Part shown: positions 1 to 64,000 of the stretch, in pieces
Layout of the letters: each line of letters begins with the position of its first letter
How positions within the stretch are numbered: the first letter of the stretch is position 1
DNA from: Parasitella parasitica NRRL 2501
Taxonomy: Eukaryota; Fungi; Mucoromycota
Reading direction: 5' to 3'
Assembly (NCBI GenBank): GCA_025201805.1
Contig: MU619257.1
Location: 74,615 to 138,614 of the forward strand
Length of the DNA: 64,000 nt
The notes under the pieces: model-generated
What the model was told of the DNA's origin: nothing
What the model saw: the letters and a program-made list of their open reading frames with translations, nothing else
The model's database searches: none
Position numbers and translations under genes: made by a program

Positions 1-575
1 TAGGAAAATTTGATCTTGGACAATACATTTGTCAATTGAGTGGATGCGTCTAGGTTAACCGCACTGTGTTTGACAGGTGGTGAGTCGCTATTTTGAGTCG
101 CGACATTAGACGGTCCATGTATAGGGCTTTGCATTGATTGAGCACTGTAGGTGTCGTCCTGCCAATAGTTGTTTGATGGAGGCGAGATGTGATCGTCCAG
201 GCTTGATGGCTTGAGATAGTCGGCATTTATATTCGAGTAAGGAATGTCAATAGGTATTGCAGATGGGGTACCAGGAAACAGATAGTCCATGGATGTCGGT
301 GACGATAGAATAGATGATTGGTATGGATAATACCGACTTGAGTCAAGTTGTGAACAAAAAGATTTTGGCCAATCTTGTTGCAGTTCCTGAGCCTGTTTTA
401 GTTGTTGCTGCTGCTGCTGCTGCTGCTGCTGTTGTTGTTGTTGTTGCTCTTGTTGTTGCTCAATGCCATAGATTCCAATTGAAGATGTCTGCATGTACCA
501 GTCAACCTGATCTTGCAGAGAAATCCCATTTGCTCTAATCCGCTTTGATGATCGTTCTACAGTATCAAAGGGCAT
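1..575 (-). CDS. 5' part of a polyQ, Ser/Pro-rich protein (possible transcription regulator); runs off the window
   Basis: ATG at 575, open to position 1: MPFDTVERSSKRIRANG...EQQQEQQQQQ...SSPTSMDYLFPGTPS...VLSKIKFS. No domain visible in the window. Confidence 0.7.
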   Translation of the reverse strand, partial: MPFDTVERSSKRIRANGISLQDQVDWYMQTSSIGIYGIEQQQEQQQQQQQQQQQQQQQLKQAQELQQDWPKSFCSQLDSSRYYPYQSSILSSPTSMDYLFPGTPSAIPIDIPYSNINADYLKPSSLDDHISPPSNNYWQDDTYSAQSMQSPIHGPSNVATQNSDSPPVKHSAVNLDASTQLTNVLSKIKFS

Positions 576-2296
576 TTTGCTCTGGTTTGTATAAAAAGTA
601 GAAAACAAAGAGAAGAGAAGAACAGCGGTGGGAAAATACAAAGATATTGAAAACTTGTTACACGAGTAACCTCTTCTGACTCAAGTATCCGTGATTGGAC
701 ACACAATTTATAAGGAAAAGTATTGCAAGCAAGCTATAATTGAGGTCTGTATGTATAAGACCATCTGGATTACGATTTCTCTCTCCTACTGTCTGTCTGC
801 TTGAAAAACGGCCATAAACATAGTGTCGACATACTGGTTGCAAAAATATTGTCTGTTTTCCGACTTTTCCGAATGCCACTCTTATCAAATTACTCCTCCG
901 CCTGATGATTAGCATTTGCTTTGTACAAGTAAAGAATACACCCTTATCTTTGTCTGTAAAGGGCCCTAAGCTTATCGAGAGCAAATGAGTAGTGTTCCGT
1001 GAACCAATATATTGCTTATTTATCAGTACAAATTTAAACCATATTTCGGTATTCGTTGCCAAGATTTCCTGCCTTTTGCATTTACCTCCAGAGAAAAGGC
1101 TGATGACATTCAGATGTACAATGTCACAATAATGCAAACCAAGTATTGGTGGTACATTTGATTCGTGCTCCAGTGCCCATATTGAGTCGTTTGAACAATT
1201 TTAAATTGGATCTAGGGTAATTTACACTCTGATCAGCCGAGATACTGACTCCATTCATCAATTATATCTCTATTTGTATTATGTATCTTTTTGCAGTAAG
1301 CTTACATAAAAAAAAATGTGAGCTCATGTGAGTGATTTGTTACTGTTGCACCAAGAAAATTATTTTGATGATAATATAAATTCGCCAATTACATCGAAAA
1401 GTGTAGGATCGCCGAGAAACTTGGCTCATATGTCCCACCACCACGCAAAGAACACTTGCAACGATTTGACAAAAAGCCATCCATATGCGTGTTAGATATC
1501 CTTTGATTAATTTCGATCATTGCCCATAAAAAGCAAGGTATGGCAACGAAATAAAAGCTACCATGATTAAGCATTTGAGCAAATGCTAAAAAAAAAAACG
1601 TATATTAAAAGCCTTTATAGATGCTGGAAGCCGCTTACCAAGTTCAGTTTGTTATAACTTGAAATTTTTAACCGGAACACGCCACAATCCTCCGTCAGAT
1701 TTTATCAGATAACATCTTTTTTTTTTAATTTTAATGAAATTATAGCTAGCTCAATTGGTAGTAAACCGTATTGATGTTTGCAATAAAATGTCAATGCAAG
1801 GTTTGTGAAACCTCAAATCTATACAATTCAACGTCAAGACCGTTGGGCTTGACGAATGTCTGAAGCGTTGTACACACAACTACAGCAATTGCAAATAAAG
1901 TACACATTTCATCATGTTTCGGTGGAAAACAGAGACTAATGCTTTACCGTATATATTGTGAAAGGGTTTTTGATAACTCCGAGACACACGCTATTATCGT
2001 CTACAACGCCCCTTCCGATGATTTTTTCTCGAGTAAACTCTATAGCATAATAGCACGACTCAATGTCTTCCTTGGTGATTCTTTCAACCAAAAGTCTCAA
2101 GAGAGATGTTGCTTAAACAGTAATGGTTGCTTTCACGGGACAAAAGATCCCAATCTCCATGATCAGTGAAAGCATCGCACTTTGCGTCACTTTAATGTGA
2201 CACGTGTCTTATAAAATGCAATAGCCATGAGCGACTTCTCGCCTTACTCTTCTTTTCCCTTACTCTTTTCTTTTCCATTTTAACTATACAACAACA

Positions 2297-3948
2297 ATGG
2301 CCGGTGGCGGTGAAAATCCTAGTACCAAGCAAACCCCCAAAAACAAGGCTTGTCTCATCTGTATTGACGGCTGGGGTATCTCTCCCAATGCCGATCATCT
2401 CGGCGATGCAATCTACAATGCTGAAACTCCTGTCATGGATAAGCTCGAGAAGGAAGATCCTTTCGTTCCCATTGCTGCTCATGGTCTTGCTGTCGGTCTT
2501 CCCGACGGTTTGATGGGTAACTCTGAAGTCGGCCATCTTAATATTGGCGCTGGTCGTGTCGTCTATCAGGTATGTAGTCAACCATTCATCTCATGTTGCT
2601 TCCATGCGGTGACGGTTGTTTCATTCAAATCAATAGATTAAACTGATAGTGTATTACATAGGATATCGTCCGTATCGATCTTGCCATGAAGAACAAGGAG
2701 TTTGGCCAGATTGAAAACATCAAGGGTGCCTTTGATCGCGCCATCAAGGGTAATGGCCGTCTCCATTTTATGGGTCTTGTATCTGATGGTGGTGTTCATG
2801 GTCACATTGACCATCTCGTCTCCCTCTTGGCCGCTGCTAAGGCTGCTGGTGTCCCCGAATCCTATGTCCATTTCTTTGGTGATGGTCGTGATACTGCTCC
2901 CAAGTCTGCCTCCAAGTATATGCAGCAGCTTGTTGACGCTATCAAGGAGCTCGGTTACGGTAAGATTGCTGATATTAACGGTCGCTACTATGCTATGGAT
3001 CGTGATAAGCGTTGGGAGCGTGTTCAAGTTGCATTTGATGGTATGACCCAAGCAAAGGGCGAAAAGGTCTCTGACCCTGTCAAGGCCATCGAGGATCGCT
3101 ATGCCGCAGGCGAGACTGATGAGTTCTTGAAGCCCATCATTGTTGATGAAGCTGGTCAAATCAAGAATGGCGATACCATCTTCTGCTTCAATTTCCGTTC
3201 TGACCGTATGCGTGAAATTTCTCAAGCTCTCGGCATCGCTCCCTGTCCTTTCGACTCTCCTGTCCCCAAGGATCTTGAGCTCTTTACTATGACTCAATAC
3301 AAGGGTGATTTCCCCTTCAAGGTTGCTTTCCCTGCTCAATCCATGGATAATGTCCTTGCTGAATGGTTGGCCAAGAATGATGTCCCCCAAATGCACATTG
3401 CCGAGACTGAAAAGTATGCTCACGTTACTTTCTTCTTTAACGGTGGTTCAGAAGCTCAATTCCCTCTCGAAGAACGTGGTTTGGTCCCCTCCCCCAAGGT
3501 TGCCACTTACGATCTTCAGCCTGAAATGAACGCTGCGGGCGTTGCTGAAAAAGTTGCTGAAGCTCTTGACTCCAACAAGTATCCTTTCGTTATGTGCAAC
3601 TTTGCTCCCCCTGATATGGTTGGCCATACTGGTGTTTATGAAGCCGCTGTTAAGGCTGTTGGTGCCACTGACGCAGCCATTGGTGTTGTCCTCGAAGCCT
3701 GTAAAAAGAACGGTTATGCTCTCTTTGTCACTGCTGATCACGGCAACGCCGAAAAGATGATTGCTGACGATGGTAAGAGCCCTTTCACTGCCCACACTTG
3801 CGCCAAGGTTCCTTTGGTCATGGCTGATGGTGAAGCCAAGTTTAAGTCTGCTGCGGAAGGTGCTCTCTGTGATGTTGCTCCCACAATTCTTGCCTATATG
3901 GGCCTTGACATCCCCAAGGAGATGACTGGAAAGTCCTTGTTGGCTTAA
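2297..3948 (+). CDS. gpmI: 2,3-bisphosphoglycerate-independent phosphoglycerate mutase (iPGM)
   Basis: Motifs [13 protein letters not shown] (phospho-Ser), [40 protein letters not shown]. One GT-AG intron 2570-2661. Confidence 0.97.
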
Positions 3949-4576
3949 GTTTAACAATAACTTGGTCGGTACATATAGTCGTTCTTGGCTTTCATATATT
4001 TTTAGATATACACAGCATTTTTCATTGTAAAACATAAATAAAAACCATCTGTTTGCATGCAAAGAAAAGGGGTTTACCTGAGCAAGTGTTTCTTGCACCA
4101 TTGCATCTGTGTCTGTAGATCAAGTTGGAAAATATACTTGCTGCTAACAGCTCTAAAAAAAAAGAAAAAAAAGCACGCCGTCTTTGCTAGTGAAAGGATC
4201 GAATACTTTAAACAATGCGCTCTTAAAGTGGCACGATATATGCAATTTATGGTGTAACAAGGACACCCAGTGCAGATCCTCAAGAAAACAAGTGTTTATG
4301 TGTATATATCTGGCTGCGACGTTAATTTCAATACAAAAAGTAAAGGAAATAACAAATAAAATAGCGACGCTAATCTTCCCTGGATACATGTATGAAATCC
4401 TCTAAGCGTAGCTTCTCAGGAAGAGCTCTGTCGGCTAAAGCCCAACAAACTCAATCTCGGTAAATCAAAAAACACGAGATGTTATCGGTAAATCCTACCA
4501 AATCAAATGGGCTTAAAAGAGGGGAGGAAGCAGGAGAGTGTGAGAGAGAGGCTTGTGGCCTTTTTTTTTTCCTCTT

Positions 4577-4608
<32 letters not shown>

Positions 4609-4640
4609 GCCCTTCAGTCTTTTTAATAAAACTGTAACGA

Positions 4641-5958
4641 ATGCCTTCTATACTGACTACACAAATCAACGAGCCACCTCAAAGAAAATTCTTCAACGAC
4701 ATTACATCTACGAAAAACCATACCCGTCATTTCAGCCATGATAGATACGACAAAATACCTTTAGATACACATAGACACACCACCAAAGCGTTTCCTTTAA
4801 AACACCATGTATCTCTGTCAGACAATTCCAAGTTTCTACTATGCTGCTTCATGTGGTATCTGTCCTCTTCTTTATCGAGTAATACAGCCAAGCAAATCAT
4901 GAACACATTCAAGTATCCAGTAACGCTGACTTTTGTGCAATTCCTGATGGTTGCTTGCTGGTGTGCGCTGATGGAGAGAATCTTCAAATCATCGGGCATC
5001 AAGACACCCACCAAAGCGATTGTGCAAACGATTGCTCCGTTGTCGTCATTTATGATTGTGGGGCATGTGTTTTCGAGTATCAGCATCAGCCGAATCCCAG
5101 TTAGTTTAGTGCATACAATCAAGGTAAGAAGATAACGAAAAGGAAAAGGAAAAGGAAAAGGGGAGGGTTGCCATGGCTAAAATCAAGCAACGATAGGCAT
5201 TGGCGCCGCTGTTTACAGTGCTATTTTATCGGTTCATATTCAACGTGCATTATTCGTCCCAAGTGTACACAGCGCTTATTCCATTGACGATGGGTGTCAT
5301 CTTGGCTTGCTCATTCACCTTTTCCAACAATCTGATAGGGCTGGGCTGCGCCTTCTGCTCGTGTCTCGTTTTTGTCATGCAAAATATATTCAACAAAAAG
5401 CTGCTCTTCAAGGAATCCAAGATGGGAGAGCACAATCCCAACAAACTGGACAAAATGAACATGATGTTCTACTCTGCGTTCATTGCGTTTCTCTTGATGA
5501 TTCCCATGTGGTTTTATTACGACGGATACCAGTTTTTGATTTACAGCGATAGTGTGCAGCGGGATGTGAGCAAGGCCCGCTTACTGGCCTACTTTTTACT
5601 GAATGGCACAACACATTTTGCACAGAGCTGGTTTGCTTTCACGACACTAGGCATGTCCTCGCCTGTTACTTATTCAATTGCGTCTTTGGTGAAGCGTATT
5701 TTTGTGATTGTGATGAGCATAATCTGGTTTGGACAGCAAGTCAGCTTCAGCCAAATGCTGGGTATTGCATTGACATTTATTGGGTTATGGATGTACCAAA
5801 AGGCCAAACGAGAAATCGATCAGGGCGAGACCAAAGCCAATGAAAATTCAGTTCAGGTTCTACCAACAACCAACATTGAATTGAATGAGAATCCCACAAA
5901 TAACATCAAGAAATGGATCGATAACCAATTGAATGCAAATAATGAAAAAATACTGTAA
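4641..5958 (+). CDS. Triose-phosphate/nucleotide-sugar transporter family (SLC35E1/Sly41-like)
   Basis: YPVTLTFVQF, VSLVHTIK|ALAPLFTV, SPVTYSIASLVKRIFVI; multiple TM helices. Intron 5124-5196. Confidence 0.9.
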
Positions 5959-6098
5959 TACAATAGACTTTTTTGTAGCTCATAAACGAGTTTTTCTACT
6001 AATTGATCCTTTTATAAAAAGGAGCGTCCCTTTCTTTTTTTCTTTTTTCGTTTTTCTTTCGCTTTTTTTTTCTTTTTTCTTTTTTCAAGAACCCAGTA

Positions 6099-7150
6099 AT
6101 GTCTGCAAATTCACCTATAGTTCAGGTGCCTGAACCTGAGGAGACGTACAACAGCCAGGATCTCATTTATTCAGCACAGCAGCAACAGCAGCAGCAGCAG
6201 CCACAGCAGCATCCATCCGATCAAGTGGATGAATCTGACAATCATGATGCTATACCTCAGAGACTAAAATTAGACCTCAGAGGGACCCGTATGGAACTCC
6301 ACAGAGACACACTAATCAATTTGCCCGAGAGTCTTTTAATTGCCATGTTTCCAAACGGCTTGGTACTAGCGCGGCCTGCCGAGGAATACGAAGACGATGA
6401 TGAGGACGAGGAAAATTATGATGGGCTCTCACGCCATTCGGTTGGAGTCGATGAACAAGTGAATCTGGTTGATTTTGACCCTGCCTGCTTGGAGTATGTC
6501 CTCAAGTTTTATACACACGCGGCTCAAGTTCGGGATCAAAATCAACAAGATGCCGATCTCCAGAGACTATTGACTGCATCAGCAGCATCTTCACCAGTCT
6601 ATTATACGCTCCTCACAAAGCAGCCCATCATTGTATTGCGTGAGGAATTGGAATACTTTTGTTTGCCAACCAAAAAGAATCAGGATGCCAAGCATCTTAA
6701 ACTGGAATCAGGAAAGCACCTCCAAGAACATGACCACATATTCGATGCGCTTCAAAAGAATATTTCCAGAGAGAACAATGTTGCGGAGCAGCACTTGATC
6801 GACATGCTGTGCGATGCAGGTTTTCAAAGAGATGATCGATGGGGATACCGTGAAATTGAGCCGTCAAAAACGACTATTGTGAGCATGGCTCTTGTATTGC
6901 TAAAGACAGTTGGGCCCAACAACCATATGGCCACCGCACAAAAGCTGTTTTTGTTTTGGAGAAAACCAGCGGTAAGTTTTGGCTATAGTGCTTTTATTAA
7001 TTGATTTGACCTTTTTTTTTTTTTTTGTTTTTGTTTTTCCATGGTAAATAGCGCAAATGTTGGTGGGATGGGAATACAGTCGAATTAGAAGACCAAACAA
7101 TACGTTTATGGGCAAGGAGAACCTGGACGTTAGAATTAGCTTTGGTCTGA
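6099..7150 (+). CDS. WHI2: Whi2-like BTB-domain protein
   Basis: LDLRG...LPESLLIAMFPNG, DFDPACLEYVL, VLREELEYF, EQHLIDML. Intron 6972-7051 joins KLFLFWRKPA|RKCWWD...WARRTWTLEL. Confidence 0.9.
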
Positions 7151-7399
7151 GGAAAATTGCTACTTGTATACCAAGAAATGATAACTTATGTAAAATGTAT
7201 CTCAACAACACATCATATAGTACAACATTAAATGTAATAATGTATCTCGCACAACAAACAACACACAAACACAAACGCATTACACACAGACAATTAAACA
7301 CAATGTGCCCCTACTATTCTATCGTCCCTACTTCCCCCTTTATTCGATTTGTGCGCTGTTTTCACCACACAAGTTGGGATGCGAGAGACTCTTTATCGC

Positions 7400-8000
7400 T
7401 CTAGAGATTTCTCTTGTGAGCAATCATCGACTTTTTGTGTAGACATACTACCGCATACGTTTTACAGAACGCTTTGTTGATCACTGATACGTGTTTGCTT
7501 ACTTCTCCCAAGAGTATCTCTCCCTCTTTTCAATCTGCTCTTGCCAATAGCTCAAAATTACTGGATGTGATTAACTCCAGTAAGTAGGGAGGCAGATAGG
7601 CACATGTATATATATCTATCTTTGATATTTTCATCTGTGTGGAATGAAGGCGATGCCCGTAACTATGTAGTGGTTCATGATGTTCATCGTGTCGCCCAGG
7701 AAACCAACAAAAGTGAAAATGTTGTAAAACCCGCACAAATTTTGTGGCATTGCTGATTGTCTGTTGCTATGTATGTATGTATGTATGTATGTATGTATGT
7801 ATGTATATATACTTCCCCTGAAATCGAGGATGTTGAAAAAAGTTCCTGTGGGCGCCAGCGGTATCCTTGACTTATTTGTACTCTCTCTCTCTTTCAGGAA
7901 CGCTGTACTGACGCATGAAATTCATAGCAAAACCCTATTCTTAGCTGCTAAGAACCTGCCTAGATCATCTCTGTCTACAAGATGTCAATGGTGCTCTCTG
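7400..8000 (-). pseudogene. Highly decayed IS630/Tc1-like (DDE_3) transposase relic
   Basis: Minus-strand fragments across frameshifts: FVGFLGDTMNIMN-HYIV.., HTDENIK, CAYLPPYLLEL, HIQ*F*AIGKSRLKR..TRISD. They follow the order YLVMDNAPIH...YLPPYSPELNPIEQFW...VKR...RISEAC. Boundaries approximate. Confidence 0.55.
7768..7806. repeat. (TATG)n microsatellite
   Basis: Direct reading. Confidence 0.9.
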
Positions 8001-8789
8001 TTACGTTAATTTATATTCTTCTGGAGAGGGTTTTCCTAGTTTTATGTATGATTGCCATTGCTATTTTGTTTGCTTGCGCAAAGACAATCGAATGCAATGC
8101 ATCCATTGATACAACGCTATCAAAGGAATCCAGGACTGAAAGGGTCTTGAGACGATTATTATAACAGGCTATTTCAGTTTTAGAGAACGAGAAACGACTG
8201 TTAGAGCAACTACGATCTTTAATTGCGAGTTTATCTAGACAATAATTGCCATATCATATGTATTGAATCGTTTATACACACACAAAGGAATTGGCACATA
8301 TTGCATAATAACAGCTAAATTATCCGTTCCAACTCACTACATTAGGGGCATAGAGAATATATTTTGTAAAAATAAAAAAAAACAAAATAGCTTTGCATTA
8401 GCCAGACCACAAATATATTCAAGGCTCTTGTCAACTTTAGTGGTCTTCAACAATACTTTTGTTGAATATCAGTGACCGTTTCATTTTTTAATATACAGTT
8501 TCTAAATAAAAGTTTCAAGTAAATGATAAAGGTCATGGTGATTGTGATGATATATATTAGGATTTCTGATAACAAACCTTTTATTTTAGATAAAAGCTGA
8601 GAAGTTTCTGAGAGAAGAGAAATGTCTCCCTAAAAAGATTTCAAGTGCGGATTTCCACACTTGGAGAAAAAGAGTAATTGCTTTAATTTGTTTCATTCGT
8701 AGTGAAAATATTAAGATGATGTGTTGTGAAATAAGCTATCTACATCATATCTTCAAGTTGAAGGTAATCTTAAAAAAAACTTACGGTTG

Positions 8790-8990
8790 TCTATTGACAA
8801 ACGTCTGTGATTCTGGGTGTACGTGTGTCTGTTGACTGGATCAAAAACCTTTCAATGGATTCAGGAACGGGGAGTAAGGTTGAAGATAAACACACTTATG
8901 TCGTTGGGACTTTATAAATTTCTATACAGAAGAGTTTTTATGAATGGGTGTGTTCTCCTGATGGCAGATTGTTTCATTTCCTCTGGCATT
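8790..8990 (-). pseudogene. Second decayed IS630/Tc1-like transposase fragment
   Basis: Minus strand reads ENTPIHKNSSV*KFIKSQRHKCVYLQPYSPFLNPLKGF*S...TPRITDVCQ, matching DNAPIH...YLPPYSPFLNPIEEFWS...TPRIAEAC. Confidence 0.7.
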
Positions 8991-10396
8991 TTCTTATACC
9001 TTTAGTTGATCTGGCGTCGTCTAGTGTAGAAGGCCTTGTCAGACAAATACCAAGCTGGGCTCTCTATATCTAGTTACACAGTAGAACAGCTAGTTAAACC
9101 TGTGACATCTTTTCCACAATATTGGAATGGTTCAAAAAAGTGTGTGTCTTTGCAAAGCCAAGTGCGAAGATTTTAGACGCCTGTTTTTTTTTTTTGATTT
9201 ACGTGAACTTCAGTGTGTTATTGTCAGAAAAAAGACAAAAGCTGTAAGAAAACAATTTTTAGCGATCTTAAACACAAAAAAAAGTAACAAAAAGTAATGT
9301 ATTAGACTATAAGACACCTTTTGATTATATACTTGCATAGTTTAGAGCAAGTTTATGTACTTTTTAGGTTGACATCAGACGAAAGTGGCCTTTTTTTAGA
9401 AAAAGTATTTTTCAAAATCGGAGCGTGAGATTTTCAGGCCAAGTACACACATGCAAGTGCTATCATTAGAAAGCCAAGAAGCACACTATTTTAATAAACT
9501 AGTTTTCAATTGTTTTTTTTTCTATGAATTGGGTAAGCTACGGCTTCTCAAAGCTAATGCTTTCTTCAAAAAAGCACCATTTTTCTTCGATAGCGGAGAT
9601 TAAACGCGTCCAAAATCAGGAAGGAAAGACTCTTTCAGAAACTCCATTTGGACATTAAGAAATCAAAATTACTCCTTTGGGGCAAGATATCATCCTCTGA
9701 TACTATGCATAACACGGCTGTCAGTTTATGATAATAGCTGTATTTTTGGGCACACTACACGATGGTGTTATTTTCATAATCCCCGTATGCCTATGGAAAG
9801 AATTCTGCACAAAAACCTCAAAAACAGATTAAGAGGGAAAAGTCAATGTTTTGCTTAATCAGAGCGCATTTCCAGTCTTTCAGATCAAGGGGTGGTCTTT
9901 TACGATCATTTTCCTCTAATATATGATATAGTAAAAAGTTGCATTTTTGAGGTCAAAATCGAGGATAACGTATAATCAATGATTTTGGATGCGTGGATAC
10001 AAGCAAAAAATCGAAAAAATCCGTGATTTTGTATCGAAAAAAAAATCATGCTCAAATTGCACCAAAATCATATATAATATAGTTTTTTTCCAATGGATAC
10101 TATTTCTGGTGTTTTCGGGGCTCTTTTGATTATCAAAATTAATCAAAAAATGGCACATAAAGCTAAAGTTCTTGCTTTTAAGCTGTAAAAAATATCCATC
10201 TGGAGATGACATAACGTCAATATCAATTCTAGTGCATGTTACAGCTCTATAAAGCAAGTATTTTTTATGCCACTAGCTTCCAACCAAATCGCCTCTGCTT
10301 CGTTGCGGATCTTAGTCCAGGCCGACATCTGTAACTTGATGTACTTGCTAATTGATGCGTTTGTTACTAGATGTAAAAAAGAGGCGTTTGTGAATA

Positions 10397-11445
10397 CAGT
10401 GCCTTCGCTTTTGGCAACCTCAATTTGTGTTTACGATTAGCATGAAAAGGAAAAAAAATCGATATGGTATATAAGAGAGACTCCATTCGTGGACATTTTT
10501 CGAACATGTTTGCAGAATGTTGATAGATGTTTCTGAGTGTAGGCAGTCTTATTTCATTTGATGCCTCAGCTATTCTCATTTTTCAAACCATCAGTGTCGT
10601 TGGACTTGGTTCTCTTGACATGACTCTTCATTGTGGGCCAAAAATTCTCGATCGGATCAAGTTCAGGGGAGTACGGCGAAAGATAGATACTTCGATACCC
10701 TCTGTTTGAAATCATTTCTTCGATTTCATCAGCCATACGGATTGGCGCATTATCCATAACGATATAAAATCTTTTTATTTCGGGAAATTGGCCCATCAAG
10801 TTCATTGTATTCTGCAGGAAGAGTATGTATTGGCCAGTGATAGTACCTCTAGGCGTAGGTTTCTTGGGCGGTGACTGTTTTCTTCTACGAGATCCATCGA
10901 CTTTTGAGTTGGGCAATCTGATCTCAATGTTGACAACACCAAAGGCAGAGATTGCTCTTGGAGTGGTGTGAGGTACTGCACGAGCAGATGAAGTAGTAAT
11001 AACGGCCAGAGTGCCCTTGGTTGATCTTGCTGCTGCCAGCCTCATATTGATGTCAAATGCAGATTCATCGAAAATTATATACAATCGTTTATATAATCCA
11101 TGTCTGTTTTGAAACCACTTCTCAATCCACTACTCTCTTTTGATGAGCGTAGCTTCAAAGTTTCTGGTAACAGGATAGCGAGTTACCAACCTCACTGTCA
11201 AGTTGCAATTATTCTCTCTACCCAGCTCTGAGCGGGTCTCGCTTTGATTCCAGCTCTTTCTCCTTGTGGTGCTGCCTTTTGAAATTTGTAGTTGATCAAA
11301 TACAAAAATAAGGCCTTCTGCTCGTCCGTCGCTGCCATATTCATTGTAGACGCCGCCAATTGGCAGGCACAAAAGCGCAAATTTGGGTGCTGCCGAAAGT
11401 GCTAATTGGGATTTTCAAAAGCGCAATTTGGCACCCAAGGCACTG
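10397..11445 (-). mobile_element. Tc1/mariner (IS630-like, DD34E) DNA transposon, defective
   Basis: TA|CAGTGCCTT at 10395-10405 and AAGGCACTG|TA at 11437-11447 give imperfect TIRs and a TA target duplication. Transposase ORF 10566-11084 has FDESAF...MDNAPI-(34 aa)-PYSPELDPIENFW. N- and C-terminal parts are frameshifted. Confidence 0.9.
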
Positions 11446-11682
11446 TATAAATGGTAAATGGAGGATGTCGGTAAACTGCAGGTGATGCAATATAAAAAAA
11501 AAAAAACTAGCAACCAAAGGCCTGCTGTAAACAAGTTACACTAACCATAGTTAAAAGAATCTTTCCATTATTTTGTTTTGTTTTTCTTCTTGTTTACTAC
11601 GTACAGTGCCTGGAATTTTTTTTTTTTATTATTTTTGTCGTTATCCCCACTCTTTTCTTACATTTAGATAACACGAAATACC

Positions 11683-12393
11683 ATGGTTGTTCAATCCCTT
11701 GCAAAACAAAACTACACTCAGTTGGCAGAGGATGCAGTTAACCAGCAGATTCAGATGTATCAACTGTCCCAACAGACCTACGTCGCTGCTTCTGCCTACT
11801 TTGATAATGCCCAAGTCGCATTGCCTGCAAGTATCAATTGCTCAATATCAACAACAGACACCAGCGTTAACCTGCAAAGTTTATACATAGGGCTTCGTCA
11901 AGTATTTCCATGAGCGTGCCGAGCATGAGGGCAAGATGGCTCAACATTTGATAGATTATCAAATTACGCGTGGAGGCATCTGCATTGTCAGTGCTGTTCC
12001 CCAGCCTTTGGTAAGTTGTTAATCCTAGTTTATCTCTGCCTTTCGCTACTAACCCGAGTCGCATGCAAGATCGACTGGAAATCAGCTACCAATGCCATTG
12101 AAACTTGCCTGTCTCTTGAGAAGGATGTCAACAAGGCCTTGCTAAAATTGACCACTTTGGCCATCAACAACACGGATGCCCATTTGCGTCATATCTTGAA
12201 GTAAGGCTAAATGTTTTGGTTGAATAACTAGGCCATTTAACACTTGCATAGGGGCGGACATCTGAAATACAAGGTCGAAACGATTGCCAATGTAGCCAAG
12301 GGATACACTCAAATCAAACGAGTCGGCGGAGAGGGTCTTGGGCTGCATATGTTGGATCAAGACTTGTACAAGCACGAAAAGTTTGTCGTTTGA
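11683..12393 (+). CDS. Ferritin (178 aa) with a degenerate ferroxidase centre
   Basis: Exons 11683-11826, 11891-12010, 12070-12200, 12252-12393. Motifs KQNY...AVNQQI...YFDNAQVALP|GFVKYF...YQITRGG...LEKDVN..L...DAHL...GLGLHMLD. First intron is GC-AG. Confidence 0.9.
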
Positions 12394-12653
12394 GCCTCAA
12401 TAAACTTGTGATAACAAACACTCGCTTTTGGAGTGTTTCAAGTTACATTTTGACAGACTGTTTCTGGAACATGATTTATGAGCCAATGACAGCAACTTGT
12501 CAATCTCGAACCATCATGTAAAAATCCCATGTGGTACGTTTTTTTTTTTTTTTTTTTTTNNNNNNNNNNNNNNNNNNNNNNNNNNNNNNNNNNNNNNNNN
12601 NNNNNNNNNNNNNNNNNNNAAAAAAAAAAAAAAAAAGTACCTTCAATACGGAG

Positions 12654-13650
12654 ATGCCAAACAGTTTATCTAGTTTAACGGACAGCTTCGAAGCAAGCGG
12701 TATCACGCATACCATTGGCAATTTGGCTCGTGCAGCAACGACCCGCCACCGCCATTCACAGCATTTGGGCACAACCACTGCTTTACCTGTGCCGCAGCCA
12801 CCTCAGCATACCAATGTCTCCACTCATCTTCATGGCCACGCCGCATCAACCAATGCTTCTCATTGTTTATCCGCTGATCACTCTTCAAATACGCCTACCA
12901 ATGTCGCTCATTCGCCGTCAAATAGCTCTTCGCATTTAGAGAGCCGAAGAAATTCTGCAGTCGGCCTATCTGCTGTGGATGGCCCCATTAATAATATGAC
13001 AATTGAGTTTGACGGCGGCACGCACGTCATTGTGCGACCGAACCGTATTATTCGAGGCAAAGTCGTACTGACTGCAGTTGAAAGATTATACGTTACGAGG
13101 ATTAGGATCAAGGTAACCCATTGTACAATCATCTTTTGACGCATTTGGCTAATATAATTTCAAGTTTCGAGCCGAAGAAGTAGCCGTCGTACGAATAGAT
13201 GAGGGAGGAGGAGAAAATAAAGGTGGCGAAAGATTACATGAGACGATCACCACCTTTTTTGAGGCAGATTGGAGACTTTGGGGAAATGAGGCTACAGGTG
13301 GGAAGAAATTACTATATACAAAGACGTCATTTCTAACAATTCTAACAATTTGCAAAGCTTATTCACAAGCTGGTTGGGATGAGCTGGAGCCTGGAAAGTA
13401 CGAATTTCCATTTGCTTTAAAGGTGGTGTATATTTATGCTAATTTTGTGTATTAATGGACCGACTAATGTATCATCACTAGTTTCCAAATGTTAATTATC
13501 CTCCCTCAATGGAAGAACCAAAAGGATTCAGCATTCGATATGTTTGGACAGCTCAAGTGGATGGGCCTGCTCTTCAATCTGGATTGAAAAGTAGAGAATA
13601 TCTAACACCTTACAGACCCATCATTGTGTCAACGCCAGGTAGGATATGCG

Positions 13651-13684
<34 letters not shown>

Positions 13685-14566
13685 TTGCAACATTCATGAT
13701 TAAAATGCCCAAAATAGACCGTCAATGGGAATACAGAAAGACTTTAATGCGAGATAAAAAAACAATCTTGGCTGATGTGATTGCCAAGCTGGCGAAACAA
13801 TCCTACTGTCCAGGTATACATGCAAAATGCCAAACAGCTTATGATTAACACTGCGTAAATAGACGAGCCATTTGCTATGCATCTAAAGATATTTTTGGGC
13901 CAAGCAGATTCTCGAATCACATCCGTTGGATTCAAGTTTCGCAAGCATCATGAGGGCAAAATGTTGGTGCAAAGAGGAACAGCGTTTAGAGAGCATATTC
14001 GTGTAGTGCTACAAGGTCAAATACCTGTACCTGGCTCAGATTTCAAATTTGAGCAAGATATATCATTCGATGTCCCCACTAGGCTTGTTTCACCATCGTT
14101 TATCTCGCATCACACAAGAGTGTATTATGACATTCAATTTCAAGTGTCTGTTGAGCACGGTGGACTATTCAAATCAACACATACATCTGAATTCGCTATT
14201 CCGATTACAATCGCAAATTTACCTTATGATCAGCTGCTGCGGATCACTGGCCTAACATCAATTGAATTCTACAAAACAAGCAAAGCATGCCCGCAATTCT
14301 TTGAGCCAACCCTGGAGGAACCACCAGAGCAGTCTGCACTTCCTAGCGAATTGTTGGGTTCTATCCAGACTGCTCTGATGACTTCAACTCCTCGCGATGA
14401 TCCACCAAATTACTTTAGTATTCCAACTTTACCGCCACAATTAGAGTTACGTAGAGAGCGAAAAGAAAGATCTGTGTATATGACGAGAACTGCTAGTGGT
14501 AACATTCAGGGCTCAGAACTAGCGGAAGCAATGGTGATCCCTGGACTGTTTGATGAAAGCTGGTAG
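12654..14566 (+). CDS. Alpha-arrestin family protein
   Basis: IRGKVVL...IRIKFRAEE, LEPGKYEFPFALKFPNVNYPPSME, arrestin-C-like VYYDIQFQV...IPITIAN, PPxY motif (PPNY). Five GT-AG introns. Confidence 0.85.
13653..13683. repeat. (TG)n microsatellite in an arrestin intron
   Basis: Direct reading. Confidence 0.9.
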
Positions 14567-14830
14567 CATAGCCCACTCTTCATGTACATACAATATTATT
14601 AGTACTAGACCCATTTATATTAATAGCTCTTTTGTTTATATATACATTTACTTATATATATCTTTGTTGCTGGCATTGACAACTTTTTGTTGTTAATAAC
14701 TTTAATATGGAATTATATAAAAAGCTTAAATTTGCCAGCATCTTATACAAGGCACCTTGCTTATTCATATTACATAACACTCCCTGGTAAAAGAGTATCA
14801 TAAAAGATTATTTGACGGATTCGTATTATT

Positions 14831-15247
14831 ATGACCACCACTCAACGAGATCAAGAAATATATGCTCAGGATATCTTGTACATGATCCCCAGCAATAAAT
14901 GTCAGTACGAGAAGGACGACGAAAAAATACTTTTACAAGAAGATGATAATGACGAATTCTTTTCATCGTCATCTCACACAAGACAGTTTCTCGACAATGC
15001 GAAATATCAGTACATTACGCCAGAATCACCCGTGCTGACAATTCCCCGTAAGCTTATCCCAATTCAACTCTACGATAATACATCTCCCTCCTTAACTCTG
15101 ATAGACCTACACCCTCAAAAGTCTTTGGATTGTCTAAGAAAGTCCGTCGTGCCTCGATCAAAATCGCCCAAAAAACCATCTTTGCACAAGTCTATCTTTC
15201 ATAGAATTAAAATATTCTTTTTCTATTCAAATAAAAAAATAAACTGA
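14831..15247 (+). CDS. Hypothetical protein (138 aa)
   Basis: Single ATG-initiated ORF with acidic and Ser/Pro-rich segments; no recognisable domain. Confidence 0.5.
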   Translation: MTTTQRDQEIYAQDILYMIPSNKCQYEKDDEKILLQEDDNDEFFSSSSHTRQFLDNAKYQYITPESPVLTIPRKLIPIQLYDNTSPSLTLIDLHPQKSLDCLRKSVVPRSKSPKKPSLHKSIFHRIKIFFFYSNKKIN

Positions 15248-15271
15248 TTGCGTATTTGATATTACCCAATA

Positions 15272-15910
15272 CTATTTAATGATCAAGACTGGGCAATGTA
15301 CATGAGATTGTACATAGTCGCTGAAGCTACCCATGAAAAACCTATTTTCCCATTAAACTTGGTACCCTCTAATCCTCATAAAATGAATGACATACCTCTT
15401 CCATCCCGACAAGTTTCGACTGCCCATAATTAAGCAATCCATGGTATTGGTATTTAAATATTCAATCAAAACATCGCATGCGTGTGTCGTGTCTGTCTTG
15501 AAGACGTGCAATTTCACTTGAAATCCTGCTGCTCTAATCTTGTCGACTACTTTATCCATAGCCCTGGTCTTTTCCAGTGTCAACTATACAACTATTTAAT
15601 ACACTACGGCTTCTTTTTTCCTCCATCCTAATGTGCACTTGCCTCTTTTTCTATATTCTCGAGTGAATCCGTAGGAGGCAGCTCGATAGACTCTATTTTA
15701 AGGTGTGTCAACAGTTTGCATCCATTAGTGACCAGTATTTATATTAACTATACCTTGCTCGCCAAATTCACAATCCAAGACCATGACCATGATTGCATGA
15801 ATTTCGTCGGTAGGTCTCAGAAAATTTTCAATAGCCCACTCAACAATCTTATTTGCTTCCTCTGATAAAGGATCGATAGCACAAGCAATTTGACGTATTT
15901 TATTCGACAT
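15272..15910 (-). CDS. Universal stress protein (Usp) domain protein
   Basis: RQIACAID...VEWAIENFLRPTDEIH...DCLIMGSRNLSGWKR|FFMGSFSDYVQSHVHCPVLIIK. Three introns; 15642-15584 is GC-AG. Confidence 0.9.
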
Positions 15911-16159
15911 TTTTATTATGCAAATTCAGAAAGAAGAGAATCTTTCTATTTATACTGAAGAAATGCTTTACATTTACACTTGACAGCACAAATGATTGGA
16001 TACAAATTGCTACAAGAAATCACCTCTTTTTTTTTTTTTTTTTTTTTTTTNNNNNNNNNNCATTCACCGGAAAAATGACGTACGAAACATTGTCTTGTAC
16101 TTGGTTTATTGTAGCTTTATCAATCACCTTGTTTACGCAGCTTGTTTCGTAATTAGGTC

Positions 16160-17541
16160 TTATTTATCATCCTCCGCAACCGGCACAATGGGTTCTATCG
16201 TGATAGTAGCGTCCTCAATAACAGGCTGCTGCTCCCCGTTGCCAAAAAACTTGTTATCTACAATATATCGGAGACACTGTAAAATCACACTCTTTTCTTG
16301 CATAATTTCCTTTTCCAACAGCTTGAATAATAAATTGGGCTTTTTTCTGATTGCAGGAGTATTTCTTGGTTGTTTGGGCTGTTTAGGCTTGGGCAGTGAT
16401 TTTTCATGAGAAAACCCACAATCATCACCTCGTTTGCAGCTTCCCAATATGAAATATTTACACCTTCTTTTAGGTCTATCTTCAGGTAGCAGCATCTTTC
16501 CCATAACTGACGGATCTTTCGAAGAAATGGCATCTTTTTCAGGATCCATAAAATCATCCGAATCTGAATTAGAGTCGTAGTGAGTAGCTACCAAAGATGA
16601 CGCCTCTGCTTTGTTCTTTTTCTTTAGCTGTTGTTCGTTGTTGGTGGTTTTGCCGTTTAATGTGCGCTTTCTATTTAATGGCAATTCGCCACGAGAATCC
16701 TTCTCTGCATTCTCCTGTTGTTTTCGCTCCATATTATCTTTACTGGGCCAATTTTTCTTCCTAGCCGCAATCCACGCTTCCAGTTCTTCAGGTGTGTCGA
16801 TTTTAGGTGCATTAGGTGGAATTACACCGTCGGGTCGCGATCTATACGATAAGCATCAAGACTTGTACATGTGCCAAGCGATTGAAACTTACGGTTTTTT
16901 GTTGGTTTCCGTTCTTTCTTTCCCATGGGCAACTTCTTCATGTTCTTCTAAGACCGATTTTAGGCACATATGATCACAGCTAGGACATTGCACATGTAGT
17001 TTTTCATGCTGTGCCACTGCAATCGCACTTTTCAGCCATCGATTACAACAGAATTTTGGCCTAATTATTATATTAACGGCATGAGATGGTTTTAGATAAT
17101 TATAGATAAATAAAATATATACTTTTTAGGTGATGGATCATTTTCATTAATGAGTGTAGCAGTAGCAGATGATGCTGGATTGCCAGAGGCGAGAGCAGAG
17201 ACATTTGCCAGAGTAATATCATTGTAATTTATCATGGGCCGTTGATCGTGCATAGCATAATATTCTACAGACGGATACTGTTCCTGCTGACAATTGCTTC
17301 CTAAAACTGAAGATATCGAAGCTGCAGCCAAAGCTCCCATAGCTTGTCTTTGTTGTGTTTGTTGCTGTAATTGATATACCATTGAAGATAATGCTGCTGA
17401 CGGATCTCCTTGAGGAACATGATGTTGCTGCTGTTGTTGTGGGTGATTGGTGTAATATTGCGGATAGTAATAAGGGCTATATGGGTATTGTGTATCATTA
17501 TTATTATTATTATTGTTGTTGTTGTTGTTGTTGTTGTTCAT
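16160..17541 (-). CDS. NUFIP1/Rsa1-like box C/D snoRNP assembly factor with C2H2 and CCCH zinc fingers
   Basis: Spliced exons give C2H2-like CPSCDHMCLKSVLEEHEEVAH, NUFIP motif TPEELEAWIAARKKNWPS, CCCH CKYFILGSCKRGDDCGFSH, and C-terminal LLEKEI...ILQCLRYIVDNKFF. N-terminal polyN/Q. Confidence 0.8.
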
Positions 17542-17870
17542 TTTGTAAGCTACAAGAGAACTTTGTAAAGAAAAAAATTGTGGATCATTTCATGCTATGC
17601 AAAGTTAAAAGGTCACAGTGGCGGAGATAGTAGCCAGAATAGATCATGCAGGTTCGCTGCAACGCCGTAATCGAGCAAAGCGAGATAGAATAATTAGTAT
17701 CAGCATACAACTTTGGCAGAAGGCTACAGTTTTTTATACTTAAAGAGTGCTCTGAGTGGGCAAAAATTCTTTTTTTAGATGTCGTTTTCAGACTAACTTG
17801 GCAGACATGAAAGTATTTATCGACTGCCTTTCCAAGTAGTAAGAAGAAGTTACATCCAGGTATGAGGTCT

Positions 17871-17931
17871 TGGCCAGGCTAAGTGAAATTGAGTCGGTTT
17901 AGATGAAATTTGGGCCAGTTTAAGTGAAATT
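17871..17931. repeat. Three imperfect ~20-bp tandem units ending in GAAATT
   Basis: TGGCCAGGCTAAGTGAAATT / GAGTCGGTTTAGATGAAATT / GGGCCAGTTTAAGTGAAATT. Confidence 0.6.
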
Positions 17932-19420
17932 ACTATCGCGCACAACCGAAAAAGATGTCTCAATGCCTTTCCTAAAATATTAATACCCGAAAGTGCAAAC
18001 ATTATCAATCCAAAGACTTTTTATTGCTGCACTTTATGCATCAAAACACAGTAAGATTTGTTTTCTTATACAATAAATTAATGGCGTGTTTTTTCAAATT
18101 ATAAAAAGTGTGGTATTTGGGGAAGCATTCAGGATTAGTTGTGACCAAACTTGCTCTCTCAAGATTCCAAAACCCTAGTTGTATAAAGGTCCTTATAGGG
18201 CAATCTGAAGATGAGAAGCAAAAATAAACTCCACTTAACTGCACGAAGAGTGTTGTCTTTGCTGGCGTTTCCCTTAACAGCAGTACAATTACAATTGCAT
18301 ACTTGAATACAATTCTGGGGATTGGAAGCCTCGCAGAGCTAGATGGAAGCTCGATTTTTACTGTGAGCGGGGTGACCAGCTCGTTGATGACAATACACGA
18401 AGATAAACTCTGTTATTTACACTTTATGAATGATCCGATGTTCGTTTTTAAATAAAGGTTGTGTTTTTTTCTCGCTATTATCTCATTCTTCAAACAAAAA
18501 ATGAAGGAGACAATGGCAATTTTTGTGGATTCAGCCAGCTATTTTGCGCCTGTAGATCGCTTTCATATGGTACGTTATGTGCAATACTGTTACTCTGGAT
18601 AGAGACATCGTCCTCACATAAAACTGTTTGGAATAATAGACGTAATCTAGGTGAGATTTGAGCTTCACGTTATTCTTTAGTACACGGAGGAAAGGCTGAC
18701 AGGTCAAATTTACCAAAAGTACCATACTATTCTAGACGATTCAACCGCAAAGATTTGTGTTGGGCTAACCCCAATTATTCTCTCTTCAAATCTTTTTGGA
18801 TGGTCAGAAGCAAAGGATGGTCAAGTACTTCTTATAGTATTGCGTGAGATGAATAGCAAGAAAGTACGTCTGCTACTTAACTCCATTGATATCATTATGG
18901 TATTACGAGTTTCGTATGTTTGGGGTGGTCAAATACTCAAGATGCCAAGCATTCTAGCCAACGAGTACAAAACATTATTGATAAGTGGCGCAAACAAAAG
19001 AAATACGATCGTAATAAGAACAGAAAGCGTTACCTCAATAATCACATTTGGCAAATACCCATGTACCCATTGCTTTCAACGTTACATATTATATTACTGC
19101 ATTCTCCTATATCCGAACAGCTTGTTAATTTCCTAAATGTTAAAAAGGCAGTTGTTTATCAAATGGTAAGCTCTGTTTTGAAACACTTGATGTCCTGCAT
19201 TTAAAGTGACAAATACCTCAGCTTCCCAAAGAGGCTGCGTGATACTCTAAGCACAGTATTTACTCTTTCTGTCACAAAATTGGTGCTTTACTTACTACAT
19301 TATATTGATATGGCTAAAATATAGCATCCTTATAATTAGATGGCAATATTATAATGGGATCACTATAGACTTACACTTATATCCCGACATGAGCCTTAGA
19401 CATTTACTAGGTTTAGCATA

Positions 19421-19859
19421 TGTTACGAGCTTGTACCATTTAAGATCTATGCTTCAGATGTGTATCCCCAGTTTCCAGATACGCGCTACGAGACATATAC
19501 ACATATCCACGATACTAGCTACAGATGTATTATGTAAACAGATTTGTACAGTATGTGCAATACTATAGATATGCTCATGACATGATACATATATTATTCA
19601 AAGGTGATATATACCAACTGATATACACTCAGACATATGCTATTGATATAGACTAAATAAGACTATAATAGAAATGATATACGCTTAAAGATTGATATTA
19701 ATATCTTCGTATAAAAAGGATTGAACAGGGTACCACGGATAAAGTCTATTTATTCACTTAAATACTTATACTGAGCTACAGTATCTTTAATCTGCTGATA
19801 AGATATCGTTTAGCACGAAATCAAAGATGCTAATTAATCAGAATTGTTGTCGTACTACA
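19421..19859 (+). mobile_element. Possible solo LTR
   Basis: Starts TGTTACGA and ends TCGTACTACA (imperfect inverted termini); internal TATAAAAGG; no ORF. No target-site duplication found. Confidence 0.25.
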
Positions 19860-22036
19860 CGCCAATTTATGATAATAAAATTTATCTGTGGCTTATAAAG
19901 GTTCATCTACCTGGCCAGTAAATGAGCAGGAGCTTTATGCATTTGTCGATTTGGTCCTGTAATCTATTCCTTTATAAACTTGACATTTTTTTTCTTTTCA
20001 AGTGAATCATATAATATCCTTATCGATTCCACAAGCCCTACTAAAATATAAGTCTTTATTTATCCGATATTATGCTTCTCAGATTTGTTTGTACCGATTT
20101 GAGATCTGGTTTTATGGTCAATTATGCTCCCCATTGATAAAAAATTCCAATATTAAATAATGATAATTCCTACACACACAGGAAAGAAAAAATCACGTGA
20201 TTTTATTTCAAACTTCGATACAGAAAACCAAAAAACGTTTGATAGACATTGCCCAGTGGAAATCAAGTTATGCTCAGATAGCGATGATCATGCCTGTTTT
20301 TATGAAGCATAAAACAGGGTTTATTTTGGTCGTTATAATAGCTTTTAGTACTCTAATAAAGCTGAATTAATAATAGCCGTAAAAATAGCTCTCATGTGAT
20401 GACAACGTTTCTGATACTCCAAGGACAAGATTTGGGCTAGAACATTTGTTTTTTTTTGGTGAGATGTCATTGAATCTTGAACTGCCATAATTATAGACTG
20501 GAGATGATGGCAATATACTTTAATTGATGATTGAAGATTGTCCAATGATGTGATGTGATAAGCTTATGTAAACTGGGGAATGTTTCAAACCAAGAAGATC
20601 ATTCCTGTAAGTAACACAGATCTGAGCACCAGGATAAAGGTTAATAAATTACTGTTAGATCAAAGACGTGTAGCCCTTGTTGTATAACCTTACATTGGAC
20701 CCTGTCAAGTAGATTGCCACTGTGAATTAGTCTTGTCAATTAGTAATCTAAATAAGTCTCACCATAAATTTATGTAGTTGTAAAAAGTATAAATAGTAGA
20801 TGCAATTCCGATCTTAAACAAAGTATCTTTAAGTTTTCGTATTTCGTTAACCTTTGGTTCTTATTATCTTTCTTTGATCCAAAAAATCTCATGCAGCTTG
20901 CAATTGAATATACCTGTTATCAAGTCTCTTATAAATCAAAGCAATAGTGGTGTTGAACTTCAGAATTATTATTGAATATTTCTAACTATCATGCTTCCTT
21001 TTTTATCTGTATCATTGCAAATAAGGTATTGCGCTCAATAAATCAGGACTTTTCTCAACTTTCTGCGTCAAGGCTACTAACATTATTTGCTTCAAAGAAA
21101 TGTAGATAGGTTGTATACCTTTACTGGGGGGGGGGCAAGGATTTTCTGTGGTAACTCAATTGAAGTTGGGACATTAATGTGGGATCTAGAAAGAGCTTTT
21201 TCCATTATTCAATTGATCATAAAGATTGTAGGAAGCAGTGTAGACCTTGGTAAAACTTTTTTTCCACCAAAAGAGTCAGGCCTAAATCGTGTAGATTTAA
21301 CTATATTGTTAGCACTTTTTTTGTCTTTTTATAACTATTCTTATCTTCAGTGAATTTTCCGTTTGTCGCAGCGTTGTATCAGGAATAAGATTGGCTTGCA
21401 TTGTCGGAAAGAGCTTTATTTCCGTTTTGGGTAGTAATAGTTGGGTCCTTCTTTTGCATACGTTGAATAAGATACGTAATTGTGCTCCAATTATTACGGA
21501 GCTCCTTTAAACCGAAAAACTCTACTAAGAAAAAGAAGTATACACGTAAATCACAATATTGAGATTTTAACATTTCCCGAAAAAAAAAAAAAAAATAAAC
21601 AGTTCTCATAAGTATCAAAACTGAATGTGCTTCTAAAGCTAGTTGGCTTTTGAGTAGTCGTGACCATAATGACTAGAAGCAGATATTTATCAACTTGCCA
21701 TGAACAGGTTTGATAAAGCATTGCGCATCGAGAGCTGTTCAAATCAATTTGCTTGTATGCAAAAGTTGCTTACCAATTTTATTTTCAAGTCCTTAAAATG
21801 TCACAATAACTCAATGAAAAGATTGTATATTTCTTTATATATACATATAAAGAAAATAAAGGTATATATACTATTCAAAGGACTCTTTCGTCTTTAAAAA
21901 GGTGTAGCTAAAGATGTATGGTTAAGCTTTTTTTTACTAAAGGTGTTACGTGGTCATTAAATGCAGATTTAAACCTATAAGCTATGTTGCGAAAGCATTC
22001 AATAACTCTTTTCTATATTTATTTGGAAAACAGTGG

Positions 22037-23466
22037 CTACAAAGGAACTTTACGCAATGCATGAATAGCCCAGAAATTGGATGTCAATAAAGCCAGAGCA
22101 CCAGCCTGATGAGCAGCACCTAAACTAATAGGCACCACGTAAATAAGAGTACAGATACCCAGAGTGACCTGAGTGGCAACAGCAACCATCATGGCACTAC
22201 AGGCAGCACGAGCATTGGGGGGTAGTGGCAAGCGACGAGAATACAGCCAGAAACCAGTTGTGCACAATGCTGTCAATTCAGCTAATGTGCGGTGATCAAA
22301 CTGAGCAGTAACAGGGTTTTCCAGCAAATTGCGCCATTTTCCATGATCAGTGTCCTTTTTGTAACGATCGTCCCAAAGTTCGCTCTTGGGAGGAATGTAA
22401 CCTTCACCCATTTTAGGATATTCAGTATAGATTAAACCAGCATCCAAACCAGCAACGATACCACCAGACAAAGCAGTGATAAAGATGAGACCGCCGAGCC
22501 AATGAGAATACTTGCGCAACTGTTTCAGCACAGGGCTGTTGATCATATCTGCCACTTGCTTGGGGTAAATACCTTTAGCCAATTTATCGTTGCGAAGAAT
22601 ATCAGCAGCCGAGAAAATAGCACCCGCGTATATGACGAAAGCGGTGCAAAGATGGGCAGTTAAGCGGTACTGGCTGACGCGAGGAACAGCGCCGACTTCC
22701 TTCATGAGAGCATCGCTCAGGCCAGATTTGACCATAAACCAACCCATAAAGCCTTGGAAACCCATGACGCTAGCAATAAACAACACTTGCTTTTGGACAG
22801 ATTTTGTCATGTATCCACGACGAGCAAAGTATAAGCCAGGCAAGATGATGGACATGCCAATGAAACGACCAATCATACGATGGCCCCATTCCCAGTAAAA
22901 GATGCTTTTGAAGTCTTCAATTTCCATATGGCGATTTAATCTACATATCACAAAATCTCAATGGTTGTTACACGCATGATAGAGGATCACATAACTTACA
23001 GCTTATATTCTGGGTACTGCTTGTATTTCTCAAATTCATCTCGCCATTCCTGCTCAGATCTAGGCGGTTTCATACCAGAGATAACGTTCCATTCAACAAT
23101 CGATAAGCCAGACTCAGTTAGACGAGTTAAGCCACCTACAACTACGATAGCGAATACCATGCCAGCATTAAAGTAAAGCCAATACGCAACAATGGGCTTA
23201 GTGTGAACTACTACTGCCGTAGCAGCATTAGCTGCAGCAGGGGAAGTGTTGAATGCAGCCATAGTAGACATGAATTTGGTTCGCCAATTTGTTGTACGAG
23301 TCAAATTAGCTAGCATGTTGCTACAAGGTCTATGAGGTACTTGCATTGATCTGAATGCATTGGGTTTGGCTACTTGGTGTAATGTGCGAGTAAACAGCGC
23401 GTGAGAGCTTAGAATGGGCCTACTGCGACCAAGACATGACAGTCGCTGTAGAGTACGAGGTATCAT
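22037..23466 (-). CDS. COX15: Heme A synthase
   Basis: [56 protein letters not shown]. Arg/Ser-rich mitochondrial presequence. Intron 22999-22941. Confidence 0.97.
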
Positions 23467-24191
23467 AATCAAGACAAGAGCATCCAAAATTCAGATGAGC
23501 AGGGAGGGAATTATATAGAGACATTTGGCGGGAAAAAAAAATCACCTCATATTTCTGATAATGTGTCAGTTTAGCTTTTTTGTTTATTTTTTTTTTTTTT
23601 TTTTTTTTTTATCAAGAAAGCGCGAGGACGTAAAAATGAATATTAAAATATGCTCCAGATGAATTATGGATATATTGCATTTGGTATTCTTAAGCAGTAA
23701 AGGGGCGATAATAAATCGATGAATATTTAAGTCCAGGATCTACCGTTATGTGTTGCTTCCAAAGGTCGAAAAAAACCCCATTGTTGGCATATATCATCAC
23801 CAGGAGGAAAAGTTAAAGTGTGCAATATAGTGCATAAATGCAAATGCAAGGATCTGGTATGTTCAGTGGAAACAGAATACAATGGCACTACTCCCCCCCC
23901 CCTCCTTTTTTGCACGCATTTTACAGTGTTCTCTCCGCAAATTACAACATTTCTAAATTGCAAATAGAGCTATCACAAACATTACATGTTGACCTCCTTT
24001 TTATATCAATGATATTCCCTTTATCGCCCCCCCCCCCTTGCGTGGCCTGCTATACTTCCCCCTCCATCATCCAATCTTATCTGCCGAGTGCTTGATTTAT
24101 TAATCTTTTTTTTCTTTTCNNNNNNNNNNNNNNNNNNNNNNNNNNNNNNNNNNNTTCTGATAATCGCACATACGCGTGCCTTGATATAAAA

Positions 24192-26655
24192 ATGACAGAC
24201 GAATACTTGCTGGAAGACAACAAGAGCTGCACTACAACCACAACCACCACTACAAGCGCCACTACGGCCAGAAAAAACAACCAAAACACATTCTCGTGGT
24301 CTTCAACAAGCTCGTCGTTTTCAAATTCAACGCTACTGACACATGAAGACGGCGCACAGGAGGACGAATTCTCTTCGTTGTACTTGTTGGAGTTGGGCGA
24401 ATTTTTTGACTTGGCAGATAGCGACAAGAAGGAAAAGAAGCTGAGTGAAATACTAGGTCGAGCTGCTTCTCATGGAGACATCCAAACAGTGCGACAGATT
24501 ATCATGGATGAGAGACTGCGTCCGTATTTGAATTTGGATGCATCAGATGATGAGGAAAACGACGGCTCGACACCGCTGATATACGCAAGCTGTTTTGGTA
24601 AGCTGGATATTGTGAAATACTTGCTTCAAGTGGGCGCCAAAGTCGATGTGCAAGACAAAAGTAAGCGTGGCTCTCCCTCTCTGAAATATGCATGAATTTC
24701 TAATCAAATTATAATAGTCGGCTGGACTGCTCTCATGTGGGCTACAGCAAACGGCCACCACCAGATTGCACAAGTGCTGCTGGAATACAGTGCCTCCTCA
24801 GAAACCAAGTCTGCAAGTGGTAGGACAATATACGAGCTAGTCGACATTGAAAACAAAAATATGGTCAGCCTTCTGAATGAGAGAAGGCCCCAGGAAGCGC
24901 AAACACAATTACAACCACAGCCCATCACTGCCATCGATGCCGAAAATCACAGCGACCTTTTGCACTGCGAAGAAAGCTTTCGATCTGTGCACAAGTTCAG
25001 CTGGGACCAATGCCTACCAGACCAGATGTTTGTATTTGCTGAGCAAGATGTAGACCATATATTAAATGTAGCCATATCAAATTTAAAACTGCCCATCAAA
25101 TCGAGATCTGAAATTTACGTTCCTGCCAATGTCATATTCCTGTCCGCAAGGTTTGCCCACTATTTCACCAGCAGAGAGTTGGTGCATGAATTGCTGTCCA
25201 AAGCAGTACAAAAGATTGAATGTGTAGTCAAGGTTGGTATTCGCACAGGTCCATTTCAAAGTCTGATTTACTAATGGCGCACAGTCAAATGCAAGCGATA
25301 TCCACACGCAGGCTTTCTGGATTGCAAATCTGTCTCAGCTGTTGTATTACCTGAAAAAGGACTCTGGACTTGTAGTTGCAACAGCAGAGCACCAGTTAGA
25401 AATATCCGAACTTATTTCAGAAGCGTATACTTTACTCGTGCTTGACTCTGAAAAGAGAATGGACCGCATATTGGAGCCAGCAATGGTCGAGTTTGAGCAG
25501 ATTGACGGCCTTCAAGTCGTTGAATTTGCTAATGATTGGCATCGATTCTTCCGTCGTAGCAGATCATCGCCACCAAACAGGAGGTCGTTTGGAAATACTA
25601 GCGGAAACGATTCAATACAGGCATCCTTACCACCGCAACAGCAGCAGCAACAACAGCAGCAACAGCAGCAACAGCAACAGACAAGAGCCACCTTGTCACC
25701 ACAATCAATTACATCACTGATGACCTCTATTCTATATGTGCTACAGTCATACGACGTGCATCCAGTTATAGTGATTCAAGCAATGGCACAACTGTTTCAT
25801 TTTCTGTCATGTGAAGTGTTTAACCGCATACTGTTCAACAAGAAACATCTATGCAGATCAAGAGCGTTGCAAGTTCGCATGAATTTGACGGTGGTTGAAG
25901 AGTGGATTCGAGAGCATCACCTTCCAACCACGTTGGGGGCATATTTTAACCCTGTTGTGCAGTTGGTTCAGTTACTGCAATGCGTGTCCCAACTGACAGA
26001 CCTCATGGATTTCATCAACACAGTCAAAGCGTTCGATCTCTTGAACCCTATGCAAGTGAAACGTCTTGTCCTCAATTACCGCTATGAGGTCGCAGAACCG
26101 AAGCTGCCAGAGGAAATCGAAAAGTACACAATGCAGATTGCAGAGGACACGCTAAAGAGCCTTCAAATGGAAAAGCAGCAGGAAGAAAAGAGATCTATAG
26201 ACACGACTAGCAGCAGACCAAACAGTATATCCAGCCTAGGCAGCTTGCTCCTGTACAGCATGTCGCAGCAAAGGAGAAGAAAGTCCAATGTTAGACTGTC
26301 TGTGCAAAGCCTGGAGATAGCGGCACCTGCGGACGACGATACATGTTCAGTACAGAGTTGTGATGATGATTCGGCCAATAGCAGAGAATGGATCATTGAA
26401 AAACGGGATTCTAGATATATGCTCCCATTCTCACTGCCCACCACCACCAATATGGTGCACTCGGGGTGGAACAAAAAAAACGCTCAGGAACGAGAATTAC
26501 CAGCGAGAAACATGAGCCTGTCAGACAGCATCTATTTTGAACTGAAGCACAAAATGTCGGTCGAACGAGAAAAGAGTATGCGAGAAAGAGGCATTGTACC
26601 ATCAATACCAGAGGAATGGCTAGAAAGGTTAGATTACCACACAGGTCAATACTAA
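24192..26655 (+). CDS. Ankyrin repeat + DIL (dilute) domain protein
   Basis: ANK repeats (GSTPLIYASCFGKLDIVKYLL; GWTALMWATANGH), FSWDQCLPDQMFVF, DIL motif FNRILFNKKHLCRSRALQVRMNLTVVEEW. Two introns. Confidence 0.88.
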
Positions 26656-26996
26656 TAAACCCGCACACACAACCGATTCTCCTTTATTTTTTTTCATTTT
26701 TTTTTTTTCATTTTTTTATATTTTCCCTCCTTGAAAATTTATATAAAATTTACCCCTTTTTTTATGGTTGTTCCGAGTAGTTTATTCACGCTGCACTGTC
26801 TTTCTTTTTATTGTTATTTCCCTTTCTCTCTTGTTCTACTCTTTTCTCTCTCTCTCTCTCTTTCTCTCTCTTTGCCAAATAATTATNNNNNNNNNNNNNN
26901 NNNNNNNNNNNNNNNNNNNNNNNNNNNNNNNNNNNNNNNNNNNNNNAAAAAAAAAAAAAAAAAAAAAAAAAAAACTAATAAAACTATAGCATAAAC

Positions 26997-29900
26997 ATGG
27001 CACACCAAAGTGTCCTCGACGATTCCTTTTATAACTCGCTGGCGTTTGGAAAGTTGCTAGTCGATGACTATTACAGCAACATAAACCAAACAGACAATAG
27101 CACAGTATACATCACGCCCAGATACAACACAACAGACAGAATCGAGCTTAAAGTAAATGATATGCCATGGCTGTTAAAAGCTGTGTATACTCACTCTCTA
27201 AAACCACAGATTGGCGTCTTGCTGCCCTTTACCCAAAAGGATGATAACCTAACAGCGCAGATTGTTTGGGGGTAATACAATATTCACATTTCATGCAGAT
27301 TAAATACGAGACTAACACGCCTCAAGTGGAGCTTCGGCAATTCGAATGGCCGTCAACGATATCAACAGTAGACAAGTGATACCTGGTGCCTACATTACGC
27401 TGATTGAAAAGGACTCGTTTCCTGATCCATCGCTTGATCAGATGTCTGTTACAAATGCAGTGTATGCGTCGGTTACGCTGCTCCAGGAAGGCGTCATTGG
27501 TGTGATTGGCGATATCTCCAGCTCTTGGACTTCGCTCAGTGCTCTCATGACCTCGACATTGGATATCCCTCAATGCTCATTCACTGCCAACGCGGTCGCC
27601 TTCTCTGATAAAACCCAATACAAGTACTTTTTTAGAACCATCCCCACCCAAGTCATCATTGCCGACGCCATGCTTTCGTTTGCATCCAAGCAAGGCTGGG
27701 ACAAAGTGGGCGTGCTGTACACCGACGATCCGCTAGGCCAGCAATTCTACCAAAGAGCGTTGATCCAAGCAAGCGCCATGGACCTTCGTATCTTGCAGTA
27801 TCAAGCAATTGCAGCCACAATCGCCGCAGACGACATCACAAACGCATTGAGAAACATCACAAATGGCGGCGCACGCATCATCATGGTTGCTGCAACTGCA
27901 ACTCCACAGAGCCAGATCATGCTAATGGCGCATGAAATGGGTCTTATTACCAGCGAGTATGTGTGGTTGATGATGGGCGACACCACCGAAGAATTGCAGA
28001 CCGCAGTGGATAGTTACAATCAGAACCACACCATGAAACAAATTGATTTTGCAGCCGATTACCAAGGCCTCTTTTTGTTTGATAACTGGCTGTCCTTGGA
28101 CGGCTATCCCCCGTTCGAAAGCTTTCTAGATCAGTGGGCAATGCTGAACCCTCAGGCCTACCCGTACGCTGGCCGTAGAAACATCTCGTCCTATGAGGGG
28201 TATAAAAACGAATACACACTGATAAGGAATACAAAGAAATTAACACTGTCTATAGCTTAGCATACTCATGCATGATGATTATGGCTGAGGGCTTTGGAAA
28301 ACTGATCAATGATAGCCCAAACAAAACGGAAGAGCTATTTAAGCTGTCTACGGGTCAATTGGGCGAGGAAATGCTGCCAAGCGCATTCAACACTGGCTAT
28401 GTTGGGCCTGAGGGACCGATGGTATACGATTCTAATGGTGATCTTACGACAGGGTAAAGTTTTATCCATGCCTCCTATTTCTTCAATTATTTCTAAATTT
28501 AAACACCCAGGAATTACTTGGTGTACAATCTGCAGCACGGCATCAAAAATGTGGTTGGCAAGAGCACTGGAGGTGTTCTTAACATGACGGCGCTGCCCAT
28601 GTTTTTTGATGGCACAAGTCAGGTAGAACAAAATAAATACAAAAATCTCCTTATCTCTCAACATAACACGGTTACAATAGCCCCCTCTTGACTCACCACC
28701 GAGCGTATCTTTGAACCCAGATATTAGCTCTCCTATTTCCCATGCCATATTGGCCTTGTCTTCTGCTGGCATTCTCTTCTCGCTCGTGTGTTTCTTTGTC
28801 GTCTTGCTCAACAGAAAACACGAAATATTCAAGGCATCAAGGTAATGTAGCATACATACTTGCACATACATGGCGTCATTCTGTATTCACACCCTCTTTT
28901 TCATATAAACAAGCCCCCTTTTTTGCTGTTTGGAGCTTGTCGGTTTTATTCTAACCTATGTTTCTGTTGTTATGATGATCGGCATCCCCTCAGAAGCCTC
29001 TTGTATTGTGGCACCTGTGACATTTAGCTTAGGCTTCTTACTAGTTTTAGGGTAAGGCAATGAATGAATTATCGTATGATTCAAGAAATATTAACACACA
29101 CACACACACACACCCCTGAAATCTGCCATTTAGAAACATGATTGCCAAAAACTACCGCATTTATCGGATATTCAACAATATCTTCATCACAAGAAATGTC
29201 ATCACAGATACGCACCTAATTCAAACGGTACTAGGCCTGGTTGGCATTGAGCTGGTCATTCTAGTTGTTGGCTTGATTGTGACAAAACCGTTGCCAACAA
29301 AGTCTCAAGTGTCCTTTTCGAGCCACTACTGGACCTGCGAGCCCCAAGGGAGCAACAAGGTTGTGTTTCTGGTTTTATCTACCATTTATGCAGCTTGTCT
29401 ATTGTTGTTTGCCACGTTCTTGGCCTACAAAACTCGTTTTGCTGGCAGACAGTACGCCAGATACAGCGAATGCAAGCAAATGGGTCTGTCCGTATAGTAA
29501 GTCCTTTTTTTTTTTTTTCGTAATACATTGCAATGTGACACTGACGCTTTTGTTGTTTAGTAATATTCTATTTTCTGCTCTGGTTGGATTTGCTGTCATT
29601 GTAAATCCCCTGGCTGATTTCTATACAAAATACTACATTGAAGTCATTTCCGTCCTATGGGCCACTAGCTTCTCATTGCTGATTCTATTCTTGCCCAAAT
29701 TGCAGGCATTTTACAGATTTAAAATCAAGGAAAGAAAGGAAGAGTTGGAGAAAATGCAACAGGAAAAATCCCACCACAGTGCTGCATCACAGCAAAATCG
29801 AAAAACCATTTTCTCGTTTCTTAAAGCATCCAATAACTCAAACTCGAATTTCTATGGTAACCACCATACTGATTCGCGCCACAATCAGATCGGTGGCATC

Positions 29901-30713
29901 AGTGAGCTCCTTAGCCTGGAGCAGATTTTGGCCTCAAATGACCCCGTATTGGACGACGATGATAATAGTTTGCGTAGACGTAAGCCGAGCGCAATTAGCA
30001 CTACAACTACAACAGACAAAGGCGGAAACAGTAATTTTATTGAAGTCCATGAAGGTGAAATGCCAATCAGAAAAGTGTTTCGCTACTTTCCCTTCCTGTC
30101 GCAATGGGAAATGCATCACATTATGGTGTTTCCATGGCTGGGTTACTTTTCACATTTTTCTGTAAGTGCAAAGAGTCATATACCATACATCTCTCTAACA
30201 CATCATACACAGAAACATGCCAAGAAGGGCACAGTCATGTCCTACCAACAAGCATCGATATTTTCAGCTAAACTTGAAGACTATGTCCTCAAGATTCACG
30301 GGCAAGGGTGGCACGACATGTACATTCAGCTACCGAACGTGAATGCATTAAATACATGGGAACAATGTTTCAATCAAAAGAAAGCAGATTATCTTGATTT
30401 TAGACGCAAACCAAACAACGACACAACAAGAGCGGCAGCGAACGGTGGAGAGGCCACGAATGACGGAGAACAAGAAGTCCTCCGCTCACTCGACATCAGT
30501 CAGCACCCTCACGATGATACAATGCTGTTGGAATCCACCATGTCTCAAGATTTATTACTGAGGAGAATGAGTGATCCTTCTGAAGAGGACATAAGTAACT
30601 CAAATACTGTTACAAATGTAACAGCTGCANNNNNNNNNNNNNNNNNNNNNNNNNNNNNNNNNNNNNNNNNNNNNNNNNNNNNNNAACACTACATTATTTA
30701 TTCAACAGTTTAA
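26997..30713 (+). CDS. Class C (GABA-B-like) GPCR: Venus flytrap domain + 7TM + C-terminal PH-like domain
   Basis: IGVLLPF...AIRMAVNDIN, GVIGDISSSWT, QCSF...FSDKTQYKYFFRTIP (ANF receptor). 7tm_3 motifs IFKASSPFFC, AKNYRIYRIF, AYKTR, ECKQMGLSVY, LFLPKL. About 9-10 introns. Both ends abut N gaps, so the true start and stop are uncertain. Confidence 0.9.
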
Positions 30714-31691
30714 TATATTCTATTTACATATACAGCACTTAAATATACAACAAAACAACTTTTATATCTATATCCATACATATTACATAATTCAATAAAC
30801 ATTGTTTCTAGTTTTTTTTTTATTATTGTACCATACAACCCGTTATATTTATTATCTAGTGTATTTATTATCATAGTAATTGCCTTCTAAATGGGGAGGG
30901 GCGTAAATAATTTGCCAATTTTCTAAATGATATTTATGTCGTAAAAATTAATTATAAATGTATGGACGGATGTAGGAAGCGAATAGAAAAGTTTCAATAA
31001 ATAATCTATTTTCTTTTGACAGGCATTCACAAAATATCAGTTGGGCATACAAACCATTTGCGACTTGCAAAATTTACTTATACACTAGTATTCCCAAGAA
31101 CACATCAGATTCACACTGCTAGAAATTGAAAACTTGGGCTAGTCGTTATTTTCAACAAAAATATCATTAAAGTCCAATGGCACACCTTTTACAAGCACAA
31201 CCGTAACAATCTATGTACCAAAGAAATTTCAAGGATGTTGACACTAGCTATGTCTATAAATTAGACGTTTGAAATTCCTCATTCAAAGAATTCTTCGGTT
31301 ACTCAGCAACAGCGACCCCCACATCAAAAAAAAATTACAATTTGTAAAATTTGACCTCAAGCGATTGTTCCACACACCATTTTAAAAGTCAGGATCAAAA
31401 AGATCTGATAAGATTGAGATCTAGTTTCAAGATAAAATCTGATAAGAGCATGGGTCACCATCGTTGTTATATAACTTTCATGTATTATTGTACAATTGTT
31501 TTATAAGCTTTATTATATAGCAGGAAAGAGAAAGAAAGGAGACGGGATAAAATTAAGAAAAAAAAAATAGAGTAAAATGCAAGTTTGTTGTTATATATAT
31601 ATGTGGTTTTTTTGTAAATAGTAAGGAAAGCCGAGAACGATGGATAGAGTAAGGGTATATTCATTGTTTTTTTTAAAAAAAAAAAAAGATT

Positions 31692-32132
31692 TTAAAAGAT
31701 ATCGTGTTTTTGAAAACTGTGCGGTGCATGCAAGTAAATGGGAGGTTTCTTTTTTCCTTGTTGTTCTCGTTGCTTTTGTTGATATATATGTTGATAAAGA
31801 GAATCTTCGTTGTTATTCAAATTAAAGGTAGGTGGCTCTCTAAACGATGGAGTAGGTGTCGATAACGGAGATAAAGAAGCTGTTGATGATGAGGAAGCTG
31901 TCAGGGTGGGAGATGCAGATGAACGAGGGAAATCTTTGAGTTCAGCATAGTCATAACCCAAGAGAGGATGGTGGTTTAGAGCATCGGACCTTAGGCAGTC
32001 TTCAGAACAATACAGAGAATTCTACAAGAGTACGAAATGAGTTGCTATCTACATTTTATACTGCATTAAAACACTTACAGAGTATGAGCTAATGGCATTA
32101 TCGCAATAAGTACACCAATTGAGATCACTCAT
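31692..32132 (-). CDS. Ecl1-family small zinc-binding protein
   Basis: MSDLNWCTYCDNAISSYS|NSLYCSEDCLRSD (CxxC...YCSxxCxxxD), then a Ser/Pro-rich tail. Intron 32078-32022. Confidence 0.8.
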
Positions 32133-32455
32133 GTTGTATTTGTATTAAAAAAGTTTTAATTTTGCGAGATAGGTAGAAAGAGAGAAAGATGGAGAGAGAG
32201 AGAAATAAATGAAAAAGTCATGTTATTTATAGCGAAATTTACTCGGGTCACTTGTCCCCTTAAGTCTGTGCCTCCCCTTTAATTTTTTCACGCCTAATGA
32301 TTAATGAGAAATGATTGGATTTCAATGACGGAACAGAGAGTTGATCTTACTAAAGGAGAACAAGAAGAAATTCACAGCCACTGGTCCAACACGTGCATAA
32401 TACAGCTTGAACAACAAATATCCCCAAAGTCTTTTTTTTTTTTTTTTTTTTTTTT

Positions 32456-34130
32456 TTATTCTAATTGCGACGAAGTAACCTCTAAAAAGTCTGTGTTTGC
32501 ATAGATATTCCTAGACTGTGAACGTGTTATTTACAAATGCATGAAAAACAAGTGGGCTTGTTGAATTACCATTTGCCAGATCTGCACGACATTATCTTCT
32601 GCTGCACTGGCCAATACCCATCTATCTGTAGGATTCCAACTAAAGTCAGAAATTCGGCTTGTATGACCGCTGTGAACAAACTGGATGCCAATAAAGTTAA
32701 GATTTAATCCATGGAGCATGCATGCGTGTTGTTTACCATAATTTCTGGTGGTCCATCTTCAGCGTCTTCTGGTGTCTGTTCTTGTCCAATATGTCGCAAA
32801 TCCCAAATAACAATTCTACGATCTGTACCTGCTGATGCTAAGATAGGGTCATCATGGGGACTCCAAGCAACTTGCGTGATTTCCCCCTCATGCAGTTCCA
32901 TCGAATGCAATTTTGTATCAATTTTACGAATATCAAATAAGCCAACGGTCTATGCAGTTGGTTAAAAATTTGGCTTCACAATCACACCATTCTTACACAC
33001 ACACACACACACACAATTTATACCTTGTCTGAACTGCCTGTTGCCAACATCCAGTCTTTATTAGGATGAAACGCTACAGAGTTAATTTCGCCTTGATGTG
33101 CTTGCACTCGCTGCATTGGTTTAGCAGGGTCACGACAATCCCAACTATAATAAAACCTTGTTAGCTGCCTGTTTCCTTGTTTGCCTTACAACACCCTTAC
33201 ATCATTAATTTCATATCGTCAGCTACAGATGCAAATAGAGAATCGTTGGCTGAATTCCAACTAACATCCTACATGCCATTGCATGCACCCAATCGGATAT
33301 GAGTTAGTATCATTATTACACTATTTGCACAATCAAGTTACTTGTTTACCTCCACACAACCCGTATGACCCTCATATCTATGATAGGGCTGTAATTCCCT
33401 ATCGCTATTTGGTGTAATACCAATATCCCTGAAATAGCATTAGATACAAGGTATAATAACTCCCTCCCCAAGGCACACTTACCAATGGCATATCAAATTG
33501 TCAAATCCAGCACTAAGCAAGTGGTTCTTTTTTGAAATATGAGGATTCCAAGCCAGACCATAACCCTCCATTTCATGACCTTTAAGTCGTAGCATGGGTT
33601 CACACGTTTCTGTTTGAGGTTTCGTTCGATCAAACACGAGAACATCGCCATCCCGTGTCTTTGTTGCAAATATGTCAGGTTGGTGAGGTTGGTAACGTGC
33701 CTTGTTCACTTCGCCTTGGTGGCAAATCCTTTGCGTTATGTACATCTTGGTCTTTTGCTCTTCTGGCGTATCCAATCCTTTTTCTGGGATGTCAATGTCT
33801 AGATATTGCGCATAGTTGTCTTCTTCGTCGTTTGTGTGTGTTCCAATCAACAGTTCTTGTGTGATAAAACCGTTTTCACTGCTGAGTAGGTTAACCGACG
33901 ATGATGTCTACACATAAAAAAAAAAATACTTACACGCTTCTTTTAGGGAGCCATTGGCAGGTCAGAGTGGGCCATGTAAGGTTATGCGTAATTACCATGT
34001 CATACAAGACGGGTGCTGTCTTTTTCCATTGAGCGTAATCCTCCAAGATGCGCTTTTTCTCGTCTTCGTTATTGTTTACTATATGAGTGTGTGGGGGTTG
34101 GTAATCTATTTGTTTGCTATACCTATTCAT
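32456..34130 (-). CDS. RBBP4/Hat2/Msi1-family histone-binding WD40 protein
   Basis: [63 protein letters not shown]|[17 protein letters not shown]. Seven introns. Confidence 0.92.
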
Positions 34131-34784
34131 GTGTACCTTGTTCTGACATTCTACACCCAAAAGCTCTTATGGGATTAGAGGGGGGAATAAACAAAACTTC
34201 GAATCAGAAACGCGCTCTCTTTAGCAAACAATGGGCAAAAGAGTCACGAGCTTTGGTTGCATGGCAACGCAACACTATACTTGAACACTTTGAACAACAT
34301 GTATACTGAATGTGTCGTTTCCATCGCATCAAATAAGCCTCGAAATCTGTACATAGTCTATCTAGAGCTCACTGTAGCAATCGGGTACTTATGTCTGACA
34401 GCTGGCCCCCAACATTCAACTACACTACACCAAACGCATGAATTAGGAAAACTATATGTCTCACCATGTTCATGCTCTCGAAGCCGCATTTTGATGAAAA
34501 AAAAAAATGGATGGGCAATAGACTTTTAGCCGCCTTTCTTTAATACTCTATCAATATTGCAAGGGAATTTAGAATGATCTCGTTCAATAGCAGAGTGTAC
34601 GTATGCAAGGAATATCCATTTTGACAATGATGATCGAGAACATCTTTTTAATTTCGTTTATTTATAAAAAAAAAAATTAGAAATTTACATACATTTATAC
34701 GTTTATACGTTTATACATGTATACATTGGTGTATACAATGGTTCAATATTTTTCTTCTTCTTCTTCTTCTTTATGCCATGTTTG

Positions 34785-36625
34785 CTAGAGATAGTGCTTC
34801 GTAATGTACTCTTTGGTCTTTTTCAGATTCTCTTCAGAGTCGGTGATCCAGGATTCCATAGTTCTCAGGCCCTCTGCTTCATAATCCTCTTTATAGTTGA
34901 CGAGTGGTGGGTATTCCTTTTCGTCTTTAGAAAGTTCTCGCGCATGATGATTCAACCAAATCACGAATGGCTCTCTTCTACGTCTATCTCCATTAAAAAG
35001 CTCTTGAGGGTCAATACCATCATCGTGCTCAGCAGCATATTTGAGCATAAGGTTTGTATTCGGTAAAAGGGCAGCGCTAGACCAGACACGAGCGACAGCC
35101 CGAGCTTGTGTGTCAAATTGTGAAATGGTGCTAAAGAACGGAGGCTGGCCCACAAAGGTCAAGGTAGGATCGCTCATTAAAAAGGCCTCACGGTACACGT
35201 TTAACGGGAATTGAGGGCCAAGCACAACATGACTATCAGGTACATTGTCGTAAATCGGTCGAGGCGGAACATACCTGACATCAGATTGCTCTTTGGGAAT
35301 GACAAGGTCGCCCAAAAATGGTAGGCGACTAATAAACCCTGTGCAAAAGATGACTTGATCAATGTTATCAAGCGCTGTGCCGTCTTCAAACACAACAGAC
35401 CCATCGATTTCTCCTGCAGCATTGGAAAAGGATTTGATTTCAGGCTTGATACTCACAGACTTGGGGATTAATGAGCGTAGCAATTGATAGATTTTGAGTG
35501 GAGACTCAAAGGGAGCTTTGATAGATATGCTGATTGATTTGGCAAACCCCTCTAAAGATCTGACGATATCCACAGCAGATATACTGCCGCCAACAACAAC
35601 CACACACTATGTTTCCGTAACTGTCAGGCGATGGTGTATACGTGTTAAGCTAACAGCATATATATATACAATACCTTGTCTTTGTATTCTTCGGGTTTTC
35701 TATACTGTATAGAATGCGATACCTTGTCGGGATAAATCTTGCTGTACGCAGTAAGGTCCTTGATGTCAGGCACAAAGGGATCTTGATACTGACCAGTAGC
35801 TACGACAACAGCATCAAACGTTTCCTTCCAGCGACTCTCATGCACTATCCCACTTGTGCATACAGCGTATTTGCTTACGCTTAAATGCCAAGTTTGGTCC
35901 TCTTGGTTCTTAGTGACCAAATCAACACTAGTATCAAATTCCATCAACTGCATCAAATCAAACGCGTCGGCATAGGCTTCCAGATACTCTGAAATGCGCT
36001 GGTGAGGGATCCAACACTTTGTATTTTCGGGATACGGAAAGTCAGGTATTGCCATCAGATGAGTGGCAGTGTTGTTATACAAGTCTCTGTAGCATGCTGA
36101 TGGAGGCTTCTTTGTGAGCAGTAGGTTTTGTATTTCCGGCGTCATCTCAAAAAGCCTCGTTTGAGGATTGTCTATAGTTGCTGATATGTCTTTTGCTGCA
36201 GGATCTACCTGTCGTCCAACAGGGGAGCTTGGCATCTTGGGTTTCAGCTGAGGTCTCTCTGAGTAAAGCCTACGTGTGGCAGAATCAGTATTCTACATGG
36301 TCTCTGTAAAACGCATCTTGATGCTTACCAGATGCCACCAACAGTGGAATTTCTATCAAAGACCCGAACAGTAAATCCTGCCTCCTTCAGATGCCTTGCT
36401 GATACCAACTAGGAAGAAACATATACAGTTGAGTCATTCAAAATACTGTGGGTTTATCTGTCAACTCACGCCAGAATGACCAGCACCGATAACTGCCACC
36501 TTTTTTATACGTGTTTTGAAAATATACGGATCTTTCAATGCTTCGTTTGCTTCTTCCAAGCTCCTTTTGACAATATCTTCAAAGGAGATTTGGGCTAAAG
36601 TGTCCTCATTGTCCGGCTTTGACAT
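34785..36625 (-). CDS. Flavin-containing monooxygenase (Fmo1-like)
   Basis: VAVIGAGHSG (FAD), FDAVVVATG, HSIQYRKPEEYKDK, VVVGGSISAVD (NADPH), VIFCTGF. Three introns. Confidence 0.93.
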
Positions 36626-37911
36626 TCTTTCTTTGAACAATAGAGAGAGAGAAAGAAAAGCCGAAATTAAGCAAGAAAGCAACTGCTGTCTAAATATGCA
36701 TCTCTGCAGGAACAAACTGGAAAAGCTACCAAGCAACTCATCACGTGTAATTATGGTAGTAAGAGAGTCATCGAGCTTTTGGCAAATGCCATATGATTGA
36801 TTTTGCCTTGTAATCAGCGATATATAAATGCCGCAACATGTTGGTTATGAGTATTGATTGGAAGATACGACCAGCACTATTTGTGCACGCTGAGTATAGC
36901 TAAATATCTACGTTAATCTGTACAAATTTCAGTGTAACTTTCATAAACACACTGCTGTTGTTGGGAAGCTTTTGGAAAAAAAAAAAAAAAAAAAAAAAAA
37001 AAAACAAGGTGCGTAACGTATACAAGGATACGACACGGATGATTTCAGAAGAAGCTTATTCTTGAAAGCATTTTTTAAAAAAGCGAGCACTAGGACGACA
37101 TGTGTTGGGTTTACTTTAACAGTGTGTTTCCCCCCCCCCCAATAATTGCACAAAAAATGGTATGATTCCAGGATTGCATCAGATCATTTTGGCCAAAATA
37201 CTGCCAAATAAAAAAAAACACGAGTACAAACAGAACAAAATCGAAATTTACGGAAAAAGGTCTCTGTTCTTTTGGGGCTGGGAGATCACAACTTGTATAT
37301 AATCTTTCCACCCAGCAGCACCCTAATCGCTCCAATCATCCATTATGGGGTAACAATCAGATATATAAATATCGCCTCAAAGTAGAGTTTTCCGTGGGAA
37401 GAATAGTTGCTGTTGTATACGTTTCTGCCCAGATTTCAGCAAATAAGCAGTTGTTTATGAACCGTTAAAAACGAACCAAGATATGGGAAAATTGTATATT
37501 GACGTTTCGAATTGTCTGTCGATGAGATAAATGGAGGCGGGTTAGACGCTGAACGTCCGTGTCTTTTCTAACTCTTTGTGGTGCCCTCTGCAGGATGTAA
37601 ACCGTGTCTGTCGCAAACAAGATGCAACACCACAATGACAGCGCATGGATCAAGTCGACGGAGGCCCGCAGTATACCGTGTGCTGTGAGAGTTTTGTCAT
37701 GCGGATCGTTAGAGTTTAATACCCAGCTATCAATGGAACATTCCTTTGATTTACCATGATTTTCTGTTTGTGTGCTATGGATATTATATCATAAACAGCC
37801 ACCACCAAAAAACTAGAAGAGGGTCAGCTGAAACAGCTAATTTCGTATAAAACCAACCTCGTTTTTTTCTTTCCCTCCTTTGTTTTCTCTTTCAATTATA
37901 AACTTTTTACC

Positions 37912-40587
37912 ATGAGCACCACTCCCACCAGCGAGAAAAGACCCAGACGTCTTTCCATGCCCAAGCTGACACGTCGATTGACCAACGTCACTATTCATGT
38001 GGACGACGACAAGGACAACCTGGAACATGTCACTACCTCGAGCGTTCCGTCAAGCAAATCCAAGCATATTGCACTAGATCCTGAGCATTTGAAGGAGTGG
38101 AAGCAAGAAATGATACCCAAAAAGAACGACAAGGCCTCGGTCAAGAGGGACATTGTGCAGCACACTGTAGAAACTATTTGTCGCAATCCTTACAACCTGG
38201 ATAAATTGGCTGTTTATCAAGCAACCGCCCACACTGTTCGCGATCGTCTTTTGGAAGACTGGAACTTGACGCAACAGGCCGTCCACAAAGAAAACCCCAA
38301 GCGTTGCTACTATCTGTCCATGGAGTTCCTGATTGGCCGTGCTCTTGATAATGCTCTTCACTGCCTGGAAGTCAAGGATGTTTACAAGCAAAGTGTTGAG
38401 GATTTGGGCTTTAGATTGGAAGACTTGCTGCAGCAAGAACGTGATGCTGCGTTGGGTAATGGCGGTTTGGGACGTCTGGCTGCTTGCTATATGGACGCTG
38501 CTGCGACGTTGGATTACCCTACTTGGGGCTATGGTTTGCGCTACCAATATGGCATCTTCAAGCAAATGATCAACAGTGATGGCTATCAGATCGAAATGCC
38601 TGACTACTGGCTCGATTCCAATGGCAGTCCTTGGGAGTTTCCCAGAAACGACATCCGTTACCAAGTTCAGTTTTACGGCTATGTGGCAACCAAGGTAAAT
38701 GAGAAGGGAGAGTCTCGCATGTCATGGGAAGGTGGTGATAGAGTTCAAGCTATGGCTTATGATGTGCCTATTCCCGGCTTTGATACCAAGGGCTGCGGCA
38801 ATATTCGTCTTTGGGCCTCCAAGCCGCTCAAGTCTTTTGATTTTGCCTCTTTCAATGATGGCGACTATGACCGTTCCGTGGCCGACCAAAAGAACGCGGA
38901 AAATTTAACCTCTGTCCTTTACCCTAACGATAACCATTTGGTTGGCAAGGAGCTCCGTCTCAAACAAGAGTATTTCTTTGTCAGCGCCTCGCTCCAAGAC
39001 ATTATCCACCGTTTCAAAGGCTCCAACTGTGCCTGGAAGGACTTTCCTGACAAGGTGGCTGTCCAATTGAATGACACGCACCCTACCTTGGCTATTCCAG
39101 AACTGCAGCGTATTCTGCTCGACATTGAGGGCCTGGATTGGGATGCTGCCTGGGATATTGTCACACGCGTCTTTGCTTTTACTAACCACACCGTCTTACC
39201 TGAAGCCTTGGAATGTTGGTCCGTGCCCATGATGGAGCATATCCTCCCTCGCCATATGCAAATCGTGTACGACATTAATCTCTTCTTTTTGCAAAAGGTG
39301 GAAAAGGTAAACAGCGATCGGGGCCTGTTGAATCGTGTCTCTATTATTGAGGAAAGCAATCCGCAGCAAGTCCGTATGGCTTACCTTGCGGTCGTCGGGT
39401 CTCATACTGTCAATGGTGTTGCTGCTCTTCACTCTGACCTGGTGAAAACAAAACTATTTAAAGACTTTGTCAGCTACTATGGCCCTGAAAAGTTTATCAA
39501 CATCACGAATGGCATCACCCCTCGTCGCTGGCTCTACCAGGCGAATCCTGCTCTACGTAATCTTATTACCGAAACGTTGGGCTCCCAACATTGGGTTACA
39601 CATTTGGACGATTTGAAGGGCCTGACAAAGTATGCTGATAACGCCGAGTTCCAGGCCAAGTGGATGAACATCAAGCTGCAGAATAAGGTGCGTTTAGCTA
39701 GCTGGATCAAGAAAAACCTGGACATCACTGTGGACCCTCGCTCTCTCTTTGACATTCAAGTCAAGCGTATCCACGAGTATAAGCGCCAATTCATGAACAT
39801 TCTCGGTGTCATTTATCGGTACAAAAATCTTCAGCTTCTGTCTGCCGAGGAGCGCAAGGAAATAACTCCTCGCGTGGTTATCTTTGGTGGCAAATCAGCT
39901 CCTGGCTATTACGTCGCAAAGATGGTGATCAAATTGATCAACACTGTCGCTCAAGTTGTCAACAACGATACTCTGATTGACGGGCTTTTGAAGGTGGTCT
40001 ATATTCCCGATTATAACGTCTCGCTTGCCGAAATCATTGTCCCTGCATCAGATATCTCGCAGCACATTTCTACTGCTGGCACTGAAGCAGCTGGCACTTC
40101 CAACATGAAATTCGTCCTTAACGGTGGGTTGATTTTGGGCACAGTGGATGGCGCCAACATTGAAATCCGCGATGAAATTGGACAAGAAAACATATTTATG
40201 TTTGGCACGTTGGCTGACAAAGTTGATGATATTCGCCACAAACAGAAATACCACGGTGTTGAAATTGATCCTAATCTCCAAGTCGTTCTTCAATCAATTC
40301 AATCTGGCGAGTTTGGTGGCCCTGAAACTGCCTCTGTCTTTGGCCCTCTTATCAACACTTTGACTTATGGCGGTGATTATTACTTGATTTCTGCCGATTT
40401 TGAGCAATATCTGGATGCTCATGATAAGGTTGATGAGACCTACAAGGATACCTCTGCTTGGGCCAAGAAATCTATTTTGTGTACCGCCGGAATGGGCTTC
40501 TTCTCTGCCGATCGTGCCACTCGTGAATATGCTGATAAAATTTGGAATCTTAAGCCTGTTAGTTTGAATGGAGCAGCAACTCAATAA
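37912..40587 (+). CDS. GPH1: Glycogen phosphorylase (intronless)
   Basis: YYLSMEFLIGR, LGNGGLGRLAAC, QLNDTHP, QVKRIHEYKRQ, EAAGTSNMKF (PLP Lys). N-terminal LTRRLT phosphorylation motif as in yeast Gph1. Confidence 0.98.
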   Translation: MSTTPTSEKRPRRLSMPKLTRRLTNVTIHVDDDKDNLEHVTTSSVPSSKSKHIALDPEHLKEWKQEMIPKKNDKASVKRDIVQHTVETICRNPYNLDKLAVYQATAHTVRDRLLEDWNLTQQAVHKENPKRCYYLSMEFLIGRALDNALHCLEVKDVYKQSVEDLGFRLEDLLQQERDAALGNGGLGRLAACYMDAAATLDYPTWGYGLRYQYGIFKQMINSDGYQIEMPDYWLDSNGSPWEFPRNDIRYQVQFYGYVATKVNEKGESRMSWEGGDRVQAMAYDVPIPGFDTKGCGNIRLWASKPLKSFDFASFNDGDYDRSVADQKNAENLTSVLYPNDNHLVGKELRLKQEYFFVSASLQDIIHRFKGSNCAWKDFPDKVAVQLNDTHPTLAIPELQRILLDIEGLDWDAAWDIVTRVFAFTNHTVLPEALECWSVPMMEHILPRHMQIVYDINLFFLQKVEKVNSDRGLLNRVSIIEESNPQQVRMAYLAVVGSHTVNGVAALHSDLVKTKLFKDFVSYYGPEKFINITNGITPRRWLYQANPALRNLITETLGSQHWVTHLDDLKGLTKYADNAEFQAKWMNIKLQNKVRLASWIKKNLDITVDPRSLFDIQVKRIHEYKRQFMNILGVIYRYKNLQLLSAEERKEITPRVVIFGGKSAPGYYVAKMVIKLINTVAQVVNNDTLIDGLLKVVYIPDYNVSLAEIIVPASDISQHISTAGTEAAGTSNMKFVLNGGLILGTVDGANIEIRDEIGQENIFMFGTLADKVDDIRHKQKYHGVEIDPNLQVVLQSIQSGEFGGPETASVFGPLINTLTYGGDYYLISADFEQYLDAHDKVDETYKDTSAWAKKSILCTAGMGFFSADRATREYADKIWNLKPVSLNGAATQ

Positions 40588-40849
40588 CCGGTTGGCTCTA
40601 GTTTTTATCGACACCTTTTTTTTTTTTTTTGTTTTGTCTATATTAGAAAAATAAACAATATTATCCCTGCCTAATTACTCGAATCTCGAATGCCAGAAGC
40701 CGGCAGTGTTCAAGTTCGACTCTTTTTACACATGAAAAGCTAGTGACAATCTGAATCGTTCTTTAAAACACGTGTGGACATACGGCCTCAGACATTTTCA
40801 AAAGACATGACGATTTCGCAACTCTTTTACAAAGAAACCCAGTTTTGAA

Positions 40850-41671
40850 ATGAACAACACTAGCTTTCAATACCCACCCATGTTTGATTTCCCACCATTT
40901 TTTACGTAAGAACAGGCCTTCAAACGTTTGACAGTGTCCACTAACCTGCTAAGCAATAGACGACAAGCAACCGAGGCAACCTGGAAAAGCCAAGCAATGC
41001 AATGGGAAAACTTGATACTAAGCTATACTCGCCAGAAGCATATATTTCGTCTAGATCTTCATCAGGCCACATCTCCCGGAGGAATCGATGTGTTTGAAAA
41101 CAAAAAGATCAATAGACGTTTATCATTTGAAACGCTGCAAGATATCATTGAGGAAATGGCACGAAAAGGTTTTAAAATGCATTATTATATGGCCTACATG
41201 TGACGCTCAATTTTATCATGTAGGCACAGCTGAATGGGAAGGGGGGCCGAAAGGACCAAAGAGTGAAGCGTTGATCTACTGGCACACTCCAGAAGACTGG
41301 GCCAATTTGATTTGGGGCTGGGTAAGGATCGAACAACATGCACTTTTTTTTATTTTATTTGTAGACTCAAATTGATTCTTAACAGATTAACGAGACAGGT
41401 CAAGATAATCAAATCGTTACATATTACGAGATCGCCAATGGCGATTTAGCAGAAGGGCAAGGTAAACAACTTGTTCAAATCGATATAAAAAAAAAAAAAA
41501 AAAAAAAAAGTACAGTGTTGTTTTTAATTAATTCTCAATACAGAATTCTTTGAATTGGATAAAGCGATTTTGGGTAAAGCACTGAATGTTTTGGTGAAGC
41601 GAGGAAACGCTCAAATATTCAAAGGAACAGATGAAGACAGCATGGGTGTTAAATTTTTTAGCCCACTATAA
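40850..41671 (+). CDS. VPS25: ESCRT-II subunit Vps25
   Basis: FQYPPMFDFPPFFT|RQ...W..LILSY, FENKKINRRLS, IYWHTPEDWANLIW, TYYEI, GVKFF. Four introns. Confidence 0.93.
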
Positions 41672-41674
41672 GTT

Positions 41675-43791
41675 TTACAATAAAGGGCGAGTTTCTTTCT
41701 TGAGCCATGCAACAGCATCAGGATCAGACGCAATCAAAGGAGTCAATTTCTCAAAGCATTCTTGATGATAATCATTCAGCCATTTCTTCTCGGCAGGTGA
41801 TAGTAAGCTTTCATCGATCAAGTTCAAGCCAATGGGTGCCATGGTAACGTGCTCAAAGCCCAAATAGCCTCTGTCTCCAAAGTTGTTGGGCGTGTCTTGT
41901 TTGCGAACGATCAATACGTTTTCAATACGGATACCAAATTTGCCGTCCTCATAGTAGCCAGGTTCTAAGGAAACACATTTAATTTGGCTACTTTTGACAA
42001 AAAAAAAACGACGTTGATCACTCTATACCATCAGTTACGGTCATTCCAGCTGCTAAAGGCGTATTGTTATAGGGAGCTCTGACACCGATACCATGAGGAC
42101 CCTCGTGCACATTAAGGAAAGAACCGACACCATGGCCAGTGCCATGTCGATAATCTAAGCCTTGCTTCCAGAGTGGCATTCTGGCAAAGGGATCCAAAAG
42201 ATACCCTGTTGTGCCTGTGGGGAATACAGCCATATCCAGGGCAATATGGCCCTGCAGGACAGCAGTAAAGCATGCCTTTTCATAATCAGTTGGGGTTCCA
42301 AAGTGCAACGTCCGAGTGACATCGGTCGTGCCATCTTTGTATTGGGCACCAGAGTCGCAAAGGTAGATTTGGTTGGGATCGATCGTCTTGCAGTTTCCTC
42401 TTTCGGGCTCATAATGAATAATAGCACCGTTTGCGCCAGTAGACGAAATAGTGGGGAAAGACAGCCCCACATAGGCCTCTTGAGAGGCACGCAGTTTCTC
42501 GAGATAATCGCCAGCTTCTACTTCGTCCAAATGGTTTCCTGCAGCCAACTGATTCTCGAGCCAGGCAAAGTAGCGGACGAGAGCAGCGCCATCGCGGATA
42601 TGACAATCCCTCATGCCCTTTAATTCTCTCTCATTTTTGATAGCCTTGGCATCATTGATGAAGGAAGGCTCTTCCAAGACAAACTCGGCACCAACGGCTT
42701 CTTCAATAGCTAGGCTCGTGTTGTCGTCGATCAATAATTTTTGGGTAGAGGATGCCAGCGTATTCTTGAGCTGTCGCAAGTCATCAAAAATAGCATCGTA
42801 AGCCTTCAATCCAACGCCTTCTAAATGGTCGCGAACAGCAGGTGTCAGCTTCTCAGGATTGATGTATAAAGTAGGCTGGCTTTGGGTGACAACAGCATAG
42901 GCGTAAAATACAGGATTGCACTCGACATCTGAGCCTCTCAAATTAAACAACCAAGCAATCTCATCTAATGCGGACACAACGACGCCAAAGCGATCCTTTT
43001 CTTTCAAATGCTGAACGACTTTGCTTAGCTTGTCTTGATGACTTTCGCCTAGAGAATAATATATACAATAATGAGCACTGCCAGTTGTAACACGAGTATT
43101 TAGGCATTTACCTGCAAACTCGACCGAGTGGATAAACACCTTGTCATGGGGTGTCGATGGTCTCTCATCACCCCAGGCAATATCAACTAGGTTGCGCTCA
43201 ACAAGCACGAGAACCGAATCCACAGTGCTTAGACGTTTTCTGAGATCATGAGCATCAGCAACAGTAGTCAATGCAGCATCCAAGCCGATGCGGGATCCAG
43301 GAGGGAGTTTCTGCATTGCCTGTTAGTTTCTGGGCGTTTCCAAAGACGCCAACAAATACTTACGTTTACAAGATATTCCTGCCATGTGGGGACACCGGGA
43401 AGGCCTTGCTTCATCAAAACCCAGTTTTCATCCAATTGCTCGGACGCTTGCAAAAAGTATCTGCCGTCAGTGAATAAAGCTGCCTCGTCATTTGAAACGA
43501 TGGCGAATCCAGCAGACCCAGTAAATCCAGAGATCCATTGTCGTCTTTGGTCACAGTCAGCTCCATATTCACTCTAAAATTTGATGTCAGTGCATGCTTT
43601 ATTGCCGTCTTATGCGTGTGGTTCATATTTACTTGATGGGCGTCTTCTGAAGGAATTAAACTAAATAAACATTAGTAAGCCTATTTTGGAGATCATACGC
43701 TGCAAGCTATTTACAAGGCATCGATATGCTGCTGCTCAGAGTGGAAAAGCGCTCGCAAGGCTTTCAATCTATCGCCAGTATGTATAGTCAT
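41675..43791 (-). CDS. Xaa-Pro aminopeptidase (aminopeptidase P; XPNPEP1/Fra1-like)
   Basis: IPSEDAHQ|[70 protein letters not shown]. Five introns. Confidence 0.96.
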
Positions 43792-43807
43792 TTTATAGTG
43801 TCGAACG

Positions 43808-43844
<37 letters not shown>

Positions 43845-43933
43845 AGAAACGGAAAGAAAACACGAAAGCGTTCAATTTATAGACGTTTGCACTTTAAAGA
43901 CCAGTTTAATTTATTTACATTACATGTTGCAAT

Positions 43934-46900
43934 TCAAGCAAACAGTGCACGAGTTTCGCCGTCTAATTCAGTCGTGTCTTTTCCTTTATCAAGCCACGAC
44001 TTCCACGCATTGTTCCTAGCCGTGCAAGCCTCAGCGGCGCAATCACTTCTTGCAGGTGATCGCATAAAGGCATCTTCGCCTGGAACAACATAAAACAAGT
44101 GGTATGTATTCCGACATATTTTGTACGCCAAGCTGGACCGAACAGTGTAACTGTCATCAACTGCCTGCTGCATATTTCTAGTGGTAGTCAGTATTTTTAG
44201 ATTCCCGCTTTGCGTGCAACCAAAGCTTTCAAATTACCTGCTCAAGAAGCTCTTTTGCAGCTTTTTCTTATCAATGCCAGGAGTGTCAGTGTCCCAGTTG
44301 GTATATTTAGTCACATAATCGGTATACACATCAACATCATTCAATCCAAATGTCTTGTCGTCCTTCTCCAGTAATTGAATGTACAATGTCTGTTTCAAGG
44401 TATCAAATGCTAGGTTGTACAGTTTTTCGTCCTCGCCTAATGCGTCTGTAACTTCTGAGCGATAGGACTCTATTAGTCGGAGCGTGCTCTTTTCATGCTC
44501 GTGGTTCTTTTTAAAAAAGGACAATATCGTCTGGGCTTTTGAGTCAGTGACAATCTGGTGCAATTGGCGCATAATCGATTGCATGAGCTTGTCAATGGTA
44601 AACAAAACATACGCCCTATTTCCAAACATGTATCGCGTACATTCTTCGAAAACGGTTTGGTCAAATGCGTCGTCGAAATAGCGATCAATAAGTGATAAAA
44701 GCGCATGGTAATATCCCTTTTTGAAGTCCATGTAGACGTCTATAGTCTGGTTAGCTGATACACTCACATACGGAAGCAATGCAACTTACTGTTGTATTCC
44801 TTGCTGGAGACGTCCAGGTCTAAAGCCGCTTTTGTTGATGATTTGGCATCTTCACCGTTCGTCCTGTATTCTCTATCGAGCTGCTTCATTTGATGGAGGC
44901 GATCGTAACAGACTTGAAAGAGGCGAAAGAAGCAGTAAAAGGTGGTGTTGCCAAACAGGTTGTATATCTTTTGCTCCTTGCCGGCATCTTCAATTTGGTC
45001 GTCGTTGTCGTCGTAGTCGTCGTCGTGTGCAGGCAATTGCTGCATCTTGGCTTCCGCTGCCTTGGTCTCTGTGATGGATTTCAGCTTTTTGGTAAGGACG
45101 TCCTTCAGCAAGTTTTGATGGTCTTCATCATTTGATTTCTGTCGCGGAGATCTACGTCCATTTCGGCGGGTATGGCTCGCTCCTCTTTTGGTCAATCGAG
45201 AATCGGCTGATGTATCAACCAAGTGCTGTGTCTCATTGTCTTGGTCGTCTTGGTTCACGTCCTCATCCATAGCATCCTCGTCGTCGACGTCTTCATCCTC
45301 GTCATCCAACATGATGTCTTGCGGCTGTTCTTTTTCTGGAAGGACGTCAGGGACATCAAAGAAAACTGGCAGAAACATCTCAATGAAGGCTTTCATCACT
45401 GCACAATCCTCAGGACCGTATACCGTTTGACGGTCGAAATAGCTATATAGCACACGGGTCACATCCTTGAACACCTTTTTGCTTCTAAACGAGTAAAAAA
45501 GCTGTGGCTCTTGCAGCTCGGCTTGGTCGCGATGAATAGCCTCAATCTCCCCTACCAGCTGCTTTATGCTCATGTTTTTCTTGTCGTTGGTTTTAAAGAT
45601 AACGCCTTGATAATCCAATGCCTTGTAATAGTTTTTGCTGTCAACCTCTCTCCAGACTTTGTTCCACTCACGTTGTAGACGTCGCCACTCCTCATCCTTC
45701 TGTTTAAGGCGTTTTAATACCACAGGTACTGCGTGTGCTGGGCTATTGTGCAGCATATCAATCACTTGGGCTCCCTTTTCACTGCCATAGATCTTTTTGA
45801 GGACCCGCTGGTAGATGGTTTTCGAAGGACCACCTAGCCCAGGGGACACCTTAAAGTCGTTCTTTTCGTCGTCTGTCATCAATGTAATCTTTTTGTTGAT
45901 CGGCTCGAGTAACGAAATCGTGTTGAGATTAGCCTCGATATCCAAATCGTAATGGTATCTCTCTTCCTCTACACGGTGGAGTGCTTCTTCGTAGACATTC
46001 TTCTTGGACGCAATGAATCCGCCATCCTCACTTGCCCAAGTAGGATGAGACACGTATTCGTCATTCAGGACCTCCCAGCACAGCGAATCTCTTCCTGAAC
46101 ATTTCTGTGATTGCCACTATCCCAATAATAATGATAATAATAATAATAAACTCCCGCTTAGTAGGTCATTTCAATACCAAGAACAGAACTTACGTGTTTA
46201 GGGACAGATCGATAGCTGGGACCATATTCGAAAGCAGAGCCATATTCAATGTTGGATGAAAGCAGCGGTACGTTTTCAATCACACGGTCTTTGCCGTCAT
46301 ATCCTACCAATTTTTTCAGCTGACTGAGCAATTCTTTGTTGCTACTCAAGTAGGAATCGCATCGATCAATCAACTGATTTGCATCCAACACCTGTTGAGT
46401 AAACAGATTAAGCACACGCAGAAATGAAAAGTAGGTCTGCTTGTTTCCAATATGCTTCTTGACTCGGTCAAAAAACTCGGCTTCTACAGCTGAAATCACA
46501 GGCCCATCGACAGGTGCAGTGGGCAACACTATAGGTGCTCGTCTTATGTCTGAAGTTATCGCATAATCCATTTTATTAGGTACGCTGGTTGCTGGTCTGC
46601 CGCTGTGGTGAAGCTTGGCCTTTTTCTGCTTAGGCAAAGGCAAAGATCGCTGCTTTTTCGTCTTTTTGGTAGTTTCAACGACAGGTGGTTGCGATGTGTC
46701 AGGTAGAAATTGTTTAAATTCGGCCAAAAGATCATTGGCGCCATTAAACAGAGTTTGGACTTGCGCATATACTTCTTGGATGGGCTTTTGCTCCTTTTGA
46801 TAGGTCTGCAAAATCTCTAAAAACTGCTTATAAGTGTCTGGTTCATTACTAAATCGGTTTTTTATCTTGTTCACATAGTTGATAGCATGGTTGAATTCAA

Positions 46901-48115
46901 CGGGTGTTCGTCGAGTAGCATGTTCATCCGGCTGCGCTACAGTCGTAGACGATGTCAGAGGAAGAGGAGACATGGATCGATGTGCGTGTGATGGTTGGGA
47001 ACTGTTTTCGTTGACAGACGAGGACGGCGGAACAGACGAGCGTTGTGGACTATGTAGCGATGGAGAAGGATGGTATGTAGCTATAGGTGGCAAAGAGCCG
47101 TTGGTATTACGATAAATGTTGCTTTGATAAACTTGTGCTGGAGCTGGCGATCTTTGTTGCTGTGGTTGATTATGGTAGTACAATGCAGACTGTTCTGGCT
47201 GCAGATTGAGTGGTTCGCCACTTGTAGTACTAGTCGTGCCTGTAGGTGTGGTCACTTTGATGATATCTCTAGAATAAGCATCTGTTGTGCATTCAATGCG
47301 GTATCCAGGTGGTAAAAATGTATTGAATCCAGAAATTAATGCCGGATGGCCTCTAAACAAGGTAGAAACTCGTTCAATAACCCCAGGTGTGTCGATCCTA
47401 CAGGTAAAAAACCAGTTGCATTTAGTTGCGAGTTGAACAGGATCATTAAGAAATCTTACGCTTGACTCTTAAACTCTTTCATAATATCTAAAAATCGATT
47501 ATAGACCCTGGCTTGGTCAGCAAATTTCATCTTGACTTGATCCAAATAGGTCAAAGCATCTTTTACATTTAAAGGACGATATCCGCTTGATGAATTGTTA
47601 TTGGCATTAGGTGAGTTTGTAGCAACAGACAAAGCATTCATGTTCTGGTGAGTTGTTGCTGCATTATTTGTTGCCATCGCAACCGGTTCAGGAACAGCGC
47701 TGCTGGACAATGACTCGATGGGAGTCCTTTGTCTCGAATAATTCGGGGAATCTGTCGATTGTAGCAAAGTCAGTTGAGGCGGAGGAGTCTCAGATGTGCG
47801 ACGTCTCTGAAATGAAGGCTGCTCTACTGATGTTACAGGCGTTGCTATTGCTGCTACTGCTGCTACATCTGAACTGGCATCAACGGAGTTTGCCGTATTG
47901 GTTTGATATGGACTGCTTTCCAATGTTCGTCGTGGGGCAGTAGGTGAGTTGTATGAACTCATGTAAGGCTCTGCAGTGCTAGAAGCGTTGAGATTGACCA
48001 AAGGTCTTCAAAATTAGGCAACCAATATATAAACAAGAAATAATGGCAAAATAGATGGTGGTATATATATTAATATTATTTTTTACCTTTTGGGTGAAGG
48101 AGAATCTACTGGCAT
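43934..48115 (-). CDS. SIN3: Sin3 corepressor scaffold
   Basis: PAH1 [14 protein letters not shown]...[22 protein letters not shown]2 [20 protein letters not shown]3, HID YGPSYR...[13 protein letters not shown]...HPTWASED, Sin3a_C. Short first exon MPVDSPSPK. Confidence 0.95.
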
Positions 48116-49152
48116 AATGTCCTGGTCGATCCGTATCTTGGATTAAGTTGAGTTGATGGTTGAAATTTATATAAATGTTGATCACTGATGTTGGCGCGTA
48201 TGAAGAGCTGGTTGTCTATTCAATTTTCAAAGCTTTGTGATATGAATTGATAGCTCAAGTAAGTATATTATCTTGTTGATGAGGTAGACAGAAAGTAAGC
48301 AACTGAAAAAGGGAAGGAAAAGGCGTGGTCAAATTGGTGACACTGGAAAATGGTCCATTTTCCGCGTCAAAAGCCACTCTGAACCTAGCCATAGTCACGA
48401 AGAAGGGTTCCTGAGACACATTCCCATTTGATACAGTACTGTATTCTAAATTGTGGGCTCTGTATACGGTATCATCATCAAATAGGTAATTGTCATAAAG
48501 AGAGTGTTAGAAATACATTAATAAAATTTGAAAGACTTGCTTGATTGCTGTGCCACACGACCTAATCATATACACTTTGTTTCTTCATCGAAATGAATTA
48601 GTGAGTTGCTTTGAGCATTAATGACTTGACCACTTGGGTTCACTATTATCCATAAAAAGATAGAACTATACAATGATAAAATGGGGTCAAGAAGAAGCAA
48701 CATATTTAACGGCATTTTTCTTGACGCAAATTGCTTCTCTCCATTAACCAACCATGCCTCGCTCTTCCGAATTATGGGCTTTGAGTGCTATTCGCATGCA
48801 TTTATATAAAAGATCTTTATGCCCTGGAAACTATCGATGCAACACCATTTCATTAAAGAAAGCTACATTGAGAAACCAATAAAGTGATCTGTTGAAGGAC
48901 ATCTGACTTCTAGATTAGAATTGTTTTTTGATTCAATATTGAGGCTGTGCTTGTCTCTGAACATGGCCGGTTAGAGAGAACAGAGATGGTCAAAATATAA
49001 ATAAAAAAGTGTGTTCATAAGAGAACATCTTTGTAGTAGACGTTTGCTATCTGTTTGAAGCAAATAGGCAGGGGTTTCACTTTATATTTATATGATAAAT
49101 TACTCGAAAGGTCTACTGCCTTGAAACCTTTTTGTTTCTTTTGTTGACTAAA

Positions 49153-50085
49153 ATGGCTTCAGTAGGTAAGGAATGCTTTCACGTTTGGGAAGCGCTGCTA
49201 ATCCTTGAGAAGATCATAATAAGCTTACTCTTTGCGGCGCCTTGTTTTGCCCTTATGTTCAGCGTGCCCGCATCGCACTTGCTGAACTTGGTGTCGACTA
49301 CAACTTTGTCATCATAGACGCAAAAAATAAGCCTTCGTGGTAAAACTCATTGGGCTACATGACTCATTTCTGTAAATGTATTTAAGCTTCTATTTGCAGG
49401 TATTTGGACATTTTTCCCGAAGGAAAGATTCCTTGCCTAATAGATGAGAATTCTCATGCCATCCCTGACTCGCTTACAATTGTACAGTATCTATGTGAGC
49501 GCTTTTCTGACAAAAAATCGTAAGCTTAATTCATGATGCGTTAGGCTAGGCAATTGACTGTTTGTACATAGCTTGATTTCAGCAGAGATACTTGAGCGAG
49601 CTGATAGTCGTTACGCTATAGAATTTTATGGCAGCACTATTGGTGCAGACTACAACAACTACCTCAAAACATGCGGCGAAGAAGGCTCTTTTAGACGTTA
49701 TAAAATGGTCATGAACGCCCATTTATTCCGTGTAAGTTATTTTCGTTTAATCGTGTACACATATCGCTGAATAATCCAACATTTTGTATTCTATTAGCTG
49801 GATCAACTTTTGAAAGCCCAGCCATCTACAGGGCCCTATTTCTTGGGCAAAGACTTTTCCTATGCTGATATTGGCATGGCATCTTTTGTAATCCGGATGC
49901 TTACTTTTAACAAGCATATGTTGGATGAATTCCAATTTAGTGCTCTTGAGGCGTGCCCACGAGTAGCCACATACTTTGAGGCTCTAATCAGCAGACCATC
50001 CGTTCAAGAAACGTTTTTGGGCGCGGAAGAGTATCTCTCTTGGCTAAAAAACGATCATCATGTTGCTCTACCCACTAAAAAGTAG
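49153..50085 (+). CDS. Glutathione S-transferase, omega-like (catalytic Cys)
   Basis: Spliced: FCPYVQRARIAL...KNKPSW|YLDIFPEGKIPCL...DSLTIVQYL...GPYFLGKDFSYADI...RPSV. Four introns. Confidence 0.88.
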
Positions 50086-50962
50086 CAATAAAATCAATCT
50101 TTTGGCAAAGAGATTATTGACTTGTGCTGCTGTACGGTTTAGCCGGCCTGTGTACATAAATAATGAAATAAATATACGTTAAACACTCGGATCTGTGTAA
50201 AACCAAATAACACAAATCTTGTGTTTGTAAATTAACAACAACATTTAATGAATTATTGTGCCTTTAGAGTCAGATAAGCATGCCATGCCTGACATATCCT
50301 AAGTTTAGCTTATCGGTCAAGAGGAATACAGGCCAGCAGCGTTAGTTGTACAAGCATACATGGTTGTACAGGAATTGGAAAATGCAATCTTTCTGATTTA
50401 TGCCATGATGTACGAGATATATACACATACATACGTGCAGAAAGAAATAGGGAAATAAGATTAGCACAATATTCCAGTAAGTCTCTGCTGTCTGAAAAGG
50501 AATCCATGGACCATAAAAGAGACAATTTTGTGTAGATGCTGTATTCCCGATCGCACTTCACAATTCATTGTGTGTATGGTGCAATCCTGAAAGTTCCATT
50601 TTTTTAAACATTCCAAAACGCTTGTTTTGTACTTTTGGTCCAATAATATGCAACAATTTGCATTGAAAAATCCAATCAAACCTTAGAATCACCCATATAA
50701 CGCAAGATTGATTTGAAAAGATACAATTTATAGATTGTAAAAACATTGATATGGTATTCCCTCCTCTCTATATGTAGATCGAATAAACTTCATTCATGTC
50801 CATTAATTCTCGTATTATGCTATACAGCGATGCACTACGCATTTATTATATACAAAATTACTAGATTGGTGTCAATTTCTCTAGTTTCAAAGCCGAGATA
50901 ACCCTTGAAAGGGGAAAAAAAAAAAAAAAGAAAAAAGAAAAGAAAAATTTATTTCCATATAA

Positions 50963-51634
50963 TTATTCAACATTCAACAAAGCAGGGTTTTTTTCAACGA
51001 CCAATGCACGTAGCCATTTGGCTTCTTTCTCCAACTCTAGGACTCTTTTTTCAAGTGCTTCGGCTTTCAGTGTCATTTCCTTGGCCGTTTGTTCCAAAGC
51101 TTGCTCTCGTAATTTCTTTTTCATACGAAACCTAGCAGATGCTGCCGTATTTCTCTTTCTTTTGTCCTCTTCAGAAGCATCTAGAGAATCTTGGTCGTTT
51201 TTTTCTTTGACACTTATCGAGGCTTTACGTTTCCTTGAGGGCGAAGTGGGCGTATGTTGGATTTGAGGAATGGGTAGTTTGTTTTGTTGATGCTGGGTCG
51301 GTGCCGGTGCAATTCTTGGCAGTTGAGAGTGGAGCTGTTGTGCAGGCTGGATGTGCTTGGTTGCTGCTGTAGATGGCAATGAGTAGCTACTGCTACTCAC
51401 ATAGGGAAAGCTGTTGCTTTGTTGCTGTAAATTGTTGAGGTTGGTAAATGTTGCAAAAAGGTCCTGCTGTTCAGCGACGACCTTGTATGAATCATCTGCA
51501 ATGGCCTGGCCAGGCTCAGTGTCGAACGTAAATTGCGCATTAGCCCAGATAGCAAGTTCCTCGCTGAGTGCTTCTTCGGAAAGAGGCACGGGTGAGTCGT
51601 CTCCGAGTAGGTTTAATGAAGAAATGAACGACAT
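50963..51634 (-). CDS. bZIP transcription factor, MetR/CYS-3/Zip1 type
   Basis: EEDKRKRNTAASARFRMKKKLREQALE plus leucine zipper ending WLRALVVEK. N-terminal ELAIWANAQFTFD motif. Confidence 0.9.
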   Translation of the reverse strand: MSFISSLNLLGDDSPVPLSEEALSEELAIWANAQFTFDTEPGQAIADDSYKVVAEQQDLFATFTNLNNLQQQSNSFPYVSSSSYSLPSTAATKHIQPAQQLHSQLPRIAPAPTQHQQNKLPIPQIQHTPTSPSRKRKASISVKEKNDQDSLDASEEDKRKRNTAASARFRMKKKLREQALEQTAKEMTLKAEALEKRVLELEKEAKWLRALVVEKNPALLNVE

Positions 51635-52545
51635 TCTTTACAGTGAAAGAAGGAGTGAAAAAATATGAACAAAAGATTCGAGTTTTATACCATTTTCTGG
51701 GTCATCCGACTCGCACAGATATAAAAGCGCTTACATGAATGGCAATAAAAATTATGTGCAACTAACGCAGCGGCGAGGACGGAAAGAATGATTCACCTCT
51801 CGCCCACCCTCCACCTTGCGTCCGTCTTCTGCCCACTCCCATCCACTCCGTCCATGCCATAGCAGTGGCCCCAAACCCAAGCATAGGTCTTACATATGCC
51901 CAAGCCGCGTTGGAGAAGGCTTGTTACCGGATATGAGATGACTTGATATAAAAAGTAAAGAGCTTTGCTAAACATGGCAACAAATCAAGAAACCCCCCCC
52001 CCCCTTGCGAATGCTTTCCAAGTACATCAATGATAAGTCTTTGGTGTAAAGCACAAACATACCATAAAAAATTTGGAGATACAAGTTGTATCTGGCTGTG
52101 TGTCAGAGTGTATGCTATATGAGTTGACTCCTACTTGTTTTTTTGTATTCAGTAATTTATTACTGCTCTTATAAATCAGTAAGATAATTCACCTATCGAC
52201 TATTAGGAAATGTAACTAGTACCACCAAGATTGACTTACATTGGGTCAAAAAACTTTTTTTTCCCTTGGTAGATGGGAGCAGGGGTCCATAAACAAGATC
52301 AGCAGAACCGACAGCATAGCTCTGACACTCTGTTAAACTAATTACTGCAGTAAAGATCTTAAAAGCGACAATATATAGTAGACACAGAGATATAACTGGC
52401 ATGAAGAGTTTACAGAGTATTAAGAAAATAGCATTTATATAGTATTATTAGAGGTATAAAAAAAAAAGGATTAGTAGTGTAAATGTGTAAAAGTTAAATG
52501 TTTGTCAATGGCACTAGATGATACTCTTCATCTGATTAATTATAG

Positions 52546-54678
52546 TTAAGGGTCGTCTTCATTTGCAATGTTGTCTAAATCAATAGAACACAACGAAATA
52601 GATGAAACGTCGATATCAGGCAGTAATCCGCCATCAGAAGCAGGTACATAGGTGGTAGACACGCTGGTGGTTATGGTTGGTGCGTAATCTTGAGTGGGCA
52701 TCGATGTACGGGGCGCTGTTTCTTCGGTAACAGAGTATCTGCTATCAGTGGATTCACGAGGTAAGTCCTCGGAAACGGATCTTTCAGGAGGGTGCAAAGG
52801 CGTCAGAGGTTCGTCCATAGCAGAAGTAGCGCTGGTGGTAGGCTCGTTGTTTTCTCCGTTTCCTGTAGTAGCGGCAGCGTATGCCATTTGTTGTTCCTCG
52901 ATCGGCGTGGCAGCTTCCGCTTGCTGTTGATGCTGTTGCTGCTGTTGCTGCTGTTGCTGTTCAGCATTTTCCGAGGCTTCGACAGCTCTTAATGCAGCGC
53001 TTAGTCCCGGAGAAGCAGGGGCTTCAGTGTCTGTAATCGCGGCTGATTGACGTGAAGGCTGAACTTGTCTCGATTGCGTAGCTGATAAATCGCCCACTTG
53101 GCCAAGCCTCTTTCGTCTGTTTGCTTTAAATCTCAAGTATGGACGCAACAGCATACCGCGCAATCCAGGCACTTCTGAAGCAGCAACATCAGCATCTGCA
53201 ACAATGGTCTCTGATTTACTATCAACAGAACAGTCAAATTTACAGAGGGGACATTCTCCAGACTTTGAAGTTAACCAGGGATCTGATTACAACAAGTTAG
53301 CATGTAAAATATCGGCAACCACCTAAATAACACAGCTTACCGATACAGCTGCAGTGATATTCGTGATGACAAGGCAGCTCGCGAACTTGATCTCCAATCT
53401 TGAAGGCTTCGAGACACACCACGCACATATTGTTGACAGGTGCATCAAGTTTGATAATAGCGGATGCCAATGAAGGCCTTCTACTCAATTTCCTCTTGCC
53501 AAAGAAAGGACGCTCATTCTTGCTGGCGGCAGCAGAAGAGGAAACTGCCGTTGTGTTTTTGAGGACTTTACGCTGCTTCTCGTCTGACAGTACATTTTCC
53601 ACCTTTCTGCGCTCCTCCTCGTCAGGCAGCGAATCGATGGTTCTTGTAGGAAACTCGTACAATCTGTCCACCGTTAGCAGTGGTTTACCCATAGGCAGCG
53701 CCTCTGCATCGGGAACACGATGACGCTCGACAACCGATTGAAGTCTCTGTCCCTTTTTCCACAAGTATACATGCATGATCACTGCAATATTCGTACATTA
53801 CTAACTTGTCCCTTTAATTAACTCTTTTATGTCATTGTATACTTGCCTGAAAAGAATATGCTTGTTCCTAATATAACGATCATGACAAGCAGGGTGTACT
53901 CCCAGGCAACAGGCTTTATATTGTCAGCCGGCATCAGAGATACACGCACAGAGATGCGAGTTGTGAGGTTGCTGCCATCATCAACAGGCATCTTGTGGAT
54001 AGGCACGCCCGCCATTTTCTCCAGTTGATGGTAAAGCTCAACGCCCACGCCATGCTCAGCATAGTATGCAGGTATAGTTAATCCGCTCTCTGGTGGCACT
54101 CCCTATAAAACAAATCAGTTGGAAATTCGATGATCGTCAAGGGGCAGACTTGTGCTTTACCGCTCTGCGATCTTGGGCATCAGAATTCGGGAGGGTATCA
54201 TACACAATGACACCAATTGCGCCTTCGTTTTCAGCATTTCGAATCTTTTCAACCAGAGTACAACTGCCGCCCTGCTTTTTAACCAATGCGATTTTGGGCA
54301 CTCGTGTTGATTTGGCGTCAGCGCTGTAAAACGGAAGAGGAATTGGCTGCTGAATAGCGCCGGGTGAGCATGAATCGTCTCTGTTGTACAAGACACCGGT
54401 TGTTCCGTCTAACCCTGGCGATGGCATATTGTCCAGCGGAGCTACTGTGCGTATGAATCGGTTGGCAGGGACATCCAATGCCACTTGGGTGATTGCCGTT
54501 GAATTAGAGTAAAGCCATGTTGCGCCTATCAATTGTTAATGTGTGTGTGTCTGAAGCCCACATAAGCAATACCAAAGCTACCTTGGAGGATGTATGGGTC
54601 TTTTTCCTTTAAAAATATGCCTGCTTCGACCAAATTTCCCACAAGCAAGACTAGCGCAGAGATCAAGGCTCTTTTCAT
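52546..54678 (-). CDS. PA-TM-RING-H2 E3 ubiquitin ligase (RNF13/RNF167-like architecture)
   Basis: Signal peptide MKRALISALVLLVG, PA domain KIALVK...CTLVEKIRNAENEGAIGVIVYD, TM helix, RING CVVCLE...LPCHHEYHCSCI|DPWL...CPLCK. Intron 53846-53782 is GC-AG. Confidence 0.9.
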
Positions 54679-54974
54679 GTTTGTAGGCTGAGCGAGAAGA
54701 AAAAGAGAGGTAGAGGCAACCGATCATTATGTTGATTAAACCATATCTGAAAGGGGGGAGGGCAAAGAGGAGGATCTCCTTTTGCTATTATAGCAGCGGT
54801 TGACCCTTAAACTTTTTCCTGATACCACATTAATCATCAGGCTAATAAGCTGCTTGGCATGATCCCGTATTACAGGATAAACCTATATCCTGAGTCTTTG
54901 TTGGTTCAGAAATTTGGCAGTGCAGAAAAAATTCTTTTTTTTTTTTTTTCTATTTCCCCTCCCAGCCGTAAACA

Positions 54975-55529
54975 ATGGATGTAGAATTAAATGCACCAGA
55001 GAAATTCATTCTCTGCAACAACGAAAAATGCTCAACAGTATTCAAATACGTAGACGTTTCGGTTCACACAGTCGTAGATGGGCCTGATCCAAGAGACCAT
55101 CTTGCAAATGAGAGGAACATATTAGCTTGGATTAGAACTGGCACCACGTTATCGCTAGTTGGTATGGAGATACGCATAGCTCTAGCATATATACTTGAGA
55201 GATGATGTTTTATTAATAGAGCACCTTTGGTAGGTTTCATGACTTTACTGGACATGCCCACAAAGAACTTTGCGCCCTCATACTCGCTTCCATGGACCAG
55301 CGAGCCCGTTTCCGTCAATGCAAAGATTGTATCCTACATCTTTGTTGCCCTTGGTTTTACATGTTTTGTGTATTCCCTGTTCAGCTACTTTAAAAACCAA
55401 CAGCAAATCGTGAAAAGATCGCTTTGGGTGGGTCATGGCTGGATGGGGTACACCGTAGCCACTGTTATCATCACTTTTGTTGTGTTTATTATGGTAATGG
55501 CATTGACAGAAATCCGACCGCCTGTTTAA
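54975..55529 (+). CDS. DUF202 (YidH/Vtc1-like) membrane protein
   Basis: RDHLANERNILAWIRTG followed by three TM helices. One intron ~55162-55233. Confidence 0.85.
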
Positions 55530-56286
55530 ACGCTATTATAGTATACCATTTTGTAAATAAATTTTGCTTGCTTGATTCCAAGAATGCACAGGGGACAGAG
55601 TTCATTGTTTCTGTAGATCATTTCCTTCCCACTAGTGTGACACAAGTACATACACTAACGTTTTATATTATGAGGATGACACGCTGCTGTTTAAACTGCA
55701 AGAGCCAGCTCAGTCTACGGTTAAGCTCTCGCAGCAGTTGATGGTTGACTGGCAAATGATTTCTTCTGATGACAAGACACGCAGAATCAGCATATGATAA
55801 AGAGTACAGTGATTTGCGTTTGAAATCAAATTTTTTATTGCCATTCAACTAATGATCAAATCCAGCACTTGAATATGATTCCAGGTAAGACCATAACTAA
55901 GAAAGACTGTTGTTATAGTTTCTCTCTCATTTTATTCTAACCTCTTACCCCTTCCATAGTGTGTCCCTTTTAATGTTAACAATGGATCACTTTTTTTGTA
56001 CGTTCTTAAATCAGTATATCGCCATCTCTTTGCTTAATTGCAATGATATTGGGTTGGTCTGGTTGATAACGTGCTCGATTCACTTCTCCAGGGTGATAGA
56101 GTTTTTGCTCTATGTATATCCACTTTTTAATTATTTGGCTCGTTTCCATTGAAATGCCTACGACAAAAAATCACTGAAGATCATGGCTATATCATTTATG
56201 ATCAGCTATTATAATAATACCGTATGAGAAAAGCTGGTTGAAAAGATAGTTTACAATCTGCGTTTTTCAAAGAATTCAGCAAAGAT

Positions 56287-57099
56287 TCATAGTACAGGGC
56301 CCTTAACCACCCAACTTAATGGACGGCCTTGGCAAGTTATGCACCAGAAATAGGCAACATTACGAAAGGAAATAGAAGAATAAACCAACTATTACAGATC
56401 ATCAACCACTTTCAGTAAGCGGCCAAATGCAATCACAAGAACCTAAATCCGGCAAACAATAACAAGAGTACTTTGCATGAATAGTGCTAGAAAACTTAAA
56501 AAAAAAGCAGGTGTCTGCCATCATTTTTAACCAGCTGTAGCTAAAAACGTCTAACCAGTCTTCTTCAGAGATTTCAGCAAAAATCCGTTTTGGATGGGAT
56601 TGGCAAGTAACGCGCAAGAAATAGGGACTACGTGAAGGATACACCAGCTATTACAGATCATCAACGCCTTTTAATAAAAGTAGCCGATGCAATCATTAAC
56701 AGGAGTGCCTTGTATATATACCTATTGAAAGAAAAATACTGAAAAACCATAATGATGTAATAAACATTTCAAATATAGATTTACCTCATTAGAAAAGTTG
56801 GTTAAAAAAGATGACAGAACCTGGATACATTAATAAGTACCAGCGATACTCATAGTACAGAGCCCTTAACCACCCAACTTAACGGACGGCCTTGGCAAGT
56901 TATGCACCAGGAATAGGCAACATTACGAAAGGAAATAGAAGGATAAACCAACTATTACAGATCATCAACCGCTTTCAGTAAGCGGCCAAATGCAACCACA
57001 AGAACCTAAATCTGGCAAACAATAACAAGAGTACTTTGCATGAATAGTGCTAGAAAACTTGAAAAAAAAAAAGCAGGTGTCTGCCATCATTTTTAACCA
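56287..57099. repeat. ~250-bp direct repeat (56287-56533 and 56850-57099) with more diverged sub-repeats
   Basis: TCATAGTACAG.GCCCTTAACCACCCAACTT...GTGTCTGCCATCATTTTTAACCA occurs twice with few substitutions. CTATTACAGATCATCAAC also recurs near 56648. Confidence 0.95.
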
Positions 57100-57349
57100 A
57101 CTCCAGTAGATGGAAGTGTTTGATAATTAATGCACGAGAAATAAGGAATACGTGAAAGAAATAGTGAAATTTTGATTGAGCTAAAAAAAAATTGATTGGT
57201 CAAATAAAAAGTTTGATTTTTCAAATGCAAATCACTGTATTCATTTTTGCTATCATGATAAACCTGTCAACATGTCGCTTTTAATAGGGAGGAAATAATC
57301 TAGACATGGCCGTATTTCCCAATCCTTTACAGTAGCCAGACAAGGCGTT

Positions 57350-57979
57350 TTATTTCTTTTCTTGGGCCAGCTTTGTCATCATGGCCCTATATATCAGCTT
57401 TTCCTTCTCATCCATTGATTTATTAGCTGCTGCAACCTTGGCTAATTCTTTCTTGACAAGAGCGTCTGTGATCCACCTGGTTACTTTTCAAATGTACACA
57501 GGCTCCCCCCTCGCAACACTGTTTCTTACCTTTGGGATTCAGCTTCAATACCTCTTCAAGTAAGGATTTCGCCAGTTCAACATTTTCAGTTCGCAAATGG
57601 GCCTGGCCCATCCTGAATTTTGATTTGGTGTTGTCAGGATCCAATTCGTTTGCTTTCGATGCATAAAACAAGACACGATCCCAGCGTTCCTGCTTTGCAA
57701 ACACTGCAGACATGTTGTTGTAAATCATGACAAGCTGCTCGCTGCTCTGCTTTTTGAATTTCGCCTCCTCCTTTTGCCCTCCTACAGCTTTCAAGTGCAA
57801 AAGCGCATTGTAATAGTAGGATAATGCTACGGCAAGAATACGATGAATACAAGCACAAGGCCGCCATTTTAAATCAGCAACACCAACAAACCTTGCTTCA
57901 GCTCTTGCTTCTTGAAGGCTTCGTTGCCTTCCAAGCGAAGTTCGACACCTTTATCAAAGTTCTTTTGAGCAGAAGCCAT
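57350..57979 (-). CDS. Small TPR protein (TTC9/FKBP-TPR-like)
   Basis: ELRLEGNEAFKK...ALSYYYNAL...IYNNMSAVF...ELDPDNTKSKFRMGQAH...KEKLIYRAMM. Two introns. Confidence 0.85.
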
Positions 57980-58139
57980 TGCCAATGTGTGTGAAAAGTG
58001 AGAAACAAGTTCAAGTATTTTTTTTTTTTTTTTTCTTTTATTGTTGTTCAGGCTTTTTTTTTTTTTATATGTGTATGGTAGTAGTATGAAAGTGGCGTCA
58101 CGTTTGATACATGCTCTTATTACTGTAATGGAGAAACCA

Positions 58140-61100
58140 CTAGAATCCCGATCTAACACGCATGTCTTCAATCTTCTTTTGTACATCAGCAACAGGGCGG
58201 TCCAGTTCTTCCGCAATCATACGTCTCTTGTCTGCAGGTAGTGAGTTGTATTGCTCGCACAAATCACCGTCAATGACAGACTTTACGGGTATGTAAAAAC
58301 TTCTATACAGCAAATGGTCTCGTCCAGCTAGGGGCGGTGCTTCAGCACGCATGTGCATTTCTAGCATTTGGAAGAAATCAACGTCTTCTTTGGACACAAA
58401 CGGAACATAGATTGAAATTGCACCCAAGAGCGATGTTGTCAAAAGCACCTCACGGCCACCTGACAGCAATGTTGTTCTATGAATGGATGTAACAATGTCT
58501 CCTGTAAAGTATTCACACAAGTCCTCTACCTTAAAAAAATAAAAAGTTATGAATGCGGGGATCCAGTCAACCAGACAAGAGACACATACCTTATTCGGGG
58601 CTCCTTGCAAGTAGCCCTTTTCATGATAGATACGGTTGCCTGTCGTATCCTCGTCGATTTCACGAGACACGTTGGCCGGAAGACGATTTACAAAAATATT
58701 GCCAAATTTATCGCCACCTGCCACGGTTTCGTAATCCACCATGGTCGAAGCTGTCATCCAGCGAGGGATGGTGTCGTCTGCAAACACCACAAGGCGATTA
58801 TCAACGTGTTTGTAAATGACATAGTGTACAGACTCTTGGATGTCTGTAGCAATGATACGGTGGCCCTGTGTATGTAAATTAACAATGCAGCTCGGCAATG
58901 TCTTGGTCTCGCATTTTCTCAACATCTTCTTTTTGCCAATGTCATAGATACGCAGCGCTTTCCCTGCTCCCACCAACAGCCTACCTTGGAAAGCCAGTAG
59001 AGCATATGGACATTCATCCAACGGCGTTTTGTGAATAAAGTCGAGGCGAAGAACGCCATTTTCGCCCTGAACGACTCGATAAACACGAAGGTAGCCAGCT
59101 GTACATGAGCGAGGCGTCAATGTCACATTTTGTCCAGTGCCAACAACCACAAATTGTTCGTTGGCATCCGTGGCATGAGGATTGGAACGGAATTGAACCA
59201 TGGCCACGCTAAATGCAGCTTCGTTCTCTTCGAGTTCAATAAGCTGCAGCGTGGTGCCCTGGAAAGGCTCCACAAGGCGGATACAACTCGCCCACTTGCC
59301 ATCTGCATTGCGCACATTTCCAAACTGCACAGGGTCCAGATTAGTGACATCCGAATCAATCTCGAATCCCTCTTGTTCCTTCTCAATGATGCCCTTTGCC
59401 TTGGCTTCGGGAGAGAATGTTGCATGATCGCTTTCGATAATTACAAATGTACGTGAGGGTGGGTGAAGCGCAAATTTTCTGGGTGTATATTTCAAGGGGA
59501 TGGACACTTGGTTAAATATGTTGCCCAATTTTTCTACAGTGAAAATTCTACTAGATGTCAACTATCACACACGGTTACGTCTCCTCCAGAAGCCTTACCT
59601 CAGTGTATTTCCTGCAACAGCCACAACACCTTCAGGGCATTGTTCGCTCACAAATGCGCTGCCATACTCCAACATTTCGTAACTAAGAGGCGTTAAATAC
59701 AATCTATTTTGAAATGTATAGCTGACCCAGGGCTTTGTGGACAGCGCCAACACAGCAGGGAGACCTTGGATCCAGATTTTGAACAATTTAACGCTCTTGG
59801 CACCAATAAATCGAGTTCTGGTATCTGACAACTGGCCTGTGATAGTGTCCAATATAGTGCGAAGTAAAACGCCGTTGGTCAACCCGATATTCAAGTAGGT
59901 AGTACCATGTTCAATACCCGTATCCATCATTTCCACAATACACAGGCTCGAGGGAACGCCTTGCAGAGCTTGCATGGAAATTGCCTCTAAGCAAGAATCA
60001 GGATCCAAGCTCAAAATACGGACAGTCTGGTCCTCACAACCAGCTGCTAAATAGCGAGAACGCTGACGTCCTTCGGGCACATCGCCCAGGGCCAACGCAG
60101 ATACAGCTGATGACATTTGCTTGCGTTCCTGGTGTTCGTTTAATTGACCCATATTGTCCAGTTCAAAATAAACGAGCTCGCCACTGGAAAGTGCAATGAC
60201 AACCTGACGACTGTTGGTGGTAGCCTCTCGAATGATCTGGCCATTCGGTGCTTTCCATTCATTGACACGACCGCCAGCCCGAATATGACGAATGCCCCTG
60301 GGATGCACTTGCAAGAGAGCATCATCGCCGATTTGCTGCACTGCTAATGTCGGTTCGTTGGTTAAAAATCCAGTGTCCTGTACTTCTTCCACTGTTTCGC
60401 CGATAGACAATACAAGAGTTGCATTAGCAAACGAAACGACAATGTACGCGTGGAATTCGTCGTCGGCCTTGAGTTTGGTAGTCCACACAGCACTGGGGTT
60501 ACCAGGCAGTTCACTCACAGCGAGCTCGGCGGCTTCTAATCCCTGGTTCAAAATGCGGAACGTAGACTGAGATCCTTTACCGCATATAGAGTAGATTCTA
60601 GGCGATTCTTCGTCGGCGAGATTCAAGACTTTGGAGTCCATTAGTGGTGCCATGGAGCTCAATTCGTCCACAAGCGACAAGTTCTTCAAAGGACGAGGCT
60701 TAAAGTAGACTAAAGGCCTTTCTTCTTGCTCGGCTTCAGCCTCCATGTAATCTGCAGAGGATATTTCTGGGTCATCGTCATCATCACCGAGGCTCTCAAA
60801 AAAGTAATGGTGGCTATACAAAGCATTAAAACTCGATGCTTTCCCTCCCCCCACACACACACAAAAAGCCCATTGAAACTTACTGGTTACCAAATTCGTT
60901 TGCAACAAACAGGAAGCCGCTTTTCAAGATGCAGAGAGATGTGGCAATGGGGATGGTGTCAAAGTACTTTATGGTCAAGCCATTCACGACACCTTCTTGG
61001 TGATCCATTGTTACCTTGTAAAGATCGCCTTCTTCTGATTGCAGCAAAAAGAAGAATTGCGTCTTTTTGTCCACGCGCATTCTGTGCACCGCAGAGGCGA

Positions 61101-62100
61101 TAATGATGATTCCACGCTTGGGATCCTCGAGCGGCTGGGCACGACGAGGGATGGGAATGCGAAGTTCTTCTTGTTCAGGATGTTTGTAGGAAATAAAGTT
61201 CTCAGTGCAGACCAGAACACCAGAGGGACCGTCGTTTCCACCAGGAACTGCAAGCAAGTGTGATTTGGTATCAGCTTTTTTTTTTTTTTTTCATACATAC
61301 AAAATGGCTATTTAGCATTACCTGGCACAAGTAAATTAGCGTTTCTGTCAACCACATCGCTCCACTTTCTAACAACATGATTCAAGCCAAGATCCAGCTC
61401 GTAATAAGTCAGCATTTTTTCTGCGTCTTTGGCAGCTTCTCCGGTGGGATCTGCATCAGCGTCGGTATACTCTACTTCCAAACAAGCAAACATGGGGTTC
61501 TCAAACCCAACGTCGATAGCAACAATATGGTGGTTGATGGTATGGCTCTTGTGCGCCTCCAAGGGCGACGAGATGGTCAATTTGGCTGCTGAATCACGGT
61601 TGAGAATATACACTAGTTTTTGCTTTTCCACTGCGCCTATCATAACAGCACGGCCCTTGGGGTCAGCCGCTAGGTACTGGCCGGGTACAATACGACGACA
61701 GCCAGTTTTGCCATAGGTCTCTTGGTGCACTTTATCAAATGTATTTTTTGCGGGATTGTATTCTAAAATGACAATGCGGCCAGAGTCAGAGCCTACAACG
61801 ATATAGTCTGTGTACAGTGTTTTAGTTGAATGCAAAGAGAAAGAAAGAAAACAAGAGGCAGACTATGCACTTACCTTTGCTACCACCTGTCAAGCGAAAA
61901 GGCGCTAAACTGCGAAGAAGACCAAAGCATTCGTGTGAGAGGACCGTATGAACTTTTCCAGTCAAAGCATCGGGACGTAGTAGTTCTAAGCGTGTCTGGC
62001 GAGCGACGATGATTTCTTGCTGCCTGGTGCCCGAGAAATTGCCAAAGATGGCTTGATTAATCGCTGATGTTGGGTTGATGGTGATATTATACAGAAACAT
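58140..62100 (-). CDS. RSE1: Splicing factor 3B subunit 3
   Basis: MFLYNIT...[67 protein letters not shown]...VIDGDLCE. Five introns. Confidence 0.98.
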
Positions 62101-62440
62101 GGGTCGCGTATTCTAAATGTTAATATCGTGTGCTTGTGTGTCTGTTTTGTGCTGCAGTGAAATTGAGGATAAGAAACGCAATGTGTTCTTGTTTGTTCCT
62201 CTACAAGAAGGGCTAGCTTATGTTGAGAAAAACAAAACAATAAAAAAGAACTAAAGGCAAATTTTGGTCGACTTTTTTCTCTTTTTAACCCTACCCACCG
62301 GCCTTCAAATGTGGCTTGATTTGTTTTATCCACGCCATCTAGCAAAAGGCCTCTAAGAAAGACTCTTTTAAGAGCGTCCTTGCAACACACACACTAGTCT
62401 GCATTAAGTTACAAATACGTTGGTCGAGCCACATCAACCA

Positions 62441-62762
62441 CTACCGCGTAAAGCTACGACGCAAGGCCAGTAGTCGATTATATGCTACAGTGGAATAGCT
62501 GCATTTTTTTTTNNNNNNNNNNGTCAGGTGAGAAGGGAAGAGAACAGAAACATATTTCTCTACCAAGATATCTTCAGCTGACATTTGGATTGTCGAAGAA
62601 GAAGGCTTGACGATAATGCTTAGCTTCTTCACATCGGAAAAGAGGTCAGTAGCGGTAAGATTGTCTTCAAGGCCCATAAAGTAAGAAAATGCCATGTCAG
62701 TAAGATGATTTTTTTTTATAAGGCTACCGTAAATAGTATTATAAGAAGAGATAGATGACATG
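62441..62762 (-). CDS. Possible small hypothetical protein (interrupted by an N gap)
   Basis: MSSISSYNTIYG...MAFSYFMGLEDNLTATDLFSDVKKL...; coding-like composition but exon structure unresolved. Confidence 0.3.
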
Positions 62763-63083
62763 TTTATAGATATTTGCAAAGATAAATTGAAAAATAACCG
62801 TAAGATATGAAATTTGAAGATCTTTATACGAAATGATGCCACATGCATAAAGGTATTTCTTGTATGAAATACGCCATTTTCATATTGAGGCATACTTTGA
62901 GCTGCATTTTTTTTTTTTTTTTTGCAAATCTCTTTAAACGTCTAAATTCACCTGTAACAACGATGCAATACAGGAGCTGTCCGCTAGCATTTGGTACTAT
63001 CAACACTTGATTAAATATATAAACAAAACAACAAATTGTTTATTGGCCTGCTGTGCAGCAACCGACTCTCGAATGAAGCGAAC

Positions 63084-63859
63084 TTATTTACTGAACTTGG
63101 ATAGGAGACCAGAAGCAATCTTTTCAAAGCTAGACTGCTGGCCATGATTTTGTTGTTGCTGTTGTTGCTGTTGTTGCTGTTGTTGCTGTTGTTGTTGGTT
63201 GTTGTTGTTGTAACTGTTATTAGATCCATTCATGGAGTTTTGCTGGTTATTGTTATTGCCAGACGATGAACCTCCCATAAACATTCCCAACAAGCTACTA
63301 ATGGCAGCGCTACTGCCGCCACTAGATGAGTTACCACCACTACCACTGTTGCCGCCACCAGATTGCTTGGACATGTAGAGTTTCATGGCCATCATAGCAG
63401 CTTGCTGAATAGCAGCACTTTGATTGTTGTTGCGAGAATCGCTATTAGCACCGCTGCCATTGCTCATAAGCTTGGAGACTTGAGCCATAGCCATCTGGAT
63501 CATGTCAGCCATGCCGCCGCCAGACTCCTGGCTACGCTTTAAAGCTTCAACAGCAGCAGCGTTTCCAATGTCATGAGAGGATGCTTGATCTGGGCTTTGA
63601 GAGACCCGTTCGTAAGAATCTTGGGCAGCTCTAATTTCGTGATCCTGAGCAGGCTGATGACCCGAGACATTGGCCATCAAGCTGTTGACATAGTCGCCAC
63701 CATTATGCTGCTGATTTTCTATCAAGAAAAATGATGCGCCACACATTACGCGCAATGATAATCAGTAAGCATTTTTATTGGTGCTATGCAGCACGTACTT
63801 ACCATAGCTGCTAGCATTGCCACCCTGATAACTCGAAGCTTCGCCTTGTGGATAACTCA
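63084..63859 (-). CDS. Gly/Ser/Gln-rich protein resembling fungal 'beta-flanking' proteins
   Basis: Exon 1 MSYPQGEASSYQGGNASSY|GTAAGT. Core DIGNAAAVEALK...IQMAMAQVSKL...QQAAMMAMKLYM; polyQ/N tail. Confidence 0.7.
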
Positions 63860-64000
63860 TGATTGATACGGTTGGAAAGGAAAAAAAAAAAAAGAAACAC
63901 GGGAATATTGCATCGCCTAAAATTGAGACATTTTTAAAAGAGTCATGTTCTAGCGCCCAAACACATTTTATTACAATTGTTCCAGGCCAAGATGGAAACG

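Follow-up and report, generated by a model that had tools for sequence, protein, structure and literature searches.

A Class C Receptor of Parasitella parasitica with a Predicted PH-Fold Domain in Its Cytoplasmic Tail

No ligand, partner, or phenotype has been assigned to the glutamate-type (class XVI) receptors of fungi (PMC13308352, PMC12842992), and G-protein coupling of the fungal class C members is without any experimental data according to a 2026 review (PMC13308352). Surveys of class XVI receptors use Pfam, and the tail domain described here is therefore invisible to them. The locus, which lies in a 64,000-nucleotide stretch of Parasitella parasitica contig MU619257.1 (the window), raises the question of what such a receptor carries beyond its seventh helix and what that part would do. 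An initial annotation had proposed a class C GPCR ending in an apparent PH domain, an architecture not known to be characterized; likewise, no description of a class C/7tm_3 receptor with a PH domain was found in our literature searches.

Gene structure and receptor core

The gene was located at 26997–30629 of the window on the plus strand, in ten exons that yield 1027 codons up to an assembly gap. All introns were GT..AG and 51–82 nt in length. Exons were searched separately with Pfam, whole-protein scans were run on the public proteins P0098 and P0023, and the joined translation was used to check frames and for comparison with public proteins. Over all 1015 residues, the gene model was 100% identical to P0098, an NCBI partial Parasitella parasitica protein, and exon 1 (26997–27152, plus strand) began at the same start codon as that public model. 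Intron 1 (27153–27209; 57 nt, in-frame, stop-free, GTAAAT..CACAG) had been overlooked in the initial annotation, which placed the gene and its tail motif correctly. It was accepted as an intron because its removal makes the model match P0098 exactly and because the orthologues read ELK followed directly by IGVLLPF, without its 19 residues.

At the 3′ end, the reading frame was open to 30629, where an assembly gap (30630–30684) conceals the stop and about six codons before it. P0098, which is marked as partial, ends 12 codons short of this gap. In Mucor circinelloides, the orthologue P0097 extends about six residues beyond the last readable codon, which implies a loss confined to the stop and the very end of the C-terminus. 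The stop at 30711–30713 (the reading that ends in HYIIYSTV) was rejected, as it sits past the gap, and the gene end at 30713 given previously is thus unsupported. The gap starts 82 codons past the PH-fold domain (30036–30383), which is unaffected.

Exons 2–5 (27210–27271, 27327–28199, 28256–28453, and 28511–28622; span 27210–28622, plus strand) encode the Venus-flytrap ectodomain. ANF_receptor matched within 27328–28197 in the exon-by-exon scan (E 4.9e-36) and over aa 76–439 of P0098 (E 2.1e-43), a protein that also matched Peripla_BP_6 (E 7.5e-17). The ectodomain is potentially N-glycosylatable, with ten N-x-S/T sequons. Three such sequons lie at the N-terminus encoded by exon 1. The stalk and seven-helix region (28681–29699, plus strand) is encoded by exons 6–8 (28681–28841, 28914–29051, and 29134–29496) and by exon 9 from 29561. 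Pieces of 7tm_3 at 28681–28839, 28915–29049, and 29135–29494 matched colinear parts of the profile, and the whole domain (PF00003) was found at aa 482–734 of P0098 with E 2.5e-45 and 155.5 bits vs. a curated cut-off of 33.5. A hydropathy scan gave seven hydrophobic segments between aa 485 and 735. The Cys-rich domain NCD3G was not found by Pfam in the exons or in P0098, and the stalk, PPLDSPP, is short and cysteine-free. As judged from these domain matches, the gene is shown to encode a class C (glutamate/GABA-B type) GPCR of the fungal 'class XVI', as first annotated, with an ANF_receptor flytrap and a 7tm_3 core as in GABA-B and mGluR receptors and, as in GABA-B, no Cys-rich domain between them.

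The nearest solved relatives of the flytrap were those of T1R3, GLR3.4, and mGluR1/5. Its lobe-1 motifs are similar to those of the amino-acid sites of mGluR, T1R3, and plant GLR proteins; specifically, the lobe-1 Ser motif is retained, while the Thr position of mGluR-type sites is Asn/Ser. By sequence E-value, the best solved matches to the orthologue P0023 were GABA-B2 (6.9e-26) and mGluR1 (7.1e-24).

Unlike GABA-B and mGluR receptors, the Mucorales models lack a signal peptide. No signal-peptide-like hydrophobic stretch was found in the first 40 aa of the present model, where the highest 10-residue hydropathy was 1.16. Most Mucorales models were alike in this respect, a few truncated or variant models reached 1.6–2.4, and models from Calcarisporiella, Bifiguratus, and Jimgerdemannia had values of 2.4–3.8. 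Upstream of the start, an in-frame TAA lies at 26979–81 and an assembly gap at 26887–26946, 51 nt away. Given this gap and the N-terminus without a signal peptide, the gene model may be truncated on its 5′ side, with an exon missing there.

A cytoplasmic linker of ~110 residues (aa 735–846; 29700–30035, plus strand) follows the last helix and contained no Pfam family above cut-off. It consists of a charged juxtamembrane stretch (29721–29768) and an S/T/N-rich low-complexity region, with a conserved ELLSLEQIL..DDDD motif (29910–29972) and the motif RRRKPS. A coiled coil at KIKERKEELEKMQQEK, suggested in the initial annotation, was rejected: the charged stretch is short, at 16 residues, and poorly conserved among orthologues, so that no conserved coiled coil follows TM7, another difference from GABA-B and mGluR receptors.

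Evidence for the fold of the tail

The region in question spans aa 847–945 (30036–30383 with its intron). AlphaFold2 strands and the conservation table placed its N-terminal half, beta1–beta3, at 30036–30161 (plus strand), and AlphaFold2, structural and profile matches, and conservation placed its C-terminal half, beta4–beta7 plus a capping helix, at 30213–30383 (plus strand). Between them, in the beta3–beta4 loop, lies a second in-frame, stop-free intron (30162–30212, plus strand; 51 nt, GTAAGT, CTAAC at −18, and CAG), which had been recognized in the initial annotation. Exactly its 17 residues are missing from six orthologous proteins, and the Logan contig L039 is intron-free, with one uninterrupted ORF that is colinear across six predicted junctions. 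These two observations confirm, by sequence comparison, that the segment is a real intron. A paralogue (L002) has no intron at this position.

Structure prediction was carried out with AlphaFold2, using an alignment of 62 sequences and with the 17 intron-encoded residues still present in the beta3–beta4 loop. The model consisted of seven strands and a C-terminal helix, followed by a second short helix, and had a mean pLDDT of 82, a pTM of 0.71, and core blocks at 94–97. The strands of the N-terminal half (E17–27, E37–44, and E49–54) had pLDDT values of 94–96. Foldseek against the PDB listed matches that were nearly all PH domains, with a best E of 7.7e-4. VIA-align, a structural aligner independent of Foldseek, was run against 48,161 chains and found a Z of 11.5 (rmsd 3.2 Å over 100 residues) to the PH domain of ArhGAP9; 100 chains had Z ≥ 8, and the best 50 of these 100, as listed, were nearly all PH or PH-like. 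Protein-language-model neighbours were PH clusters for both this copy (0.90) and an intron-less paralogue (0.92).

Sequence searches gave a different picture of detectability. No Pfam PH family was found at E ≤ 10 on the spliced protein P0098, the intron-less paralogue, or the nearly tail-only fragment P0026, and across the 62 alignment members there was a single match, at E 0.081. A phmmer search of the tail, translated straight through the in-frame intron, returned no matches at E ≤ 10 against PDB sequences. A separate alignment built from the tail alone was dominated by the C-terminal half, and searching PDB sequences with the resulting profile gave chance matches only. Profile–profile comparison was more sensitive: with hhalign, the tail profile aligned to 13 PH domains that Pfam recognizes in this genome with a score of 28.6 (P 7.8e-5, probability 61%), a modest match but in a register that put the helix Trp of the tail on the PH Trp. 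One hundred column shuffles scored 10.7 ± 2.3 with a maximum of 17.7, and 0/100 reached 28.6. The helix Trp itself (W937, 30357–30359) is invariant in 27/27 full-domain sequences.

Alternatively, the tail might hold no domain at all and be untranslated 3′ or wrongly annotated sequence, in which case the PH model would be a prediction artefact. The single-sequence AlphaFold2 model was indeed poor (pLDDT 37), and Pfam finds nothing in the tail. However, the open frame runs for 1027 codons, conservation at the protein level extends to Mortierellomycotina, the intron is removed exactly in the orthologues and in the intron-free contig, and the alignment-based model is highly confident, with three independent kinds of evidence indicating PH. 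This explanation is largely refuted already, and we regard it as highly improbable. The predicted structure and the profile comparisons taken together show that the tail holds a real, sequence-cryptic, divergent PH-fold domain. The seven strands and the helix with its hallmark Trp, read from the letters in the initial annotation, were borne out by AlphaFold2, Foldseek, VIA-align, and hhalign alike; the tail folded confidently in the first, and PH domains dominated its matches in the second.

Relative to classical PH domains (PF00169; ArhGAP9, beta-spectrin, ArhGAP27, Osh3, Sin1, and Akt), the tail shares the seven-stranded sandwich, the capping helix, and the hallmark Trp, with Z of 10–11.5 and rmsd of ~3 Å over 90–100 residues and a profile match that is in register. 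It differs in falling under every Pfam PH threshold and lacking the basic beta1/beta2 signature, in having its own aromatic R-Y-F-P-x-L loop and K-x-H-G turn, and in having been found solely as part of class C receptors. It thus represents a lineage-specific PH family below the detection limit of Pfam.

Conserved surface and possible roles

Conservation within the domain was investigated next to the hhalign register. The beta1–beta2 loop, R-Y-F-P-F-L (30081–30098; family form R/K-Y-F-P-x-L), is near-invariant, W870-x-M872 in beta2 is invariant, and the conserved residues of the C-terminal half are K915-x-H917-G918 (30291–30302), D923, and Q927. The most conserved features were the R/K-Y-F-P-x-L loop, the basic residues before an invariant Gly in the beta3–beta4 loop, and the K/R-x-H-G at the beta6–beta7 turn; by PH-fold topology only, these would be placed at the 'open' end of the barrel, where ligands bind.

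The reading that we favor, with a probability of roughly 60%, is a class C receptor whose divergent PH-fold tail acts as a built-in docking module. The domain would be tethered in cis on the cytoplasmic side of the membrane, and its basic-plus-aromatic surface would bind a protein of the receptor's pathway, the anionic membrane interface, or both. That surface is not proposed to be a specific phosphoinositide head-group pocket, since beta1/beta2 lack the canonical K-Xn-(K/R)-X-R signature in both the conservation table and the hhalign register.

Specific phosphoinositide binding is not a property of most PH domains. The tail could nevertheless be a classical phosphoinositide-binding PH domain that senses PI(4,5)P2, PI(3,4,5)P3, or a related lipid and gates or localizes the receptor, and the predicted fold as such is consistent with this. 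So are the basic residues at position 862 (96% of members), 915 (100%), and 892/893 in the beta3–beta4 loop (~55%), and the presence of non-canonical-site lipid binders (ArhGAP9, beta-spectrin, and Slm1) among the best structural matches. However, where PH domains have W-K/R-x-R, the tail has W-E/D-M-x: the position after the beta2 Trp W870 is E/D in 78%, the next is always Met, and the third varies. The basic pair R858/K859 of beta1 occurs in one clade only and is Q/V/H in paralogous clades, the net charge of domain members ranges from −6 to +4, and the beta1–beta2 loop is aromatic/hydrophobic and modelled at high confidence, as opposed to a basic, flexible loop. The absent signature and the near-neutral net charge make a classical PIP sensor unlikely, and the phosphoinositide binding suggested in the initial annotation is doubtful in its canonical sense.

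Binding of G-beta-gamma, also raised in the initial annotation, in the manner of GRK2, with the receptor capturing or presenting the released beta-gamma dimer, would give the domain a plausible G-protein partner in a GPCR context. GRK2 PH chains headed the Foldseek list (E 7.7e-4 to 1e-2), the second short helix after the capping helix resembles extended PH helices, and both GRK2 and the tail would put a PH fold at the cytoplasmic face of GPCR signalling. Those E-values are marginal, however, with TM-scores of ~0.5, GRK2 ranked only 50 in VIA-align (Z 8.7) after many unrelated PH domains, and phmmer of the tail against the PDB gave no sequence similarity. GRK2 is moreover a soluble kinase recruited in trans, and its similarity to the tail is not above that of many other PH domains. 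We consider this role improbable.

By analogy with the C-terminal coiled coil of GABA-B, the domain might instead serve receptor assembly or trafficking, through dimerization or control of ER exit. It is established that class C receptors are obligate dimers and that the GABA-B tail acts in heterodimer quality control; the four genomic paralogues could pair, and conserved acidic and di-leucine-like motifs occur on both flanks of the domain. The post-domain tail (30384–30629, plus strand), whose ORF is open into the gap, includes the conserved motif S-Q-D-L-L-L-R-R-M-S-D..SEED at 30543–30572. PH domains are not typical dimerization modules, though, and the long flexible linker suggests a module that reaches out and not a rigid interface, so we give the assembly role little weight.

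The tail of GABA-B is a coiled coil and that of mGluR1/5 a Homer-binding peptide, whereas a folded PH-type domain is predicted here. The EVH1 domain of Homer likewise brings a PH-like fold to a class C receptor tail (mGluR1/5), and EVH1 domains matched with Z of 9.2–9.4; yet Homer binds its PPxxF peptide in trans, whereas here the fold is within the receptor chain and nearer to classical PH than to EVH1. Oomycete 'GPCR-bigrams', 7TM-RGS proteins, and GPR155/LYCHOS (DEP) are also single chains in which a seven-helix receptor is followed by an intracellular signalling module (fused cytoplasmic signalling domains, PMC6033456; GPR155, PMC12716839), but their 7TM is not of the class C flytrap type, and the module they carry is catalytic, RGS, or DEP. 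The types listed in these two papers do not include a class C receptor with a PH-fold module. The present receptor adds a new type to the few GPCRs in which a cytoplasmic signalling domain is fused to the helices.

A broader reading, which we hold tentatively and regard as possible but rather doubtful, takes the class C receptors of Mucoromycota to be 'GPCR-bigrams' of a non-catalytic kind. Their built-in PH-fold domain would then transduce or regulate the signal by directly capturing a G-protein subunit, a small GTPase/effector, or the membrane interface upon activation, and would replace the trans adaptors (Homer, GRK, and arrestin) used on animal class C tails. If true, such a way of signalling would be particular to one fungal phylum. 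The conserved module in any case offers a defined handle on how these receptors signal. Several of the organisms are opportunistic pathogens or mycoparasites, and tractable relatives exist, e.g., Mucor lusitanicus.

Distribution among class C receptors

Among 1.84 billion proteins, 62 representatives of the tail were recovered at E ≤ 1e-3, and the named ones were all from Mucoromycota. A local HMM detected the domain in 37/40 Mucoromycotina receptors, gave weaker matches in Mortierellomycotina, and detected it in 0/3 chytrid receptors. By these profile matches, the PH-fold domain is shown to be carried by nearly all Mucoromycotina receptors and to be recognizable in Mortierellomycotina. The initial annotation had called for a survey of Mucoromycota and chytrids; the expected conservation among orthologues was found in the former, and the domain was not detected in the three chytrid receptors.

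In every case examined, the domain was part of a class C receptor locus. Free-standing, tail-only PH proteins were considered and rejected, as the 4/4 checked proved to be products of split gene models, each lying immediately 3′ of an ANF/7tm_3 model. In the source genome, the four tail loci were the same as the four 7tm_3 loci, with the domain following each.

Gene model and receptor architecture

A single gene spans 26997–30629 on the plus strand. Its ten exons (26997–27152, 27210–27271, 27327–28199, 28256–28453, 28511–28622, 28681–28841, 28914–29051, 29134–29496, 29561–30161, and 30213–30629, all plus strand) form a stop-free model of 1027 codons, identical to P0098, the partial NCBI protein of Parasitella parasitica, over all 1015 residues, which assigns the DNA to this species or a very close one. 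The introns of the initial annotation were all GT..AG and 51–82 nt long, but one further intron had been overlooked in its first exon (27153–27209; 57 nt, GTAAAT..CACAG, in-frame, no stops) and was found by comparing orthologous N-termini. Exon 10 is open into an assembly gap (30630–30684) that begins 246 nt 3′ of the PH-fold domain. Because P0098 ends 12 codons short of this gap and P0097, the Mucor circinelloides orthologue (87% identical), stops ~6 residues past the last readable codon, the gap is predicted to conceal no more than the very C-terminus and the stop codon. The gene end formerly placed beyond the gap, at 30713, was thus unsupported.

The in-frame 51-nt intron proposed within the tail (30162–30212) was borne out. 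It has a GTAAGT donor, a CTAAC branch site at −18, and a CAG end, and the 17 residues it encodes are exactly those missing from six orthologous proteins. A 2.9-kb Logan contig (L039, run SRR24685106) holds one unbroken 561-codon ORF, colinear without gaps over six predicted junctions including this one, which fits a spliced transcript. The intron position is old, since ORF fragments of many other species break there. At other receptor loci of the same assembly, the paralogue L002 has no intron at this position, L003 has an intron within the PH domain with stop codons, and that in L004 is possibly in-frame.

Searches were carried out exon by exon on the gene and on the whole public proteins P0098 and P0023 (an orthologue); the joined translation served for frame checks and comparisons only. 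In the exon-wise Pfam scan ANF_receptor scored 4.9e-36 and 7tm_3 was matched in colinear pieces; on P0098, ANF_receptor covered aa 76–439 (2.1e-43) and 7tm_3 aa 482–734 (2.5e-45), with no match to NCD3G. Residues 485–735 contain seven hydrophobic segments, and the PPLDSPP... stalk is cysteine-free. The architecture first described, a flytrap, a short linker without cysteines, and 7TM, was correct. The closest solved relatives of P0023 were GABA-B2 (6.9e-26) and mGluR1 (7e-24); the flytrap taken alone was closest to T1R3, plant GLR3.4, and mGluR1/5. A coiled-coil-like stretch had also been noted after TM7; these 16 charged residues are short and weakly conserved, and a coiled coil was rejected.

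Flytrap lobe 1 (27480–27640) carries G-V-I-G-D-I-S-S-S-W and S-F-T-A-N..S-D-K-T-Q-Y-K-Y-F-F-R, close to the amino-acid-binding motifs of mGluR, T1R3, and GLR3.4. Opposite the conserved Thr of G-A-T this receptor has Asn, and the other orthologues printed have Ser, Thr, Gly, Ile, Val, or Trp. Ten N-x-S/T sequons fall within the ectodomain. No signal-peptide-like hydrophobic stretch was found in the modelled N-terminus (MAHQSV...), and it is missing from most Mucorales orthologue models too; such a stretch is clear in the models of Calcarisporiella, Bifiguratus, Jimgerdemannia, and a single Phycomyces paralogue. Because a 60-nt assembly gap is located 51 nt 5′ of the ATG (region 26887–27152), with an in-frame TAA at 26979–81 and a possible acceptor (tatag) ending at 26989, a 5′ exon may be missing from all signal-peptide-less models.

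The PH fold of the tail

No Pfam family matched the tail domain, whether at this locus, in spliced P0098, in the intron-less L002, or in P0026 (a nearly tail-only fragment); among 62 relatives of the tail there was a single PH match (E 0.081), and PDB sequences gave no matches. The tail was searched and folded as a read-through of the 51-nt intron, which adds 17 loop residues. Single-sequence AlphaFold2 failed (pLDDT 37); with the 62-relative alignment, mean pLDDT was 82 (all five models 81–82) and pTM 0.71, core blocks reached 94–97, and low values were confined to the intron-encoded loop and the termini. The model has strands at 17–27, 37–44, 49–54, 78–91 (a hairpin), 94–101, and 105–111, followed by a helix at 114–124. 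Foldseek against the PDB returned almost exclusively PH domains, led by GRK2, ArhGAP27, and kindlin-3 (best E 7.7e-4). VIA-align, which is independent of Foldseek, was run against 48,161 representative chains and scored the ArhGAP9 PH domain at Z 11.5 (rmsd 3.2 Å, 100 residues) and beta-spectrin PH at Z 11.2; 100 chains reached Z ≥ 8, almost all of the 50 listed being PH or PH-like, and classical PH domains outscored PTB, EVH1, and Ran-binding domains by 1–2 Z units. Protein-language-model neighbours, used as leads only, were PH clusters (0.90 for the window copy, 0.92 for the paralogue).

At the sequence level, hhalign of a 27-sequence tail alignment against an alignment of 13 intact Pfam-PH matches from the same genome scored 28.6 (P 7.8e-5, probability 61%), and the register holds all the way between the initial E-G and the Trp of the helix. 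Column shuffles (n = 100) scored 10.7 ± 2.3, none exceeding 17.7; reversing the profile gave 9.1. Taken together, these predictions support the PH domain originally read from the sequence, as a genuine, very divergent PH-fold domain at aa 847–945 (30036–30161 and 30213–30383); that it is an artefact we regard as highly improbable.

Distribution among class C receptors

A phmmer search with the tail (1.84 billion representatives) retrieved 62 proteins at E ≤ 1e-3. All named matches were Mucoromycota (many Mucorales, Umbelopsis, Bifiguratus, Calcarisporiella, and Gryganskiella of the Mortierellomycotina), and all long ones carried ANF_receptor and 7tm_3 with the tail domain 80–180 residues past TM7. 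In the window's 32.8-Mb assembly, 7tm_3 loci and tail matches both number four, and every tail lies shortly 3′ of such a locus in the same orientation; the three paralogous loci are on contig C77 at 79855–81523 and 128150–129533, ~47 kb apart, and on contig C6 at 331997–333541 (minus). Four tail-bearing proteins lacking 7tm_3 were rejected as free-standing, all being split gene models directly 3′ of ANF/7tm_3 models. Since tails track 7tm_3 loci in this way, the module was seen nowhere but in the tails of class C receptors.

Conservation was also surveyed from the receptor side, with 69 class C receptors retrieved by their 7TM region and scanned locally with a tail HMM. It matched 37 of 40 Mucoromycotina receptors at E ≤ 1e-13, the exceptions being two models of 724 and 629 aa that are short or truncated, and a Jimgerdemannia protein of 950 aa whose ectodomain differs. 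Matches were weak in Mortierellomycotina (four full-length at 22–32 bits) and absent from all three chytrid receptors. Precomputed Pfam PH domains were found in none of the 69. The Mortierellomycotina receptors P0133–P0162 are much longer (1,300–1,800 aa), with long additional tails, and their weak match, often to the N-terminal half only, directly follows the 7TM; insertions may have split their PH-like domain.

Proposed role and comparison with known receptors

Residues (nearly) invariant across the family are P856, R/K862-Y-F-P865-x-L867, W870, M872, F878-P879, Y883-F-S885, G894, Y899, L914-K/R915-x-H917-G918, D923, Q927, L934, W937, and F941-N942. PH domains bind ligands at the open end of the fold. 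Judged from topology, the conserved β1–β2, β3–β4, and β6–β7 loop motifs would lie there, forming a conserved basic-plus-aromatic surface where a protein partner and/or the anionic membrane interface could dock. We favour, at a probability of roughly 60% with the fold included, an adaptor or docking module tethered in cis whose binding face is non-canonical.

A phosphoinositide-binding module was among the roles first envisaged. In the hhalign register, the W-K/R-x-R motif of strand β2 is replaced by W-E/D-M-x, the β1 basic pair occurs in one clade only, and net charge ranges from −6 to +4, so a canonical high-affinity pocket, and with it a canonical lipid sensor, is unlikely. Binding of Gβγ could be read from GRK2 among the Foldseek leaders, at a marginal E of about 1e-3, but GRK2 ranked 50 in VIA-align (Z 8.7) and the likeness does not single out Gβγ; we consider this role improbable. 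The flanks hold a conserved acidic E-L-L-S-L-E-Q-I-L..D-D-D-D followed by R-R-R-K-P-S (5′, 29910–29972) and S-Q-D-L-L-L-R-R-M-S-D..S-E-E-D (3′, 30543–30572), with a basophilic-kinase-type R-R-x-S site and then acidic Ser sites. Both are candidate regulatory or sorting signals. An assembly or trafficking module, in place of the docking module we prefer, seems a doubtful reading of the domain.

In animals, class C tails carry a coiled coil (GABA-B) or are bound in trans by a PH-like EVH1 adaptor (Homer), whereas here the PH fold is within the receptor chain. In GPCRs already known to have a fused cytoplasmic module, this is a catalytic, RGS, or DEP domain, and these proteins, unlike this receptor, are not flytrap class C. 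Class C receptors of early-diverging fungi are already known ('class 16', PMC12842992), including one in Rhizopus oryzae (PMC3251606), and experimental data on them are stated to be absent (PMC13308352). These surveys cover N-terminal domains or Pfam content only and make no mention of a C-terminal PH domain; in the literature searched, '7tm_3' and 'pleckstrin' occurred together in one paper only, where the latter means the DEP domain of GPR155. That literature contained no description of this architecture, in keeping with the initial annotation. The predicted fold would be visible in public structure predictions of orthologues and is thus undescribed rather than undiscoverable.

A DIL-domain gene (PF01843, 3.5e-29; 25342–26655, plus) lies upstream of the receptor and a convergent WD40 histone-binding-type gene (33479–33850, minus) downstream. 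Hesseltinella has the same order, and in Mycotypha the WD40 gene adjoins the receptor upstream on the same strand. L039 also holds receptor and convergent WD40 gene together, as two intron-free ORFs (71–2824; receptor 3′ part and WD40 gene) with 3 nt between them, and probably represents transcripts with overlapping 3′ ends that were merged in assembly.
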